The notes: generated by a model from the sequence alone, not told the origin. Shown: positions 1 to 64,000, counted from the first letter of the stretch. The stretch: 64,000 nucleotides of DNA from Thaumarchaeota archaeon UBA164 (GCA_002499005.1 DAJU01000001.1:24541-88540); one strand, 5' to 3'. A program made the numbers and translations.

Positions 1-390
1 TCTGACCTTAAGGCCAAGGGAGTGCCTGAAGCCCCTCCAGCTGTTGGCGTTCTTCTCCCTTTCGATGTCCTGCTTTATTGTCAGTATGAGCTCGCTTTCT
101 ATTACGTGCCTGTCCTGGCCCGTCTCTATGTCCTTCCTCCTGTTAAGCATCCATGGAGGAAGGTTAAGCGCCTTTATGTTGTTTATTGCGCTTTCCAGGC
201 TCTGCACCTGTTGCTCCGTAAGCATTCCCAGCCTCTTTGAAGGGTCAAGCCTGAGGGCCCTTATTATCGCGACAGCAAGCGAAAAATTAATACCCCTTAT
301 ATCCCTGAGGGCCGCAACTAACGGCTTGTTGCCGTTAAGGTCCCTCCCGGCAACCCTAACTATAGCCCTAACGGACTGGCTGCTCGACAT
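1..390 (-). CDS. rps13: 30S ribosomal protein S13 (uS13), partial; the 3' end runs off the left edge of the window
   Basis: Hand translation of the minus strand from ATG at 390 gives MSSSQSVRAIVRVAGRDLNGNKPLVAALRDIRGINFSLAVAII...PPWMLNRRKDIETGQDRHVIESEL...SWRGFRHSLGLKVR. The frame stays open to position 1. The uS13 hallmarks NRRKD..tG and RG.RH..GLKVR are present. The gene is absent from the ORF track because it has no stop in the window. It displaces plus-strand ORFs 22..240 and 44..403. Confidence 0.9.
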   Translation of the reverse strand, partial: MSSSQSVRAIVRVAGRDLNGNKPLVAALRDIRGINFSLAVAIIRALRLDPSKRLGMLTEQQVQSLESAINNIKALNLPPWMLNRRKDIETGQDRHVIESELILTIKQDIEREKNANSWRGFRHSLGLKVR

Positions 391-466
391 TACGAAACGG
401 TAATCGAATGGATGTTTATAAATATATTCACAATTCAACGAAATGGGGCGCCGCCGATGAACTGGT

Positions 467-1027
467 TTGCGCGTGCCCCAGGGTCAGGCGCTCAATGCCA
501 TGAACAGAACGTTTATATTTTATTATATTTTTGTCATATTTATGACAGCGTCTCAGGACGCTGACGGGATAAACTTGATTCTAAAGGGGATCCTGTACGA
601 GTTTCTAGCAGCGCTGTTTGCGCTTATCGGGCTGTTGACGCTGTTTGTTCCGTTAATAGGGTTTGGCGCTGGCCTGATATCGTTTGCAGTCGCGTTTGCC
701 CTTGCGATAATTGCGGTAATAAGGCTCTTTGGAGGCTTCAGCAGACTTGAAGGATCCGTGCCCAACGCGTCGCTGGGCATGGTGGGCGTCATACTTGCGA
801 TCATACCTTTTATCGTGAATATAATTGGCTATATCTTTCTCGGAATAGCGATCTACTCCATCGGCAGCAAGTACAGCAATGGCGTTGTTGAGGTCGGCGG
901 CATATTAACCGCCATACCAATGGTGAACTTTATAGGGCTAATAGTCTCGTATGTGGGCCTTAAATTGCTTCTTGACAGCCAGGCGCTTTCGCCGCATGGA
1001 GGCTCCAGCGCCGCCCCCGGCCCCTGA
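467..1027 (+). CDS. polytopic membrane protein of unknown function
   Basis: The 186-aa ORF has several long hydrophobic segments (LIGLLTLFVPLIGFGAGLISFAVAFALAIIAVI, GVILAIIPFIVNIIGYIFLGIAIY). The true start may be an internal Met. Confidence 0.5.
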   Translation: MRVPQGQALNAMNRTFIFYYIFVIFMTASQDADGINLILKGILYEFLAALFALIGLLTLFVPLIGFGAGLISFAVAFALAIIAVIRLFGGFSRLEGSVPNASLGMVGVILAIIPFIVNIIGYIFLGIAIYSIGSKYSNGVVEVGGILTAIPMVNFIGLIVSYVGLKLLLDSQALSPHGGSSAAPGP

Positions 1028-1115
1028 TTTTTAAAAAATAAGCCTTGCTGATCGGCGTCCCGTATCATTTTTAAAAATGTTTTTATAATATAATATTCAG
1101 ATTTTAAATGTTAAA

Positions 1116-1679
1116 ATGCAAATGCAGGAAAAGAAGTACTATGAGAAAGAGGCATACGTGCTTGACTTTAGCCCAAACGCTAAGTCAAAGACAATAAAGG
1201 GCAAGACTGGCATGATCATTGAGAGCATAGGCGTTGATTACTTTATGCTTCTTGAGCTTCTTGGCAATCCCGCCACAAGCTATGTTATACTTGAGAAGTT
1301 AAACGTAAGCAAGGACAGAAGGGATAAGGTTCTGAGCGTTCTTGGCAGGCTCAAGTATGAGGATCTATCGCCAACTGCAAAGAACACGCTTCCGCAGGCA
1401 GTGGAAATGATAGTCAGGGAAAACGAGAAAAGGTTTGTGGATTTTTTTAATGCCGCACTTCCAGTAACCCCGAGGATAAACTCGCTTGAGCTTGTGCCGG
1501 GAATAGGGAAAACGCTAATGATGGAGATCATCAGGGAAAAGGAAAGGAAACCGTTCACCAGCTTTGCTGACATACAGCAGAGGGTGGGACTTAAGGACCC
1601 CGCCAAGCGCGTGGCGGAAAGGATATTGGAGGAGCTTAAGGGCAACCAGCAGGTTTACATCTTCGTTAAACAGATATAG
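1116..1679 (+). CDS. DUF655-type helix-hairpin-helix nucleic-acid-binding protein
   Basis: The N-terminus KEAYVLDF...GVDYFMLLEL and the C-terminal HhH segment LELVPGIGKTLMMEIIREKERKPFTSFADIQQRVGL are typical of the archaeal DUF655 family. Confidence 0.75.
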   Translation: MQMQEKKYYEKEAYVLDFSPNAKSKTIKGKTGMIIESIGVDYFMLLELLGNPATSYVILEKLNVSKDRRDKVLSVLGRLKYEDLSPTAKNTLPQAVEMIVRENEKRFVDFFNAALPVTPRINSLELVPGIGKTLMMEIIREKERKPFTSFADIQQRVGLKDPAKRVAERILEELKGNQQVYIFVKQI

Positions 1680-1743
1680 CCTGCTGGAGCCTTCTTTAGC
1701 GTTTCAACGTTTATAAATCCTGCACGCCTAGCTCCATTTAGCT

Positions 1744-2688
1744 TTGAACGAGCTTGAAATAATAGACTACATAAGGGGCCTTGTCCCAAACGGCAGGCGC
1801 CTCCTTACAGACGACGTTGCCTTTGTCAGGGGCGGCGTGGCCTACAAGGTTGACATGCTTGTCAGAAGCACCGACGTGCCGCCTGGCATGAGCTACTATC
1901 AGATCGGAAGAAAGGCGTTTATTTCAGTTTTGTCGGACTTCACCGCAAAGGGGGTAAGGCCCAGGTTTGCCCTTTTAAGCCTGGGCATTCCCAGGGACAT
2001 GGATGACGCTGAAATAAAACAAACTCTTGAAGGCGTTTTGTCGGCGGCCTCAGGGCACGGGGCGCAGGTTGTTGGGGGCGACGTTAACGAGGCCAAGGAC
2101 CTGGTAATAGATGTAATTCTTGTTGGACGGTACAGACGTGCTGTTAAAAGGGGAGGGATGAAGTGCGGCGATCTGGTCTTTGCCACTGGAAACTTTGGCC
2201 TTACCAGCATAGGCCTTGACCACCTGCTTAACGGCGCAGCAGTAAAGGAGCCGTTGCTTGACCTGGCGCTTAAGGAGGTGTACGAGCCGGAGCCGCCGTT
2301 AAGCTTTGGAATCAGGGCCGTTGAGGCCGGTTATCTGAACGCGTCAATGGACTCAAGCGATGGCCTTGCCATGACGCTTAACGAGCTTGCGCTGCAGAGC
2401 GGAAAGCGTATAGAGTTAACTGCCCTGCCAGTTAGCAATAATATAATAATGATGATGGAGGAGAACGGGAGGGATGTGGTAAAGGACGTGTTCTTTGGCG
2501 GAGAGGAGTACCAGGTTGTGCTTTCTGCGTCTGAAGACAAACGGGATAAGCTTGTCAAGCTTGCAAAAGATGAGGGAGTTGTTCTTCATGAAATAGGCAG
2601 GGTCAGCTGTGGCCCTCCTGGTGTCTACCTGAGTTACAAAGGCAAAACCGTGGAGATCCCTAGGGCTGGCTGGGTGCACCTTTCCTAG
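1744..2688 (+). CDS. thiL: thiamine-monophosphate kinase (AIR synthase-related family)
   Basis: TTG start. Contains the TDDVAF..YKVDMLVRSTDVP and SMDSSDGLA motifs of the ThiL/PurM-like fold. 314 aa. Confidence 0.7.
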   Translation: MNELEIIDYIRGLVPNGRRLLTDDVAFVRGGVAYKVDMLVRSTDVPPGMSYYQIGRKAFISVLSDFTAKGVRPRFALLSLGIPRDMDDAEIKQTLEGVLSAASGHGAQVVGGDVNEAKDLVIDVILVGRYRRAVKRGGMKCGDLVFATGNFGLTSIGLDHLLNGAAVKEPLLDLALKEVYEPEPPLSFGIRAVEAGYLNASMDSSDGLAMTLNELALQSGKRIELTALPVSNNIIMMMEENGRDVVKDVFFGGEEYQVVLSASEDKRDKLVKLAKDEGVVLHEIGRVSCGPPGVYLSYKGKTVEIPRAGWVHLS

Positions 2689-3079
2689 CCTGCGGTCTTC
2701 TGTTAATTACCCGGTAAACCTCAGGCCTGTAGTAAACCCACTCCTTGCCGCGCTTGGCCCTTACAAGCTCCCCTCTGTCGGCGAGCCTCCTGAGGTATGT
2801 TGAAACAACTGCCAGCGGAGGGCTCTCCTTAAACCTATCCTCCAGCATAGCAAGCGCCTCCTTCGAGGTAAACCCGTGCGTGTTAAGCTCGCTGGCAACT
2901 GCCTTCAGGTGGGCCAGAAGGCCATCCTCCGGCTGGCTTTCCTCTCCGCCAGATGATATGAGATCATAAAGCTCAAGAAGCCTGAGGACCTTTTCCTTTG
3001 AGAATGATCCCTCAAGCTTGAATTCATATCTGGCGCCTTTCCCATCCTCAAACTCCAGCTTTACAGCCTTTTTGCCCAA
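2660..3079 (-). CDS. small winged-helix DNA-binding protein, transcribed divergently from the origin and orc1
   Basis: 139 aa with a C-terminal wHTH-like segment LAVVSTYLRRLADRGELVRAKRGKEWVYY. The 3' end overlaps thiL convergently by 29 nt. Confidence 0.55.
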   Translation of the reverse strand: MGKKAVKLEFEDGKGARYEFKLEGSFSKEKVLRLLELYDLISSGGEESQPEDGLLAHLKAVASELNTHGFTSKEALAMLEDRFKESPPLAVVSTYLRRLADRGELVRAKRGKEWVYYRPEVYRVINRRPQARKGAPSQP

Positions 3080-3219
3080 CCTTTGATTTCCTTTTTAGGT
3101 GTTGACGATATAAAAGTTAACAGCAAGTTTTGTTAACCTGTTATCAAGATAATTGATGTAAGCCGTTCTGCTGTCCTTAATATGTTAACATTGTGTTTGT
3201 TAGAAATTCCATGCAAAGG

Positions 3220-3241
3220 CTCCAGTGGAAATAAAGGGGTT
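3220..3241 (+). promoter_or_regulatory. origin recognition box (ORB) copy 1
   Basis: The sequence ctccagtggaaataaaggggtt contains the CTCCAGTGGAAA core typical of archaeal Orc1/Cdc6 binding sites. Confidence 0.75.
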
Positions 3242-3280
3242 CATTTTGGGCTTTTTTTCTGTTAATCATGTGTCCATATG

Positions 3281-3302
3281 CTCCAGTGGAAATAAAGGGG
3301 TT
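3281..3302 (+). promoter_or_regulatory. origin recognition box (ORB) copy 2
   Basis: A perfect 22/22 direct repeat of 3220..3241, in the same orientation, with a 61-bp period. Confidence 0.75.
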
Positions 3303-3480
3303 AAGCAGTGAGGCTTGTATCAGCTACAAAACCATTTGTTATCATCATGATCAGCATATGATGAACGGGCCCACCCCTGTGTTTCCTTTGTAACTGTTTT
3401 TGTTTATTGTCTAGGATACAACTTGGTTTATCTGTACTTGTCAACTGTCTTTGGTGCAGTCATTAACAGTTAGTCAACAT

Positions 3481-3530
3481 CTTTTATTTTTATTTTTTAT
3501 AAATTTCCAAAAGAAAAACTAAAAGTTCAA
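3481..3530. promoter_or_regulatory. AT-rich tract: candidate duplex unwinding element and orc1 TATA region
   Basis: The sequence cttttatttttattttttataaatttccaaaagaaaaactaaaagttcaa directly abuts the orc1 ATG at 3531. The tttttataaat element lies about 30 nt upstream of the start. Confidence 0.5.
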
Positions 3531-4763
3531 ATGGACTCCACAGGAAGCGAAGGGGTGGGCGGGACAAAGGATGTTGTGAAAAGGATATTTGAGGACGCAA
3601 TGCGGTCAAGGGGCATATTTAAAAACAGGGAAGTCCTGAACATCGACTACATACCTGAAAACATTCCTTTCAGGGAGGAGCAGATAAAGAGACTCGCTGG
3701 AATACTTTCCCCGGTAGTCAAGGGGGTAAAGCCATCAAACGTGTTCCTTTATGGAAAGACTGGCACGGGCAAGACCATGGTGGCCAGGTATGTTGCTGGC
3801 GTTCTGGAAAGAACGCTGCACGATGAAAAGACAAAGATAGCATACGTTAACTGCAGGCAGAGCGGCACCGTATACAGGACGCTTTTTGAAATAGGCAACG
3901 TTATGGGCTACAGCGCTCCTTTCACTGGAATCTCATTGAGCGAGCTGCAGGGAAGGGTCCTGCAGCACATATCAAGCAACGGGTACAGGCTCACAGTTAT
4001 ACTTGACGAGGTTGACTTTCTTGTTAACTCCCCTGTTAAGAGGGATGCTGGCAACGACATGCTTTATCAGATGACCAGATTTGGAAGCTATGAGGGGGGC
4101 GGAAGCTTTATCTCAATAATAGGCATATCAAACGACCTCAGGTTCAAGGAATACCTTGACGCAAGGGTCTTCAGCGGGCTCAGGGACGAGGAGATATTTT
4201 TCCCTCCTTACAGCGTTGAGGAGCTGAAGGTGATACTGAGGGAAAGGGTCAAGGAGGCCTTCGTGGAAGGCGCTGTAAGCGACGAAGTGATAAACTACAT
4301 AGCTGCAAGGGCCGGAGGAGAGCACGGGGACGCCAGAAGGGCTGTGGACCTGCTCAGGGTTGCAGGGGAAATAGCCGAAAGGGAGGGATCTGATGCAATA
4401 ACCATAAGCCATGTGGAGGAAGCTGCCGCCAGCGTTGAAAGGGACAAGGTCAAGGAGGCCATATCATCTCTTCCGATTCACGAAAAGCTTGTCCTGCTGT
4501 CAGTCCTGAGCTTTGAGCAGCCTCAGAACACAGGCTACATCTATCTAAAGTACACCGAATACTGCAAGGCCCTGGGAGTCCAGCCCCTTACACAAAGGAG
4601 GATAAGCTCAATAATAAGCGAGCTTGACGTGCTGGGCCTTCTGTCAGCCCCTGTTGTTAACAGCGGCAGATATGGAAGGACAAAAAAGGTGAGCTCTGCG
4701 GTTCCAAGAGAGGAAGCTCTGGCTCATCTTAAAGAGGATGAAGCAATAAAATACCTGTTTTAA
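3531..4763 (+). CDS. orc1: Orc1/Cdc6 replication initiator
   Basis: Contains AAA+ Walker A GKTGTGKT, Walker B VILDEVD, GDARRAVDLLR (sensor 2) and a C-terminal winged helix. 410 aa. Confidence 0.95.
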   Translation: MDSTGSEGVGGTKDVVKRIFEDAMRSRGIFKNREVLNIDYIPENIPFREEQIKRLAGILSPVVKGVKPSNVFLYGKTGTGKTMVARYVAGVLERTLHDEKTKIAYVNCRQSGTVYRTLFEIGNVMGYSAPFTGISLSELQGRVLQHISSNGYRLTVILDEVDFLVNSPVKRDAGNDMLYQMTRFGSYEGGGSFISIIGISNDLRFKEYLDARVFSGLRDEEIFFPPYSVEELKVILRERVKEAFVEGAVSDEVINYIAARAGGEHGDARRAVDLLRVAGEIAEREGSDAITISHVEEAAASVERDKVKEAISSLPIHEKLVLLSVLSFEQPQNTGYIYLKYTEYCKALGVQPLTQRRISSIISELDVLGLLSAPVVNSGRYGRTKKVSSAVPREEALAHLKEDEAIKYLF

Positions 4764-5089
4764 CCTTCTCGTGCGGAGGAAAGTATGGAGTATATTTTGC
4801 TAAGGTCCTCCTCGCTTACTATCTTCTTCCAGCCAGTAAGGTAGCTTCTTATCTCCTCCCTGCTCTTTGGGAGTATGTTAACAAGCTGTATCGCTATGTC
4901 GCTTTCCAGCTTTACCTCTTCTGTTAACCTGTTAACCAGATCCCTTGCCTTTTCGCCGCTTATTGTTGAAAAGGAGTTCAAATAGCTAAGGGTCTTTTGC
5001 TGAAGCTCGTCAAGCGGCTCGTTGGTGGACGAAAGAAGGTCCTTTGCTTCATGTATTGTTATCTTCCTTGATTCAAGAACCTTGACCAT
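4760..5089 (-). CDS. rpoF: DNA-directed RNA polymerase subunit F (Rpo4)
   Basis: 109 aa. The sequence ITIHEAKDLL...KARDLVNRL...ESDIAIQLVNILPKSREEIR is the typical Rpo4 pattern. The gene lies directly downstream of rpl21e, as in many archaea. Confidence 0.8.
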   Translation of the reverse strand: MVKVLESRKITIHEAKDLLSSTNEPLDELQQKTLSYLNSFSTISGEKARDLVNRLTEEVKLESDIAIQLVNILPKSREEIRSYLTGWKKIVSEEDLSKIYSILSSAREG

Positions 5090-5098
5090 TTTACCATC

Positions 5099-5374
5099 CT
5101 AAAGGGGCGCCACGTGCTCAAACCTGGTTATAACCGTCTTTTCCTTGTCTCCCACCTTAACTCCAAGCACAAGGCTCCTCTTCCTTACCTCCTTTACAAC
5201 GCCAACCAGTCCCTGAAACCTTCTGTGAGGCATGCCCTTGTGCTGTGACGGATCAACTTTTATCACAACCCTTTGGCCTACCTTATATTCCCTTAAAAGG
5301 TAAGAGAGCCCCCTCTTACCTTCAAGCGTTAAAAGCTTCCTGGTCTTTTTCCTATAACCCTTATAATGTGGCAA
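5099..5374 (-). CDS. rpl21e: 50S ribosomal protein L21e
   Basis: MPHYKGYRKKTRKLL...YKVGQRVVIKVDPSQHKGMPHRRFQG..G.V. Confidence 0.92.
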   Translation of the reverse strand: MPHYKGYRKKTRKLLTLEGKRGLSYLLREYKVGQRVVIKVDPSQHKGMPHRRFQGLVGVVKEVRKRSLVLGVKVGDKEKTVITRFEHVAPL

Positions 5375-5505
5375 CCCAATAGCCCATCGCCTTGGTTAAT
5401 ATATAAATTTGTTCAGAATTTCGTATGGAAGCAGGGCGCTTGAGAACATCTTACACGGCAATGTGATGCAAACGTTGAAATAAATGAACTTAAAAGGTAA
5501 CTTAA

Positions 5506-5850
5506 ATGTCAAGCGATGAGAAAAAGGCGGCAGCCAGAAAGGTCATAGCGGAAGTGCTGAAGCGCGGGGGAACCCTTCTTTCAGAGCCATGCCCAAAGTG
5601 CGGGGGGCTGATGGTCAAGTACAAGGGCAGGACTTTCTGCCCTGTGTGTGATAACATAACCGACCTGGACAGCCTTGACGTCCCGCAGACCCCTGCCGGG
5701 GACCTTGACGGGCTTGAAAAAAGAATACTTGAACGCGTCAGCGCGCTGATGTCAGAGCAGGGGGACGATGAGAAAAAGGCGATGTCAGTTTACTATTACC
5801 TGAGGGCGCTTAACGAGTTAAAAAAGCTAAAAGAGGAAAGAAAGAGTTGA
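5506..5850 (+). CDS. UPF0148 / autoantigen-p27-like zinc-ribbon protein
   Basis: Contains LLSEPCPKCGGLMVKYKGRTFCPVCDN followed by a helical tail. 114 aa. Confidence 0.65.
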   Translation: MSSDEKKAAARKVIAEVLKRGGTLLSEPCPKCGGLMVKYKGRTFCPVCDNITDLDSLDVPQTPAGDLDGLEKRILERVSALMSEQGDDEKKAMSVYYYLRALNELKKLKEERKS

Positions 5851-6377
5851 TAATAGAAATCCTGAGGCTTGGTCACAGAAAGGAGCGGGACAAGCGGGTT
5901 ACAACACACTGCGCCCTTGTGGGCAGGGCGTTTGGCGCCAGGGGCATGTACTATGCAGGGGACCCCGACGATGGGCTTGAACGGTCGGTGGAAAAGGTAA
6001 ACGGCAGCTGGGGAGGGGATTTCTTCATAAAGCACGTAAGCGAATGGCGCAGGTTTATTGACGAAAAGAAGAAGCAGGGCTGGGGCATAGTGCACCTTAC
6101 CATGTACGGCATCCCACTGCCAGAGGTTCAGGCAAGGATAGCGAGACTTGAAAGGTCGCTTGTAATAATTGGGGCTGAAAAGGTGCCGGGCGAGGTATAC
6201 AGGGCCGCCGACTTCAACGTTGCCATAGGGAACCAGCCGCATTCAGAGGTTGCGGCCCTGGCGATATTTCTTGACAGGATGCTTGGCTCAATGGAGTTTA
6301 ACATAACGTTCAGCAATGCAAGAATAAGGGTTATACCGCAGGAGCGGGGGAAGCGCGTGGAGGCACTTGACCTCTGA
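5847..6377 (+). CDS. trm56: tRNA (cytidine56-2'-O)-methyltransferase aTrm56 (SPOUT)
   Basis: LRLGHRKERDKRVTTHCALVGRAFGA...HLTMYG...IIGAEKVPGEVY..ADFNVAIGNQPHSEVAALAIFLDR closely matches the aTrm56 family pattern. The TTG start overlaps the upstream stop (TTGA). Confidence 0.9.
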   Translation: MIIEILRLGHRKERDKRVTTHCALVGRAFGARGMYYAGDPDDGLERSVEKVNGSWGGDFFIKHVSEWRRFIDEKKKQGWGIVHLTMYGIPLPEVQARIARLERSLVIIGAEKVPGEVYRAADFNVAIGNQPHSEVAALAIFLDRMLGSMEFNITFSNARIRVIPQERGKRVEALDL

Positions 6378-6397
6378 CGCCTCCAGGTGCCAAACTG

Positions 6398-7573
6398 CTA
6401 GGAGCCCTGTCCGGCGTTTGCGACCGAGCGCTTTAGCCTGTCAAAGATGTACCTAGGCGCTACCTCAAGAAGCGCAAAATAAAATGAGGGGCTCCTTAAA
6501 GCCCTTGCAAGGATCTTTGTGTGAGAATCAAATTCATCGCCCATAAAAAGCGGTTGATCAGACGGCAGTGCTTTAACTAGCTTCACAAGCGCCCCGTTGT
6601 TAATTGACTCAAAGAGCTCCCTGAGCCTTACTTGAGCTTCAAGCTCCCCTCCTATCTCCTTATCATATAATGATCTGTAAAACCCGGCTCCTTTGTTTAC
6701 GGCCTCCGCCGCCATAATGCCTCCCAGGGCCCCTGTTATTATGCCTCCAGCGGTCAAAGGCTTTACCTGACCGCCTGCATCCCCGGCAAGAATCAGGTCA
6801 TCGTCATCAGAATAAACCGGCCCTCCAATCGCAACCGCGGAGCTTGAAACTCCAAGCGGCGCCACGGTAAGCCCCGAGGCCTTAATGGCCCCCTGCAATA
6901 GCTGCTCCAGCTCCCCAGCCATCCCTATCGCACCAACCTTAGCGATTCCGTCATCCAAAGGGGCGTACCAGGCGAACCCTGAACTGGAAACCTTCTTGTT
7001 GACGTACACTACAAACCCCTCATAAAAATCCCCCCTGACCCTAACTATAAGTTGCATGGCTGACAGCTTCCTCCCCCTGTAAGCCCCTATCCCGCGCGCA
7101 TCTATCATCATTTTGGCGCCTATAACTCCAGCCCTGGTGTAAACGCGCCAAACACCGTTATCCTTCTCAATCCAGTTTGCCCTTGTAGAAAGCATGAGCT
7201 CGGCTCCAGCGTCAACGGCCAGAGCTGCAAGCTTCCGATCAAGCCGCGCCCTGTCAAGGACAGTGACCTTCCCCCTGTCAAATTGGTAGTCCCAGGCCAG
7301 GTCTTCAATAAATAGCCTTCCAAAGTCAACTTCCCTTATGACCGTTTCCTCAATGGCTTCAGGAAAGACGCGTTTAAGCCCATCTCTGGAGACTATGCCC
7401 GTGCACTTCTCAGGCTGTCCAATCTCCTGATGCTCCTCTAAAACGACCACCCCAAGGCCCTTTTTTGCAATTTCAGCTGCAGCGCTTAGCCCTGCCGGCC
7501 CTGCTCCAAGCACCACAACATCGTGAACCGCATCGCCGTTTTTCATGCTCTTTAAGTCCTGTCTCAATTTCAC
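6398..7573 (-). CDS. geranylgeranyl reductase family flavoprotein (digeranylgeranylglycerophospholipid reductase-like)
   Basis: Contains the FAD fold VVVLGAGPAGLSAAAEIAKKG..VVVLEE and LAGDAGGQVKPLTAGGI. 391 aa. Confidence 0.8.
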   Translation of the reverse strand: MKLRQDLKSMKNGDAVHDVVVLGAGPAGLSAAAEIAKKGLGVVVLEEHQEIGQPEKCTGIVSRDGLKRVFPEAIEETVIREVDFGRLFIEDLAWDYQFDRGKVTVLDRARLDRKLAALAVDAGAELMLSTRANWIEKDNGVWRVYTRAGVIGAKMMIDARGIGAYRGRKLSAMQLIVRVRGDFYEGFVVYVNKKVSSSGFAWYAPLDDGIAKVGAIGMAGELEQLLQGAIKASGLTVAPLGVSSSAVAIGGPVYSDDDDLILAGDAGGQVKPLTAGGIITGALGGIMAAEAVNKGAGFYRSLYDKEIGGELEAQVRLRELFESINNGALVKLVKALPSDQPLFMGDEFDSHTKILARALRSPSFYFALLEVAPRYIFDRLKRSVANAGQGS

Positions 7574-7682
7574 TAAATAAACATTATGCGCGATCAGAAA
7601 AAATATACTCTATATATTTTTATTGCCATCTATATTTTTAACACAAAAAATATATAAAGACCTGTAGCAACGGCAACTTAAG

Positions 7683-9119
7683 ATGTCAAACATAAACGAA
7701 AGAAAAACAATAATTGACGGCATAAACAAGGCAGGCCTTTCGGGCTTTCACATAAAGGCGTTGCTGGTTTCAGGCCTTGGGTTCTTCACCGACGCATATG
7801 ACCTGTTCATAATAGGGGTTGTGATCTCGCTGCTTCCTTTAGCTGGCTGGACGCCGCTAAGTACTTTAGAGAATTCTATACTTTCATCAACAACAATACT
7901 GTTCACAATAGTTGGCGCCACACTGTTTGGAAGGCTTCTGGACAGGCTTGGCAGAAAAAGAATATACGGCGTTGAGCTGGTTATCCTTATAATAGGCGCC
8001 CTTGGCAGCGCGTTTCTGACTCCTGTAAATGGGCTTTACCAGCTTATCTTCTGGAGAGCCCTTCTTGGAATAGGGATAGGCGGCGACTACGCGGCAAGCT
8101 CAACCATTATGGCGGAGTATGCAAACACCAAGAACAGGGGAATGCTTGTGGCATCGGTCTTTTCGATGCAAAGCCTTGGTTTGGTGAGTGGCCCGGCGCT
8201 TACGCTTTTGCTTTACACATTAAACATTCCAGCGGCAACAATGTGGAGAGTTCTCCTTGCCATAGGGGCCATCCCCCCACTTGCAGTAGTTTACCTGAGG
8301 CGCCGGCTGCCTGAAACACCCAAGTTCCTCCTCGGCGTAAAGGGGGACGCGAAGTCCGCCGCCGAGGCTCTTAACAGCGTTACAAACGCTGGGATCAGGG
8401 TGACCAGCGCTGAAGTTCCAAAGGTGCGCGCAGGGGTAAAGGAGCTTTTCAGCGATCGCAGGCTGGGGCTGCTTCTGCTAGAGGCCGCAGGCGCCTGGTT
8501 CCTTCTTGACTGGGCATTTTACGGCAACAGCCTTCTATCAAGCACAATACTTGGCTTTCTGGCTCCAGCAGGCATATCTGGCATTGAAAAGGTAATGGTG
8601 TCCACTGAGTACTCATTCTTTATCTTCCTTCTGGCAGCATTTCCTGGCTACTGGCTTGCAACGTTTTTGCTGGACAGGATAGGAAGGAGGCCAATACAGC
8701 TGGCAGGGTTCACGGTTATGGCTGCCTCATACGCCGCTATAGGGCTTGTTCCAGGCATTTTAACCAGATCAGCTCTGATGCAGTTTATGCTGCTTTACGG
8801 CCTCAGCTATTTCTTCATTGAGTTTGGGCCAAACGTGACCACGTTTATACTGCCAACGGAGCTCTTTCCTGTTTCAGTTAGAGGCACTGGCCAGGGCATC
8901 TCAGCCGCGGCGGGAAAGCTTGGAGCGTTTGCAGGCCTTATCCTGGATCCCATAATAATAGAGATGTTTAAGGAAAGCGGGTTCTTTATAGTCCTGGCCG
9001 CGCTTTCCGCCGCAGGCGCACTTCTCACATTCCTCTTGCTGCCAGAAACCAAACAGGTACCACTTGAAGAAACTTCACATGAAGAGCTTTACCTGTCAGC
9101 CACCGCCAAGGCCAGCTGA
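7683..9119 (+). CDS. MFS transporter (phosphate/sugar:H+ symporter-like)
   Basis: About 12 TM segments. Contains GFFTDAYDLFIIG and the GRLLDRLGRKR loop motif. 478 aa. Confidence 0.8.
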   Translation: MSNINERKTIIDGINKAGLSGFHIKALLVSGLGFFTDAYDLFIIGVVISLLPLAGWTPLSTLENSILSSTTILFTIVGATLFGRLLDRLGRKRIYGVELVILIIGALGSAFLTPVNGLYQLIFWRALLGIGIGGDYAASSTIMAEYANTKNRGMLVASVFSMQSLGLVSGPALTLLLYTLNIPAATMWRVLLAIGAIPPLAVVYLRRRLPETPKFLLGVKGDAKSAAEALNSVTNAGIRVTSAEVPKVRAGVKELFSDRRLGLLLLEAAGAWFLLDWAFYGNSLLSSTILGFLAPAGISGIEKVMVSTEYSFFIFLLAAFPGYWLATFLLDRIGRRPIQLAGFTVMAASYAAIGLVPGILTRSALMQFMLLYGLSYFFIEFGPNVTTFILPTELFPVSVRGTGQGISAAAGKLGAFAGLILDPIIIEMFKESGFFIVLAALSAAGALLTFLLLPETKQVPLEETSHEELYLSATAKAS

Positions 9120-9473
9120 GCCGGCGGGCCCGCCTTTTTTGTTTTTTATTATTAGCTCCTTTATTGATCCCGATGTCCTGATCGGCACAAGGAATCTTCC
9201 ATTAACCCTCGTAAGGGATATAACAAGAAGCGCAAGGCCCAGGTCATGAGCCCGCGCCCTTACCCTTACAACCACCGCGCCGTCAACGCGCTTTGCGACG
9301 CTAAAGCTGAAAAGATGGTAGAACGCGTCGCCACAGAGCCTTCTGCAGGTCCTTTCAAGGGCCTTTGCTATATCCCTCTCATCTGCTCTGCCGTTAACTT
9401 CACACAGAACGTATCTTTTAAAGTACTTTTTTGATATCCCTTGAACCGCCAAATATTCTCCCCAACTCCTCAT
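9096..9473 (-). CDS. rnp2: RNase P protein component 2 (Pop5)
   Basis: KRYVLCEV...DIAKALERTCRRLCGD...DGAVVVRV...LTRVNGRFLVPIRTSGSIKEL follows the archaeal Pop5 pattern. The start is uncertain because it overlaps the rnp3 3' end. An in-frame TTG lies at 9452. Confidence 0.7.
   Translation of the reverse strand: MRSWGEYLAVQGISKKYFKRYVLCEVNGRADERDIAKALERTCRRLCGDAFYHLFSFSVAKRVDGAVVVRVRARAHDLGLALLVISLTRVNGRFLVPIRTSGSIKELIIKNKKGGPAGSAGLGGG
9121..9147 (+). terminator. GC hairpin plus T-tract downstream of the MFS gene
   Basis: ccggcgggcccgcc is followed by ttttttgtttttt. The element lies inside the 3' tail of the convergent pop5 ORF. Confidence 0.4.
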
Positions 9474-9981
9474 AGAACCTCCTGTATATTATGCTAGATG
9501 CTGGATCAAATCCAGTTATCAAAACCCTTGTAGCTGCCCTTAGCACGGCCGGGCCCACAAGCTCCTCCGGGGATGACGCTCCGCTTCCAAAAATCACCGG
9601 GATCCCCTTCCTGTAAAGCGACAGAAGCCCTTCCCTGACCTCGTCCAGCTGTAGCAGGCCGTTTCTGTAGCCGTTAAAGTCAACCAGAACAGCCCTTATC
9701 CTGTTTGCCCTTTTCCTGTTGTACTCGACAATTGCATGTATGTTCTCTGCCGTTGCCTCCACAACAGGCATCGGGCAGCATACGTCAGGCCTTGTCATGT
9801 ACCTGTAAACTTCTATGCTTCCCAGGCCGTCCTCAGGCGGCTCTCCTCCAAAGTATGCAACCGTTGAGAACCTGAGCTCCACGGCCCTTTTCAACACCTC
9901 CTGGCTCATTGACCTGATAAGCAGGTCTGAACGCATTAGCCGATTTATTTTATCGCCAGGCCTGCTGCTGATCGAGACCAT
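9418..9981 (-). CDS. rnp3: RNase P protein component 3 (Rpp30-like)
   Basis: The rnp3-rnp2 gene order is typical of archaea. The C-terminal VIFGSGASSPEELVGPAVLRAATRVL resembles the Rpp30 SSgA.s..elr.P..l motif. Confidence 0.6.
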   Translation of the reverse strand: MVSISSRPGDKINRLMRSDLLIRSMSQEVLKRAVELRFSTVAYFGGEPPEDGLGSIEVYRYMTRPDVCCPMPVVEATAENIHAIVEYNRKRANRIRAVLVDFNGYRNGLLQLDEVREGLLSLYRKGIPVIFGSGASSPEELVGPAVLRAATRVLITGFDPASSIIYRRFYEELGRIFGGSRDIKKVL

Positions 9982-10020
9982 AGCGCAAAGCTTATAACAG
10001 GTCTATTTTATTTAATTCTT

Positions 10021-10251
10021 ATGGCCATTGCGTATGTATTGATAAACGCGGACATGGGAGCTGAAGAGGATGTGTTAAAGCAGCTCAGGCAGACGCCCGG
10101 GGTTAAGGAGGCATACCTTGTTTACGGCGTGTATGACATGATCGTTAAGGTTGAATCTGAGAGCATGGAAGAGGTAAAGGAGATAATAACATGGAAGATC
10201 AGGAGGCTGGAGAAGGTAAGGTCCACGCTGTCCCTTATAGTTATAGAATAA
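10021..10251 (+). CDS. stand-alone Lrp/AsnC-type ligand-binding (RAM) domain protein
   Basis: 76 aa. The pattern AYVLI......E..V...L...PGVKEAYLVYGVYDMIVKVE matches the family. Confidence 0.75.
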   Translation: MAIAYVLINADMGAEEDVLKQLRQTPGVKEAYLVYGVYDMIVKVESESMEEVKEIITWKIRRLEKVRSTLSLIVIE

Positions 10252-10276
10252 AGCTTCCTGCTTAGGTAGAAACGGG

Positions 10277-11296
10277 TTGCTTTATTTAGTTGGATTAGGG
10301 ATTAACCCTCCTGAAACAATACCATGCGGTGGCATGGACGCAATAAAATCATGCGCCGTAAGGCTCCTTGATTCATATACAACACCCCTTGGCAAAGAGG
10401 AGCTCAGCGCCCTTTCAACCGCGCTTGGAGCTGAGATGGCCGGCAGGGAGGTTCTGGAGGACGTTAACAGAATTGTGGGGCTGGCCAGGGAAAGGGACGT
10501 ATGTGTTCTCGTGTACGGGGACCCGTTTCTTGCCACAACGCATCAGGCGCTAAGAGTTGAGGCGCTTATAAGGGGGGTTGCCGTAAAAGTCTACTATGCT
10601 GCCGGGTTTTTAAACGCCATTTTTGGCGAACTGGGCCTTCACCTTTACAAGCTTGGCAGCATTTCCACTCTTGTCGAAGGCGATCTTGGCTCTGCAATGT
10701 ACGTTTACAGGGAGGTCCAGAGGTCCCTTGCCCTGGGAAAGCATTCAACGGTGGTGCTGGCGGTTAAGGGGCCAGCTGGCAAGGCCCTTGAGGGCCTCGT
10801 TGAAGCGGAAAAGAACTACAGGGCAGGGGTTTTCACCGAAGACAGGTGGATTATAGCCGCGTCAAGGGTAGGACTGAAGGACGAAAGCGTAAGGTCCTTT
10901 ACACTTAGGGACGCGTTTGACGCTGACCTTCCTCAGCCTGTAGCGCTGATTGTTCCAGCAGCGCTGCACTTCACCGAAGAGGAAGCCCTAAGGGCAAGGC
11001 ACATACAGGTTCTTAAGGTTAAAGAAGTTCCTACAGAGGAACGCATGAGGGCTGAGCGCATAGTTAAAATGTTGCGCGCAGTTCTCCCCCAGATAAGCGA
11101 TGAGGAAAGGGCCAAGCTCAGGGGTCTTGTTGAAAACGTCGAAAATTATACAGACGACGCGGAGAACTATCTCAGCCAAAAGGAGGACGCCCTGGCTCTT
11201 ATGCAGGCAGCATACGCAGAGGGCCTTCTTGATTCCCTGAGGCTAATGGGGCTGAAAGAGATACGGTGGCCCAACTCGCCTCGCGACGTTCAGTAA
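10277..11296 (+). CDS. dph5: diphthine synthase fused to a C-terminal DUF357-like domain
   Basis: The N-terminus MLYLVGLGI...LLDSYT...VCVLVYGDPFLATTH is a tetrapyrrole-methylase-fold Dph5. The last 80 aa or so, NYTDDAENYLSQKEDALALMQAAYAEGLLDSLRLMG, match the DUF357 pattern. Confidence 0.75.
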   Translation: MLYLVGLGINPPETIPCGGMDAIKSCAVRLLDSYTTPLGKEELSALSTALGAEMAGREVLEDVNRIVGLARERDVCVLVYGDPFLATTHQALRVEALIRGVAVKVYYAAGFLNAIFGELGLHLYKLGSISTLVEGDLGSAMYVYREVQRSLALGKHSTVVLAVKGPAGKALEGLVEAEKNYRAGVFTEDRWIIAASRVGLKDESVRSFTLRDAFDADLPQPVALIVPAALHFTEEEALRARHIQVLKVKEVPTEERMRAERIVKMLRAVLPQISDEERAKLRGLVENVENYTDDAENYLSQKEDALALMQAAYAEGLLDSLRLMGLKEIRWPNSPRDVQ

Positions 11297-11697
11297 ATTA
11301 TCGTAAAGGTTCCCCTTTCCTCTTCCTTTAACAGATCAACGATTTCACGGGGGAGGTCTATTGCCGCCGCAGTGCTTTTTATCGCAAGCGTCCTGTCTGA
11401 GATAAAGGTGCTCTTTCTTACAACTATGTCGGTTTCATGGGAAAGAGGAAGAGCAGGGTCCCCTGCAGCCAAAAGGGTGAAGCTAAGCCCCCTAACAGCT
11501 ATGACAATTCTCACTGTCCCGCCGCTCCTGAGATGCTGTTTTAGGCTCTCTGGCAGATCCTTTACGGAAGCCGACGCCCTCACCCCTATTATGCAGTCCC
11601 CCCTCTCGGTCAGATGCTCTTCCCTGGTGATTTCCAGGGTTGTTCTGTGAAGCGCCCTTACGTTCTTATGTCCGAAGAATTCTATTGAGTACTCCAT
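11290..11697 (-). CDS. DUF371 domain protein
   Basis: FFGHKNVRALHRTTLEITREEHLTERGDCIIGV is the DUF371 signature. 135 aa. Confidence 0.7.
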   Translation of the reverse strand: MEYSIEFFGHKNVRALHRTTLEITREEHLTERGDCIIGVRASASVKDLPESLKQHLRSGGTVRIVIAVRGLSFTLLAAGDPALPLSHETDIVVRKSTFISDRTLAIKSTAAAIDLPREIVDLLKEEERGTFTIIY

Positions 11698-11702
11698 GTC
11701 CG

Positions 11703-12515
11703 TTAAGCCAGAAGGTCAACGATCTTCCTAAGCGAATCCTTTGGCGGGCCTTCATCCAGCATGTCAAGCCTTTCCCTAGCAATGCGGCCGTACTTATCAA
11801 GTATGTAGTTGATCTCAGACACCGTCATGTTTTCAACCATGTTTATTATCTCGTTTTTATTTTCCCTGTCCTTAAGGTCGTCCTTAACCTGATAAAGGAT
11901 GCCAAGGGATCTCCCCAACTCGCTCATCTCGGTGTACATCTCAGGCTTTGCTGATAGAAGAGCGCCCAGTCCAGCTGATGCCTCAAACAGCGAAGCCGTT
12001 TTCTTTTCTATTATTGACATGTACTTGGACAGACTTATTGTTTCACCAGACCTGACGGCCTGCAGCTCATCCTCCTCACCCTCGCTCATCTTAACGCTGG
12101 TTAACGAAATGACGTCAAGCACGGCCGGATTGTGATACACGTTCACAAGGTCAATTATAATTCCAAACACATAATCAGTAATTAAAAGGGCGTTCTCATG
12201 CCCGTACTTTATGTAAAAAGGTTCCTTCCCCCTTCTCTCCACCTCTCTGTCAATGACGTCGTCGTGTATTAGGGAGAGCGCGTGTATAAGCTCCACCGAC
12301 ATGGCCGCATTAAACGGGTCATCCCTTTCGCCAAGCGCCTTATGGACCAGATAAAGAAGCATGGGCCTTATTCGTTTGCCTCCTCTAAGGGAAAACGCTA
12401 GCATACTGTAGAATGGAGATGAAGAATATGCCCTCAGCCTCTCCTGCAGGCTAGCTTCAAAACTAGATAAGAAATTTGCATTAACGCCTTCGGCGATTTC
12501 CTGCAGGTCCATCAA
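11703..12515 (-). CDS. short polyprenyl (geranylgeranyl-type) diphosphate synthase
   Basis: The first aspartate-rich motif is LIHDDVIDRE and the second region is YQVKDDLKD. 270 aa, which is short for the family. Confidence 0.75.
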   Translation of the reverse strand: MMDLQEIAEGVNANFLSSFEASLQERLRAYSSSPFYSMLAFSLRGGKRIRPMLLYLVHKALGERDDPFNAAMSVELIHALSLIHDDVIDREVERRGKEPFYIKYGHENALLITDYVFGIIIDLVNVYHNPAVLDVISLTSVKMSEGEEDELQAVRSGETISLSKYMSIIEKKTASLFEASAGLGALLSAKPEMYTEMSELGRSLGILYQVKDDLKDRENKNEIINMVENMTVSEINYILDKYGRIARERLDMLDEGPPKDSLRKIVDLLA

Positions 12516-12598
12516 ATCGCACCTGCAAGGAATTCATCTCATCCGCGTTTTAAATATTTTCATGTTTTATTGAAAGCGGCCTTTAATCTATAAAAAAA

Positions 12599-14656
12599 TT
12601 AAACGAGATGCATTAACATGATTAGCATGCCTATCCCCTTTATTGCCAGGAATGGCAGGACTATACCTCCAACCCCATAAATAAGGAAGTTCCATGTGAA
12701 TATCTCTAGAGGAGTTCCGGCCCTTATGGGCACCCCTCTGATTGCAAGAGGTATAAGGGCAGGTATTATGAACGCGTTGTAAATAAGAGCTGATATCACG
12801 GCAACGTGAAGCGGAAGGCCAAGCACGTCAAGCCTTGCCGCTGACGGGAGAAACGCTATCAGCGCCGGCAGCACCACAAAGTACTTTGAAATGTCGTTTG
12901 CTATGGAGAATGCGGTTATGGATCCCCTGGTTGTCAAAAGCCTTTTGCCAACAAGGACAACCTCTATGAGCTTTGACGGATCGGACTCCAGGTCCACCAT
13001 GTTTGCCGCTTCCTTTGCAACGTTTGTGCCGGAGTTCATGGCCAGCCCAACGTTTGCAATGGCCAGGGCCGGCGCATCATTAACCCCATCACCAACCATA
13101 GCTATGACCTTTCCCTTCTTCTGTTCGTTCATTGCTATGCTGTGCTTGTCTTCAGGCCTTGCCTCTGGGACAAACTTGTCAACTCCAAGCTCCTTGGCTA
13201 TGGCCTCGGCCGTAAGCCTGTGATCGCCCGTTATAAGTTGTAGCTCTATCCCCATGGACTTGAGAAGTCTTATCTTCTCCTTCACGCCCTCCTTTAGCAC
13301 GTCCTTCAGCTCTATGAGCCCTATAACTTCATCATAATAGGCAACAGCCAGGGGAGAGCTGCCGTTCCTTGCTATTTCGTTAACCTTTTCATCGAAGTCA
13401 TCTGGCACCTTGAACATCTTCTTCATTATGTCCGGCGCACCCTTAAAGACTGGTATCTCGCCGTTAAGGTAAAGGCCGAACAGATCGCTTTTTCTGATAA
13501 GGCCAAAGCTCCTGTACACCTCTTTGCCCTTTCCATCAACAAGCTTCAGAAACACCCCGCTCTTCCTGGTCTTTGCGGAGAACTCCTCATAAGATGACCT
13601 CATTGCAGAGTCAAGATCGCCTGAAATATAACCCTTTGACTGCAGGAACCGTATTATGGCTTTTCCCTCAGGGGTATCGTCCTGAACGCTTGAAAGAAAT
13701 GCGGCCTCAGCGACCTCTTTCTCGGTATGGCCTTTCAGCGGCACTATCCTTACCGGCTCCCTTTTTCCTATGGTAACAGTTCCCGTCTTATCAAGCAGCA
13801 CCACGTCCACGTCACCTGCATTTTCAACAGCCTTTCCTGACTTGGCAATAACCTTCATCTGCAGAAGCTTTGCTATGCCAGAAATGCCTATGGCCTCTTC
13901 AAGGGCTCCTATGGTGGTTGGCAGAAGGCATACATAAAAAGCCATAAGGATAAGGGGGTTTGGGACAACACCCTCAGCCATAAGCAACAGGTACAGGAAA
14001 ATTATAATTGTTGAAAAAAGCACCGCGAACATGCTTACCAGCACGTGAAGCGCTCTTTCATTTTCTCCCCTGGGCCTCTTTGAGCTTGAAATGAGCCTAG
14101 CAACCCTTATTACGAACGATTCCTCCAGGCTTTTTACAACCTTAACCTTTATGCTGTCGCTGACAACCTTTGAGCCGCCTATAACTTCATCGTTGGCTGA
14201 TTTGATAACCGGGACAGATTCCCCTGTAACAAGGGATTCATCTATGGCCGCTTCGCCTTCAACAATAACCCCGTCTATAGGTATTATCTCCCCGGCTCGC
14301 ACTTCTATTATGTCTCCCGGCCTCAGCATTTCTGCTGATACGATAACTTCAGCCCCCGAGCGGGGATCAACCTTTCTGGCAGTGTAGCTTGAAGCAGCTG
14401 AAATTAAAAGGTCTGCGGCTGACTTGGTTTTGAACTCAGAAAAAGCGTCAGAAAGAGTGCCAAACCAGACGGTCAGAAACAACAGGACTATTATTGCTAT
14501 TGCATAAGGCGACCTCAGCCCGGTTGCAGCAGAGTAAACAAGGGCTATGAAAAACGCCAGTTCCGCAAGGAACATCGTGGGGTTTTTTATAAGATAAACT
14601 GGGGAAAGCCTAAGGAACGACTCCTTCAGGACCGTTAGCAGGCCCTTTAATGTCAA
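12599..14656 (-). CDS. kdpB: potassium-transporting P-type ATPase subunit B
   Basis: Contains DKTGTVT, GDGVNDAPALA and TGDHRLTA. The full length of 685 aa is collinear with E. coli KdpB, including the C-terminal WIYG.GG..PF..IK. Confidence 0.93.
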   Translation of the reverse strand: MTLKGLLTVLKESFLRLSPVYLIKNPTMFLAELAFFIALVYSAATGLRSPYAIAIIVLLFLTVWFGTLSDAFSEFKTKSAADLLISAASSYTARKVDPRSGAEVIVSAEMLRPGDIIEVRAGEIIPIDGVIVEGEAAIDESLVTGESVPVIKSANDEVIGGSKVVSDSIKVKVVKSLEESFVIRVARLISSSKRPRGENERALHVLVSMFAVLFSTIIIFLYLLLMAEGVVPNPLILMAFYVCLLPTTIGALEEAIGISGIAKLLQMKVIAKSGKAVENAGDVDVVLLDKTGTVTIGKREPVRIVPLKGHTEKEVAEAAFLSSVQDDTPEGKAIIRFLQSKGYISGDLDSAMRSSYEEFSAKTRKSGVFLKLVDGKGKEVYRSFGLIRKSDLFGLYLNGEIPVFKGAPDIMKKMFKVPDDFDEKVNEIARNGSSPLAVAYYDEVIGLIELKDVLKEGVKEKIRLLKSMGIELQLITGDHRLTAEAIAKELGVDKFVPEARPEDKHSIAMNEQKKGKVIAMVGDGVNDAPALAIANVGLAMNSGTNVAKEAANMVDLESDPSKLIEVVLVGKRLLTTRGSITAFSIANDISKYFVVLPALIAFLPSAARLDVLGLPLHVAVISALIYNAFIIPALIPLAIRGVPIRAGTPLEIFTWNFLIYGVGGIVLPFLAIKGIGMLIMLMHLV

Positions 14657-14662
14657 TTTTAC

Positions 14663-16153
14663 TCACGCAAGAGGTCCTAAGGCTAGGAGAGGAAATATGC
14701 TTAAAATGTTTAATATAAAATTAAAGACAAGAAGCGCCACTGCAAATCTCATGCTTGCGACATCAACCACGGCCTCCTCGGTGCCTTTTGCGGCCTTTTC
14801 CTCTGCAAGAAGATAAGCAAGGTAAAGGCCAAGGAGTAAGGTGACGTATCTGCCGGCCAGCATAAGTCCTGACGTAATCCAGTTAAGCGCTGCAGTGTTG
14901 CCAAATGGCCCGTAAAAATCAGAACCGTTGTTAAATGCGGATGAGACGACTTCCCAAAGCATTGCAGTAAACCCTGATCCAAAATACGCATGGAACGTTG
15001 CTCCGGATGTAGCTATCGCGGCAAACAGCCCCGCATAAACTATTACAGGCTTCGAAAGAAAAGCCACTGAGACCACTGCAACGTCCTTTGTCCTTAACCT
15101 TCTTCCTAGGAAATAGGGGAGCCTTCCTGACATGAGCCCTACAAAAAATATCGAGAGCATCATCAAAAACAGGAGCTCAACAAACCCTGTGCCAACGCTT
15201 CCCGGCAAGTTGCCAAAGACCATCAGTATAATGTAAAGCGTCTGTTGAACCGGCGTCAGCGAGGACAGGCTTACAAGTGTGGCGCCTGTATTGGTGCCCA
15301 TTGAGACGCTCATAAATGCGTTTGAAAGGGCGTTGCCAACCTGCAACGGATATCCAGGGATTCGCTCGAACGCGGCCACAGCAAGGGGCACCATGCCAAG
15401 GATGATCGCAACGTAAAGTGCTGCTGTGGCCTTGAGTTTTCTGATCTTCATTCCAAAAAGCCATATTAGTGAAAACGGGATTATGAGCATTTCAAGAGTT
15501 CCTAATATTGTGGTTTCAGCGTTTGGATTCGCAAGGGGCAGGTAAAACCCGCTGGAAAAGTACGGCCCGCCGTTTGTGCCTAAAAGAGTCTGTGAGTTTA
15601 TTAGCGCAATGGGACCAGGCCTTATTCCAGAGGTTTGCAGCGCATGCAAGTCCATTGGTATGCCAAGCGCAATAGAAGCTACAGTGAATATAGCAACGAG
15701 CAGGGCAAATACAATCGTTGAGACAAGAGCATTTATCAAAAAATCACCAAGCCTGGAGTCAGAGAAAGATGATATCAACGACATAGCCACCGACATGCCG
15801 GTTATTGGAGCAACCCACTGGAGCAGCCCAAGGGAGGCTAGAAAGCCAATATACGTAAGCGTGGTTTCACCAGCAAAGTGCTGAAGGTTAGTTCCAGTAA
15901 GGTATGATATCACCGCATTTATAGCAAGGGGGATATTGTTGGCGAAGGCTGCATACCTGATCAGAACGGCTAATGATATCACAGACGCCAGAACGTTAAA
16001 GATCACAAGCTCTGTGATGTACATCCCTACGCTCCTGTCCTTTCCTTTAAACTTGTCTTCAAGGAACTTGAGCAAAAGCGCAACTGGGTATGAGATCACT
16101 ATTGCAGCAAGCACCAAGACGGAGAAAAGCATTGCATAAGCAAGCTCATTCAA
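14663..16153 (-). CDS. kdpA: potassium-transporting ATPase subunit A
   Basis: Contains GTNLQHFAGETTLTY, LLGTNGGPYF and a C-terminal LALGPLA. These match KdpA selectivity-filter regions. At 496 aa it is shorter than the E. coli protein. Confidence 0.9.
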   Translation of the reverse strand: MNELAYAMLFSVLVLAAIVISYPVALLLKFLEDKFKGKDRSVGMYITELVIFNVLASVISLAVLIRYAAFANNIPLAINAVISYLTGTNLQHFAGETTLTYIGFLASLGLLQWVAPITGMSVAMSLISSFSDSRLGDFLINALVSTIVFALLVAIFTVASIALGIPMDLHALQTSGIRPGPIALINSQTLLGTNGGPYFSSGFYLPLANPNAETTILGTLEMLIIPFSLIWLFGMKIRKLKATAALYVAIILGMVPLAVAAFERIPGYPLQVGNALSNAFMSVSMGTNTGATLVSLSSLTPVQQTLYIILMVFGNLPGSVGTGFVELLFLMMLSIFFVGLMSGRLPYFLGRRLRTKDVAVVSVAFLSKPVIVYAGLFAAIATSGATFHAYFGSGFTAMLWEVVSSAFNNGSDFYGPFGNTAALNWITSGLMLAGRYVTLLLGLYLAYLLAEEKAAKGTEEAVVDVASMRFAVALLVFNFILNILSIFPLLALGPLA

Positions 16154-16615
16154 TCAACCTGCCCCCTCTATGGCACCCTTTCCTTTTTCAGTCAGGATGT
16201 ATTTAAAAGGTTTATCTTGGCTTGCCCGCTCTATAAGCCCCATTTCGTACAGCTTTTTCAGCTCCCTCGTTATATGCTCCCGTGTCAGGCCGAGCCTTTG
16301 CTGTATTTCCTTAGCCGTTGTAGGTGACTCACAAAGCTTTATGATCTCAATCTCTGTGCTTGTGAGCTTTACCGGCTTTTGCACAGTGGATTCCGCAGCA
16401 GGAGGGGTTGATGTCACAGATGATGTCTTCGCCTTATTGATCTCCTGCTCGTATATTCTTCTGGCTATAATGTCACTGTATCCATCCAGGCTTTCCTTTA
16501 AAGTTTCATATTTGCTTGCAATTTTCAGGTACAGGTATACGGATATCACTATTGCAACAGCCCCCATCGCTATTGACGTCGCCGCGAGGAGCTCAAGTGA
16601 TATCAAGATAATCAA
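16154..16615 (-). CDS. membrane-anchored winged-helix DNA-binding protein, first gene of the kdp operon
   Basis: Has an N-terminal TM segment (ISLELLAATSIAMGAVAIVISVYLYL), a linker, and a C-terminal wHTH (IEIIKLCESPTTAKEIQQRLGLTREHITRELKKLYEMGLIER). Its stop codon abuts the kdpA start. Confidence 0.6.
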   Translation of the reverse strand: MIILISLELLAATSIAMGAVAIVISVYLYLKIASKYETLKESLDGYSDIIARRIYEQEINKAKTSSVTSTPPAAESTVQKPVKLTSTEIEIIKLCESPTTAKEIQQRLGLTREHITRELKKLYEMGLIERASQDKPFKYILTEKGKGAIEGAG

Positions 16616-16731
16616 TAGTAGATCATCACTGTATATTTAAGCATTAGGTCACCGGACTTATGCTGCACATAACAAACGCCGCAAGCCTAAAAACTGCAAA
16701 CTATATAAAATAATATAGCTAAAAAGACCGC

Positions 16732-17106
16732 ATGCAAGGCGTTTTAGAGGAGATTCTTAAAAATTCATGTTTAACAAAAATTCAGCTTTATACATTTTTA
16801 ATTAAAAAGGGATCTTTAACGGGCCTATCAAAAGACGATGTAGATGTGATGAACTCAATTAAAGCTAGACCAAGCGGTGAGGTGTCAACAATAAGGGCCC
16901 AGGCCAGAAGAAACATAAAGTCTGCAATTTATACTTTAGTAATTCTAAGGGCGACCGGCGCCCTTGGAGAAGAGGAGCTGAGGGGCGTGCTTGAGCTTGG
17001 TGCTGAAGTAAACAGGCTACTTTCCTTAGCTCCAGAGCTTTCAGAAGGTGAACTCAGTGAAATAATGGAAGCGCTTGAAAGCGCGGTAAGTTCAATGCTG
17101 TTTTAG
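16732..17106 (+). CDS. hypothetical protein, possible Tfx/sigma-70 region-4-like HTH
   Basis: LTKIQLYTFLIKKG...VSTIRAQARRNIKSAIYTL weakly resembles Tfx-type HTH proteins. Confidence 0.35.
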   Translation: MQGVLEEILKNSCLTKIQLYTFLIKKGSLTGLSKDDVDVMNSIKARPSGEVSTIRAQARRNIKSAIYTLVILRATGALGEEELRGVLELGAEVNRLLSLAPELSEGELSEIMEALESAVSSMLF

Positions 17107-17835
17107 CTTTGAGCAAATCTGCCTGAACGTGTTGATTCCTTCCGGGGTCTCAATTAAATTACCTATAACTATTCCATCCGCACCAGCTTTAACCAGTGCT
17201 CTCGCCTGTTCATAGCTGACGATGCCCCCTCCCACAAGAAGCAACCCATTATAGTACTTCTTTGCAGCCGCTACAAGTTCAGGCTGAACGGGCTCCGAGG
17301 TTCCTGAGCCACCCTCCAGATAAAGTAAGGGAAACCTGAAGAGCTTTGCCGCCGCAGCGTAAAGCGATATCAGTTCGGGCTTCCTTGGTATTGGCCTCAC
17401 CCTCCCAATAAATGAGACCGATGAATCGGGATTAAGGACAATGTATCCAGTTGGTATGGCCTCAATGCTGTACTCAAGTATCAGCGGGGCTGACAGCACC
17501 TGGGCATCCATCACATAGTATAAACTGTCGCTGTTCATAAGCACAAGGTACAGGATGCCATCAGCTAACTTTGATATCGCTGTGATGTTATTTGGGAATA
17601 TCACAACAGGCTTGTCAGTGAACGTCTTGATCTTACTTATGATATCACCTAAAAGCTCGCTGCTTGCAAGGGTTGATCCACCAACCAAAAAGGCGTCCGC
17701 AGGGCTGTCCTTTGCTATAGGGGATATCATCTCCTTTGTCCATGATCTGAAAGTTATAGGGTCAAGTAAAGGAAGGCACAGAGGCCTTGGTGATGACCTG
17801 ATAACTTCTTCAACTGAAATTTTACTATTACTCAT
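17092..17835 (-). CDS. geranylgeranylglyceryl phosphate synthase (PcrB/GGGPS family)
   Basis: Contains DAFLVGGS, PVVIFPNN, LYLEGGSG and LLVGGGI. 247 aa. Confidence 0.88.
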   Translation of the reverse strand: MSNSKISVEEVIRSSPRPLCLPLLDPITFRSWTKEMISPIAKDSPADAFLVGGSTLASSELLGDIISKIKTFTDKPVVIFPNNITAISKLADGILYLVLMNSDSLYYVMDAQVLSAPLILEYSIEAIPTGYIVLNPDSSVSFIGRVRPIPRKPELISLYAAAAKLFRFPLLYLEGGSGTSEPVQPELVAAAKKYYNGLLLVGGGIVSYEQARALVKAGADGIVIGNLIETPEGINTFRQICSKLKQH

Positions 17836-17875
17836 CCAAATGATACCTTGCAGCCCTAGTTAAAAACGCTTTCCG

Positions 17876-18124
17876 CTAGCTCAGCTTTCCAGCGTTAAAC
17901 GCATCAACGAATTCATTGTAAACGTCAATATAGTCTTGCTGTGAAATTGGCTTTTCATATCTTAAACTACAGTTGCCGCATATCACAACCCATTTATCCT
18001 CCTTTTTCAAAACGCTCACAGCGATCATGCCACACCTGGGACATCTCAGTATTTTTGGGAGAACTCTTTTTACGGGTTTAATTACCCGTCTCTTCTTCCT
18101 TGTCATACTACGTTTAATGCCCAC
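17876..18124 (-). CDS. Elf1-like zinc-ribbon transcription elongation factor homologue
   Basis: A basic N-terminus is followed by LRCPRCG...VVICGNCSLRYEKPISQQDYIDVYNEFVDAFNAG. This is collinear with eukaryotic Elf1 (F.CPFC...C..C...f..pi...s.piDVYsdWiDa). Confidence 0.7.
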   Translation of the reverse strand: MGIKRSMTRKKRRVIKPVKRVLPKILRCPRCGMIAVSVLKKEDKWVVICGNCSLRYEKPISQQDYIDVYNEFVDAFNAGKLS

Positions 18125-18215
18125 GGCTATTTAATAATTTCTTCGGCCATGGCCAATGTTAAACAAGTAAAAGTAATAAAAAGCCTAATAAGTCCCTTAT
18201 GTAAAGGGACCAACG

Positions 18216-18530
18216 ATGGCCCAGATAGCTAGGATTAAGCTGGTCTCAAGCGACCTGGACGACATAGAGTCGGCATCAAGCTCAATTAAGGAAATGGCAG
18301 AAAAGATGGGGGTGGCAATAAAGGGGCCTGTTCCCCTTCCTACAAAGAAGCTTCTGGTTGTCGTAAGAAAGGGCCCTTCAGGCGAAGGCACCCATACGTT
18401 TGACAAATGGGAGCTGAGGCTTCACAGGAGGCTTATAGACATAGAGGCAAACGAAAGGACCATCGCTCAGCTAACAAAGATAGAGTTCCCCAAGAGCGTT
18501 AACGTTGAAATAAGATTCCTGAGCAAGTAA
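18216..18530 (+). CDS. rps10: 30S ribosomal protein S10 (uS10)
   Basis: ARIKLVSSD...KGPVPLPTKKL.V.VRKGPSGEGTHTFDKWELRLHRRLIDI. Confidence 0.92.
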   Translation: MAQIARIKLVSSDLDDIESASSSIKEMAEKMGVAIKGPVPLPTKKLLVVVRKGPSGEGTHTFDKWELRLHRRLIDIEANERTIAQLTKIEFPKSVNVEIRFLSK

Positions 18531-18532
18531 GC

Positions 18533-18895
18533 CTATCTTCTAGCCTGCAGCTTAAGTATAGCAAGCGCTATATCTCCGTTTGTTTCCCGTAGCGCCCTCT
18601 CAGCCTCTTCTTTTGAAACGCCAGCCTGGGCCGCAACCAGCAGGACGTCCTCCTCTTTTATGGCAACTGGCGCCTCCTTTTCCTGAACCTCCTGCAGTGG
18701 TCCTTCGCTTACCTGGCCGCCTGAAACTTCATAGCTTGTTACGCCCTGCATCTTTACTATGCTGACCGACGGCCCCTTTATTGTGATCTCCTTTTCCTTT
18801 GTTATTATCCTGACCTCTACGACGTCCTTTATCTCCTCAACCTGAACCCCCAGCCTCTGCATCATCCTTCTGATTTCGCGGTTGCTCGGCATCAT
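18533..18895 (-). CDS. nac: nascent polypeptide-associated complex protein (NAC with UBA domain)
   Basis: Contains MMPSNREIRRMMQRLGVQVEEI, the NAC domain, and a C-terminal UBA (VSKEEAERALRETNGDIALAILKL). I trimmed the start from the track ORF (18982) to the ATGATG at 18895. Confidence 0.8.
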   Translation of the reverse strand: MMPSNREIRRMMQRLGVQVEEIKDVVEVRIITKEKEITIKGPSVSIVKMQGVTSYEVSGGQVSEGPLQEVQEKEAPVAIKEEDVLLVAAQAGVSKEEAERALRETNGDIALAILKLQARR

Positions 18896-19054
18896 TTTGT
18901 CATTAATTTTGGGGAGGCATCTTATAAACGTGCAGGAAAGCTTTAGGCCGGCGCGGTTCATCATCGTTGTTTTTGACAACATTTTTTAACGCAATAAAAG
19001 GCAAATTTGAGGCAACGGATTTAATAAAGGCGTAAAAAAGTATAGACAAAGGTA

Positions 19055-19591
19055 ATGTCTGAGGAGATAAGCTTTATACTTGAAGCGCTAAAGAAGGTTG
19101 ATTTACTCAGCTCCATGAAGGTTAAGTTTCTCCAGGATATGCCTGATTTTAATTTTAAAGACATAGGCGTTGAATCCCCAAAGAAAGACGAAATAAAGGA
19201 GATTGGAAGCTGGCTGGCCGTTGACCTCGCCAGCAAAGAGGCTGTTGAGCCGCTTGTATCAGAGTTCGAAGGCGAGCTTTACAGCTACCTGAACAAGGAA
19301 AAGCTGGCCGGCCAGTTCCAGCTGACGCCGCTGCCCGCTGATTTTTATCACCGAATGAGAATGTACTTCAAGCTTAAACGGCCTCAGGAAACCGAAAAGG
19401 CCAAAATATACGCAACAGACCTGATAACTCTTAGGGTAAACAAGATAACGCTGCTTGCGGTCCAGGGCATTGGGCATGAAAAAGTCAGGCCTCTGCTGAC
19501 CCCAGAGGAGATGTTCTTCTTTATGGAGGTCAAGGGCCTGATAGATGCCTGGAGGTCTGGGGTGATGGAGTATGGTGTACACTCAGTCTAG
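19055..19591 (+). CDS. putative GINS-family replisome subunit
   Basis: 178 aa and overlaps the mcm start by 20 nt. The helical segment LTPLPADFYHRMRMYF...DLITLRVNKITLLA...LTPEEMFFF resembles the GINS A-domain. The N-terminal 70 aa look like a small beta (B-type) domain. Confidence 0.45.
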   Translation: MSEEISFILEALKKVDLLSSMKVKFLQDMPDFNFKDIGVESPKKDEIKEIGSWLAVDLASKEAVEPLVSEFEGELYSYLNKEKLAGQFQLTPLPADFYHRMRMYFKLKRPQETEKAKIYATDLITLRVNKITLLAVQGIGHEKVRPLLTPEEMFFFMEVKGLIDAWRSGVMEYGVHSV

Positions 19592-21614
19592 GCTGTTTGA
19601 GCAGCTGGAGTACTTTATAAAGAGCTTCAGGGACGCAAACGGAAGCTATAAGTACAGGGAGCAGCTTTCCGCGCTTTCCTCGGAGGGCAAACGGTCTCTT
19701 GTTGTGGATTACAACGACCTATTGAAGTTTGACCCTGACCTTGCCGTTACGCTTGTTGAATCCCCAGACATAACCCTTCAGGAGTTCAGAAAGGCGGCGC
19801 TAGAAGCGCTCAAGATAGTAAATCCGTCGTACCATCAGGCGATCGAAAAGGAATTCAAGGTAAGGGTAAGCGGGCTAAGCGAAAGGGTAAACCTTAGGAG
19901 CGTCACATCCAAGTACATAGACAAGCTTATCTCAGTAGGGGGGATGGTGGTCAGGACTTCAGAGGTAATGCCTCTCCTCAGGGTCGCGGCGTATGTGTGC
20001 CCGCTTGGACACGTAACATACCAGGAGCAGTCCGGGACAACGCTAAAGAAGCCCCTGAGGTGCGCCGAATGCGGCGAAAAGGAGCTTGAGCTGGACAGGT
20101 CAAGGAGCCTTTTTACCGACTATCAGGTCATCAGGATTCAGGAGCTTCCTGAAGAGCTTCCGCCAGGCCAGCTGCCTCAGTACATAGACGTTGAAGTTGA
20201 CGGGGACCTGGTCAACATGGCAAGGCCAGGCGACAGGATAGTCGTCACAGGCACAATAAGGGCTGTTCAGGAAAGGGCCAGAGGTCTCCCTCAGGCAAGC
20301 CTGTTTAAGATAAAGCTGGAGGGGCTCTGGGTAGATCAGTTCAACAGGTCAAGCGAAAGGATAGAGATAACAAAGGAGGACGAAGAAAGGATAAGGGCGC
20401 TGGCCAGGGACCCTGAAATTTATGAGAAGCTAATAGGGTCACTTGCGCCCGGGATACACGGGCACGAGGACATAAAGGAGGCCCTGCTTCTAATGATGGC
20501 AGGGGCCCCGCAGACTCAGCTTCCTGACGGCCAGACGCTGAGGGGCGACATAAACATACTTCTTGTTGGCGATCCCGGCACTGCAAAGTCTGAGCTTCTC
20601 AAGTACGTGGCCAGGCTTTCGCCAAGGGCCCTTTATACAAGCGGCAGGGGCTCAACTGCCGCCGGCCTAACTGCGGCTGTAGTTAAGGAGTCAAACGGGA
20701 TGATGATGCTTGAAGCCGGTGCAGTGGTTCTTGCGGATCAGGGCATAGCGTGCATTGATGAGTTTGACAAGATGAGGCCTGAGGACAGAGGCGTTCTTCA
20801 TGAGGTGATGGAGCAGCAGACGGTCAGCGTAGCAAAGGGCGGCATCGTTGCCACGCTAAACGCCAGAACCTCCATACTTGCGGCGGCAAACCCGGTTTAC
20901 GGACGCTATGATCCGTACAAGAACATATATGAAAACATAAACCTGCCAATACCGCTCCTTAACAGGTTTGACCTTATATTTGTGCTGAGGGACACTCCAA
21001 ACAAGGAAACCGACGAAAAGCTTGCTGAGCACATACTTGAGCTGAGGAAGAGGAGCGACTACGTGTATGCACCTTTCATAGACTTTATGATGCTTAAGAA
21101 GTACCTGAGCTACGTGAAGAGGGTAAGCCCCAGGCTTTCAGATGCGGCTTCAAAGAAGATAAAGGAGTTTTACCTAAGCATGAGGTCCCTTAGCGACGGC
21201 TCAACGATAGCGATAACGGCAAGACAGCTTGAAACGCTTGTGAGGCTTGCCCTTGCAAGGGCAAGGGTCCTTTTAAAGGATGAGGCGGACGAGGATGACG
21301 CTGAAAGGGCGATTTCGCTTACAAGAAAGATGCTCGAAACTGTTGGAATGGATGTAAGGAGCCAGAAGATGGACATAGGCGGAATACTTCAGGGGAAGCC
21401 AGCAAGCGAAAGAACGCAGCTGCAGGTCGCGCTTGAAACAATAAGAAGAATGTGCGAGGAAAGAAACGGTGAAGCAGTTGATGAAAAGGAGCTTGTGAAT
21501 GAGCTTGTAAAGACAGGCAAGTTCACGCAGGAGGACGTTGCCAGGATAATTACAATAATGCTCAGAAGCGGGCAGATATACGAAAAACAATGGAATAAGT
21601 ACTGCGTAACTTAA
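19572..21614 (+). CDS. mcm: MCM replicative helicase
   Basis: Contains a zinc motif (CPLGH...CAECG), Walker A GDPGTAKS, Walker B CIDEFDKM, the arginine finger region SILAAANP, and a C-terminal winged helix. 680 aa with no intein. Confidence 0.96.
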   Translation: MVYTQSRLFEQLEYFIKSFRDANGSYKYREQLSALSSEGKRSLVVDYNDLLKFDPDLAVTLVESPDITLQEFRKAALEALKIVNPSYHQAIEKEFKVRVSGLSERVNLRSVTSKYIDKLISVGGMVVRTSEVMPLLRVAAYVCPLGHVTYQEQSGTTLKKPLRCAECGEKELELDRSRSLFTDYQVIRIQELPEELPPGQLPQYIDVEVDGDLVNMARPGDRIVVTGTIRAVQERARGLPQASLFKIKLEGLWVDQFNRSSERIEITKEDEERIRALARDPEIYEKLIGSLAPGIHGHEDIKEALLLMMAGAPQTQLPDGQTLRGDINILLVGDPGTAKSELLKYVARLSPRALYTSGRGSTAAGLTAAVVKESNGMMMLEAGAVVLADQGIACIDEFDKMRPEDRGVLHEVMEQQTVSVAKGGIVATLNARTSILAAANPVYGRYDPYKNIYENINLPIPLLNRFDLIFVLRDTPNKETDEKLAEHILELRKRSDYVYAPFIDFMMLKKYLSYVKRVSPRLSDAASKKIKEFYLSMRSLSDGSTIAITARQLETLVRLALARARVLLKDEADEDDAERAISLTRKMLETVGMDVRSQKMDIGGILQGKPASERTQLQVALETIRRMCEERNGEAVDEKELVNELVKTGKFTQEDVARIITIMLRSGQIYEKQWNKYCVT

Positions 21615-21701
21615 TACATGCTGTTGCTGGGCTTTAAACCATGCACACAAAAGCGCACCGCAATCTTTTTATATAAAGAATTTCTATAAGAAAAAATTGG
21701 C

Positions 21702-22451
21702 ATGACATGGAATGGTGTGCAGTTTGACCTGCACTCAGTAATACCTTGGTGGGCAATGCTCATCTACTTCCTGATAATTGCCGCGCTTCTGGTCTATGGC
21801 TGGAGAAAGCATGTTCTGTATAACCTTAGAACTGTGGACTTCGTTTACATGGGCCTTTTGGCGGCGCTGTTGGTAATATACAACTTCTTCATATCGCCGC
21901 TGATACCCAGGTTCTCTACAGTAACATCGTTCTTCTACTATCCTATAATAGGCGAGACGTTCATATTGTTCTTGGTGGCTGCTCTGATAGGCAAGCCAGG
22001 CAGCGTGATGATTATGATGTTTATCTACACTCTGCTTTCAGACATATTCCACTACGGCTTTGGCGGCGAGCCCTTCTGGTTCATATATGAAGTAACTGCA
22101 TATGCAGCGCTGATAGACATGTGGTTATTGCTGAGGGGCAAGTACATGGGAACCCCGTATCAGAGGTTCTTTGGCGGCGCCGCAACGGCCACAGCAGGAG
22201 GCAAGCCAGCCAACGTAAGGAAGATACCATACTTCTACCTAGTTGACGGCGCTGTAGTAGGCTTTGTAACGTCCATAGCTTACAACTTCTGGTACCAGGG
22301 CTTCTGGGCCACGTTTGTTGAGGGCTACTCGTACACAACAAACTATGTGCTGGTGACAACGGCCACCAACGGCATAATGGGTATAATAGTGGGCATAATA
22401 CTGGCGCCGCTTGTCTACTACATCAAGTCAGTCGTCGTTGGAAAAGTATAG
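21702..22451 (+). CDS. polytopic membrane protein, candidate substrate-capture (S) component of the adjacent ECF transporter
   Basis: 249 aa with about 6 hydrophobic segments. The call rests on position upstream of the fused ecfA. I recognised no diagnostic motif. Confidence 0.4.
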   Translation: MTWNGVQFDLHSVIPWWAMLIYFLIIAALLVYGWRKHVLYNLRTVDFVYMGLLAALLVIYNFFISPLIPRFSTVTSFFYYPIIGETFILFLVAALIGKPGSVMIMMFIYTLLSDIFHYGFGGEPFWFIYEVTAYAALIDMWLLLRGKYMGTPYQRFFGGAATATAGGKPANVRKIPYFYLVDGAVVGFVTSIAYNFWYQGFWATFVEGYSYTTNYVLVTTATNGIMGIIVGIILAPLVYYIKSVVVGKV

Positions 22452-22494
22452 GGAAAAACTTATTTACCATTTTTTTCCTTATTTTTAGTTTGGC

Positions 22495-24222
22495 TTGAAA
22501 GCTGTATCTATATCGAACCTGACTGTAAACTACACGCTTGAAGGCGAACCGGCCCTCAAGAACGTTAACCTTGAAATAGACGAGGGGGAGTTTGTTCTGC
22601 TTGTTGGGAGGACCGGCTCGGGCAAGTCCACGCTCCTTAATGTAATAAATGGTGTTATACCGCATGTTATCGAGGCTCAGGTTGAGGGCAGTGTAAATGT
22701 TTACGGAGTTGACGTAAAGAACGCCCAACTAAAGGAAATAACAAAGCATGTTGGAACTGTGTATCAGGTGCCAGAGGACCAGATATTTGCGCTTATAGTT
22801 GAGGACGACGTGGCGTTTGGCCCTGAAAACATGGCAATAGACCCAAAGGAGATAAAGGAAAGGGTCGAATGGGCCCTGAAAGAGGTTAACCTTTACGATT
22901 ACAGGCGCTCCCCCACCTTTCTGCTTTCAGGCGGCCAGAAGCAAAGGCTTGTAATAGCGGGCGCGCTCGCGATGAGGCCTAAGCTGCTTATACTTGACGA
23001 GCCAACCAGCATGCTTGATTCGCTTGGAACAGAGGAGGTATTTAAGACGCTTAAGAGGCTCAGGGACGAATACGGAATGACGATCATAATGGCCGAGCAC
23101 AAGGTTGAAAGGGTGCTTGGCCTTGTTGACAGGCTTGTGCTGATACATAACAAGACCATAGCCGTTGACAAGCCCATAAGGGAGGCGCTGATGATGGATC
23201 TGGCAAGATACGGAATAGAGGAGCCTCAGATATCTGTTGTTCAAAAGATGGTTAACCCTAACGTCCCCCAGGCGCCGCTGAGCGTGGAGGAGTTCATACA
23301 GATGAACCGCGATGCTGCCGAAGCGCTAAGGGGAAAGGAGCTGCCTTTCAAGGACCCGGATACTGAGCCCTTTGAGGGCACCGAAGATATACTTGAGTTC
23401 AGAGACGTCTGGTTCAAGTACGAGAGAAGCAAGGAGTTCACGCTTAAGGGCGTGTCGTTCAAGGTCAGAAAGGGTGAGTCGGTCTCAATAATGGGGCCCA
23501 ACGGCTCCGGCAAGACCACTGCGCTGAGGACGATAGCCGGCCTCCAGTTTGCAACAAAGGGGGAGGTTATAATAGCCGGCATGGACGCAAAAAGGATAAA
23601 GCGCGCGGATTTTCCAAAGCTTGTCGGGTATGTGTTTCAGGACCCTGATCAGATGATACTGAACACAACAGTTATCTCTGAAATCACATTTACCCCCAGG
23701 ATACTTGGGGAGACCATTGAGAGCGCAACAAAGAGGGCTGAGGAGCTCCTCAGGATGTTTGGCATGTACAGCTACAAGGACGAATCGCCGCACAGGCTCA
23801 GCGTGGGGCAGAGAAGGCTGGTCACAATAATGAGCGCTTTGATAACAAACCCGCACATCCTGCTGCTGGATGAACCAACCAGGGGGCTTGACAAGCAGAC
23901 CGGCGAAGAGGTTCTGTCGTATATAAGGGACCTGAACAAGAGCTTTGGGGTAACGGTCATAATGGTTTCGCACAACGTGAAACAGGCCGCGGACTACAGC
24001 AATAAGGCCATTGTTTTCTATGATGGGAAAGTGGTTGCAGAAGACACTCCGCGTAGCGCGTTCATACAGTCAATGAATCACAGGGAATGGTCCATTGTGC
24101 CTCCGCAGGTATTTCAGCTAACCTACAGCCTTGGGGTTAAGCCCCCTGCAGTTAAGTTAAATGAAATGGAAAAGCTGCTTGAAGTGCAGGGCATAAAGGC
24201 AAAGGCGGGGGAGCTAAAATGA
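22495..24222 (+). CDS. ecfA: fused tandem ABC ATPase of an ECF-type transporter (EcfA1-EcfA2 fusion)
   Basis: TTG start. Two complete cassettes are present: GRTGSGKST/LSGGQKQR/LILDEP and GPNGSGKTT/LSVGQRRL/LLLDEP. Confidence 0.9.
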   Translation: MKAVSISNLTVNYTLEGEPALKNVNLEIDEGEFVLLVGRTGSGKSTLLNVINGVIPHVIEAQVEGSVNVYGVDVKNAQLKEITKHVGTVYQVPEDQIFALIVEDDVAFGPENMAIDPKEIKERVEWALKEVNLYDYRRSPTFLLSGGQKQRLVIAGALAMRPKLLILDEPTSMLDSLGTEEVFKTLKRLRDEYGMTIIMAEHKVERVLGLVDRLVLIHNKTIAVDKPIREALMMDLARYGIEEPQISVVQKMVNPNVPQAPLSVEEFIQMNRDAAEALRGKELPFKDPDTEPFEGTEDILEFRDVWFKYERSKEFTLKGVSFKVRKGESVSIMGPNGSGKTTALRTIAGLQFATKGEVIIAGMDAKRIKRADFPKLVGYVFQDPDQMILNTTVISEITFTPRILGETIESATKRAEELLRMFGMYSYKDESPHRLSVGQRRLVTIMSALITNPHILLLDEPTRGLDKQTGEEVLSYIRDLNKSFGVTVIMVSHNVKQAADYSNKAIVFYDGKVVAEDTPRSAFIQSMNHREWSIVPPQVFQLTYSLGVKPPAVKLNEMEKLLEVQGIKAKAGELK

Positions 24223-24656
24223 ACAGGAGATACATAAACCTCACAGTAATAGTTCTCATCACGGCATTACTGTTTTATGGCATATATTACAGCTACGTTA
24301 CAGAGCCCCTGGTAACGGTAACCTCCATTTCAGTTACGCTTAACGGCGGCGCAAGCAGCTATGTCAAAGTGGATGGCAAATCGCTGGCCGGCGTCCCGCC
24401 TATAACAATCAAATCATCAAGCTTTTTTGAATACGTGATAAACTTTACGAACACAGCAAACAGCACGGTCTATGTTACAGCAGTATACACCAATACAAAA
24501 GGCTTTTCAATACCAACCACGTACCTTTCTCAATCGCTTCCTTATGCCATACCTCCTAGGGGAACTAGGACCTTGGATGTCACAATTGAAACGCCATCGT
24601 CCAGCTATTCAGGCCCAATGAGCATCATTATAAATATGAGCTATACTGGAAAGTGA
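24219..24656 (+). CDS. membrane-anchored beta-rich protein of unknown function, translationally coupled to ecfA
   Basis: The start overlaps the ecfA stop (ATGA). It has an N-terminal TM segment (INLTVIVLITALLFYGIYY), then a Ser/Thr-rich beta-type region with NFT, NST and NMS sequons. Confidence 0.6.
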   Translation: MNRRYINLTVIVLITALLFYGIYYSYVTEPLVTVTSISVTLNGGASSYVKVDGKSLAGVPPITIKSSSFFEYVINFTNTANSTVYVTAVYTNTKGFSIPTTYLSQSLPYAIPPRGTRTLDVTIETPSSSYSGPMSIIINMSYTGK

Positions 24657-25213
24657 ATGTCTAGGTCTTTCTATACTTGGCTCATTGATTTTATAGGTAA
24701 AACAGGTCATGCCATAAGCCCACCATTACTTGACGCGTCATTGTGCAGTCGTTCTTTTACCGAATTCACTGTCATGTTAAGCATAATTGTAACCCATTTC
24801 ATACGCCTCATGCGTCTTACAAGATTGGTCTGAACGCAACAAAGGGCTCTTCATAGGTTGTTAAAGCTCATTGTCTCTAGGGTAACCGGATAACCGGCTT
24901 AAGGCAAGAGCTGCGGACCAGCGCACATACTCCTCATCTTGACATATACATGTTTGGCTTTCCTATAGCCGGGTCAATGGTTTGCGTGACCCTGCAGGAT
25001 AAATGGGAACCAAAACACCGTTTTCTATGCAGACGCAGAAGGCGCTTGCTGGCAAATGCATTGTCCACGCTCCCCATAAGCGCACAGACGCCCCTGCGTG
25101 GCCTGTATGCCCAGCAACATGAACTATGAAGCAGCCAAAGAAATCATAGCTGTGTAGCAAAGCAAGCACAAGAAAAAGCTTAAATATTTTAAATTTAATA
25201 AACTAAAAATGGC

Positions 25214-25711
25214 ATGAACAGTTCTAATCCTGAAATCGCCGAACCTGAACTCCGGAGTGTTTCTGCGCGCACGCTTTCTCTTACCAACATAGTAATTGGA
25301 GTTCTGTTGCTAATCTTAATACCCCTCGCGATGTTGGAAAGCTACAACTATTACCCCCATAAATACAATTTTCTCGACGTCGGCATAAGCTCAGTAATCT
25401 CGATAATTATTATAATAGTCGCTACAATTGATTATCTGTCAATTAAACGCGGCAAAGGCAACATAGTATGGCCAGCAATTCTGTTGATCTTCTCGCTCAT
25501 ACTTATGTTTCAATACATTGATCCATACGACTTTCCTGCATTGGCGACCTATCATCTATACATAATACCAGTTTTCATAAAAAGCACTCCCTATTACGTC
25601 TCATACCATGTATACGACCTGCTGTTTGGGATAAGCCTTGGATTTGGAATATTCCTCTTTGTAACATCGCTCTGGGAAATAGCGCAACTGCGCAAATCAA
25701 AAACGCAATAA
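25214..25711 (+). CDS. small polytopic membrane protein of unknown function
   Basis: 165 aa with about 4-5 hydrophobic segments and an AT-rich promoter-like sequence upstream. Confidence 0.55.
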   Translation: MNSSNPEIAEPELRSVSARTLSLTNIVIGVLLLILIPLAMLESYNYYPHKYNFLDVGISSVISIIIIIVATIDYLSIKRGKGNIVWPAILLIFSLILMFQYIDPYDFPALATYHLYIIPVFIKSTPYYVSYHVYDLLFGISLGFGIFLFVTSLWEIAQLRKSKTQ

Positions 25712-25931
25712 ACGCCATAAATCATAAGGCATTCTTTTTTTACTTTGAGCTATCTTAATGGTTAAGAAAGACATATTACGTTTGAGGCTGGCTAAATAAA
25801 TGGGCAATAGATATCTTAGAAAAGCCTGTGTTAAATGCGGTTTAAAATTCAACGAACTAGAGTTTTACAACAGCCCAACAGCGGCCAAGCCGGCAAACGT
25901 TTATATTTCCAAGCAATTAAAATAATATGAA

Positions 25932-26900
25932 ATGGAGCCGGTAATCAGCTGGATCCTGGCCCTGACAACTATATTCATAGGCCCGGTTGTTACAATTTAC
26001 CTGATATGGGCGGTTATAGGCTTCAGGGGTTATATTTCTCTGTTTCAGTTTGTGGAGGGCAAGTCGTTTCTCTATAAGATAGACCCCCGCACAAAGATAC
26101 TCCTGGCTGTGGTACTTACAGTGGTTGCGGCCATGACAATATGGTGGATTTCAGCTATATTTGTAGCAGCGCTGCTTTTGCTTTACCTCTGGACAACTGA
26201 TCCTGTGGCAAAGTACAGGATAGTCCTGCCTCTTTCCCTCGCCACATTTATAGGGACTGCATGGACAGAGGGCATTTTTACACCACCTGAAACAATCGCG
26301 CTTCTGTTTGGGCGCGACACATTTCTCTTCCTGTTCCCCGCGGCGTTTCAGGCGATAGGCGCCTACGGCTTTTCTGTGCAGGGAATATTTTACGGGCTGC
26401 AGATATCCTTCAGGGCAACGACCGGCATAGCTTCAGGATTCCTTCTTGTGTTCACAAGCTCTCCTGCGGAGATACTTAACTCCCTTGAAAAGTCAAAGGT
26501 CCCAATAGAGATAGGATTCGGGCTACTTGTTGGGATAACTTCAATACCAAAGATTCTGGAGGCCACAGTTAACATAACCGACGCGGCAAGGGTAAGGGGA
26601 TTTGACTTCCGGCCAGCATCAGGTTCGTCGATAAGCTCTTATGGAAAGAGGTTCATTGAGCAGATCAGGATAGTGATACTTATACTGATGTCGGTTATTA
26701 TATGGACTCTTCAGGGGGCCCAGAACGTTGCAACCTCCGCGGACATCAGGGGATTCAGGGCGTTTCCAAAGAGGACATATTACAATGAGCCCAAGTTAAA
26801 GAGGATTGACGTTATAGCCGTGATCATAATAATTGCCATACTGGCAATTGGCATTTACCTTTCAGGAACCGGGTTTGGGCCGTTGGCTTACAACCCATAA
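25932..26900 (+). CDS. ecfT: ECF transporter transmembrane (T) component, CbiQ/EcfT family
   Basis: 322 aa polytopic protein. KIDPRTKILL near the N-terminus and the A.RVRGF coupling-helix region (AARVRGFDF) are typical of EcfT. Confidence 0.75.
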   Translation: MEPVISWILALTTIFIGPVVTIYLIWAVIGFRGYISLFQFVEGKSFLYKIDPRTKILLAVVLTVVAAMTIWWISAIFVAALLLLYLWTTDPVAKYRIVLPLSLATFIGTAWTEGIFTPPETIALLFGRDTFLFLFPAAFQAIGAYGFSVQGIFYGLQISFRATTGIASGFLLVFTSSPAEILNSLEKSKVPIEIGFGLLVGITSIPKILEATVNITDAARVRGFDFRPASGSSISSYGKRFIEQIRIVILILMSVIIWTLQGAQNVATSADIRGFRAFPKRTYYNEPKLKRIDVIAVIIIIAILAIGIYLSGTGFGPLAYNP

Positions 26901-26974
26901 GCAAGCCTTCAGTAACTCGTTTGATTTTGCAGTTTTAGCAATCGATTAAAGGCAGATCGGTCATATCATTCAGC

Positions 26975-27514
26975 ATGCTAAAGCTTTCCTGCGTTGATTC
27001 CCCAAGGGCCGTATCTCTGCTTTCCCTTGGAGCCAAGGCCGTGCTGGCCAGCGAAAGGGGCACGCGCTACATGTGCTCTGCCGGGTACAAGGGCGTTGAA
27101 GTAAACGAAAGGCTCGCGTCTTTCATGACCCCTGTTGAGATATTTAACAACTTTGACAGGCTGAAAAGCGTTGTTGAGCTCGACGAATCGCTTTCTGCCC
27201 TGTTCAGGCGCTTTAACAAAGGAGAGCTTGTAGTTTTGCCGGAGGGCAGGGGCCTTGGCGTGGCTCTTCTTGAGGGCAGTTGCTTTGCGGAGCTTTTTAA
27301 GGTTTCAGAGCCGCTTTATGGCTATCCTCTTAAGGGCAGCGCGGGTGACCTGGACATAGTAAAGCTGGAAGGGCCAGACTTCATGCTTGTGGAAAGTCCA
27401 TATGCGAACAGCTCTGAGCCGTCCGTGATCTCTGCCTTTGGAGGGGAGTGGACAATGCTAAAAGAGGGGCTGGTTAGCCTTGCAGAGCTAAGGCATTACA
27501 TAGGCCGGTTATAA
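26975..27514 (+). CDS. hypothetical protein, weakly YrdC/Sua5-like
   Basis: The C-terminal EPSVISAFGGEWTMLKEGLVS resembles the PSTIvD....ilR.G end of YrdC domains. The rest is divergent. Confidence 0.3.
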   Translation: MLKLSCVDSPRAVSLLSLGAKAVLASERGTRYMCSAGYKGVEVNERLASFMTPVEIFNNFDRLKSVVELDESLSALFRRFNKGELVVLPEGRGLGVALLEGSCFAELFKVSEPLYGYPLKGSAGDLDIVKLEGPDFMLVESPYANSSEPSVISAFGGEWTMLKEGLVSLAELRHYIGRL

Positions 27515-27544
27515 AAACAAAATAAAAATAGCACTTAAAAGTGA

Positions 27545-27691
27545 TTATAGAGTCGCGCCTATTCTATAAAGCTTTGTGCCACAGACAGGGCAGACGCCGG
27601 TAACGGCCTTCTTGCCGTTCTTCATCGTTACGACCTTTGGATCCTTTATTTCCCTCTTAGCCCTGCACTTTACGCAATATGCTTGGACCAT
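27545..27691 (-). CDS. 48-aa zinc-ribbon protein (DUF5679-like)
   Basis: Hand translation gives MVQAYCVKCRAKREIKDPKVVTMKNGKKAVTGVCPVCGTKLYRIGATL. The two CxxC pairs match the DUF5679 pattern. It is below the length cut-off of the ORF track and displaces plus-strand ORF 27576..27758. Confidence 0.7.
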   Translation of the reverse strand: MVQAYCVKCRAKREIKDPKVVTMKNGKKAVTGVCPVCGTKLYRIGATL

Positions 27692-27850
27692 TTTTCTTCG
27701 CCAACTGATATTAATTCATCGTTATTATAAAAGTGTTTCTGGGATAGGGGCCCTTTAAACGGAAAGACCAGCTGAACGAGATCATTGGTATGGAAAGTTA
27801 ACTAATTTTCACATATTAGCTTAATAATAACCTCCCCCAGCCTTTTACCG

Positions 27851-28147
27851 TTGAAAATAAAGGACCTTTCGGTTGGAAGTTCAAGGGTCAATGTGGAAGG
27901 AAAGATAGTTAACGTTGGTGAGCCAAGGCGGGTGAAGCTTAAGACCGGTGAGGAGGCGCTTGTAGCCGACGCAACTCTCGATGACGGGAGCGCAAAGATA
28001 ATACTCAGCCTGTGGAACGATCAGATAGAAATGGTCAAGGAAGGCGACACGGTGCGGGTCGTTAACGGGTATGTTTCCGCGTTCAGATCTGAGAAAAGGC
28101 TTAACGTCGGGAGATACGGGAAGCTAATAGTTAACGACCAGCAGTAG
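27851..28147 (+). CDS. single OB-fold nucleic-acid-binding protein (SSB/RPA-like)
   Basis: V.VEGKIV.V.EPR.V....GEEALVADATLDDGSAKIILSLWNDQ...V.EGD.V.V.NGYV is the OB pattern. 98 aa with a TTG start. Confidence 0.65.
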   Translation: MKIKDLSVGSSRVNVEGKIVNVGEPRRVKLKTGEEALVADATLDDGSAKIILSLWNDQIEMVKEGDTVRVVNGYVSAFRSEKRLNVGRYGKLIVNDQQ

Positions 28148-28148
28148 G

Positions 28149-28496
28149 CTACTGCTCCTTGAGCAGGTCTGAGAACGTAACAAGCTTTCCGTCCTTTGCC
28201 ACTTTTACGTGTGTTTCCACGTAAACGTTAAGCCCAACCCTTCTGAAAAGCTCCAGCAGCTCTCCCCCGCTTATCTTGTCTTTAATGACGCCCTGTTTTA
28301 TCAGCTCAGCCAGCCTTTCTGCTATCGCCGAGGCCTCCTTTGGATACTGCGCCAGCGCGGCATCCAGAACTTCGTCCCCTCTATCATAAAGGTAATCCCT
28401 GAGCGTTTCAACGGGCCCCTTCTCAGCCTTTGCATTTTTCTTCATAAGCTCAAGCATCTTTTTTCTGAGAAGGTACTCCTCATAATCGTCGCTCAT
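28149..28496 (-). CDS. PDCD5-like double-stranded DNA-binding protein
   Basis: 115 aa. An N-terminal charged helix is followed by YPKEASAIAERLAELIKQGVIKDKISGGELLELF, as in archaeal PDCD5/TFAR19 homologues. Confidence 0.5.
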   Translation of the reverse strand: MSDDYEEYLLRKKMLELMKKNAKAEKGPVETLRDYLYDRGDEVLDAALAQYPKEASAIAERLAELIKQGVIKDKISGGELLELFRRVGLNVYVETHVKVAKDGKLVTFSDLLKEQ

Positions 28497-28594
28497 ACGT
28501 TTTTATACTGAAGGAGCTCATTAAAGCCTTATCCTTAATTTCGCGCGGCCGCGTCAGGATAAGCGCAATAAGCTTATTAAATGCCGTATTTTAA

Positions 28595-29869
<1,275 letters not shown>

Positions 29870-29900
29870 TTTTTAGCGCCGTCAAAACAAACCAGCAACA

Positions 29901-30740
29901 ATGAGAAAGGTTTTTTGTGAGCCGCTTTCAAGGGAAGTAGAGGTTCCAGATAATCCTGAACGGATAGTAAGCCTTAGCCCAGCGGTTACGGAGGCGCTCT
30001 TTATGCTGGGTTTAGGCAACCGGGTAGTGGGCGTAAGCGCCTATGACTTTCATCCTCCAGAGGCTAGGAAGAGGCAGGTCGTGGGCTCCTATTCAACGGC
30101 CTCAGTATCAAGGCTGAGGGAGCTTAAGCCTGACCTGGTGCTTGTAATTACCGGCTATCAGAGGGAGCTGGCATTGAAGCTTTCAGAGGAGTTCCCGACT
30201 TATGCCTTTGAGCTTCCGCTAAGCGTGGCGGGCGTAATTGACCTGGCGGTTAAGGTAGGACTGGTTACAGGCGCTTATGAAATGGCAAGGAAGCTTGAAA
30301 GGGATATGATTAAGGCCGTTTCAGGGCTAACGCAGGGGTCCGGGAAGGTTTACATTGAAATAGACCTTGGCGGCCCCACCGCCTTTGGGGCATATAGCTA
30401 CATTACTGATGCGGTTGAAATGCTTGGCTACAGAAGCGTTACTGGAGATGAACCCGCAGAATGGCTTGTCCCCAGCTTTGAAATGGTAGCCATGGCAGAT
30501 CCAGACGTAATAGTTTATGAGCCAAAGATGTTCAGGCGCATTGAAAAGGCTGGTGTAATTGAAGCATTTAAGAAGAGGGGCTGGGGCAAGCTGAGGGCTT
30601 TGGCGGAGGGCCGCGTTATTGTAACACCAGGGCCGTATGATTTTCTTGCGCATCACGGGCCAAGCTTTGTCATTAACGCGCTACCGTGGCTCAGCAGGTC
30701 CCTTGAGGAGGCCTTAAAAGGGCCCTCGGGCGCTCAGTAG
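29901..30740 (+). CDS. periplasmic-binding-protein type 2 (BtuF/iron-siderophore-like) domain protein
   Basis: Contains PERIVSLSPAVTEALFMLGLGNRVVGVS and KPDLVLV. There is no obvious signal peptide and no adjacent permease or ATPase. Confidence 0.65.
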   Translation: MRKVFCEPLSREVEVPDNPERIVSLSPAVTEALFMLGLGNRVVGVSAYDFHPPEARKRQVVGSYSTASVSRLRELKPDLVLVITGYQRELALKLSEEFPTYAFELPLSVAGVIDLAVKVGLVTGAYEMARKLERDMIKAVSGLTQGSGKVYIEIDLGGPTAFGAYSYITDAVEMLGYRSVTGDEPAEWLVPSFEMVAMADPDVIVYEPKMFRRIEKAGVIEAFKKRGWGKLRALAEGRVIVTPGPYDFLAHHGPSFVINALPWLSRSLEEALKGPSGAQ

Positions 30741-31645
30741 GTCAGCCTCTTCAGCATGACTGAAATACCTCCCCAGAGGTCCATGCGCCTGCCTGATGAG
30801 AGCGAATCCTCCATTTCCGAAATAACCCTTAGCGCCTCAAGCCCAAGCCTGAGCGCCTTTTCCTCGTCAGGAGCTCCCTTTGAAAACGTCACGCCCTTCC
30901 CCTCAGATCCCGGGTACGGCGAAACTATAAGCAGCGCGCTGGCAAACCTGAACCTTACGCCCTTTTCTCTAAGCATTGAGCCATAAAGCTCGCTGAGGAT
31001 GGCCATCACCGAGGATTCCATTGAAGTTGCAAGGGCGCCCATCGTTTCATAAGCCCTTCCTCTTGCCTCAATCTCCCAGGGGATAGCTGACCTTTCCTCC
31101 GGGCTTTCATCAGCGTAAAGCGTGTCCTTTGTTATTCCAGGGCCAAAGTGGACCGTGTCTGAAACCCCAAGCCTGCTTGCGGCCTCCGCGATTGAAAGCA
31201 AAAGAAGCGGGCTTGACCTAGCAGGCCACTCCAGGGGCGCTATCTTTAACGTGGAGCCCTCGTTTCTTACTATCCCGGTCTCCGCAACTATATCGCCGAG
31301 CTTAACCCCCGGATTCCAGGAACCCGCTGTCCCCACCCTTATTACGTTTACCGATCTGTACCTAGAATAGTCAACGTTTGCAAGCGCCTCAGTAAGAGCT
31401 ATTTCAGCTGAGCCGGGCCCCATGCCGCTGCAGAAGACGGTGACGTCTATCCCTTTGTAGCTTCCCAGGTAAGTCAGCAGCCCCCTGTTCGAGCTTATGA
31501 GTCTTGAACCGTCTAAGAGCTTAGATGCAAGCTCTGCCCTCTCTGGGCTCCCAACGGTTATAATAAAGCCGCTTAGCTCGCCTTTTTTAGCCCTTATGTG
31601 GTAAGACCTGCCCTCAGAATCCCTAAACACATCAAGACCTTCCAT
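30734..31645 (-). CDS. nucleoside phosphorylase family (PNP/UDP type 1) protein
   Basis: Contains ITVGSPERAE, VFCSGMGPGSAEIALTEAL and IRVGTAGS. 303 aa. Confidence 0.7.
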   Translation of the reverse strand: MEGLDVFRDSEGRSYHIRAKKGELSGFIITVGSPERAELASKLLDGSRLISSNRGLLTYLGSYKGIDVTVFCSGMGPGSAEIALTEALANVDYSRYRSVNVIRVGTAGSWNPGVKLGDIVAETGIVRNEGSTLKIAPLEWPARSSPLLLLSIAEAASRLGVSDTVHFGPGITKDTLYADESPEERSAIPWEIEARGRAYETMGALATSMESSVMAILSELYGSMLREKGVRFRFASALLIVSPYPGSEGKGVTFSKGAPDEEKALRLGLEALRVISEMEDSLSSGRRMDLWGGISVMLKRLTY

Positions 31646-31741
31646 GATTTATGGACTGGAACAGATGAATAAAAACGTTGGGCGTAAGGTTCAACGGTTT
31701 CACAACGTTCCTTATATCTTAATTATAATAATACGCAACAT

Positions 31742-32971
31742 ATGAGGGTTGCGGGCCCTGTGCTCATAGGGCTTATTGCGTTCTGGGCAGTAGCCATCCC
31801 TTGGATAGCTGTGCCCCAGGCGGCATCTGCTAACAGCGGATACGCTGGCACTCTGAAGGAGACCTACAGGGGCCTGTTGACGGCTCTTTCCAGAACCCAG
31901 CCAGGCACCCCCCAGCACCAGGCCCTTGCTAACGCAGTCAGTTACATAAAAAAGGCCATGGACCTTTACGAGCAGAACAACTACACTGGATCCCTTGAGT
32001 ACTTTAACCTGGCTATGGCTGAAAGCGCCGCGGCCACAGCCTCTTCAGGCCCGTCCTTGCAACCAGGGATAAACGCTTCACGGGAAGCCGGCATAGAGTA
32101 CGCCTCTGACCTAGAGGCCCAGCTTGGCTCTATAACAAACACCGCCGAAAGGGCATATATACAGGGCATTATACAGGAAGCGCTAAACCTTTTGACGGCT
32201 CCAGCGTCAAATTCGTCACAGGCGGCGCAAAACTTGGCAACCGCCAGACACCTGCTTGGTCTTGCCAACTCTGAGCTTCAGAAGAGCTCAAGAGGGAGGC
32301 TTGCGGCCGCTGTCCGGGCAGGCTATATGAAGGCGCTCAAGGGGGATCACCGGGAAGAGGTCCTGGCCCTTGAAGCCATGATCAACATGAGCGCTTACGA
32401 GCTGATCAACGGCTCCGCGGCAAACTCGCTGTATCTGCTTAACGGGGCGCTGATAGACGGCACCGTTGGCGTGTACAACGGGCAGGTTTACGCCGTTCTA
32501 GGGTTTCCTCTTTATTACATAAGCCTAGGAGGCGTAAATTACAGCATAACTTCAGTTACAGCAGTAATGACGCAGCACGGGCACGGCAGGCTCCATGTAA
32601 TGATGGAGCAAGCGCTTGAGGGCAATGAATGGATCGTGGCGGCGCTTGGGTCTCAGGAATCATCATATGTTGAAAGCCACTCAGGCTCTGTAGTTGTTGT
32701 GTTTGTTCCAGCTGGAGGCGGGTTCAAAATAGCTCTTCTTGACGTTGGCGCATACAGCTCCAAGCCGTCAGGGATAATTCAGATTTCATATTCAACCACA
32801 GGTAACTTTTCAGCAACGCTTGCCAACGAAATCCTAATGGGAATGAGCTCTCTTGAGAGCGCGCGCTGGCCGTTTGGGGTTCAGGCAGTTAGCCTGAACG
32901 TTGGCAGCGATTATATAAACATAACATGGACCTTCAGCAACGGCCAGGAATACGGGCTGAGCCTCAGCTGA
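31742..32971 (+). CDS. secreted or surface protein of unknown function
   Basis: An N-terminal signal-like segment (VLIGLIAFWAVAIPWIAVPQAASA) is followed by a helical region and a beta-rich C-terminal half. It has at least 8 N-x-S/T sequons. Confidence 0.6.
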   Translation: MRVAGPVLIGLIAFWAVAIPWIAVPQAASANSGYAGTLKETYRGLLTALSRTQPGTPQHQALANAVSYIKKAMDLYEQNNYTGSLEYFNLAMAESAAATASSGPSLQPGINASREAGIEYASDLEAQLGSITNTAERAYIQGIIQEALNLLTAPASNSSQAAQNLATARHLLGLANSELQKSSRGRLAAAVRAGYMKALKGDHREEVLALEAMINMSAYELINGSAANSLYLLNGALIDGTVGVYNGQVYAVLGFPLYYISLGGVNYSITSVTAVMTQHGHGRLHVMMEQALEGNEWIVAALGSQESSYVESHSGSVVVVFVPAGGGFKIALLDVGAYSSKPSGIIQISYSTTGNFSATLANEILMGMSSLESARWPFGVQAVSLNVGSDYINITWTFSNGQEYGLSLS

Positions 32972-33037
32972 TTCCTGAAGCAGAGTTAGTAAAAGTGCTA
33001 ACTCAGGCCAGCGACTGCAAAAGCTTTTATTTGCTAA

Positions 33038-34348
33038 ATGCACGTTAAGTGCCCTATGCAGAGCAAAGGCTCAGGCATTTCCGGGTTTTATAAGCTATCC
33101 GTTGATGAAAGAAGAAAGCTGCTGGCCAAGGAGTACGGCCTTATCGAGGAGGATCTGAAGGCCCTTGAAACCGGCGGGCTGGGGATTGACGTTGCGGATA
33201 AGATGATAGAAAACGTAATCGGCACAATAGCTTACCCGATAGGCGTTGCTACAAACTTCCTAGTTAATGGGAAGGACGTGCTGGTCCCCATGGCTCTTGA
33301 GGAGGCGTCGGTTGTTGCGGCGGCAAGCAAGGCAGCGAAGATAGCAAGGGCCGGCGGAGGGTTCACAGCAGTTGCTGACGAGCCGGTGATGATCGGGACA
33401 GTTCAGCTTGTCGACGTCAGGGACCCCTCAGAAGCAGTTTACAGGATAAACGAGAAGCGCAACGAAATAATCAGGATGGGGAACGAGGTTCTTCCTGAAA
33501 TAATAAGAAAGGCTGGAGGGTTTAAGGGATACGACCTGAAGGTCCTTTACACCGACTCAGGCCCCATGGTTGAGCTTTACTTTTACGTTCACGTGCTTGA
33601 CGCGATGGGGGCAAACACCGTGGACACAGTTGCTGAAACGCTTGCACCCTATCTTGCCGACCTGGCCGGGGGCAGGTACCTTCTGAGGATAATATCCAAC
33701 TACGCGATAAGGAGAATGGCAAGAGCTCACGCTAGGTTCCCCATAAGCGAGCTTGGGGAAAACGGCAGCAGGGTGGCGCAGGACCTGATACATGCCTATA
33801 ACCTGGCAAGGGCAGACGTGTTCAGGGCCGTTACCCACAACAAGGGCATCATGAACGGAATAATAGCTGTTGCAAACGCTATATTTAACGACACAAGGGC
33901 AATAGAGGCCGGCGCACACGCTTATGCGTGCAGAAGCGGCGGCTACCAGCCCCTTACAAGCTACAGGATAGATGGGGATTATGTGGTGGGACAGATAGAG
34001 CTTCCACTGCAGGTGGCCACAGTGGGGGGCTCTGTGGGGCTTAACAGGGTCAGCAAGGTTGCGCTAAAGCTTATGGGCAACCCCACCTCAAAGGAGCTTG
34101 CTGAAATAATGGCCTCGGTTGGGCTTGCACAGAACTTTGCTGCAATGTACGCCCTTGTTACAGAGGGCATACAGAAGGGGCACATGAAGCTGCACGCAAG
34201 GAGCCTTGCGCTTAGCGCAGGGGCAAGAATAGATGAGGTTGACGAAGTTGTAAGGATGATGATTGAGAAGAACACAATAAGCTATGACGCCGCGAAGGGT
34301 TACCTTGAAAAGCTCAGGTCATCTAAAGGCGCCTCTCAACATCCTTAA
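33038..34348 (+). CDS. hmgA: class II (bacterial-type) HMG-CoA reductase
   Basis: Collinear with Pseudomonas mevalonii HMGR: MIENVIGT, VLVPMALEEASVVAAAS, DAMGANTVDT, THNKGIMNGI, EAGAHAYA, TEGIQKGHMKLHAR. Confidence 0.93.
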   Translation: MHVKCPMQSKGSGISGFYKLSVDERRKLLAKEYGLIEEDLKALETGGLGIDVADKMIENVIGTIAYPIGVATNFLVNGKDVLVPMALEEASVVAAASKAAKIARAGGGFTAVADEPVMIGTVQLVDVRDPSEAVYRINEKRNEIIRMGNEVLPEIIRKAGGFKGYDLKVLYTDSGPMVELYFYVHVLDAMGANTVDTVAETLAPYLADLAGGRYLLRIISNYAIRRMARAHARFPISELGENGSRVAQDLIHAYNLARADVFRAVTHNKGIMNGIIAVANAIFNDTRAIEAGAHAYACRSGGYQPLTSYRIDGDYVVGQIELPLQVATVGGSVGLNRVSKVALKLMGNPTSKELAEIMASVGLAQNFAAMYALVTEGIQKGHMKLHARSLALSAGARIDEVDEVVRMMIEKNTISYDAAKGYLEKLRSSKGASQHP

Positions 34349-36374
34349 CCTTTACCATGAGCACGCCGTTTTCCCTGTAAAGCTCAACTGACGCCAAGAA
34401 CCTGCTTCCCTTTTTTATGAGCGAAGGTGGACCGTTAAAGTTAGCCGGCTCAAGCCTGGCCCTCCACCTGCCGTCTATTATGGCCACGGCGCTTCCGGGG
34501 AACACCTTTTCAATAGTTATCTCCCTTATGTCCCTGCCAGCTGACCTGAGCGCCGAAACAGTCATGGCCCTCCCTGAAAAGATAACGGCCTTCCTTGAGC
34601 TTATAAGCCTTTTAAGGGCGACGTTGGCAACCCCATCGCTGTATCCAAGGGATGCAAGGTAAGACCTCAGCTCCTCAGGAGCCATGCCATCAGATCCGAC
34701 CTCCATGAGCTTCATGTATGCGTCCTCAGAAGCGCTTCTTATTTCCCTCTCAACATCGCCCGGCGCTGGCACGTTGTTCCTCTGCTGCTCCTGCCCCTCC
34801 GGGAACGATGGAAGTCTTCTCAGTATAGGTTGAAGCTTTGAGTTTATCCTTCTTACGATCTCCTTCATTATCTTTGCCTTTCTGATGCTTGAGAAGAGGT
34901 AGGCTGAGTCCAGGCTGCTCTCAGTAAAAAGTATGGTTACCTTTCCGGGCCCCCTTCTTCCGGTTCTCCCCTTCCTCTGTATATACCTTATCTCACTTGG
35001 AATGGGTTCAAAGAATATAACGTGCTCGACAGATGGTATGTCAAGCCCCTCCTCAGCTATTGAAGTCGACACAAGGATGTTTATGCTGCCCTGCTCAAGC
35101 TCCCTTAGCGCCTGAAGCTGCTCGTCCTGGCTCATGCCCTTATCCCATTCCCTTGAGGCCTGCCCCACAAACCTGCCCACCCTTGCCCCTTCAATGCCCT
35201 GAAGCACTTCAACCAGGTGCTGCACCGTTTCCCTGTACTGAGTAAATACAATAACCTTTGACAACGGATTTTCCCTTAGCTGTTCCCTTATAATGTTAAC
35301 CAGGGCACCCACCTTTGGGTGGTCCTCTGAAGCCCTTTCCAGCACGGCCACAAGCCTGGGGTAAAGCTCATCTGAAGCTATAGCTGTGTGGCTGCTTTTC
35401 TCCTCCCTTTCAATCCTTGCCATAAACGATCTCAATGGCACAGCGCCCTGCGTTTCCAGAAGCTCCTTCATGTGGTAAATGCTCATTGCCTCTGACTGAA
35501 CCTTTATAGCCTGGAAGAGCTTCCCCCTGTCCTCCCTGCTGGGATTGGAGTCAAGCTCGTGCCTTAGCCTGTCCCCCAGCTCAAGCAAATCCTTTCTGCT
35601 CACAGATCCAGCCCTCTGGAGGAACCCCTTTTCTGCCAGCCAGTTAAGCCTTCGTCCAAGCATCTCCTCTATAACGCTTCTCGCTTCGGCGTACGAAGGT
35701 GGAAGCTTTACCCTGACCCAGTTAATGTCAACCCTGTTGATGTACGGGCTCACATCTGGATCGGATTCGTCCTTTACAAAGACCTGCTCTATGAATAGGT
35801 TCCTGCATACATCCATAATCCTTTCTTCAGTAGATCCAGGCGAGGCGGTCATTGCAAATATCATGGGGTAGGCTGACCTTTCAACATAAGCCTTAGCTAT
35901 GGAAGTGTAAGGGTAGTCCTTGACCGCCCTGTGTGCTTCATCAAAGACAATAAGGCTGAAGGAGCCTATGTCAAGCCTTCCTTCGTCCACGTCATTTCTG
36001 ACAACCTCCGGTGTTGCAAAGTAAATCCGGGCATCGCCAGCCCATATAGCCTCCCTTACTTCAGGCCTTTGCGTCCCCGTAAGCGCTACGAATGCAGTTT
36101 CAGGAAGGTTCATGAGCCCCGCAAACGTCCTTTTATGCTGATGTGCCAGAGGCCTTGTTGGCGCCATTACAAGCACCTTTGCGTCCCCCTTTTTTCTCAA
36201 CACCTCAGCCGTCAGCAGGAGCGCAATAATTGTCTTTCCAAGCGCAGTTGGAAGTATCGCAAGCGTGTTTTTGCCAAACGAAACGTTTGCAAGGTTAACC
36301 TGGTAGTCCCTGTATTCCACAGCGTTTTCCCTTATCAGGGGGTGTTGCACATAGCGCTTCGTAAACGCCTCCAT
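34323..36374 (-). CDS. hef: Hef/FANCM-family SF2 helicase with no ERCC4 nuclease domain
   Basis: Contains LPTALGKT (motif I), DEAHRA (motif II), the inserted helical domain and QRKGRTGR (motif VI). The C-terminal 180 aa or so show no GDxnERKx3D nuclease motif. Confidence 0.85.
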   Translation of the reverse strand: MEAFTKRYVQHPLIRENAVEYRDYQVNLANVSFGKNTLAILPTALGKTIIALLLTAEVLRKKGDAKVLVMAPTRPLAHQHKRTFAGLMNLPETAFVALTGTQRPEVREAIWAGDARIYFATPEVVRNDVDEGRLDIGSFSLIVFDEAHRAVKDYPYTSIAKAYVERSAYPMIFAMTASPGSTEERIMDVCRNLFIEQVFVKDESDPDVSPYINRVDINWVRVKLPPSYAEARSVIEEMLGRRLNWLAEKGFLQRAGSVSRKDLLELGDRLRHELDSNPSREDRGKLFQAIKVQSEAMSIYHMKELLETQGAVPLRSFMARIEREEKSSHTAIASDELYPRLVAVLERASEDHPKVGALVNIIREQLRENPLSKVIVFTQYRETVQHLVEVLQGIEGARVGRFVGQASREWDKGMSQDEQLQALRELEQGSINILVSTSIAEEGLDIPSVEHVIFFEPIPSEIRYIQRKGRTGRRGPGKVTILFTESSLDSAYLFSSIRKAKIMKEIVRRINSKLQPILRRLPSFPEGQEQQRNNVPAPGDVEREIRSASEDAYMKLMEVGSDGMAPEELRSYLASLGYSDGVANVALKRLISSRKAVIFSGRAMTVSALRSAGRDIREITIEKVFPGSAVAIIDGRWRARLEPANFNGPPSLIKKGSRFLASVELYRENGVLMVKVKDVERRL

Positions 36375-36514
36375 CTAAGCTTAAGCTTGCGTCCACGTTA
36401 AATAAGCGTTATCGATTAAATCAATTAACGGCGAGTTCAGTTCCGTGCACATGCCAGCGTAATTTGTTTCTTCTAAACTCTTATATATTTAGAGGCCTCA
36501 AAAGTTACTTGAGG

Positions 36515-36964
36515 ATGAACAAAGGGGAACAGGAAAACGAGTACGAGGAGATAACAAGGCACCTCGACTACTATACGCTGACGGAGGAAGGCAGACAACA
36601 GCTGGAGGAGATATCAAGAAAGCGCGAAAGGATATTCATCGAGGAGCTTTTCAAGTATTACAGGCCTGAAAGGAACATCATATGGATGAGCAGCTACTGC
36701 GAGTCTTGCATATATTACACAACAAGGGGCGGAAATCCCTACTGCAGCTTTAATGAGTCGAGGCTGGTCAAGCCATTTCATGGCAGGGCAATACTCAAGC
36801 TCATAAAGGATGAGCTTGACAGGATAGTCTCCGTGGAGGTAAGGGACATAGACTGGGACGGTGTCTGGCAGAGCGTTGATGACGAGATAATAAGGGCATC
36901 AATGGAAGGCATAAACGGGGGCAGGCCTTACGACTGCTTTATGCCTGCCATAAACGGGGATTAA
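36515..36964 (+). CDS. hypothetical Cys-containing protein
   Basis: I moved the start from the track TTG at 36464 to the ATG at 36515. This ATG lies about 25-30 nt downstream of a TATA-like cttatatattt (36480-36490). Contains SSYCESCIYYTTRGGNPYC. Confidence 0.5.
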   Translation: MNKGEQENEYEEITRHLDYYTLTEEGRQQLEEISRKRERIFIEELFKYYRPERNIIWMSSYCESCIYYTTRGGNPYCSFNESRLVKPFHGRAILKLIKDELDRIVSVEVRDIDWDGVWQSVDDEIIRASMEGINGGRPYDCFMPAINGD

Positions 36965-37454
36965 GGGAGTCAGCGCCGCCTTAGCAGCGTTTGCTTAGCG
37001 CGCAGAATATCAGGCATCAATGCCCTAGGTTTCACAACGTGTTTTCCTTTAAAAATTAAGCCTTGCTGCGTTACACAAGCTTGGCCAACTGGCATCTTTC
37101 ATGAGCTGCACATCAAATTAAGGGGAATGCGTAGCGAGAATCCACGGCTGGCTTGCATGGGCGCAACAAAAGGGTTGCCGGCGAAGTGCTTGCAAAGGCG
37201 TTCATGTACAACCAAGCGAAGGCTCAAAGGCATGGCTGAGCGGCAACAGGCCACTGCTCACGGCGCGCAGGTCACGACGCGACCAAATGGATTACAGTTG
37301 CGCAGCAAAACGCTTAAATTTAACGCCAGCCCACAAAAAGCTATGCCGTGCAAAAAACCAAAGGCCAAGAAATCTTCAGAAAAGGAATCCCAGTGAACGT
37401 TCCGCATGGTTCCACAAAGATCCTTATTTTTGTCTTTGATCTAGCCTTCAGCAA

Positions 37455-38357
37455 ATGAAGGCAATATATTCCGGTCTTATTGCGGCGTTGCTGATAGTTC
37501 TTCCAATTACAGCGGCTAACGCTTCAACGGTTACGGTAATGGCATACCCTACTCAGAACGTTTCAAACATAGTAATAAACGACACCGTGCTGGCGGTTAT
37601 CCACTACCCAAACGGCTCGTTTGTTGCACGGCAGGTTCAGGGCCGCAGCTATACCGTTTCTTATAGCGCATTTGCCTCAGGGCCGTCCAAGCCGCTCCTT
37701 GAACTGCAGGAGGCGCTAAGGAAGTACGATCCAAACATAAGCGTAATAAACGCAACAGTTACAATGACAGAGGCCCTGTCCTCAAATTCAACCACTGCCG
37801 TTTTCAGGCGGTCATCAGTTCTTTCAGTATGGGTAAGCGGGATATTTAACAGGACAGCTTCTGGCGTTGTGGGGGACTTTCGCTGGAAGGCTTTCAGGCT
37901 TGACAAGGCCCTTTACTTTAACTTTAACGGGCACGAGGAGGACATAAACTATTTTGGAGGGGACTTCATGGAGGGCATGGGGCTGCCTTTCTTTGGGGAC
38001 CTGGGGGAGATGATTCCTGAGGTTTCAACAATAAACTTCTCTGCCTTTAACACGCCTTTAAGCCAGTGGAGCAGGGTCTATGACGCGTCAAAGAACACAA
38101 CTTACTTCACAAAGTCAGCCCCAACCCAGGTGCTCTACTCAGCAAGCCTTACCATTAACGGGCAGACATTTTCTATAAGCATAACCTCAGATCCGTCATA
38201 CGTTATAGGCGTCCAGGGCTATGCAACTGCCCAGGGGAACGTAATAGTTGTTTCCCCAGCACCTTCAGCTCCATACACTGACTATGCGGCCGCTGCTGTT
38301 GCAGCTGTAGTAATAGTTGCGGCCGTCGCATATGTGGCTTACAGGAGACGGCGTTAA
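37455..38357 (+). CDS. surface glycoprotein-like protein with a C-terminal membrane anchor
   Basis: Has a signal-like N-terminus, 10 N-x-S/T sequons in 300 aa, and a C-terminal TM segment plus basic stop-transfer (AAAAVAAVVIVAAVAYVAYRRRR). Confidence 0.65.
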   Translation: MKAIYSGLIAALLIVLPITAANASTVTVMAYPTQNVSNIVINDTVLAVIHYPNGSFVARQVQGRSYTVSYSAFASGPSKPLLELQEALRKYDPNISVINATVTMTEALSSNSTTAVFRRSSVLSVWVSGIFNRTASGVVGDFRWKAFRLDKALYFNFNGHEEDINYFGGDFMEGMGLPFFGDLGEMIPEVSTINFSAFNTPLSQWSRVYDASKNTTYFTKSAPTQVLYSASLTINGQTFSISITSDPSYVIGVQGYATAQGNVIVVSPAPSAPYTDYAAAAVAAVVIVAAVAYVAYRRRR

Positions 38358-38410
38358 AAAATAAAAATAGACAGCAAGACTTTAATCGTCTGCTTTTTAT
38401 TTTTAAGCTC

Positions 38411-38746
38411 ATGAAAGTTAGGATACATGTTCATGCATTTGAAGAGAGAAATTCACTGCTTATATGGTTAAAGGGAAGGCCAATACTGGTTGTCAAGGAC
38501 GGGGAAAAGCTCTACGGAATGGATGCCGTGTGCGCCCATATGGGCTGCGCCCTTTTAACTGAGGTTAAAGGAACCACTGTAACCTGCCCTGCGCATGGGG
38601 CGAAGTACGACGTAAGGACAGGCGAACTTGTTGAGAAGGCGCACGTAAGGCCCGAGGTAATGTGCGAACAGGAAAACGTGGCGCTACCGCTCAAGACCTA
38701 CAGGGTGTCCGTTGGCGAGGACGGCCTTCTTAACGTTGAGCCCTGA
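38411..38746 (+). CDS. small Rieske [2Fe-2S] domain protein
   Basis: Contains the CAHMGC and CPAHGAKYD motifs (CxH...CxxH). 111 aa. Confidence 0.85.
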   Translation: MKVRIHVHAFEERNSLLIWLKGRPILVVKDGEKLYGMDAVCAHMGCALLTEVKGTTVTCPAHGAKYDVRTGELVEKAHVRPEVMCEQENVALPLKTYRVSVGEDGLLNVEP

Positions 38747-38812
38747 AGACACATCTTCAGGCAACTACGCCTTTAGCCTGCAAGCTGCTGGGTTCGCATG
38801 CAATTTTGATAT

Positions 38813-38837
38813 AAATACTTATATCCGATAAGTATAT
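38813..38837. promoter_or_regulatory. imperfect palindrome overlapping the promoter of the RHH-herA-nurA operon (candidate operator)
   Basis: The arms aaatacttat and ataagtatat are separated by atccg. They match at 9 of 10 inverted-repeat positions. The element ends 10 nt before the ATG at 38848. Confidence 0.35.
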
Positions 38838-38847
38838 TGTTGATTAT

Positions 38848-39255
38848 ATGTCAAGCGAAAGAAAGTATACGGGCATAGTTGTTTCCAAGGACATTTACGA
38901 ACGGCTCAGGACACAGGTTGAGAAGAAGTCATCAAAGCTAAGGGCAAGGATTTCAATATCAGACTATGTTGAAAGCCTGATAATAAATAAGATCGAAGAG
39001 GAGGAGCTTCTTTCGGAGGTCGGCCAGTTCCTTTCCTTTGCAGAAAGGAGCGGCGATAAGATATTTATAAATGACTGGGTAAGGGGCAGGATAGCCCCTG
39101 TAAGCCTTAAGGTGAACCCCGACGGGTCGTTCAAGCTTTTCTGCGAGTTTGACAACAGCGACAGCTGCGTGCACGTGGGCTACGCGTATTCTCTTCCAGA
39201 GCTTTACAGGATGCTCAAGGAAAAGGGCATAAAGGCTCAGCCGCAGACGCGCTGA
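38848..39255 (+). CDS. ribbon-helix-helix-like DNA-binding protein with an uncharacterised C-terminal domain
   Basis: The N-terminus YTGIVVSKDIYERLRTQVEKK...RISISDYVESLI shows a CopG/RHH beta-alpha-alpha pattern. I did not recognise the C-terminal 70 aa or so. Confidence 0.5.
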   Translation: MSSERKYTGIVVSKDIYERLRTQVEKKSSKLRARISISDYVESLIINKIEEEELLSEVGQFLSFAERSGDKIFINDWVRGRIAPVSLKVNPDGSFKLFCEFDNSDSCVHVGYAYSLPELYRMLKEKGIKAQPQTR

Positions 39256-39259
39256 AACG

Positions 39260-40714
39260 ATGATTGAAATAGGCAAAGTAGCTGATGGGGCAACTGAAAG
39301 CGGTTGCAGCGTTGTACTGTACAAGGACATGGAAAGGGAGGTCAGAGCGGAGGAACTGGTTATTATAAAGAATGGGGGTTATGATTCGCCAGGCGGGCTT
39401 GTGCTTGGCGTTCTGAGGAAGGGGCTTGGCAAAAACGAGTTCCTTAACCCATCTTCATATAAACCAGACCTCGCATACCTGAAGTACGGCGGGGAACCTT
39501 CCTCAGCAAGGGAGGTTTTTTCATTTTACGTTGCTGTAATAGGTGAGGTTGTAAAAAGGGGCGACAAAAGCGCTGTCACCGTAAACAGGAGAATAATAGC
39601 GCCAAGGTCTCCGGTTTACCTCTTTAACCAGGAGAACCCGCTTGAGCTTTACTTTTCAGGAAGGGAAGGGGTAAGGCCCCTCAGGGCCTTCCTTAAGGGC
39701 CATGAAGGGTGGGCGATGCCAGCAAACTCGAACTATATACCTTATCATGTGGGCGTTTATGGCACCACAGGCTCCGGGAAATCCTGGCTCGCCAGGCACG
39801 TGCTTATACCGTTTTATCACGATGCGGGCTACAGCACGATTGTGCTTGACTGGAGCGGGATGGATTACGCCCCTTATAGCCCCAATGAAGCGCTAAGGCT
39901 TTCTGAGATATCCCAGGATCCGGATTCAGTTCTTGAATACTTTAAGGAGCTGACCCATAACTTTTATGACAACAAAAACGTTGAGCTGGCATTTGAGGAC
40001 ATAGCCTTTGAATGGGGCAACATAGCAGGCAGGAACGCCGGCGAAGCGCATAACGCGGTTGAAAGAAGGCTTGAGGACTTTCCAAATCATTTTGAGATGA
40101 GGAGGGACGTTGCGGATGGGTACAGAAGCATCCTCCGGTTTATCCTGAGAAGGATAACGGTGGAGCGCCTCATGCCGCTTATGGGAAAGATTGGAATTGA
40201 CGAAGTCATAAGCAGGGCCTTTAAGGGGCAGGTAATAGTTGACATGGGGGACCTGCCTTCAGAGATAAAGCTTAGCTTCTTTCTTACGCTTGGCGGAAAG
40301 ATTTACGACATGATAAACAGAGGCGAATTTCAAAAAATGGCTATAATCATAGATGAAGCGCCGCAGTACGCTCCGTTTAAGCCAGATGGCATACAGGCCC
40401 AGACCACCGACATGATAAGGGATCTGGCGGCCCTTGGGAGAAAGCACAACCTTAACCTCACGTTGCTCTCTCAGGGGGTTGCGGGGGAAATAGGGATAAA
40501 CGCCGCCATAAGGAGGAACCTTAACACGAACTTTTACGGGAGACTTCACCCGCTTGATGTGTCCAGCGAGGGTGGCGCCTCCGGCTGGCTTTCCCCATAC
40601 GGGATAACACCTGAATACTTGATAAACCTAGACACCGGGAGCTTTTACTTTGCAGGGCTAATGAACCCCTCACCGGTTCCGCTTTTGATGGAGTTCAGGC
40701 CGACCAGCTCATGA
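39260..40714 (+). CDS. herA: HerA-like (FtsK/HerA superfamily, DUF87-type) ATPase
   Basis: Has a HAS-barrel-like N-terminus (IGKV...VRAEELVIIKN...LVLGVL), Walker A GVYGTTGSGKS, Walker B MAIIIDEAPQY and GRKHNLNLTLLSQG. 484 aa. Confidence 0.75.
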   Translation: MIEIGKVADGATESGCSVVLYKDMEREVRAEELVIIKNGGYDSPGGLVLGVLRKGLGKNEFLNPSSYKPDLAYLKYGGEPSSAREVFSFYVAVIGEVVKRGDKSAVTVNRRIIAPRSPVYLFNQENPLELYFSGREGVRPLRAFLKGHEGWAMPANSNYIPYHVGVYGTTGSGKSWLARHVLIPFYHDAGYSTIVLDWSGMDYAPYSPNEALRLSEISQDPDSVLEYFKELTHNFYDNKNVELAFEDIAFEWGNIAGRNAGEAHNAVERRLEDFPNHFEMRRDVADGYRSILRFILRRITVERLMPLMGKIGIDEVISRAFKGQVIVDMGDLPSEIKLSFFLTLGGKIYDMINRGEFQKMAIIIDEAPQYAPFKPDGIQAQTTDMIRDLAALGRKHNLNLTLLSQGVAGEIGINAAIRRNLNTNFYGRLHPLDVSSEGGASGWLSPYGITPEYLINLDTGSFYFAGLMNPSPVPLLMEFRPTSS

Positions 40715-41859
40715 GCGGGATAGAATGGCAAAAGCTTCCACCAGATCTGCAGTACAGGTTTCTTGCAGAGGCGTCAAACGAAGCAGCAAGGATATCAAAG
40801 GCGATGGATTCACTAAAAAGGCAGGTTGAAGAGGTAAAGGAGGAGATACGCCCTTACCTGAAGCGGATAACTGTAAACGACGACGTCTCTGTCGTGGGCG
40901 CCGTTGATGGGTCAAGGTCCATGACCCCCTCAATGAGGCTTGGTGCTGTATACAGCGTTGCTGCGGCTTATTTTCTATCCCTGAAGGGCAGGGAAAGGGC
41001 TGCTGAAGATGGCCTTGCAACTCAGCTTCGCTGGTCCGAGTCGGACAGCAGGCGCAGAAACATAGCCAGACTTGAGACGCTCATGACTCTGGCTGAGCGT
41101 ACGCTTGCCCTTGAAAAGCTTGGATCGGTAAACTACATGCTGATTGACGGAACCTTCTTTGGCTACCTGAGAAGCGCGGTAAGGGCTCAGGAGGAGGGGC
41201 TTATGGACAGGGAGCTTAAGGGCTGGATAGATGAAATATCCGAAAAGACAATGCGGCTGGTTGAAAGCAAAAGGGCTTTTGCCGTAATAAAGAGGTCTAG
41301 GACAAGGGCGCTTGTAGGCCACCTTTACAGGGCTGGGAGGGCCTCCGTGGCCGAGTTCAGGGGCGCAATAGACAAGTTGCTTTTAACGCTTGCGATGCCA
41401 GAGGGAAGCTACCTGAGATATGATCTGCTTGATAGCGACCATCCGGTGCTGCTGACGGTGTATGCAACAAGACATGAGAGAGGCGCAGACGATTACGCTA
41501 CAATAAAGGAAAACGCGGAAAGGCCTTACAAAAGCTTTTCAGTTCCCACGGATTACCTCTACAAAATTAAGCGCGTTCAGGTCAAGGCATACGAGAGCGC
41601 GCCTGCCTGTGAAATAGAGTACCTGGACGGTTCGTGGGAAAGCCTTGAAAGGCTTATTGGCTCCCGGGGCTTCTTTAACGAAGCCACGGGTCTTCCCCTG
41701 ATAAGCGACATGGTTGACAACCTGGTTACAATACCTCACGGTTTTATAGACGAATACGTTGATGAGGTTATGGCAAAGGCGCTTGAAAGCTCCGGCGGGG
41801 ACGAGCTGGACCTTTACAGGGCATTCTTCTTTTCCATGAACCCGCAGAAGCCCTACTGA
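40711..41859 (+). CDS. nurA: NurA-like nuclease
   Basis: Contains VVGAVDGS and YMLIDGTFFG, the conserved acidic motifs of the NurA domain. The start overlaps the herA stop (ATGA). 382 aa. Confidence 0.65.
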   Translation: MSGIEWQKLPPDLQYRFLAEASNEAARISKAMDSLKRQVEEVKEEIRPYLKRITVNDDVSVVGAVDGSRSMTPSMRLGAVYSVAAAYFLSLKGRERAAEDGLATQLRWSESDSRRRNIARLETLMTLAERTLALEKLGSVNYMLIDGTFFGYLRSAVRAQEEGLMDRELKGWIDEISEKTMRLVESKRAFAVIKRSRTRALVGHLYRAGRASVAEFRGAIDKLLLTLAMPEGSYLRYDLLDSDHPVLLTVYATRHERGADDYATIKENAERPYKSFSVPTDYLYKIKRVQVKAYESAPACEIEYLDGSWESLERLIGSRGFFNEATGLPLISDMVDNLVTIPHGFIDEYVDEVMAKALESSGGDELDLYRAFFFSMNPQKPY

Positions 41860-41860
41860 A

Positions 41861-42478
41861 ATGAGCGCAATAAGGGAACACACCGAAGTTCTTCTCGACA
41901 AACGGCTACTGGAAATACTCAGGCACATCAAGGAGGCAGGTCTTGACTATGGCCTCTCAATATCAAAGAGGCTTCACTTGAGGCTCTGTGATGTGATAGA
42001 GCTGCTCGATGAGCTTGAGGCACGGGGGCTGATCGAAAGGGGAGGCACTTCGTCCCTAAAGAACACTGAGGCAAAGATGAAGCTTAGCGATGAGGTTCAC
42101 AAACATCACACGTATTACAGGCTTACCCGAGAGGGCGAGCTTCTCGTAAGGGAGGCAAGGGACGATGAAGCCCTTGCGTCCGCATATACGGACGTCCTAA
42201 GGAAAAGGCCCTGTATCTTAGAGGCCCTTAAAGTTGCAGAAGCCGCTGGCATTGATCATGCGGGGACTTTCTCAAGGCTTATGCGGATAAGCGTTGAAGA
42301 GGCGGAGAGAAGGCTTGAGGAACTTGAAGGAATGGGGCTTGTGGAAAAGGTAAAGGAAAAAACAATCAAGTTTGGCGAAAGGAAGGCCAAACCAAAGAAG
42401 GAGACAAGAACGCACCACTTTTACTATCGTATAACTAGGCTTGGCGAGAGAGTTGTGCGCAGGCTTGAAAGGGCCTGA
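41861..42478 (+). CDS. tandem winged-helix (MarR/TrmB-like) DNA-binding protein
   Basis: Two wHTH repeats are present, each ending in a wing with HHTYYRLTREGE or HHFYYRITRLGE. The start lies 1 nt after the nurA stop. Confidence 0.6.
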   Translation: MSAIREHTEVLLDKRLLEILRHIKEAGLDYGLSISKRLHLRLCDVIELLDELEARGLIERGGTSSLKNTEAKMKLSDEVHKHHTYYRLTREGELLVREARDDEALASAYTDVLRKRPCILEALKVAEAAGIDHAGTFSRLMRISVEEAERRLEELEGMGLVEKVKEKTIKFGERKAKPKKETRTHHFYYRITRLGERVVRRLERA

Positions 42479-42516
42479 ACACAGCGGATTTATTTAAACG
42501 CGGCCAAACACCTGAT

Positions 42517-43392
42517 ATGGGGAAGGCTCTTGTAATAGGGGACCTCGCCTGGGACATTAAGGCTTATCTCAACGGCTACATTGCTCCGGGTAAAAACCTG
42601 CTGGTTAAAAGGCTTTCAATGACCCCAGGGGGCGTTGCAGGAAACATAGCCTGGTACATAAAGGAGCTGGGGCATGAAGTCGAAGTGGCAGGAATTGTTG
42701 GTGATGACCCGCTTGGCGAGCCTCTTGTAAATGACCTGAAAACCTCTGGCATAGGGACAGGGCTTATCAAGTTTGGTAGAGGCCAGACTGGCACGTTTAT
42801 AGTTGTTGTAGACGGCACAGGGGAAAGAACCATGATAGGGGAAAGGGGCATAAACAGGGAGCTAAACGTCAGCAGGGACATAATTTTGGGCGCAAGGCCA
42901 TCGTGGATTCACGTTTCTGGATACTCGCTTATGAACAGGTCAGGGCCCTCCCTGTTAAGGGAGGCGACGGCCGCCGCGCATGAGCTTGGCGTGCCCCTGT
43001 CGGTTGATCTCGAAGGCGTTTCCGAAAAAAGGAAAAGGATGTCGCTCGAGGGCGCATATGTGTTTTGTAATGAAGGACACTGCGGAGAAAGCCTTAGGGA
43101 GGGGGCAAGGGCGACGATAATAAAGGCCGGCAAAAGGGGTTGCTACCTTGAAGCGCTCGGCACAGTGGAGCAGTTTAACGCGATAAGCGTGAAGCCGGTG
43201 GACCTTACTGGAGCAGGCGATGCCTTTGATGCGGCATTTATCTCAGCTTTGCTTTACGGGCAAAGTGAAAAAGAGGCATGCAGGCTTGCAAATATGGTTG
43301 CTGGCTATAAGGCGTCAAAGAGAGGCACGAGGGTTAAAATCCCAGAATCCATCAGATCACTTTTTTCTAAGCCTCTTAACCACGTCCATTAG
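42517..43392 (+). CDS. PfkB-family carbohydrate/nucleoside kinase
   Basis: Contains GGVAGNIA, the C-terminal DLTGAGDAFDAAF motif and a ribokinase-like fold. 291 aa. Confidence 0.8.
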   Translation: MGKALVIGDLAWDIKAYLNGYIAPGKNLLVKRLSMTPGGVAGNIAWYIKELGHEVEVAGIVGDDPLGEPLVNDLKTSGIGTGLIKFGRGQTGTFIVVVDGTGERTMIGERGINRELNVSRDIILGARPSWIHVSGYSLMNRSGPSLLREATAAAHELGVPLSVDLEGVSEKRKRMSLEGAYVFCNEGHCGESLREGARATIIKAGKRGCYLEALGTVEQFNAISVKPVDLTGAGDAFDAAFISALLYGQSEKEACRLANMVAGYKASKRGTRVKIPESIRSLFSKPLNHVH

Positions 43393-44229
43393 CTGCCTTA
43401 CCCTTTCCGGGTCAACCGGGTTCTGCGTCACTCCATTGTACTTGAAGAAGGTGCCAACTATTGCGCCATCAGCAACTGACAGCAGCTTTTCGGCATTTGA
43501 GGCCGTAAGCCCGCTGCCTATCAGGACTGGCCTTTCAGGTGCCGCCCGTTTTACCCGGCTGACTAGGTCAACAGGGGTCTCCTCACCGGTCATTCTGCCT
43601 GTAACTATAAGCGCGTCTGCCATATAGTAGTCTGTCCACACAGCGTGCGTTTCCGGATCTATTCCAGGGAAAGTAACTGCGTGCTTCTTGTAAACGTCAG
43701 CAAAGATCCTTATGTTGTCCGCGTAAAGCCACTTGCGCATTCTCAGAACTTCGGAGGCGTTACCATGGTCAAGCTCCCCGGTGTCCCATAGGTAGGAGCC
43801 AGTAAGCAGGCAGTCCCTTATGAACTTGGCCCCGGCGGCTTTGGCTATTCCAAGCGCCACCCTTCCTCCGTTGTGAACAACAGTTATTCCTACCGGGACC
43901 TTGAACTCCTTTACCACTAGTCTGGCCGCGACCGCATGTGCCGTCATCTCCTCTGGGGGGACCTCCTTTGCAACAAAATAAGGCAGATCCCACATGTTTT
44001 CAACGATAAGGCCATCAACGCCGTTTTCCACAAGCGCCCTTGCATCGCTAAGCGCCTTCTCCTCTATAACGTCCATTGACCAGCCGTTGTATGCAGGCGA
44101 TCCCGGGAGCGGCAGCAGGTGAACCATCCCTATTATTGGCTTGTCAACTCCAAACATGTCAGAAAGGTTTCTTAGCCTTTTAGAGTAAAACTCCTTTGCC
44201 CATTCCTCCAAAAACCCGTCAGAACTCAT
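43357..44229 (-). CDS. BtpA/SgcQ-family TIM-barrel protein
   Basis: IIGMVHLLPLPGSPAY is the family signature. 290 aa. Confidence 0.75.
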   Translation of the reverse strand: MSSDGFLEEWAKEFYSKRLRNLSDMFGVDKPIIGMVHLLPLPGSPAYNGWSMDVIEEKALSDARALVENGVDGLIVENMWDLPYFVAKEVPPEEMTAHAVAARLVVKEFKVPVGITVVHNGGRVALGIAKAAGAKFIRDCLLTGSYLWDTGELDHGNASEVLRMRKWLYADNIRIFADVYKKHAVTFPGIDPETHAVWTDYYMADALIVTGRMTGEETPVDLVSRVKRAAPERPVLIGSGLTASNAEKLLSVADGAIVGTFFKYNGVTQNPVDPERVRQLMDVVKRLRKK

Positions 44230-44282
44230 TTGTTATCATTTGAAAAATTAAGTATTTAAAGGTAAGGCACTAAATTTAATGT

Positions 44283-46193
44283 GTGAAGGACAGGACCTAT
44301 CAGCTCTTGCTGGCAGTTGACATAGACAAAAAGGAGGAGCTCGCAAAGAGGCTCGTTTCATTCAAGGCTGTAAAAATAGTTGAAAGAAAGACCAAGGCCA
44401 TAGAGGAAGTTGAAAGGATGCAGGCGCTTGTATCTGAGCTCGCTGAAAGGGCTGGCATAAGGCCAGAGGCTGGGTACACTGAGATACTCATGGGCAGAAG
44501 GATAAAAAGGATAAGGTTTGAAGGCAGGACAGTAAACGAAGTTCTGGAGAGCATAAGCTCCACAGTTGGAAATACAATTGAGGAGCTAGAGAAGGCAGTT
44601 TTTGACCTGGAATCGACAGAGTCCGCGCTTGGCGCGGCTGAATCAGAGCTCTCCAGGATAGCGCCGATCTCGTTCATTGAGCACGACCTGTCTTTCATAG
44701 GGTCCCTCAGGAGGTTTTGCGTGAAGATCTACGTAAGCAAGGACAGGCCCTTTACACCTGATGGGGCAGTTGTATCTGTTCATCAGCTTAACGGATCATA
44801 TCTTAACGTTGTGGTTTGCCGGCCTGAGGACGAGCAGCTTATAATAAAGGCCGCAGGGGAGCTGGGGCTTACCCTGATTTCTCCGCCTTCATACAGCCCT
44901 GCAGCGAGGGCTAGGAAGCTTAACAAAGAGGTTGAGGAGCTGAAGGCAAAGAGGGATGATCTGCTAAAGAAGGTTGGTGAGATAAAGGCAAGGGCGGAGG
45001 ACGAGATTGACGCGGCCCTTGAGGCGCTCACCGCGCTGAAGGAAGCGCTTGAGCTTGGCGAGCCTCACGGCAGGTTCCTGCTTGTGCGAGTTGAGGTCCC
45101 AAGCCTCTTCTATGAAAGGTTTTTAAAAAGCATGTCAGACATAGCTATAGTTTCTGAGCCTGACAAAGGTGAGGAGGTCGAGCTTGTTAACCCAATTTAT
45201 GTGAAGAACTTTGAGCAGATAACAGAAACTCAGGGCGTTCCATCAGAACATGAAATAGACCCAACCCCAATAATAGCATTCGTCTTCCCGCTCTTCTTTG
45301 GATTCATGTTCCCTGACCTCGGGCAGGGGCTCGTCCTTCTGGCGCTGGGGCTTTTAATTTACCTGAGGGGCTGGAAGGTCAAGAAAATGTGGGGGGCGCT
45401 GCTGGCCACCTTCGGGGCATCAGCCTCAATATCAGGCATACTTGCAGGCGAGTTCTTTGGCTTTGACGTTTCGCTTATACCGGGCATAGGGCCCTACTTG
45501 GCAAGGGCGGCAATCGTAAAGATACCAACGCTTTCGTCTTTAACATCAGGGATAGTGCTTGGCGCCCTGGCGCTGGCAATACTGATAGGCATAGTTCACC
45601 TAGCTTCAGGCTTTTTCCTTGACTTTTATCAGACTGTTAAGCATGATAGGCTAAGGGCATATGCGGAGAAGCTGACTGCTCTTCTTGCATACGCCGGCGC
45701 TGTGCTTATAGGCCTGTCAATAATAGGCGGCGGATACACGTTTAACCTGTTTGCTGGAAGGGCAGCGCTTATAGGGGTTCCAAACGCCTATGTCAGCATG
45801 TTTTCAATACCGGTTACGGCGGCAAGCCTTGGCGTAATGGTCTTCTTCATGCTGAGGGAGATGGGTCCTCTTAACTCAATGATACAGTTCATGTTTGTGG
45901 TCATCGAGTTTCTGGCAAACACGATAAGCTACTCAAGGCTTGCCATACTTTTTCTGGTTCACATAATACTGATGAAGGCGCTGAACCTGACAATAGGCAT
46001 GGGAGCGATCTCAGTGCCGCTGCTCATAATAGGCAATGTGGGGATAATGGCGCTAGAGGGGCTTATAGTCTACATCCAAGCGCTCAGGCTTCACATATAC
46101 GAGTGGGGCACCAAGTTTTACATGGGAGGAGGAAAGAGGTTTAAGGGCCTTGGAGACATGCTGCTGCATGCAGACCTTCTCTTCAGGGAGTAA
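44283..46193 (+). CDS. atpI: V/A-type ATP synthase subunit I
   Basis: GTG start. A cytoplasmic coiled N-terminal half of about 330 aa is followed by about 7 TM segments with YSRLAILFLVH and LRLHIYEW. 636 aa. Confidence 0.85.
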   Translation: MKDRTYQLLLAVDIDKKEELAKRLVSFKAVKIVERKTKAIEEVERMQALVSELAERAGIRPEAGYTEILMGRRIKRIRFEGRTVNEVLESISSTVGNTIEELEKAVFDLESTESALGAAESELSRIAPISFIEHDLSFIGSLRRFCVKIYVSKDRPFTPDGAVVSVHQLNGSYLNVVVCRPEDEQLIIKAAGELGLTLISPPSYSPAARARKLNKEVEELKAKRDDLLKKVGEIKARAEDEIDAALEALTALKEALELGEPHGRFLLVRVEVPSLFYERFLKSMSDIAIVSEPDKGEEVELVNPIYVKNFEQITETQGVPSEHEIDPTPIIAFVFPLFFGFMFPDLGQGLVLLALGLLIYLRGWKVKKMWGALLATFGASASISGILAGEFFGFDVSLIPGIGPYLARAAIVKIPTLSSLTSGIVLGALALAILIGIVHLASGFFLDFYQTVKHDRLRAYAEKLTALLAYAGAVLIGLSIIGGGYTFNLFAGRAALIGVPNAYVSMFSIPVTAASLGVMVFFMLREMGPLNSMIQFMFVVIEFLANTISYSRLAILFLVHIILMKALNLTIGMGAISVPLLIIGNVGIMALEGLIVYIQALRLHIYEWGTKFYMGGGKRFKGLGDMLLHADLLFRE

Positions 46194-46590
46194 CCACAAT
46201 ATCAACTTCTAAAATCCTTTCGCCCGACAGCATATAGGCGCGGAACTCGGATGCGCCGTAGCCAGCTATTATCCATATAACCTCGTTAAGCCTCATGTAT
46301 TTTACATCAACTGACGATGGATAAGGTTTACCGGGATGCGAATGAAATATACCCACCAGCTCAACGCCATTCTTGTCGGCCCACACATATGCCTGGTAAA
46401 TGTCCTCAGGCGCTATGGAAAACGCGTATGGGGATGGCGTTGAATTTCTTACAGGCATTACCCTCTCAACAACCCAGTCTTCGTTATTTCTGTGTCCAAA
46501 AAGGAGCGCAACAGCTTCATTAGGGCTTTCCCTCTTTGACTCCAGCGCAAGCTCATCAAGCTGTACTTTGCTTATCACAAGTCTGGTCAA
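46183..46590 (-). CDS. JAB1/MPN/Mov34 (JAMM) metalloprotease
   Basis: Contains PNEAVALLFG and HSHPGKPYPSSVD (the E...HxHx7Sx2D JAMM motif). 135 aa. Confidence 0.85.
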   Translation of the reverse strand: MTRLVISKVQLDELALESKRESPNEAVALLFGHRNNEDWVVERVMPVRNSTPSPYAFSIAPEDIYQAYVWADKNGVELVGIFHSHPGKPYPSSVDVKYMRLNEVIWIIAGYGASEFRAYMLSGERILEVDIVVTP

Positions 46591-46655
46591 TTTTCAGCGT
46601 CAAGCCAATTTATTTTCGAAAAAGTTATACCTTGCTGTGTTTATCTAAGTTATAC

Positions 46656-47492
46656 GTGAGCTTTATAGTCAGGTTTGCCGCAAAGCGGTACATAGCCGGC
46701 GAAGACCTTAACGACGCGCTTGTCGTTTCCCGCAGGATATCCTCTTGGGGCGCAATCCCGCTGGTTAACTATCTGGGCGAAGAGCTTCATGACCAGGGCG
46801 CTGTTGAGTCCGCAGTTAAGGAATACGAGTCATTGATGAACAGCATGAAGGACGCAGGGCTAAGGGGGGAGGTGGCTGTAAAGCCAACGCAGATAGGCCT
46901 TTCGATCTCATACAGCCTGGCGCAGCAGAACTATTCACGGCTTGCAAGAACAGCAAGGGATCTCGGCATCTTTTTGTGGCTTGACATGGAATCCTATGTT
47001 TATCTTGAGCACACGCTCAGGCTTTATTACAGCGAGGTTAAAGATGGGGGAGTTGGCATAGCCATTCAGTCTTATTTAAAAAGAAGCGCCAAGGATGTTT
47101 CAGAGCTGGTAAGGGCCGGCGGCGTGATAAGGCTTGTTAAGGGGGCGTACAAAGAAGGCCCGGACGTGGCTTACCAGAGCTGGGAGGAAAGAACTGAAAA
47201 CTACAGGAAGCTCATGAAGTTCCTTTTTGATGAAGCTGAAAAGTTTACAATAGCAACGCACGACAAGGCGATTTTAAAGGAGGCATTCGAATTAAACAGG
47301 GAAAGGAAGAAGGATGTGACGCTTGCCGTTTTGCTGGGCATAAGAAACTCGTACCTTTTATCCCTGATAAAGGAGGGGGCAAAGGGCGCAATTTACATAC
47401 CCTACGGCGGCCTCTGGATTGACTATGTAAAGAGGAGGATGCGGGAGGCCGCAAACGTTGCCCTGATAATTAAGACAGCGTTTGAGCGCTAG
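46656..47492 (+). CDS. proline dehydrogenase family protein
   Basis: Contains RYIAGE and IRLVKGAY (PRODH signature). The start is placed at the in-frame GTG 46656 to avoid the overlap with the JAMM gene implied by the track ORF (46536). The start remains uncertain. Confidence 0.7.
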   Translation: MSFIVRFAAKRYIAGEDLNDALVVSRRISSWGAIPLVNYLGEELHDQGAVESAVKEYESLMNSMKDAGLRGEVAVKPTQIGLSISYSLAQQNYSRLARTARDLGIFLWLDMESYVYLEHTLRLYYSEVKDGGVGIAIQSYLKRSAKDVSELVRAGGVIRLVKGAYKEGPDVAYQSWEERTENYRKLMKFLFDEAEKFTIATHDKAILKEAFELNRERKKDVTLAVLLGIRNSYLLSLIKEGAKGAIYIPYGGLWIDYVKRRMREAANVALIIKTAFER

Positions 47493-47976
47493 CCGTCTTC
47501 TGGCCAAAGCACTCCTTTAGCTTTTTGTAGGTTTCATACACGGATTCCGGTATAACCTTAACTTCTGAAAACACTGGCATAAAGTTCGTGTCGCCCCTCC
47601 ACCTGGGCACCATATGAACGTGCAGGTGCTCATAGCCAGCCCCCGCATCTATTCCTATGTTTACGCCTATGTTAAACCCATCCGGGTTCATCTTTTTTCT
47701 TATACACGATTCTGTAAAGCTTATAAGCTCAAGCATCTCCAGGGCTTCGTCATTTGCAAGCTCTCCCATATCCTTCACATGCCTGTACGGCACCACCATT
47801 ACGTGGCCGTTGTTGTAAGGATATTTGTTCATTATTACATAAGCCAGCCTTCCCCTGTAAACTATCAGGTTTTCTTCGTCCTTTTCAGGACCATCAGCTG
47901 GCAGCGCACAGAAGATGCACACGTCCTTTCTGTGTATTACCCCAGGAAGTCTCCATGGAGCCCAGATCACCCTCAA
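47470..47976 (-). CDS. HIT-family nucleotide hydrolase/transferase
   Basis: Contains NKYPYNNGHVMVVP and the histidine triad HLHVHMVPR. 168 aa. Confidence 0.85.
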   Translation of the reverse strand: MRVIWAPWRLPGVIHRKDVCIFCALPADGPEKDEENLIVYRGRLAYVIMNKYPYNNGHVMVVPYRHVKDMGELANDEALEMLELISFTESCIRKKMNPDGFNIGVNIGIDAGAGYEHLHVHMVPRWRGDTNFMPVFSEVKVIPESVYETYKKLKECFGQKTASAQTLS

Positions 47977-48116
47977 GCCTCAGTTTAATGAAGCTGAGTG
48001 TTTAAAAAGCTTATCTGAGAGATGCGCACGGCTTTGCGAGAAGAAGCCGGAGTCCCTTTGCGTCAGCCATGTGTTTAAACAAAAGGTTTTAAGCGCTCAG
48101 GCTTTAAAAAAGCCCC

Positions 48117-48926
48117 GTGTCCCTGAGCTTAAGAGGGCTTAGCTTCAAATACAGGGGGCAAAACGAATATGCATTACAAGATGTAAACATGGAGCTTCCA
48201 CGGGGCGCCGCACTTGCCTTGACAGGGCCAAGCGGCTGCGGCAAGTCAACCCTGCTTAGGGCAATAGTGGGGCTTGTGCCCCGGTATTACGCCGGGGACT
48301 TCTCGGGAACAGTCCTGGTTGACGGCGTTCCAGTGGATAACATGAGCAGAGAGGATATAGCCAGAACCTTTGGCTTTGTGTTTCAGAACCCTGACAGCCA
48401 GATACTTTCATACAAGGCCAGAAGGGATATAGGGCTTACGCTTGAAAACCTCGGTGCTGAGCCTGACGAGATAGATAAAGCGGTAAATGAGATAGCCTAT
48501 GAGCTCGGCATTCGGGACATTCTAGACAGGCCTGTCCATGAACTCAGCGATGGGCAAAGGCAGCTTGTTGCCCTTGCAGGGGCAATAGTCACAAGGCCCA
48601 GGGTTTTGATACTGGATGAGCCAACCTCACTGCTTGACCCGCGCAGCACAGTGGCAGTTCTTGAAGCTGTGGACAGGGCAAGGAAGGCCCACGGGACAAC
48701 GCTTATAATAGTTGAGCACCGGCTTGAGCTGCTTCTCAGGTTTGTGGACCACCTTGCATATATGGACAGAGGCAGGGTTGTTGCGTTCGGCATGATCAAG
48801 GAAGCGGCCAGGCTAATTCCTCAGGAAGTCCTGCCGCATCCCTCCAGGATAGGCCTTGAGGCTTTTGGCGACGCGGGCCTTCTGACCGTGGAGGACCTTG
48901 TAAAAAGGGCAGGGGGAGGACCATGA
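48117..48926 (+). CDS. ecfA1: ECF/cobalt-type ABC transporter ATPase
   Basis: Contains GPSGCGKST, LSDGQRQL and LILDEPTS. Confidence 0.88.
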   Translation: MSLSLRGLSFKYRGQNEYALQDVNMELPRGAALALTGPSGCGKSTLLRAIVGLVPRYYAGDFSGTVLVDGVPVDNMSREDIARTFGFVFQNPDSQILSYKARRDIGLTLENLGAEPDEIDKAVNEIAYELGIRDILDRPVHELSDGQRQLVALAGAIVTRPRVLILDEPTSLLDPRSTVAVLEAVDRARKAHGTTLIIVEHRLELLLRFVDHLAYMDRGRVVAFGMIKEAARLIPQEVLPHPSRIGLEAFGDAGLLTVEDLVKRAGGGP

Positions 48927-49714
48927 TAGAGCTGTTAGATATCTGGCACTCGTACGGAAACCGGCAGGTTATAAAGGGCATAAGTGAAAGGTTTGAAGAC
49001 GGCAGGGTTTATGCAATAATTGGCAGGAACGGATCAGGCAAGTCCACGCTGCTGAGGATAATGGCAGGCCTTATAAGGCCTACAAGGGGGGTGGCGCTTG
49101 TGAACGGCAAGGACATAGGTAGCATGAAGCCGCGCGAAGCGATAAAGGAGGTCGGCATAGTCTTTCAGAACCCGGACTATCAGCTATTTGAGGAGACGGT
49201 TTACAGGGAGGTTGAATTTGCGCTCAAGAACCTGGGGATAGAAAATAACCGGGAGCAGATGGTGGGCTGGGCCCTGAGGGAGCTTGGGCTTGAAGGCCTT
49301 AAGGACAGGCCACCGTTAACCTTAAGCGGCGGCGAAAAAAAGAGGCTTACAATAGCGGCCGTGATAGCCTGGAGGCCCAGAGCCCTTTTGCTTGACGAGC
49401 CCACCGTGGGCCAGGATCAGGCTTTTAAGGAGCTCCTTATGCGTTTGATAAAGGGCCATGCTGAGAAAGGAGGGCCTGTAATCATTTCGACCCACGACAT
49501 GGAGTTCCTGTGGAAGCTTAACCCTAACGCGGTGCTCATAAGCGATGGAGTTGTGCTTTGCAGGGGCGAGTTCAGGAGGCTTGCCCTTAAGGAGTGCTTC
49601 AGGTCAACATTTGAGGTTCTTCCTGGCCTTGCAGCGCTCACGAGGGCCCTTGGGCTAAGTGACCCGCTTGTTGATGACAAGGAGGCTGTGGAGGCGATAA
49701 TGAAGTGGCGCTGA
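48923..49714 (+). CDS. ecfA2: ECF/cobalt-type ABC transporter ATPase
   Basis: Contains GRNGSGKST, LSGGEKKR and LLLDEPT. The start overlaps the upstream stop (ATGA). Confidence 0.88.
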   Translation: MIELLDIWHSYGNRQVIKGISERFEDGRVYAIIGRNGSGKSTLLRIMAGLIRPTRGVALVNGKDIGSMKPREAIKEVGIVFQNPDYQLFEETVYREVEFALKNLGIENNREQMVGWALRELGLEGLKDRPPLTLSGGEKKRLTIAAVIAWRPRALLLDEPTVGQDQAFKELLMRLIKGHAEKGGPVIISTHDMEFLWKLNPNAVLISDGVVLCRGEFRRLALKECFRSTFEVLPGLAALTRALGLSDPLVDDKEAVEAIMKWR

Positions 49715-50427
49715 ACATTTCAAGGGCGTTTGTTTACAATGAGGGCTCATATATGGCGACTTTTGATCCAAGGGCAAAGCTCATCCTTGCAATAATAATG
49801 ATAGTTGCATCGCTGACCATTTACACCCCTTTAAAGGCGGCGATTCTCGCCATCTTCATGATTCTGCTGGCCGCGGCTTCAGGCAACCTTAAAAGGGTTG
49901 CCTCATCGCTACTCTTTGCCGTCCCATTTCTGATAATAATAGCTGGGGGCGAGATGCTTATCTCCAGGTCTGTTTACGCTTCGCTTGGCTACTCTATGAG
50001 GTTTGCAAACCTCGTTCTGGCTGGCTCGACCGCGTTTACCTCAATGTCCCCGGACGAATTCGAGTTTGTAATCAGGTGGCTCGGGGCATCAGGGGACTTT
50101 GCGTTTCTGCTTTCTGCAACCTTCAGATTTATACCGCTGCTTGCGCTTGACCTGGAGCAGATAGTGCAGGTTCAGAGGGCAAGGGGGGTTGACTTCTCCA
50201 CCAGGAACCCCGTGAAATGGGTTTCAGGGATGTCGTCGGTTCTGGTCCCTTTAATAGTTGTTTCAATAATAAGGAGCGGGGAGATGGCTGAGGCCATGGA
50301 GCTCAGGGGATATGGCGTGAGGAGCAAAACCAGGCCGCCGTTCAGGTTCAGGTTCGGCGCAAGGGATGCGGCCCTGGTCATAGGCGGCGTAGCGCTCTTC
50401 GCGATCCTTCTTTTAGTTAAAGTTTAA
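49705..50427 (+). CDS. ecfT: ECF transporter T component (CbiQ/EcfT family)
   Basis: A polytopic protein with FDPRAKLIL and the RARGVDF coupling motif. The start is either GTG 49705 or ATG 49753. Confidence 0.75.
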   Translation: MALNISRAFVYNEGSYMATFDPRAKLILAIIMIVASLTIYTPLKAAILAIFMILLAAASGNLKRVASSLLFAVPFLIIIAGGEMLISRSVYASLGYSMRFANLVLAGSTAFTSMSPDEFEFVIRWLGASGDFAFLLSATFRFIPLLALDLEQIVQVQRARGVDFSTRNPVKWVSGMSSVLVPLIVVSIIRSGEMAEAMELRGYGVRSKTRPPFRFRFGARDAALVIGGVALFAILLLVKV

Positions 50428-50451
50428 AGCCTGAAGCTTTAAATCAAACGC

Positions 50452-50820
50452 ATGGCAGAACAGGAGCCGCTCAGGATAAGGCTTAACACCTGGTTCAGGT
50501 TGCCCCCTCTAGGCAAGCTTACGTTTTCCGAGCTGATGCGGGCAGGCGTAACTTACGACTCAAAGAACGGGTTCATGATCACTGAAAGGGCAAACCTGTC
50601 TGCCATAAAGGGGATACTGGAGAGAGCCCTCAGGAGGAACGTGTACTATGCGTTTAACTGCATAATATGCGGGAGGGAGTCAGACTGCTCTACCTGCAGC
50701 TTTAAGTACACGTGCCCAGTTGAGGAAGCAGGGGGCCGTTGCATATGCGATAAATGCTACGCTGAAAAGAGCATCCTTGATTACTTTTCAGCTCAGAGAT
50801 CAATAATTTCTGGCAACTAA
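50452..50820 (+). CDS. hypothetical Cys-rich protein
   Basis: The C-terminal cluster is CIICGRESDCSTCSFKYTCPVEEAGGRCICDKC. 122 aa. I recognised no family. Confidence 0.45.
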   Translation: MAEQEPLRIRLNTWFRLPPLGKLTFSELMRAGVTYDSKNGFMITERANLSAIKGILERALRRNVYYAFNCIICGRESDCSTCSFKYTCPVEEAGGRCICDKCYAEKSILDYFSAQRSIISGN

Positions 50821-51434
50821 CAGGATCTGGCCGCAGCAGTAGCAGCTGCATGTGCACGAAACAGGGGCTCGGGGAGCCGGTGGCCCAGTAAAAGGGATTT
50901 AACAAGGTTAATCGACTCTTCAAGCGAAATCATGTGCCCAGGGCTTACAAATATTCGCCTCCTTCCTTGCCCAATAACTGCCGCGACTCTTTCATCTTCA
51001 ATTAAAATAAAGCCTTTCTCCTCTCTGCCATACAGCACCCTCTTTGCGACGCCAACGCTTGGCACCCCCATTACAACTCCAAAATGCGATGCGCTGCCAA
51101 AGCGCCTTGGGTGCGCTATCCCGTGCCCATCAACCAAAACAGCATCAGGCTTAGCTGTTAGCCTCAAATATGCGGACGCCATCGCCCCAACCTCTCTGAA
51201 ACCCAGAAACCCAGGCACATAAGGCACCTGCTCTTTTACCGGATGGACCTTAACCTCCAGGGTCCTGCCCTCCTTTGTAGAGAAAAGCGCTGCGGCCCCA
51301 AAAGCCATTCCACAGCCGTAGGCGACGTCAAGCCCAGCAACTAACGCGACCTCAGATGCCCTTATACCTGAGAGCTTGACAAGCCCAGAAAGGGTCAGCT
51401 GCGCTTTAACTGCCTTTTCAGCTAAAAACGTCAA
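50817..51434 (-). CDS. nfi: endonuclease V
   Basis: Contains VAGLDVAY, GFLGFREV and VDGHGIAHPRRFGSASHFGV. Confidence 0.88.
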   Translation of the reverse strand: MTFLAEKAVKAQLTLSGLVKLSGIRASEVALVAGLDVAYGCGMAFGAAALFSTKEGRTLEVKVHPVKEQVPYVPGFLGFREVGAMASAYLRLTAKPDAVLVDGHGIAHPRRFGSASHFGVVMGVPSVGVAKRVLYGREEKGFILIEDERVAAVIGQGRRRIFVSPGHMISLEESINLVKSLLLGHRLPEPLFRAHAAATAAARSC

Positions 51435-51970
51435 CTTTGCATGGCCTTCCCAAGAGCGCTTTCAAACGCAGCCGCCTGACCTTTGTCGATGATGTAAACG
51501 TCAACCTCCTTAAGCGATTTTGGTCTTATCGCGCTCAGCGCCAGATAAAGCGCCTTTGCGGAGTCCTCTATAGGGAAGCCATAAATTCCTGATGATATTG
51601 CCGGCACCGCTACAACTGAGTCGCCAAGCCTGTCCGAGGCCTCAAGCGCGGCCCTGTAAGCCGTAACGAGATCATCTAGGCTTCCCTCACCGTAAATAGG
51701 CCCCACCACGTGTATTATCCTCTTTGCGGAAAGCTTTCCAGCGGTTGTAATTGCGGCCTCCCCTCTTCCTAAAGGGCCATGCCTTTTAACAAACTCATCG
51801 CTTTCCACCTGAATTTCACGCCCTCCCCTTCTAACAAGCGCCAGCGCCACCCCGCCTCCGTGCTTCAGAAACCGATTTGCAGCGTTAACTATCGAATCAG
51901 CGACTGCAAGTGAGATGTCGCCGTTTATCACCCTAACGCTGATGCCGTTAACGGTTATATTCTGTACCAT
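51431..51970 (-). CDS. macro domain (ADP-ribose/O-acetyl-ADP-ribose-binding) protein
   Basis: Contains ADSIVNAANRFLKHGGGVALA and ISSGIYGFP. The stop overlaps the nfi start by 4 nt. Confidence 0.88.
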   Translation of the reverse strand: MVQNITVNGISVRVINGDISLAVADSIVNAANRFLKHGGGVALALVRRGGREIQVESDEFVKRHGPLGRGEAAITTAGKLSAKRIIHVVGPIYGEGSLDDLVTAYRAALEASDRLGDSVVAVPAISSGIYGFPIEDSAKALYLALSAIRPKSLKEVDVYIIDKGQAAAFESALGKAMQS

Positions 51971-52078
51971 AAGCCTGTTTTAGGCGTGGTCAGATTTAAG
52001 CTGTTCAACTAAAACAGCTATGCGGTCAGCAACAAAGGGAAGAAGAGGTTTTAGGCAAGGGTCCATAAAATCGCCATT

Positions 52079-52816
52079 ATGGAAGACCAAATTCAGCTTG
52101 CCTCAAGGGCGCTTGCTGGCGCATCCTGCGCGGTGGCCCTTACAGGCGCAGGCATAAGCACGGCCAGCGGGATACCTGACTTCAGGGGCCCTCAGGGCGT
52201 CTGGAGGCGTGTAGATCCTGAAAAGTTTAACATAAGCTACTTTATTGAAAACCCGGATGAGGCATGGGATCTGATAAGAGAAGTTTTTATCCCAAAAGGT
52301 GAGGTAAAGCCAAATAAAGCTCACGCCGCGCTTGCTGAGCTTGAAAGGGCCGGCGTCCTTTGCTCTGTAATAACCCAGAACATAGATGGCCTGCACCAGG
52401 CCGCCGGGTCAAAAAACGTAATAGAAATTCATGGCAACATCCTGAGGTCCTACTGTATGAGCTGCGGAACCAAATTTAAAACGCTTGACCTTATAAGCGG
52501 AAGGGGAGCTCCAAGGTGCAGTTCATGTGGTGGACTCGTAAGGCCGGATATAGTTTTCTTTGGGGAGCCGCTTGGGGAGCCCTTTGAAGCTGCCGCAGGC
52601 ATCTCAAGCAGGTCAGATGTCTTTCTGGCGGTGGGCACTTCGTTGGCGGTGTCGCCGGCAAATTTGCTACCAGTTTACGCAAAGCGGGCTGGCTCAAAGC
52701 TGATCATAATAAACCAGGGGTCTACAGAGCTTGACCACATGGCTGATATAAGGATAGAGGGAAGGGCCGAGGAGGCGCTACCTAGAATAGCGGAGCTTGT
52801 CCTGCGGCTCAGGTGA
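52079..52816 (+). CDS. cobB: NAD-dependent protein deacylase (sirtuin, Sir2/CobB type)
   Basis: Contains GAGISTASGIPDFRG, TQNIDGLH and a zinc ribbon (CMSCG...CSSCGG). 245 aa. Confidence 0.92.
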   Translation: MEDQIQLASRALAGASCAVALTGAGISTASGIPDFRGPQGVWRRVDPEKFNISYFIENPDEAWDLIREVFIPKGEVKPNKAHAALAELERAGVLCSVITQNIDGLHQAAGSKNVIEIHGNILRSYCMSCGTKFKTLDLISGRGAPRCSSCGGLVRPDIVFFGEPLGEPFEAAAGISSRSDVFLAVGTSLAVSPANLLPVYAKRAGSKLIIINQGSTELDHMADIRIEGRAEEALPRIAELVLRLR

Positions 52817-53930
52817 GCTCTGAGTGCTTTGACTTCATGTCCACTTCTGTTATCCCCTCGGTCTTGGCAACATAGTGAACAAAGCTCTCAAGAAAGAACA
52901 GCGTCCTGAGCTCGAAAGTTGAAAGCAGTGGGTCCGAGGGATAGTAGCTTGACCTCAGGCCCTTCAGCTTCATCATCACCCTGCCTGGCACTTCAATAAC
53001 GTGGTCAGATATGCCTGCGAGCTTTGAGTCTGAAAACGACGTCACTGTAGCTATCTTAGCCCCCTTTTCCTTTACCTTCTCCGCTAGCTTGAACATAAGC
53101 TCGCCTGAAGACCCGGTAATGAATATGGCAAGGTCGCTGGCTCTTAGCGACGTGCTTCCCCTGTCCAGCCAGAAATAAGCCTGCCTTTCCTGCTCCGCCT
53201 TTGCCAGATGCCTGAGCCTTGTCACAAAGAACCTGCCGACGATGCCGCTAAGTCCCTCGCCTATTATAACTGCCTTTCCTGACACTGATTCTGAGGCCTT
53301 AGGCAAAAGCTCGTGAAGCCTTACATAATCCTGATCTCGCGGCATGTATTCATCTATCCTTTTGGCAAGCTCTGAGTGGGTCTCCAGAAGGCCCCTTCCC
53401 TTTATGCTTCCTACCAGTGACAGGGCGTAAAGGAGGGACCTGAGCTCAAAAAGTGTGCCCATGGGGGTCAGCGGCGCGGTGGTTTCCCCTGTAACCTTTG
53501 TTATGTAGTACTCCTTTTTCCAGGGCTGTCCTCCAGGTATTATAACTGCCCTGTCGGCGTACTTTGCGGCCTCTCCCTCGGAGTTGCCAGTTATCACAGC
53601 AATGTAGCTTTTGCCCTCTCTTGCGTACTTCAAAACCTCATTTGTATAGCTGGTAAGGCCACTTCCTGTAAAAGCAACAACTGTATCGCATGGAGTAAAT
53701 ACGTAGGGAATGTCAAAGGGCCCAAACGACGTTTCAACGCCAGCGTTCCTCAGGAACCTTGCAAAGGCGTCAGCCACATCTCCAGACCTGCCAATACCAA
53801 CGCTCACAACTCTCCTTGAGTAGCTTATCCTTTCCTTAAGCTCGTCAACGTCGGATGGGGGATCGTAATCTGTAACAAGCTTTACAAGCCTTTTATAAAG
53901 CAGCGATGGGGCTTCCTCCGAGCGGCTCAC
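52809..53930 (-). CDS. double SIS-domain sugar-phosphate isomerase/binding protein
   Basis: Two SIS-like halves are present (VVSVGIGRSGDVA...AFTGSGLTS and VIIGEGLSG...IFITGSSGE). 373 aa. Confidence 0.6.
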   Translation of the reverse strand: MSRSEEAPSLLYKRLVKLVTDYDPPSDVDELKERISYSRRVVSVGIGRSGDVADAFARFLRNAGVETSFGPFDIPYVFTPCDTVVAFTGSGLTSYTNEVLKYAREGKSYIAVITGNSEGEAAKYADRAVIIPGGQPWKKEYYITKVTGETTAPLTPMGTLFELRSLLYALSLVGSIKGRGLLETHSELAKRIDEYMPRDQDYVRLHELLPKASESVSGKAVIIGEGLSGIVGRFFVTRLRHLAKAEQERQAYFWLDRGSTSLRASDLAIFITGSSGELMFKLAEKVKEKGAKIATVTSFSDSKLAGISDHVIEVPGRVMMKLKGLRSSYYPSDPLLSTFELRTLFFLESFVHYVAKTEGITEVDMKSKHSELT

Positions 53931-53969
53931 ACCTAGCTTGGGATCAGCGCGTATTTAATTATTTTTAAT

Positions 53970-56900
53970 TCAATCCTTCAGAAGCTTTACATAGATGCTA
54001 GAATCATCAAGCCTGTATTCCCTGTATCCATCCCCTTCAGGCTTTCCCTTTTTGAGCAGAACTTCCTTTGCGCGCACCAGAAACGACAGCTCAGTCTCCT
54101 TCCCCTTTATCATTGAGTACACTTCATCATCATCAACGTACACCTCTGCGGCTCTTATTATCTCAGTCGGAACAAGTCCTGCCTCCTTTCTTGCGTACTG
54201 AACCCTTCTTGCAACATCCCTCATGTGTCCCTCGGCTATAAGCCCCGTATCCCTTTCAAGGCCTATCGCAACTACTCTCCTTGAATCCCAGGCCACTTCA
54301 TAGCCATCGTTAGCCGTGAACGCAACTTCAAAGGCGTCAAACGGCACCCTCTGTCCCTCAACTTCAACGTATCCCTTTTCAAACAGCTGCCTTGCCATCT
54401 CCTCCCCGCTCATCCCTGTGAGAGCATTCATTATCCTGAGGCTTTCGCGCTTAAAGAGCTTGCCAACCTCCCCCTGTCTGGGCCTGACAGAGGCCACCGC
54501 CGGTATGTCCCGTATGTCACTTACCACCTTTACGCTTTTTGCGTTTCCAAGGCTCGCTATCAGCTCACCCAAGTCGCCTGAAAAGCGGGTATAAACTATT
54601 GCCTGATTTATGGGCCACCTTCTTTTAAGCCTGCCCTTCATCCTAGCCGCGTTTATAAGGGATACCACTTCCCAGGCCTCCTCATACTTTTGGTAAATCC
54701 CCTCGTCGATAAGGCTGGCTGGAACTTGAGGCAACGGCTCAAGCAGCACAGATGCCTTTTCACCAAAGTTCTCTTGGTAGAGGAGCTCTGTTATGTATGG
54801 AGTTATCGGATGCATTAGCACGTCAACGGCCTTCAATATGAACCCCAGCGTCCAGTATATTGTGCGCCTTCTTTTCATGAGCTCAGGGGAGTCGCTCCAC
54901 AGGTCCCTCCTTATCAGGGGGACGTATCTCTGGCTTACATCGTTTATTATAAAGCCCTCAAGGGTTCTTGCCATCTCATTTAGCTCCATCCTCTCATACT
55001 CGTTCAGGTAATCCTGTATCACGTGTGAAAGCCTACTGAGTATCCAGTACTCGCTCTCACCCAGGTCAGCCGGCACTTTAGGGCTCCAGGTGAAGCCGTC
55101 GTATCCTGCGTTTATGCTGTAATAAAGGTGAAGGTTGTAAAGCGTGTTTATGATCTGATAAGGCCTTCCAAGCATCTCGCCTGCGCTGAAGTTCAGGGGA
55201 TCTATTGGAGAGGCCTTCCATATCATGTAAAGCCTGACCAGGTCCGCCGGGTACTTTTCAAGCAGGTTTATGGCATAGACCACGTTTCCCTTGCTCTTGC
55301 TCATCTTCTCCCCTTTTTCGTCAAGGACATGCCCCAGAAACAGGAAGCCCCTATAGGGGGACCTGCCGCTGAACAGCACGCCCTCCATAAGAAGTGTGTA
55401 CGCCCAGCCCCTTGTCTGGTCTATGCCTTCGGTAAGAAACTCAGCCGGCACAAGCCTTTCGTATTCCTCATCGGTAAGCGATGCGTACGGAGCTGCTCCG
55501 CTGTTGTGCCACGTGTCAAGCACAAAGGGCTCCCTCTTTGCATCTCCCCCACAGTAAGGGCACCTTATTATTATTCTGTCTATCCAGGGCTTATGAAGCT
55601 CAAAATCAGGCCCATCGGGAAGGCGCTTGGCGTGTTTCACTATTTCATCCCTGCTGAACAGCGCTATCCTCCTTCCGCACTTGGTGCAAACCCATATTGG
55701 AAGCGGGGTTCCCCAGACTCTTTCCCTGCTTATGCACCATGGCTTCTTCTCCTTTATAATTTCAAGAAACCTGTTTCTTGGCTGAGGGAAATAATAGTTA
55801 ACCTTTGAAGCCTCTTCAAGCGCAAGGTCCCCTATTCCAGGAATGTCGTAAAAGTACTCACGCCTTGCCATAAAAACCAGCTTGTGCCCTGACCTCCAGC
55901 ATGTGGGATAAAGGTGCTTTATTCTGCCATACTTTACAAGCGTTCCCATGGCCTTCAGGTCCTGCGCTATAACATCGTCGGCGTCCCTTACGAACATACC
56001 CGCGTACTTTCCTGCCTTTTCCGTGAACTTCACCTCATCGTTTATTGGGTTAAATATTGGCAGCCCCCTTCTTTTCGCAACGTCAAAGTCCTCTTCGCCG
56101 TTTGCGGGGCTAAGGTGAACAATGCCTGTTCCCGTGGTGACGTCAACGAACTCCTCCGCCAGAACCATGTGCAACTTTCCTGACCTGAAGAGCTCGAGCT
56201 GCTCAGGCACCTGCGAACCAAGGGGCGGCTCATACCTCTTCCCTTCAAGCTCAGAGCCCTTAACCGACCCCAGAACTACATAATCCTTTATTCCGGCCTC
56301 TTTTAAAAAGCTGTTAAGCGCGGTTTTCCCGACTATCCATTTTTCCCCATTGACGTTTATCGTCAGGTACTCCTCATTTGGATTAACGCCAACCGCCTCA
56401 TCGGTCACAAGCGTAAACGGCATTGTGGTCCACACTATAAGGTACACGTCTTCATCAACAAGCTTGGCCTTGTAGTACAGGCTGGGGTCCACTTCCTCCT
56501 TATAGCCCTGTGCTACTTCGCTGTTGCTAAGGCTTGTCTGGCAGCTGGGGCAGTAGGCAACAACCCGATAATCTTCATATAGAAGCCCCTTCTCATAGGC
56601 TCTCTTCATTATCCGCCACTCCCTTTCTATATAGCCGTCCTTGTACGTCCAGTAGGCTTTTTCATAGTCAAACATCATGCCCAGCAGCCTGTCAGCCTTC
56701 AGCCAAACTTCGTTGTATCTGTGGACAAGCTCCTTGCACTTTTCCACAAGCCTTTCCTCGCCTATCTTTGATAGCACCTGCGCTTTGTTCCCTGTTATCC
56801 CCAGCTCTTTTTCAGCTTCAAGCTCAACCGGGAGCCCCTGCGTATCCCATCCAGCCCTGAAGACAACCTTTTTCCCTTTTATCGTTTCAACTCTGTAAAA

Positions 56901-57086
56901 AAGATCCTTTACGATCCTGCCCCTCAGATGCCCAAGATGTGGCTCGCCGTTCATGGTTGGCGGGCCCTCTATGAACCCTATGGTCTCCCTTTCTGATGAT
57001 CCTATCTCCTTCTTTGCCTTTTCCCAGGCTTCCCACGCGCTTTCCTGAACCGCCCTAAAGTCCTTAAGCAGGTCGAACTCTTTCAT
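53970..57086 (-). CDS. ileS: isoleucine--tRNA ligase
   Basis: Contains the class I HIGH-type motif PHLGHLRG, KMSKS, the CP1 editing insertion and zinc motifs (CPSC, CTKCG, CPYCGG). 1038 aa. Confidence 0.96.
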   Translation of the reverse strand: MKEFDLLKDFRAVQESAWEAWEKAKKEIGSSERETIGFIEGPPTMNGEPHLGHLRGRIVKDLFYRVETIKGKKVVFRAGWDTQGLPVELEAEKELGITGNKAQVLSKIGEERLVEKCKELVHRYNEVWLKADRLLGMMFDYEKAYWTYKDGYIEREWRIMKRAYEKGLLYEDYRVVAYCPSCQTSLSNSEVAQGYKEEVDPSLYYKAKLVDEDVYLIVWTTMPFTLVTDEAVGVNPNEEYLTINVNGEKWIVGKTALNSFLKEAGIKDYVVLGSVKGSELEGKRYEPPLGSQVPEQLELFRSGKLHMVLAEEFVDVTTGTGIVHLSPANGEEDFDVAKRRGLPIFNPINDEVKFTEKAGKYAGMFVRDADDVIAQDLKAMGTLVKYGRIKHLYPTCWRSGHKLVFMARREYFYDIPGIGDLALEEASKVNYYFPQPRNRFLEIIKEKKPWCISRERVWGTPLPIWVCTKCGRRIALFSRDEIVKHAKRLPDGPDFELHKPWIDRIIIRCPYCGGDAKREPFVLDTWHNSGAAPYASLTDEEYERLVPAEFLTEGIDQTRGWAYTLLMEGVLFSGRSPYRGFLFLGHVLDEKGEKMSKSKGNVVYAINLLEKYPADLVRLYMIWKASPIDPLNFSAGEMLGRPYQIINTLYNLHLYYSINAGYDGFTWSPKVPADLGESEYWILSRLSHVIQDYLNEYERMELNEMARTLEGFIINDVSQRYVPLIRRDLWSDSPELMKRRRTIYWTLGFILKAVDVLMHPITPYITELLYQENFGEKASVLLEPLPQVPASLIDEGIYQKYEEAWEVVSLINAARMKGRLKRRWPINQAIVYTRFSGDLGELIASLGNAKSVKVVSDIRDIPAVASVRPRQGEVGKLFKRESLRIMNALTGMSGEEMARQLFEKGYVEVEGQRVPFDAFEVAFTANDGYEVAWDSRRVVAIGLERDTGLIAEGHMRDVARRVQYARKEAGLVPTEIIRAAEVYVDDDEVYSMIKGKETELSFLVRAKEVLLKKGKPEGDGYREYRLDDSSIYVKLLKD

Positions 57087-57146
57087 CTATACCCTATCCT
57101 AACCCGCGCTGTTCCTTAAAACCGTTTCTGGACGAGCAACCTGCGG

Positions 57147-57587
57147 TCAGCGCTGGGCGCGAGCCCACAAAAGCGCAAGCACGCCTCCCGCAAACATAAG
57201 CGCTGAACCTATGAAGAATCCAAAGAACGTTGGAAAGGCAAATGCGGAAGCAGCAATTAGCAGCATGCCTCCAGCGGCAGCGGCGTCTCTTTTGCCGCTT
57301 TTAACTAGCGCTATTCCTGTTATGCCCAGGGCTATTATGGCCAGGCCTGCAGCCAAAAACGGCGTTGACCAGAAAAATATGAAAGGCCCAACAATTTTGC
57401 TTCTTCCAGGTCCAATTGCTGAAGTTAAAAACAGAATAGCCTCAGCTAAAAGCCCAATTGTCTGAAATACAACGCCAAACGCGGAGATTGTTAACGAGAC
57501 CCCGAAGACCCTGCCCTTTTCCACAGAAGGCATTTGTGTATGCTCAAGATAACTTTTTTTGCTGCGGACGCATGCCCTGGCTTTCAT
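57147..57587 (-). CDS. small membrane protein of unknown function
   Basis: Four hydrophobic segments. The true start may be the internal Met (MPSVEKG). Confidence 0.5.
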   Translation of the reverse strand: MKARACVRSKKSYLEHTQMPSVEKGRVFGVSLTISAFGVVFQTIGLLAEAILFLTSAIGPGRSKIVGPFIFFWSTPFLAAGLAIIALGITGIALVKSGKRDAAAAGGMLLIAASAFAFPTFFGFFIGSALMFAGGVLALLWARAQR

Positions 57588-57944
57588 CAGGAACTCGCCA
57601 TGATCGTTAATTTTTGGGCAAGCGTTATTTCTTTTTTACAAAAAATAATCATGTAGATCTTGACAACGCTCCAGACGTTATATGAGGTTAAGTATGCGGA
57701 GGCTTTGATTACAAAACGACAAAAGAGGACTTTCAAAGGCCTGCCTGCAGGTTCAACTGTTAACCTTAAGCTCGAGCTCTGCGGCTAAGCAACAAAAGGC
57801 AGGCCTTATGAGCTTAAATATAAAGGCGCGGCTTTATTCATCTCCTGTCCAACTTGCAGAAAGGTTTTCAGCGAGGAGTACATGAGCCGAATCATCCCCT
57901 TGAATTATAAATGAGATACTGCATGAACGCGGCCTGGGCGCACG

Positions 57945-60152
57945 CTAGCCCCTTATAAATGACCAGAGCGAAACCACCACGCTGTTCATAGACATGGCCA
58001 GCGCCGCGTACTGCGGCATCAGAATAAACGAGGGATAAAGAACGCCGCCCGCAAGCGCCAGGAAAACCGCGTTATATCCAAACGCCCAGGCTATGTTCTC
58101 CTTTATTCTTCCTTCAAGCGTCTTTGACTCGTTAATTACTGTCCTCAGGGCATCTGGCACATTTATCACTATATCTCCTGCCTGCTTTGTCAGCTCTGCG
58201 CCCGATGAAAGGGAAACGCCTACAAACGCCTCCTTTATTGCAAGCGCGTCGTTAACCCCGTCCCCCACGAACATGCACTTTTCAGTCTCTCTTACAAGCT
58301 TTGCCTTTTCATGCGGATCAAGGCCCTTGATCACCTTAACCCCAAGCTCACGTCCCACTTCATCGCTAAACTGGCTTGGGTCGCCTGTAGCTATAATCAC
58401 TTCATAATCCTTCTTAAACCATTCTATGAGCTCCCTTGCGCCCTCCCTTACTTTGTCCTGAATTATAAACGAAGCTACTGGGACGCCATCAACCAGCGCA
58501 ATTACGTCGCCTTCTGGAAGAGATTTGCAATTTTTAGCAGCGAGATCCCTGGTTCCAACTATAACAACATGCCCCTCGGAAATCCCATATACGCCCTCAC
58601 CAGGCAGCTCGTAAAACTCAGAGACCTGCGGCGTTTTATCAGAAGGCATGGCATTAACGATGGCCCTGGCTACAGGGTGCGGGCTCATAGACTCCACGGC
58701 CTTTACATGTTTTAAAAGGCCAGCATCGCCTAGGAAAACAGGCCTGGCTACAAGCTCTCCTGTTGTTAAAGTGCCCGTTTTGTCAAAAATTATCGTCTTT
58801 ACATCCTTTACCTTTTCCAGCGCATCGCCTTTCCTTACGACTATCCCCTTTATTGCAAGCCTTTTAACCTTTACAAGAACGGCTATGGGGGTAGCTAGGC
58901 CAAGGGCGCATGGGCAGGCTGCAGCTAGAACTGAAATTGCAAACAGAATGGCAATGCCAACGCCAAGCCTGGCCCAGTACGCAAATGCAACCAAGGCAAT
59001 TAAAATTACAGCCGGCGTGAAATATGAAGCCGCTCGGTCAGCAAGCCTCTGCATTCCGTACGGCGACACCGTCATTTCGCTTACCTCCCTTGCTATTTGG
59101 GAAAAATAGGTGTCTTCTCCAGCTCGTGTGACGTGCACCTTTATAAATCCTGAGATCAGCGTTGAGCCCGCAACAACAGGATCAGAGGCAGCCTTTCTGA
59201 CAGGCCTTGACTCTCCTGTTAAAATTGATTCATCGACTTCCCCAGATCCATCTATTACGACTCCATCTGCGGGGACCACCTCGCCGGCCTTTACGACGAT
59301 TGCCTGTCCTGGGACAAGGCTCCATGAGTCAACTACCGCTCCATCTTCAAGCCTTGCGGTCCATCTTGGTGCCTTGAAAGCGGAGATCTTGCCCCTGAGA
59401 TATGCCTCAATTACCTTTCCAAGCAGGACGAACGTGATCAGAAGGGACGCCGCGTCAAAGAAAACTGTACCTCCTGTAAACACGCCATAAACGCTGTACG
59501 CCCATGCAGTTCCCGCAGAAAGAGAGACCAGCACATCCATGTTTGTTGTTCTGTTCTTCAGGGCCATGAAGGCGCCCCTGTAGTACCTGAGGCCAGAATA
59601 AAACTGAATTGGCATCGAAAGGAGAAACGCCAGAACTGGTCGTCCAGAGTATTGAAAGAAAAGCACAAACGGGACAAACGCAATTGCAGTTACAAGTGAA
59701 AGCACAAGCGACCTGAACTCAGCCTCAGCCGGGCTTCTGTTAATGCCTTCCATCAGCTTTACATCAAAGCCGCTTTTTCTCAGCCTATCAACTAGCCCAT
59801 CAGGATCGCTTAGCGAATTGACCTTTACCCTTGCAATCCTGGACGCTGGATTGTAGCTGTAATAAAACACATCAGGGTCTTCTGAAAGCGCATTCTCAAG
59901 CCTTCGTCCTTCGTCAGGTTCTATGTTAACTGAAATTATGACCTCCTTTGTGTCAACGTCATATCCTGCCTTCCTTACCGCAAGGTAAATAGCAGATGGT
60001 CTGATCTTCCCGTAAGCTTCAGCGTTGCCCGTGGCTAGGTCAACTGACGCTTGGCTGGCCCCTGCGGCGCTTAACGCCTTTGAAACAGTAGACACGCAGG
60101 TGGCACAATGCATCCCAACTACTCTGAACTTGACCTTCTTCTCCTCGCTCAT
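57945..60152 (-). CDS. copA: copper-translocating P1B-type ATPase
   Basis: Contains an N-terminal HMA domain (GMHCATCV), the TM CPC motif (AACPCALGLATP), DKTGTLT and GDGVNDA. 735 aa. Confidence 0.95.
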   Translation of the reverse strand: MSEEKKVKFRVVGMHCATCVSTVSKALSAAGASQASVDLATGNAEAYGKIRPSAIYLAVRKAGYDVDTKEVIISVNIEPDEGRRLENALSEDPDVFYYSYNPASRIARVKVNSLSDPDGLVDRLRKSGFDVKLMEGINRSPAEAEFRSLVLSLVTAIAFVPFVLFFQYSGRPVLAFLLSMPIQFYSGLRYYRGAFMALKNRTTNMDVLVSLSAGTAWAYSVYGVFTGGTVFFDAASLLITFVLLGKVIEAYLRGKISAFKAPRWTARLEDGAVVDSWSLVPGQAIVVKAGEVVPADGVVIDGSGEVDESILTGESRPVRKAASDPVVAGSTLISGFIKVHVTRAGEDTYFSQIAREVSEMTVSPYGMQRLADRAASYFTPAVILIALVAFAYWARLGVGIAILFAISVLAAACPCALGLATPIAVLVKVKRLAIKGIVVRKGDALEKVKDVKTIIFDKTGTLTTGELVARPVFLGDAGLLKHVKAVESMSPHPVARAIVNAMPSDKTPQVSEFYELPGEGVYGISEGHVVIVGTRDLAAKNCKSLPEGDVIALVDGVPVASFIIQDKVREGARELIEWFKKDYEVIIATGDPSQFSDEVGRELGVKVIKGLDPHEKAKLVRETEKCMFVGDGVNDALAIKEAFVGVSLSSGAELTKQAGDIVINVPDALRTVINESKTLEGRIKENIAWAFGYNAVFLALAGGVLYPSFILMPQYAALAMSMNSVVVSLWSFIRG

Positions 60153-60316
60153 TTGTGCGGCATCCCCTTTGGCCCGCCCTTCAGGTAGGCCTCAGGGTCC
60201 CTCTCAAACTCCTCCTTGCACTCCCTTGAGCAAAAGAAGTAAATCCTTCCCTTATAAATGGCCCTGTGTTCGCTTCTTTCGTCAACCTCCATTCCACATA
60301 CAGGATCCACTTTCAT
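60149..60316 (-). CDS. 55-aa YHS/TRASH-domain metal-binding protein, translationally coupled to copA
   Basis: Hand translation gives MKVDPVCGMEVDERSEHRAIYKGRIYFFCSRECKEEFERDPEAYLKGGPKGMPHK. The DPVCGM.V...Y.G..YFFCS..C...F..dP..Y pattern is the YHS/TRASH signature. The TGA overlaps the copA ATG (ATGA). It is below the length cut-off of the ORF track. Confidence 0.85.
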   Translation of the reverse strand: MKVDPVCGMEVDERSEHRAIYKGRIYFFCSRECKEEFERDPEAYLKGGPKGMPHK

Positions 60317-60430
60317 GAATAAGGTATGGGCTAACAGAAGGATAAATGGTTCTGTTTACATTTGTTAACCATTTATTATAAGAAAAACTAAAGGTAAACG
60401 GTTAATAATCTCTGGGCTAAAAACAAACAT

Positions 60431-60967
60431 GTGAGCACTGAGGAGGTTCAGAGGCTGGCTGAGCTCAGGTCGCAGATAGAGGAAAAGCTGGAAAGCCTCA
60501 GGGCTGAGGAGAAGCTTTACATGGACATTCTGTCGGTAATAGACAGCATACTGAAGAAGGAAAGCTTTGTAAAGGCGGTTCAGATGCCAACGGAAGGGCA
60601 AAAGGAGGAAGCCGCAGAGGTAAGGCAGCTTAAGAGGCCAAAGGACGGCGCGTTGCTGGGAACAGTAAAGATCACAAAGGATCAGGCAATAATAATGCCC
60701 TCCCCTGAGCTGAACCTCAAGGCTGACGTGGCTCCCTTTAGAAGCTTTTTTATAAACAAGATACTTGAGGGCTATAAGGCGCAAGACAAGGAGGATGTTG
60801 AGGGCGGGAAGCTTGACAAAGAGCAGGCCTTCAGCTATGACGTTGAAATAAAGGACGGCGTGATCCAGCGGATAATTATAAACAACTACAGGACACCCGC
60901 AAGGCTTAACGAGATAATAAACACCGCTTCATGGACATTTGCAAAAATGCTGGAAAAATCATCTTAA
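60431..60967 (+). CDS. hypothetical protein with an N-terminal coiled coil
   Basis: 178 aa with a GTG start. I recognised no family. Confidence 0.45.
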   Translation: MSTEEVQRLAELRSQIEEKLESLRAEEKLYMDILSVIDSILKKESFVKAVQMPTEGQKEEAAEVRQLKRPKDGALLGTVKITKDQAIIMPSPELNLKADVAPFRSFFINKILEGYKAQDKEDVEGGKLDKEQAFSYDVEIKDGVIQRIIINNYRTPARLNEIINTASWTFAKMLEKSS

Positions 60968-61031
60968 GGCAGCTTACATTTGTTGCATCTCAAATTAAAC
61001 TTTTAAACACCCACATGCTATCCAGCGTGGA

Positions 61032-61901
61032 TTGGACCTGCTGTATATGGCAATAGGGGAACTGCTCATAATAATATTCGTAAGCGCCATATCAGGGATG
61101 CTGGGCTCGCTTACAGGCCTTGGCGGCGCCACTTTCCTTGTGCCCATTTACACGCTTTACCTTCGAATACCTATTCAGTACGCTTCGGGAGCAAGCCTGA
61201 TATCCACAATAGCTACTTCAAGCGGGGCTGGAAGCGCTTACATAAAGGACAGGATAACTAACATAAGAATAGGCATGGGCCTCGAGATAGCTACTACCGC
61301 GGGTTCAATAGCTGGGGCTCTTTCAGTGGTTTATATATTTACGCACCACCTGCAGTACATCGTCTTCCTTGTATTTGGCGCAGTTCTGCTTTCACAGGTA
61401 TACGTGCAGCTCACCAGGTCAAGGTTTGAGCTTCCAAAGCCCCTGAAGCCCGACTGGACAACAAGGGTCTTCAGGCTTGATGGCTCATATTATGACCATG
61501 CGCTAAAGCTTGAGGTCAGATACTACGGGATAAGGTGGTGGCTTGGCGAATCAATAATGTTCTTTGCAGGCTACATAAGCGGCCTGCTGGGGATAGGCAG
61601 CGGGGCCCTTAAGGTCCTTGCAATGGACTGGGCAATGAACCTGCCAATGAAGGTCAGCACGACGACGAGCAACTTCATGATAGGGGTTACAGCCGCAACT
61701 GGCAGCTCCATATACTGGATGTTCGGATATATTCAGCCGTTCTTGGCAGCAGGCACCGCAATAGGCGTCCTTATAGGGTCGTACATAGGCACAAAGGTGC
61801 TCGTCAGGATAACAAACAAAACGATCCGTCATGTATTTACAGCGATACTTGTAATACTGGGGGTTCAGATGATCCTGAGGGGGCTGGGCTATGCAATTTG
61901 A
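61032..61901 (+). CDS. TauE/SafE (DUF81) family anion exporter
   Basis: A polytopic protein with two G-rich repeats (GSLTGLGGATFLVP and GLLGIGSGALKV). 289 aa. Confidence 0.75.
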   Translation: MDLLYMAIGELLIIIFVSAISGMLGSLTGLGGATFLVPIYTLYLRIPIQYASGASLISTIATSSGAGSAYIKDRITNIRIGMGLEIATTAGSIAGALSVVYIFTHHLQYIVFLVFGAVLLSQVYVQLTRSRFELPKPLKPDWTTRVFRLDGSYYDHALKLEVRYYGIRWWLGESIMFFAGYISGLLGIGSGALKVLAMDWAMNLPMKVSTTTSNFMIGVTAATGSSIYWMFGYIQPFLAAGTAIGVLIGSYIGTKVLVRITNKTIRHVFTAILVILGVQMILRGLGYAI

Positions 61902-62265
61902 AGACGTGATAGGCTATACTTTAAGGGCCGGCGTGCTTATAAGCGCGGTGCTGCTAATAGCAGGGATAGCGTTGCTAATAGCGCAGGGGCGCACCGAAGT
62001 TGTTCAGGCCCTGGTTTCCCCACACTCGTTGATCAATTCATCTACTATAAGCTTTGGCAAAATAACTGCGGGTTTGAGCTCTTTTAATGGCCTTGACCTG
62101 ATATACCTTGGCCTTATAGTGCTTATAGCAACGCCTGTCTCAAGGGTGGTGCTGGGAATTGCCCAATTTGCAAGGGAGAAGGATGTCCTTTACACCGTAA
62201 TAACCATAATAGTCCTCTTTAATCTGATGTTCGCGATATTTATCTTGCCATATATAATTCGTTAA
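61891..62265 (+). CDS. DUF1634-like small membrane protein (usual partner of DUF81 transporters)
   Basis: 124 aa with 3-4 TM segments. It overlaps the end of the upstream DUF81 gene by 11 nt. Confidence 0.6.
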   Translation: MQFEDVIGYTLRAGVLISAVLLIAGIALLIAQGRTEVVQALVSPHSLINSSTISFGKITAGLSSFNGLDLIYLGLIVLIATPVSRVVLGIAQFAREKDVLYTVITIIVLFNLMFAIFILPYIIR

Positions 62266-62363
62266 AATAAATTTTATACATGTTTATCATTGAAACAGTC
62301 AGCTGCAAAGCAGCCAGCTTTAGTGTTTTGCCATAAGTCAGCCTTATATATTATATATGATAT

Positions 62364-62975
62364 ATGATTCACAGGTTGAGCCAAGGCCTTAACAGCATAA
62401 AAGAAAGGGCTGAGGTCATAGATAAGCTAAGAGTTTTGTTTTCAATAGGGGAAGCCGGCAGGATAGGCAGGAAAGCGCTGGCTCTTAAGCTCGGAGTTGG
62501 TGAGGGATATCTCCGGAAGCTCCTTGATGAGCTTGAAAGCCTTGGGCTCATAAGCAGGGACAGGGAGGGCGCATCGCTTCTTGATAAAGGGGAAGCCCTT
62601 TTGGGCAAGGCAAGATCCGCGCTCAGGGTTTACCGGGGGGTAAGCGTTGAAGGGTATACCGGCTCGGCTGTAGTCGTTTCAGGCCTAGAGAAGCACATAA
62701 CGAACGGCCTTGACGAACGAGATGAGGCGGTCAGGTTTGGCGCGCGGGGAGCCATGGTCATGGTAGTTAAGGCTGGGGAGCTTTGGTTTCCCATGGTCTC
62801 AAACATATCGCGGGAGCATCCCGAGTTTTCACAAAAAATAATGAGCGCCTTTGGGCTAAGCGACGGCGACGTGATGATATTTGCCTGGGATGGGGGCCCT
62901 GACAGCGAAAGGGCCGCCATTGCCGCGGCGCTCCTTGTATTAAGGAAGGCTGGCCTGGACATTCTGGCCATCTAA
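62364..62975 (+). CDS. wHTH transcription regulator with an uncharacterised C-terminal domain (DUF4443-like)
   Basis: The N-terminal GRIGRKALALKLGVGEGYLRKLLDELESLGLISR is a wHTH. 203 aa. Confidence 0.5.
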   Translation: MIHRLSQGLNSIKERAEVIDKLRVLFSIGEAGRIGRKALALKLGVGEGYLRKLLDELESLGLISRDREGASLLDKGEALLGKARSALRVYRGVSVEGYTGSAVVVSGLEKHITNGLDERDEAVRFGARGAMVMVVKAGELWFPMVSNISREHPEFSQKIMSAFGLSDGDVMIFAWDGGPDSERAAIAAALLVLRKAGLDILAI

Positions 62976-62991
62976 GGAAACGTTTAATTTT

Positions 62992-63339
62992 ATGCGCCTT
63001 GAAAACACCTGCATGGAAAAGGTGAGCTTTGACGAGTTCAAGAAGCTGGACCTAAGGGTAGGGATAGTCAAGGAGGCTACGCCAATAGAGGGATCAAGGA
63101 AGCTCCTGAGAGTTCTGGTGGATCTTGGCGGCGAGGTTAAACAGGCAATAGCGGGGATAAGCAAGTATTATTCGCCAGAACAGCTCGCAGGGAAGAGGGT
63201 TATAGTGGTTACCAACCTCCAGCCAAAGGTTATAATGGGACAAACTTCAGAGGTAATGCTTCTTGCGGCCTTTAACGAGGCCGATCTGTCGCTTCTGACA
63301 ACTGACAAGCCAATGCCTCCAGGCACTCCAATTTCATGA
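62992..63339 (+). CDS. tRNA-binding domain protein (CsaA/Trbp111/MetRS-C-like)
   Basis: FKKLDLRVGIVKEA...GGEVKQAIAGI...GKRVIVVTNLQPKVIMGQTSEVMLLAA is the OB-type tRNA-binding pattern. Confidence 0.85.
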   Translation: MRLENTCMEKVSFDEFKKLDLRVGIVKEATPIEGSRKLLRVLVDLGGEVKQAIAGISKYYSPEQLAGKRVIVVTNLQPKVIMGQTSEVMLLAAFNEADLSLLTTDKPMPPGTPIS

Positions 63340-63644
63340 TCAACGCGCTGGATCTGGCCTTGGCTTACGGCGCAGCAGAAGGCTTCAATAAAAACAGGTC
63401 AAGAAGAGCTGTAATGCGTCATGCCTTCCTTTTCATGAAAAACGGCATAAGGCTCGCAGCCTGCAATGCGAAGATGCACGGCAAGCCCAGCAGAGGCGGC
63501 TATAATAAACCCAGAGTCAGCTATATTGTGACAAATACCACAGCGAACTGCAGCATGGATAGATGCGGGTTCCATAAGCCACAGGTAAATGAAGTGAGAA
63601 CGAGGCAAATAATGGTTTATATTGGAAGTGTGCATCAAGCTTAG
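63336..63644 (+). CDS. hypothetical basic, Cys-containing 102-aa ORF upstream of the radical-SAM gene (coding status uncertain)
   Basis: The ATG overlaps the upstream stop (ATGA). I recognised no family. A minus-strand ORF (63399..63638) covers the same region, so this could instead be non-coding. Confidence 0.3.
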   Translation: MINALDLALAYGAAEGFNKNRSRRAVMRHAFLFMKNGIRLAACNAKMHGKPSRGGYNKPRVSYIVTNTTANCSMDRCGFHKPQVNEVRTRQIMVYIGSVHQA

Positions 63645-63653
63645 CGGGTCAAA

Positions 63654-64000
63654 TTGCTTTACATAATATTCACTACCGGCAGGTGCAACATGTCATGCAG
63701 TTACTGCGGCGGCTCATTTGACCAGCGCGTTGTGCCGTGGGAAGTGAATTATGACATTAAGAAGCTTGCATCGATTATGAACAATGATCCGTATCCTGTA
63801 GTTGTGTTTTACGGAGGGGAGCCATTGTTGAACCCAGGCTTTATAGAGGAAGCCATGAACACGCTTCCAGCAAAGAGGTGGGGCATACAGACAAACGGGA
63901 GCTTGGTACACGCGCTTGAAGAGGAGTACTGGCGCAGATTTGACGTCGCCCTTGTATCCATAGATGGCAGGGAGAGGGTGACCGATGCCCACAGGGGAAA
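63654..64000 (+). CDS. radical SAM enzyme, partial (runs off the right edge), possibly of the peptide-modifying/SPASM type
   Basis: Hand translation from TTG 63654 gives [24 protein letters not shown]...[15 protein letters not shown]...WGIQTNGSL...LVSIDG. The CxxxCxxC cluster and the GGEPLL motif are present. The frame stays open to the window end, so the gene is absent from the ORF track. Confidence 0.8.

Follow-up and report, generated by a model that had tools for sequence, protein, structure and literature searches.

Do the four tightly packed genes p1 to p4 of Thaumarchaeota archaeon UBA164 (Table 1) encode one dedicated system, a plain counterpart of the canonical HerA-NurA proteins, or something else? 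The question arises from a preliminary description of the 64,000-nt stretch of DNA analysed here (the window), which grouped an RHH-like protein, a HerA-like ATPase, a NurA-like nuclease and a tandem winged-helix (wHTH) protein into one module. We propose that p2 and p3 are probably an uncharacterised, divergent HerA-NurA paralogue pair, inherited as a two-gene unit to which p1 and p4 are local additions.

Table 1. Features of the four-gene run and its putative promoters (positions counted within the window)
Feature	Position	Strand	Basis
A/T-rich promoter-like stretch, 5' of p1	38808..38835	+	sequence read directly
p1, 135 aa, undescribed small-protein family	38848..39255	+	family HMM/alignment
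p2, 484 aa, HerA-clade P-loop translocase/helicase paralogue	39260..40714	+	Pfam DUF87, PDB matches
p3, 382 aa, NurA-fold nuclease paralogue	40711..41859	+	Pfam NurA, AF2/Foldseek
p4, 205 aa, tandem DUF2250 winged-helix protein	41861..42478	+	Pfam
TATA-like TTTATTTAAA, ~20-28 nt before pfkB ATG (42517)	42489..42498	+	sequence read directly

The ORF listing and a direct reading of the sequence bear out the described layout, with a gap of 4 nt between p1 and p2, a shared 4-nt ATGA (-4) between p2 and p3, and a gap of 1 nt between p3 and p4. The same-strand run is longer than these four genes: a Rieske gene precedes them by 101 nt, and pfkB follows 38 nt downstream. Tight same-strand spacing is common in this compact genome, where other nearby pairs lie at -4, -10 and 31 nt. 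A TATA-like GATATAAATA is found ~35 nt before the p1 ATG, within the promoter-like stretch, and reading the sequence revealed no TATA-like motif ahead of p2 or p4. The motif before pfkB is likely a separate pfkB promoter, which would mark the downstream end of the unit. Co-transcription of all four genes, starting at a promoter 5' of p1, is likely, in line with the single transcription unit of the preliminary description.

The assignment of p2 to the HerA clade is well supported. The protein matches the Pfam model of the HerA central domain (PF01935/DUF87) at 39.4 bits (cut-off 23.2), and FtsK and TrwB models were not significant in Pfam (E ~0.1). Its PDB sequence matches are all HerA proteins, namely 9x1l (T. 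kodakarensis), 4d2i (S. solfataricus), 9c1m and 8xau. Alignments to canonical HerA reach into the N-terminal region, where a HAS-barrel-like domain had been described: the NCBIfam HerA model covers residues 18-203 of p2, and T. kodakarensis HerA covers profile positions 39-350. More than 200 homologues share 36-56% identity with p2. The Walker A (GVYGTTGSGKS) and Walker B (IIIDEAPQY) motifs are present as first described, and 26 family sequences are invariant at G168, T170, G171, G173, K174 and S175 of Walker A (G168-S175) as well as at D365 and E366 (Walker B/catalytic Glu). Further features are R418-R419 and, within LLSQG, an invariant S-Q405-G406 motif. HerA and FtsK proteins usually carry Q-R-P instead of this S-Q-G, and the mechanics of p2 may therefore differ.

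The third gene encodes a nuclease of the NurA family. Pfam NurA (PF09376) matches p3 at 35.8 bits (cut-off 21), and the same precomputed match is present in most p3 homologues. The motifs VGAVDGS and LIDGTFFG are both found in the translation, and residues D66, E129, D146, D221, E303, D333, D336 and E352 are invariant in the family, as is a C-terminal N-P-Q-K tail. When the family profile is aligned with S. solfataricus NurA (2YGK), VDGS, ER..A and DGSF are in register. D66, E129 and D146 fall on its IDGG, LELSLAL and MDGS segments, at the catalytic residues of that enzyme. The AF2 model of p3 (pLDDT 86.3, pTM 0.84) predicts a NurA (RNase H-like) fold, as anticipated. The ten best Foldseek PDB matches of the model are all NurA (2ygk at E 8.6e-10, TM 0.51/0.60), followed by EndoV and PIWI proteins of the same fold class.

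Gene order across related genomes indicates which part of the locus is inherited together. In every Thermoproteota locus with both genes readable (about 45 loci), the nurA-like gene follows the herA-like gene with a spacing of -29 to +17 nt, and the adjacency is also present in Tardisphaera, the closest named relative (55% identity). Carriers of the pair are non-Thermoprotei Thermoproteota, namely Tardisphaeria, Bathyarchaeia, Nitrososphaeria (Caldarchaeales among them), Korarchaeia, Brockarchaeia and Hecatellales. Within Thermoprotei, the closest relatives recovered belong to Pyrodictiaceae (27% identity) and have no adjacent nurA. All relatives belong to Thermoproteota and the nearest to Tardisphaeria, so that Thermoplasmata, initially suggested for comparison, were not the appropriate set. 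Neighbour comparison revealed no third gene recurring beside the pair in related loci, and the flanks in other genomes consist of housekeeping genes that vary with lineage. Neither p1 nor p4 was detected in the ~45 loci by tblastn, phmmer or family HMM, and both are also missing beside the pair in Tardisphaera and a Tardisphaera-like assembly (55-56% identity). As judged from these comparisons, the conserved unit is the herA-like and nurA-like genes, with p1 and p4 as local additions. The adjacency at the core of the described arrangement is thus widely kept, whereas the four-gene order, with p1 and p4 bracketing the pair, is not.

The small protein p1 belongs to a family of 143 clusters recovered by an exhaustive HMMER search, with members of ~130 aa. 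Profile searches matched p2, p3 and p4, and p1 was without a Pfam or NCBIfam match; structure prediction was confident for p3 and poor for p1 (pLDDT 44.7). The p1 N-terminus is RHH-like, with a strand at 8-13 and helices at 14-25 and 37-46. A few family members match RHH-type models weakly (DUF6290, VapB, RHH_5, RelB). An hhalign comparison with CopG placed strand-helix-helix in register and was weak (E 0.0037, probability 9%). The C-terminal domain bears the metal-ligand signature C99-x2-D102-x4-C107-x-H109, which across the family reads C-x2-[D/C/H]-x4-C-x-H. C99 and C107 are each conserved in 125 of 125 aligned sequences and H109 in 123, and position 102 is D, C, H or E in 124. The protein is probably zinc-binding. 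A p1 gene lies upstream of a herA-like gene only here and in a relative at ~80% identity; elsewhere, members of the p1 family adjoin ParB_N, a transposase or groups of hypothetical genes. Upstream of p1, at 38815-38835, lies a perfect 8-bp inverted repeat, ATACTTAT-N5-ATAAGTAT. Because its right arm is not kept in the ~80% relative (L079), an operator role would be a guess.

The fourth protein is built from two wHTH repeats, as first described. DUF2250 (PF10007) matches p4 in two stretches at 187.4 bits (cut-off 24.4), and tblastn also detected the internal repeat. Orthologues at 41-54% identity were found in 12 metagenome loci, situated between unrelated metabolic genes; herA and nurA are both missing from the 5 kb around them. 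From this distribution, p4 is a lineage-specific neighbour of the pair.

The scattered contexts of the p1 and p4 families and their absence beside the pair in the other 45 loci and Tardisphaera argue against p1 to p4 being one dedicated, self-regulated system, in which p1 and p4 would serve as specific DNA-binding subunits or regulators. The lack of conservation of the palindrome 5' of p1 points the same way. The close spacing and the placement of TATA-like motifs agree with such a system, as does the Rieske-p1-herA-nurA order retained in the ~80% relative, and we nevertheless consider it quite improbable. The four genes are thus not supported as a dedicated module. Tight packing and the shared Rieske-p1-herA order are compatible with a genuine local functional connection to p1, which is a probable local regulator and lineage-specific neighbour of an inherited two-gene unit.

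How the pair relates to the classical end-resection proteins is a separate question. Canonical HerA-NurA (S. solfataricus 4D2I/2YGK; P. furiosus NurA 3TAI/3TAL/3TAZ; T. kodakarensis 9X1L-9X1P) consists of the same two proteins encoded by adjacent genes, and intact Walker motifs as well as a NurA fold with the D/E/D core in register are common to both. Sequence similarity to the canonical proteins is very low, and structure alignments of NurA give ~12-15% identity. The locus studied here further differs by its herA to nurA order, the lack of mre11-rad50, the S-Q-G of p2 and the NPQK tail of p3. No Mre11, Rad50 or second HerA or NurA was found in the window, which was covered by precomputed Pfam calls from ~7 to 64 kb and by ORF size and tblastn over the first 7 kb. 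The sole ORF of at least 800 aa in the window encodes IleRS, and tblastn with a set of Mre11-linked NurA, HerA and Mre11 sequences returned nothing there. The absence of mre11-rad50 from the window was therefore correctly described, and it extends to ±6 kb around the pair in 45 loci. Such missing linkage is not in itself unusual, because stand-alone and multiple nurA-herA pairs are documented. Three or more nurA-herA pairs are known from Pyrobaculum, one of them tied to csm6 and CRISPR arrays, and the additional pairs set a precedent for several vertically inherited pairs per genome without linkage to mre11-rad50 (Bernick et al. 2012, PMC3396285). Multiple pairs are hence already known; the family of p2 and p3 itself is uncharacterised.

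The wide conservation, the housekeeping surroundings and the fully intact catalytic residues could also be read as p2 and p3 being the organism's only HerA-NurA, equivalent to the canonical end-resection proteins, with mre11-rad50 elsewhere in the genome and a plain housekeeping role. The NCBI pipeline gives relatives the name 'DNA double-strand break repair nuclease NurA'. We find this rather unlikely given the tiny scores against canonical equivalog models in NCBIfam. HerA model NF040819 gave 17.9 bits for p2 (cut-off 970), and p3 reached 26 bits with NurA model NF041033 (cut-off 400) and 15.1 bits with NF041032 (cut-off 650). Among all fetched loci, the Mre11 tblastn query matched only a Nitrososphaeraceae MAG (L070, class Nitrososphaeria), which carries a distinct Mre11-linked operon in the order nurA, herA, mre11. 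NurA and DUF87 are again the Pfam families of its proteins, and it comes from an archaeal class that also includes some carriers of the pair, so that both types of pair co-occur at the class level. The HerA of this operon (695 aa) resembles p2 solely in a 35-residue stretch at the P-loop, and its NurA has no detectable BLASTP similarity to p3. Nitrosocaldus has also been reported to encode Mre11, Rad50 and HerA-NurA (PMC5797428). In the HerA tree of the p2 family, several subclades combine different taxa, and two copies occur in one MAG; this implies old duplications or transfers. Such a history would fit a purely housekeeping role less comfortably. A divergent paralogue pair, existing apart from the Mre11-linked one, is the reading that we retain.

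Paralogue multiplicity and mismatches between tree and taxonomy could also suit a role in defence, where the pair would act against viruses or plasmids as a HerA-plus-effector system with NurA as the nuclease effector. The anti-phage systems Sir2-HerA and DUF4297-HerA likewise place a HerA-clade ATPase beside an enzymatic partner. The best PDB profile matches of p2 include 9c1m and 8xau, which are presumably chains from HerA-plus-effector defence complexes. The PADLOC HerA and mad8 models match p2 weakly and partially (<=40 bits), and p3 is without a PADLOC match. In contrast to these anti-phage systems, the partner here is NurA rather than a cognate Sir2 or DUF4297 effector, no HerA defence model matches strongly, the surrounding genes are chromosomal and of housekeeping type, and the family was not found on mobile elements. 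In Thermoproteales, a CRISPR-linked nurA-csm6-herA cluster is known, and a defence role was proposed even for canonical HerA-NurA (PMC3396285; PMC12977600). Unlike the csm6-linked pair of Pyrobaculum, p2 and p3 have neither csm6 nor a CRISPR array nearby, with no repeat array in the window and no cas or csm6 Pfam matches among the neighbours. Pfam calls of neighbours also revealed no integrase or defence gene near the pair, and flanks in other genomes are of the same housekeeping kind. An identity of 36-56% across classes is furthermore unusually high for defence genes. Taken with these observations, a defence function appears highly improbable. The conflict- or plasmid-derived origin raised in the preliminary description finds no support either, as the pair sits among housekeeping genes with even GC content and has no relatives in plasmid, phage or IMG/VR collections.

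For the divergent paralogue pair, the solved complexes of S. solfataricus and T. kodakarensis suggest a mechanism by analogy. From the linkage of their genes, we infer that p2 and p3 interact. The p2 ATPase ring would translocate along or unwind duplex DNA from an end and pass strands to a p3 NurA dimer, which would digest them. The role of the pair would most probably be chromosomal DNA-end processing or other housekeeping DNA metabolism, apart from the Mre11-linked pair. It is only in this lineage that p1 precedes and p4 follows the pair, and p1 may repress the promoter upstream of its own gene. The signatures particular to the pair, S-Q-G in the ATPase and the NPQK tail of the nuclease, mean that its job may differ from classical end resection. 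We tentatively raise the possibility, which we hold to be somewhat doubtful, that the pair constitutes a distinct and never-studied DNA-processing machine across most non-Thermoprotei classes of Thermoproteota, which in the window's Tardisphaeria-like lineage would be controlled by a new family of RHH-plus-zinc regulators, that of p1. If so, its possible jobs would include replication-fork or chromosome-end processing, or the degradation of foreign DNA.

Homologues of p2, the herA-like gene of the window, number more than 200 at 36-56% identity, and every named one belongs to Thermoproteota. A scan of GTDB species genomes yielded 46 loci with p2 relatives at an identity of at least 36%. Both genes are complete at 45 listed loci, and at each of these a nurA-like gene comes directly after the herA-like gene, with a spacing of -29 to +17 nt. 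Searches with tblastn, phmmer and a 125-sequence HMM of the p1 family found neither the RHH-like p1 nor the tandem wHTH protein p4 within ±6 kb of the pair at these loci. Clustering of the flanking ORFs revealed no third recurrent partner, and only lineage-level synteny was apparent (methyltransferases, ThrRS and nitroreductase-like genes). In a relative at ~80% identity, represented by two short Logan contigs, the order Rieske gene, p1, herA, nurA is preserved. Tardisphaera miroshnichenkoae and a Tardisphaera-like assembly, at 55-56% identity, have the pair on its own, with a cellulase gene after it. A weak p4 match 3' of nurA at one locus (L077) was rejected as a cellulase fragment. The loci L016 (labelled Brockarchaeota, DRTY-1.bins.18) and L017 (labelled Nitrososphaera sp. 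MAG7) agree exactly in gene coordinates, and their HerA proteins are almost identical; mis-binning or contamination has probably given one of the two MAGs a wrong label. At the listed loci the pair is always linked, and the families of p1 and p4 occur elsewhere; judged by this linkage, what has been conserved is the two-gene herA-like/nurA-like pair, to which p1 and p4, from independent families, are recent neighbours specific to this lineage. A true four-gene system spanning p1 to p4 is accordingly improbable, with neither flanking gene in the searched interval at the 45 listed loci or in Tardisphaera.

The identities that the preliminary description gave to p2 and p3 held up. The p2 protein scores above threshold for Pfam DUF87, the HerA central domain, and its significant PDB sequence matches are HerA proteins only (9X1L, 4D2I, 9c1m and 8xau). 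We take 9c1m and 8xau to be HerAs of defence systems; 4D2I is the S. solfataricus HerA and 9X1L the T. kodakarensis HerA (identified through PMC12977600). Walker A, Walker B and many further columns are invariant in a 26-sequence alignment of the p2 family, as is the S-Q-G motif previously called divergent. The p3 protein exceeds the threshold for Pfam NurA, and its family profile aligns with S. solfataricus NurA (2YGK) with VDGS, ER..A and DGSF in register. Invariant positions of the family are D66, E129, D146, D221, E303, D333, D336 and E352, together with NPQK at the C-terminus. An AlphaFold2 model of p3 built from a 31-sequence alignment (pLDDT 86.3, pTM 0.84) matched NurA structures in all of its best ten PDB hits; EndoV and PIWI, which share this fold class, ranked next. 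On this Pfam, PDB and model evidence, p2 falls within the HerA clade and p3 models as a NurA fold, so that two of the refuting conditions set in the preliminary description do not hold. Scores against the NCBIfam equivalogs are far under the cut-offs, at 17.9 bits for canonical HerA (cut-off 970) and 26 bits for canonical NurA (cut-off 400). By these scores, p2 and p3 are not orthologues of the canonical repair proteins.

The four ORFs and all quoted motifs were recovered from the sequence exactly as first described (table). The junctions read TGAaacgATG between p1 and p2, an ATGA overlap between p2 and p3, and TGAaATG between p3 and p4. Genes on the same strand continue on either side of the four, with the end of a Rieske gene 101 nt upstream and the start of pfkB 38 nt downstream, and gaps of a few nucleotides are frequent elsewhere in this compact genome. 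A single transcript from p1 to p4 is plausible because TATA-like A/T stretches precede p1 and pfkB, and none was evident before p2 or p4 in the sequence read. The end of the Rieske gene overlaps with a perfect 8-bp hairpin, CCTGAAGA-N4-TCTTCAGG, which may be where its transcript ends. An 8-bp palindrome 5' of p1 was rejected as an operator, as it is not kept in the ~80% relative.

Features of the window discussed in the text, with window positions
Feature	Position	Strand	Length
Hef/FANCM-like SF2 helicase	34323-36374	-	683 aa
Hairpin at Rieske gene end	38742-38761		
TATA-like A/T stretch before p1	38808-38817		
p1, RHH-like	38848-39255	+	135 aa
p2, herA-like	39260-40714	+	484 aa
p3, nurA-like	40711-41859	+	382 aa
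p4, tandem DUF2250 wHTH	41861-42478	+	205 aa
TATA-like A/T stretch before pfkB	42489-42498		
Endonuclease V	50817-51434	-	
Macro-domain protein	51431-51970	-	
SIR2-family protein	52079-52816	+	

Both flanking genes have families of their own. The p4 protein consists of two DUF2250 winged-helix domains (Pfam, 187 bits), and none of 12 metagenome loci with p4 orthologues (41-54% identity) has herA or nurA nearby. A 483-aa ORF (L093, 4959-6410; L094, 4251-5702) joins a p4-related DUF2250 wHTH to a metallo-beta-lactamase/RNase Z-like domain. The p1 protein matched nothing in Pfam or NCBIfam, and a word-indexed search returned a single close homologue. An exhaustive HMMER search retrieved 143 clusters at 50% identity (relatives P0159-P0300), made up of ~130-aa proteins aligning over their full length. 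Among 125 family members, C99 and C107 never vary and H109 hardly does; 124 have D, C, H or E at position 102. The resulting signature, C-x2-[D/C/H]-x4-C-x-H, is by its residue pattern of a metal-ligand type; the N-terminus can be assigned to RHH only tentatively. The predicted structure, from a two-sequence alignment, was unusable (pLDDT 44.7). The p1 family, a by-product of this analysis, is a small, undescribed family of RHH-like and probably zinc-binding proteins and merits a Pfam entry. At the p1-family loci (L096-L101), in Conexivisphaera calida and other Nitrososphaerota, the genes are divergently transcribed from blocks of hypothetical genes. Some loci have a transposase or ParB_N gene nearby, and these surroundings look like mobile or variable regions. 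Two copies of the family occur on L098. In the lineage of the window, p1 may repress the operon from the upstream A/T-rich region.

The surroundings of the pair are those of an ordinary chromosome, with genes for MCM, ribosomal protein S10, IleRS, V-ATPase subunit I, HMG-CoA reductase, deoxyhypusine synthase and transporters, and an even GC content. The window contains no integrase, cas genes or CRISPR array, and scans for Rfam families, tRNAs and tandem repeats were all empty. Neither p2 nor the family profile had a match in the plasmid, phage and IMG/VR collections, and PADLOC returned weak HerA and mad8 matches for p2 and none for p3. These results speak against an origin in defence or on a plasmid, and the conflict or plasmid-derived system raised initially is not supported; a defence function is very improbable. 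A Hef/FANCM-like helicase, another DNA-repair-type gene close to the pair, lies 2.5 kb upstream on the opposite strand. Its domains are DEAD, Helicase_C and a helical bundle, and no nuclease domain is recognisable; its proximity to the pair is probably coincidental. Endonuclease V, Macro and SIR2 genes are grouped at 50817-52816, and SIR2 beside Macro suggests an ADP-ribosylation/de-ribosylation pair.

HerA-NurA has been proposed as the archaeal counterpart of eukaryotic long-range end resection, with a debated role in vivo; a 2026 study in T. kodakarensis did not reproduce 3' overhang generation (PMC12977600). The absence of mre11 and rad50 from the window was upheld. Among the distant HerA loci inspected for canonical operons, only one had such an arrangement, in a Nitrososphaeraceae MAG (L070, 4067-8832), where genes for NurA (415 aa), HerA (695 aa) and a Mre11-type phosphoesterase (471 aa) are consecutive; this HerA is unusually long. 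It resembles p2 around the P-loop only, and the accompanying NurA has no detectable BLASTP similarity to p3. Compared in this way, the Mre11-linked operon is clearly different from the family of the window. The latter also occurs in Nitrososphaeria MAGs, and Nitrosocaldus reportedly encodes Mre11, Rad50 and HerA-NurA (PMC5797428). Both types are therefore present, at least at the class level. The nearest Thermoprotei relative of the p2 family is a stand-alone HerA-like gene of Pyrodictiaceae, 27% identical to p2 in Pyrodictium (L049, 5971-7524), which adjoins ABC-transporter genes; no nurA is adjacent to it in Pyrodictium or other Pyrodictiaceae. Likewise not canonical are a Sulfolobales HerA adjoining a TFIIB-like zinc-ribbon gene (L060) and a Bathyarchaeota HerA following a type IV pilus-like ATPase and membrane genes (L057).

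In bacteria such as Deinococcus and Thermus, nurA-herA pairs generally stand alone. The organism clusters with Tardisphaeria (formerly 'Marsarchaeota') rather than with the Thermoplasmata first suggested for comparison. In the HerA tree, Bathyarchaeia, Hecatellales and Caldarchaeales each fall into more than one of several subclades, and MAG SRP104967_co1_30 carries two different copies of the pair in separate subclades (L026 and L048, 44% and 38% identical to p2). Because subclades mix taxa and one MAG has two copies, the tree indicates old duplications or transfers within the HerA-like family. In Pyrobaculum, multiple vertically inherited nurA-herA pairs per genome, unlinked to mre11-rad50, were described in 2012 (PMC3396285). 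For Tardisphaera, Conexivisphaera and Bathyarchaeota, a search of the literature for DNA repair genes found nothing useful. The uncharacterised pair of the window is probably a paralogous HerA-NurA pair. Its role would most likely be to process chromosomal DNA ends, in parallel to the pathway of the Mre11-linked pair, and we favour this model overall with some confidence; that it is instead the sole housekeeping HerA-NurA pair of the organism is rather unlikely. All residues needed for ATPase/translocase and nuclease activities are conserved. By analogy with solved complexes, p2 most likely acts as a hexameric translocase and would pass DNA ends to a dimer of p3, where they would be digested.

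Current annotation describes this second pair only as 'DUF87/ATP-binding protein' plus 'NurA'. In annotation, the pair should not by default be taken for the Mre11-Rad50-linked repair machine, nor the small DNA-binding genes flanking it for system components. Its good conservation and tight linkage extend over Thermoproteota classes of which several have no cultured model organism, and biochemical work on it would be reasonable, for instance in cultured Tardisphaera or Conexivisphaera.
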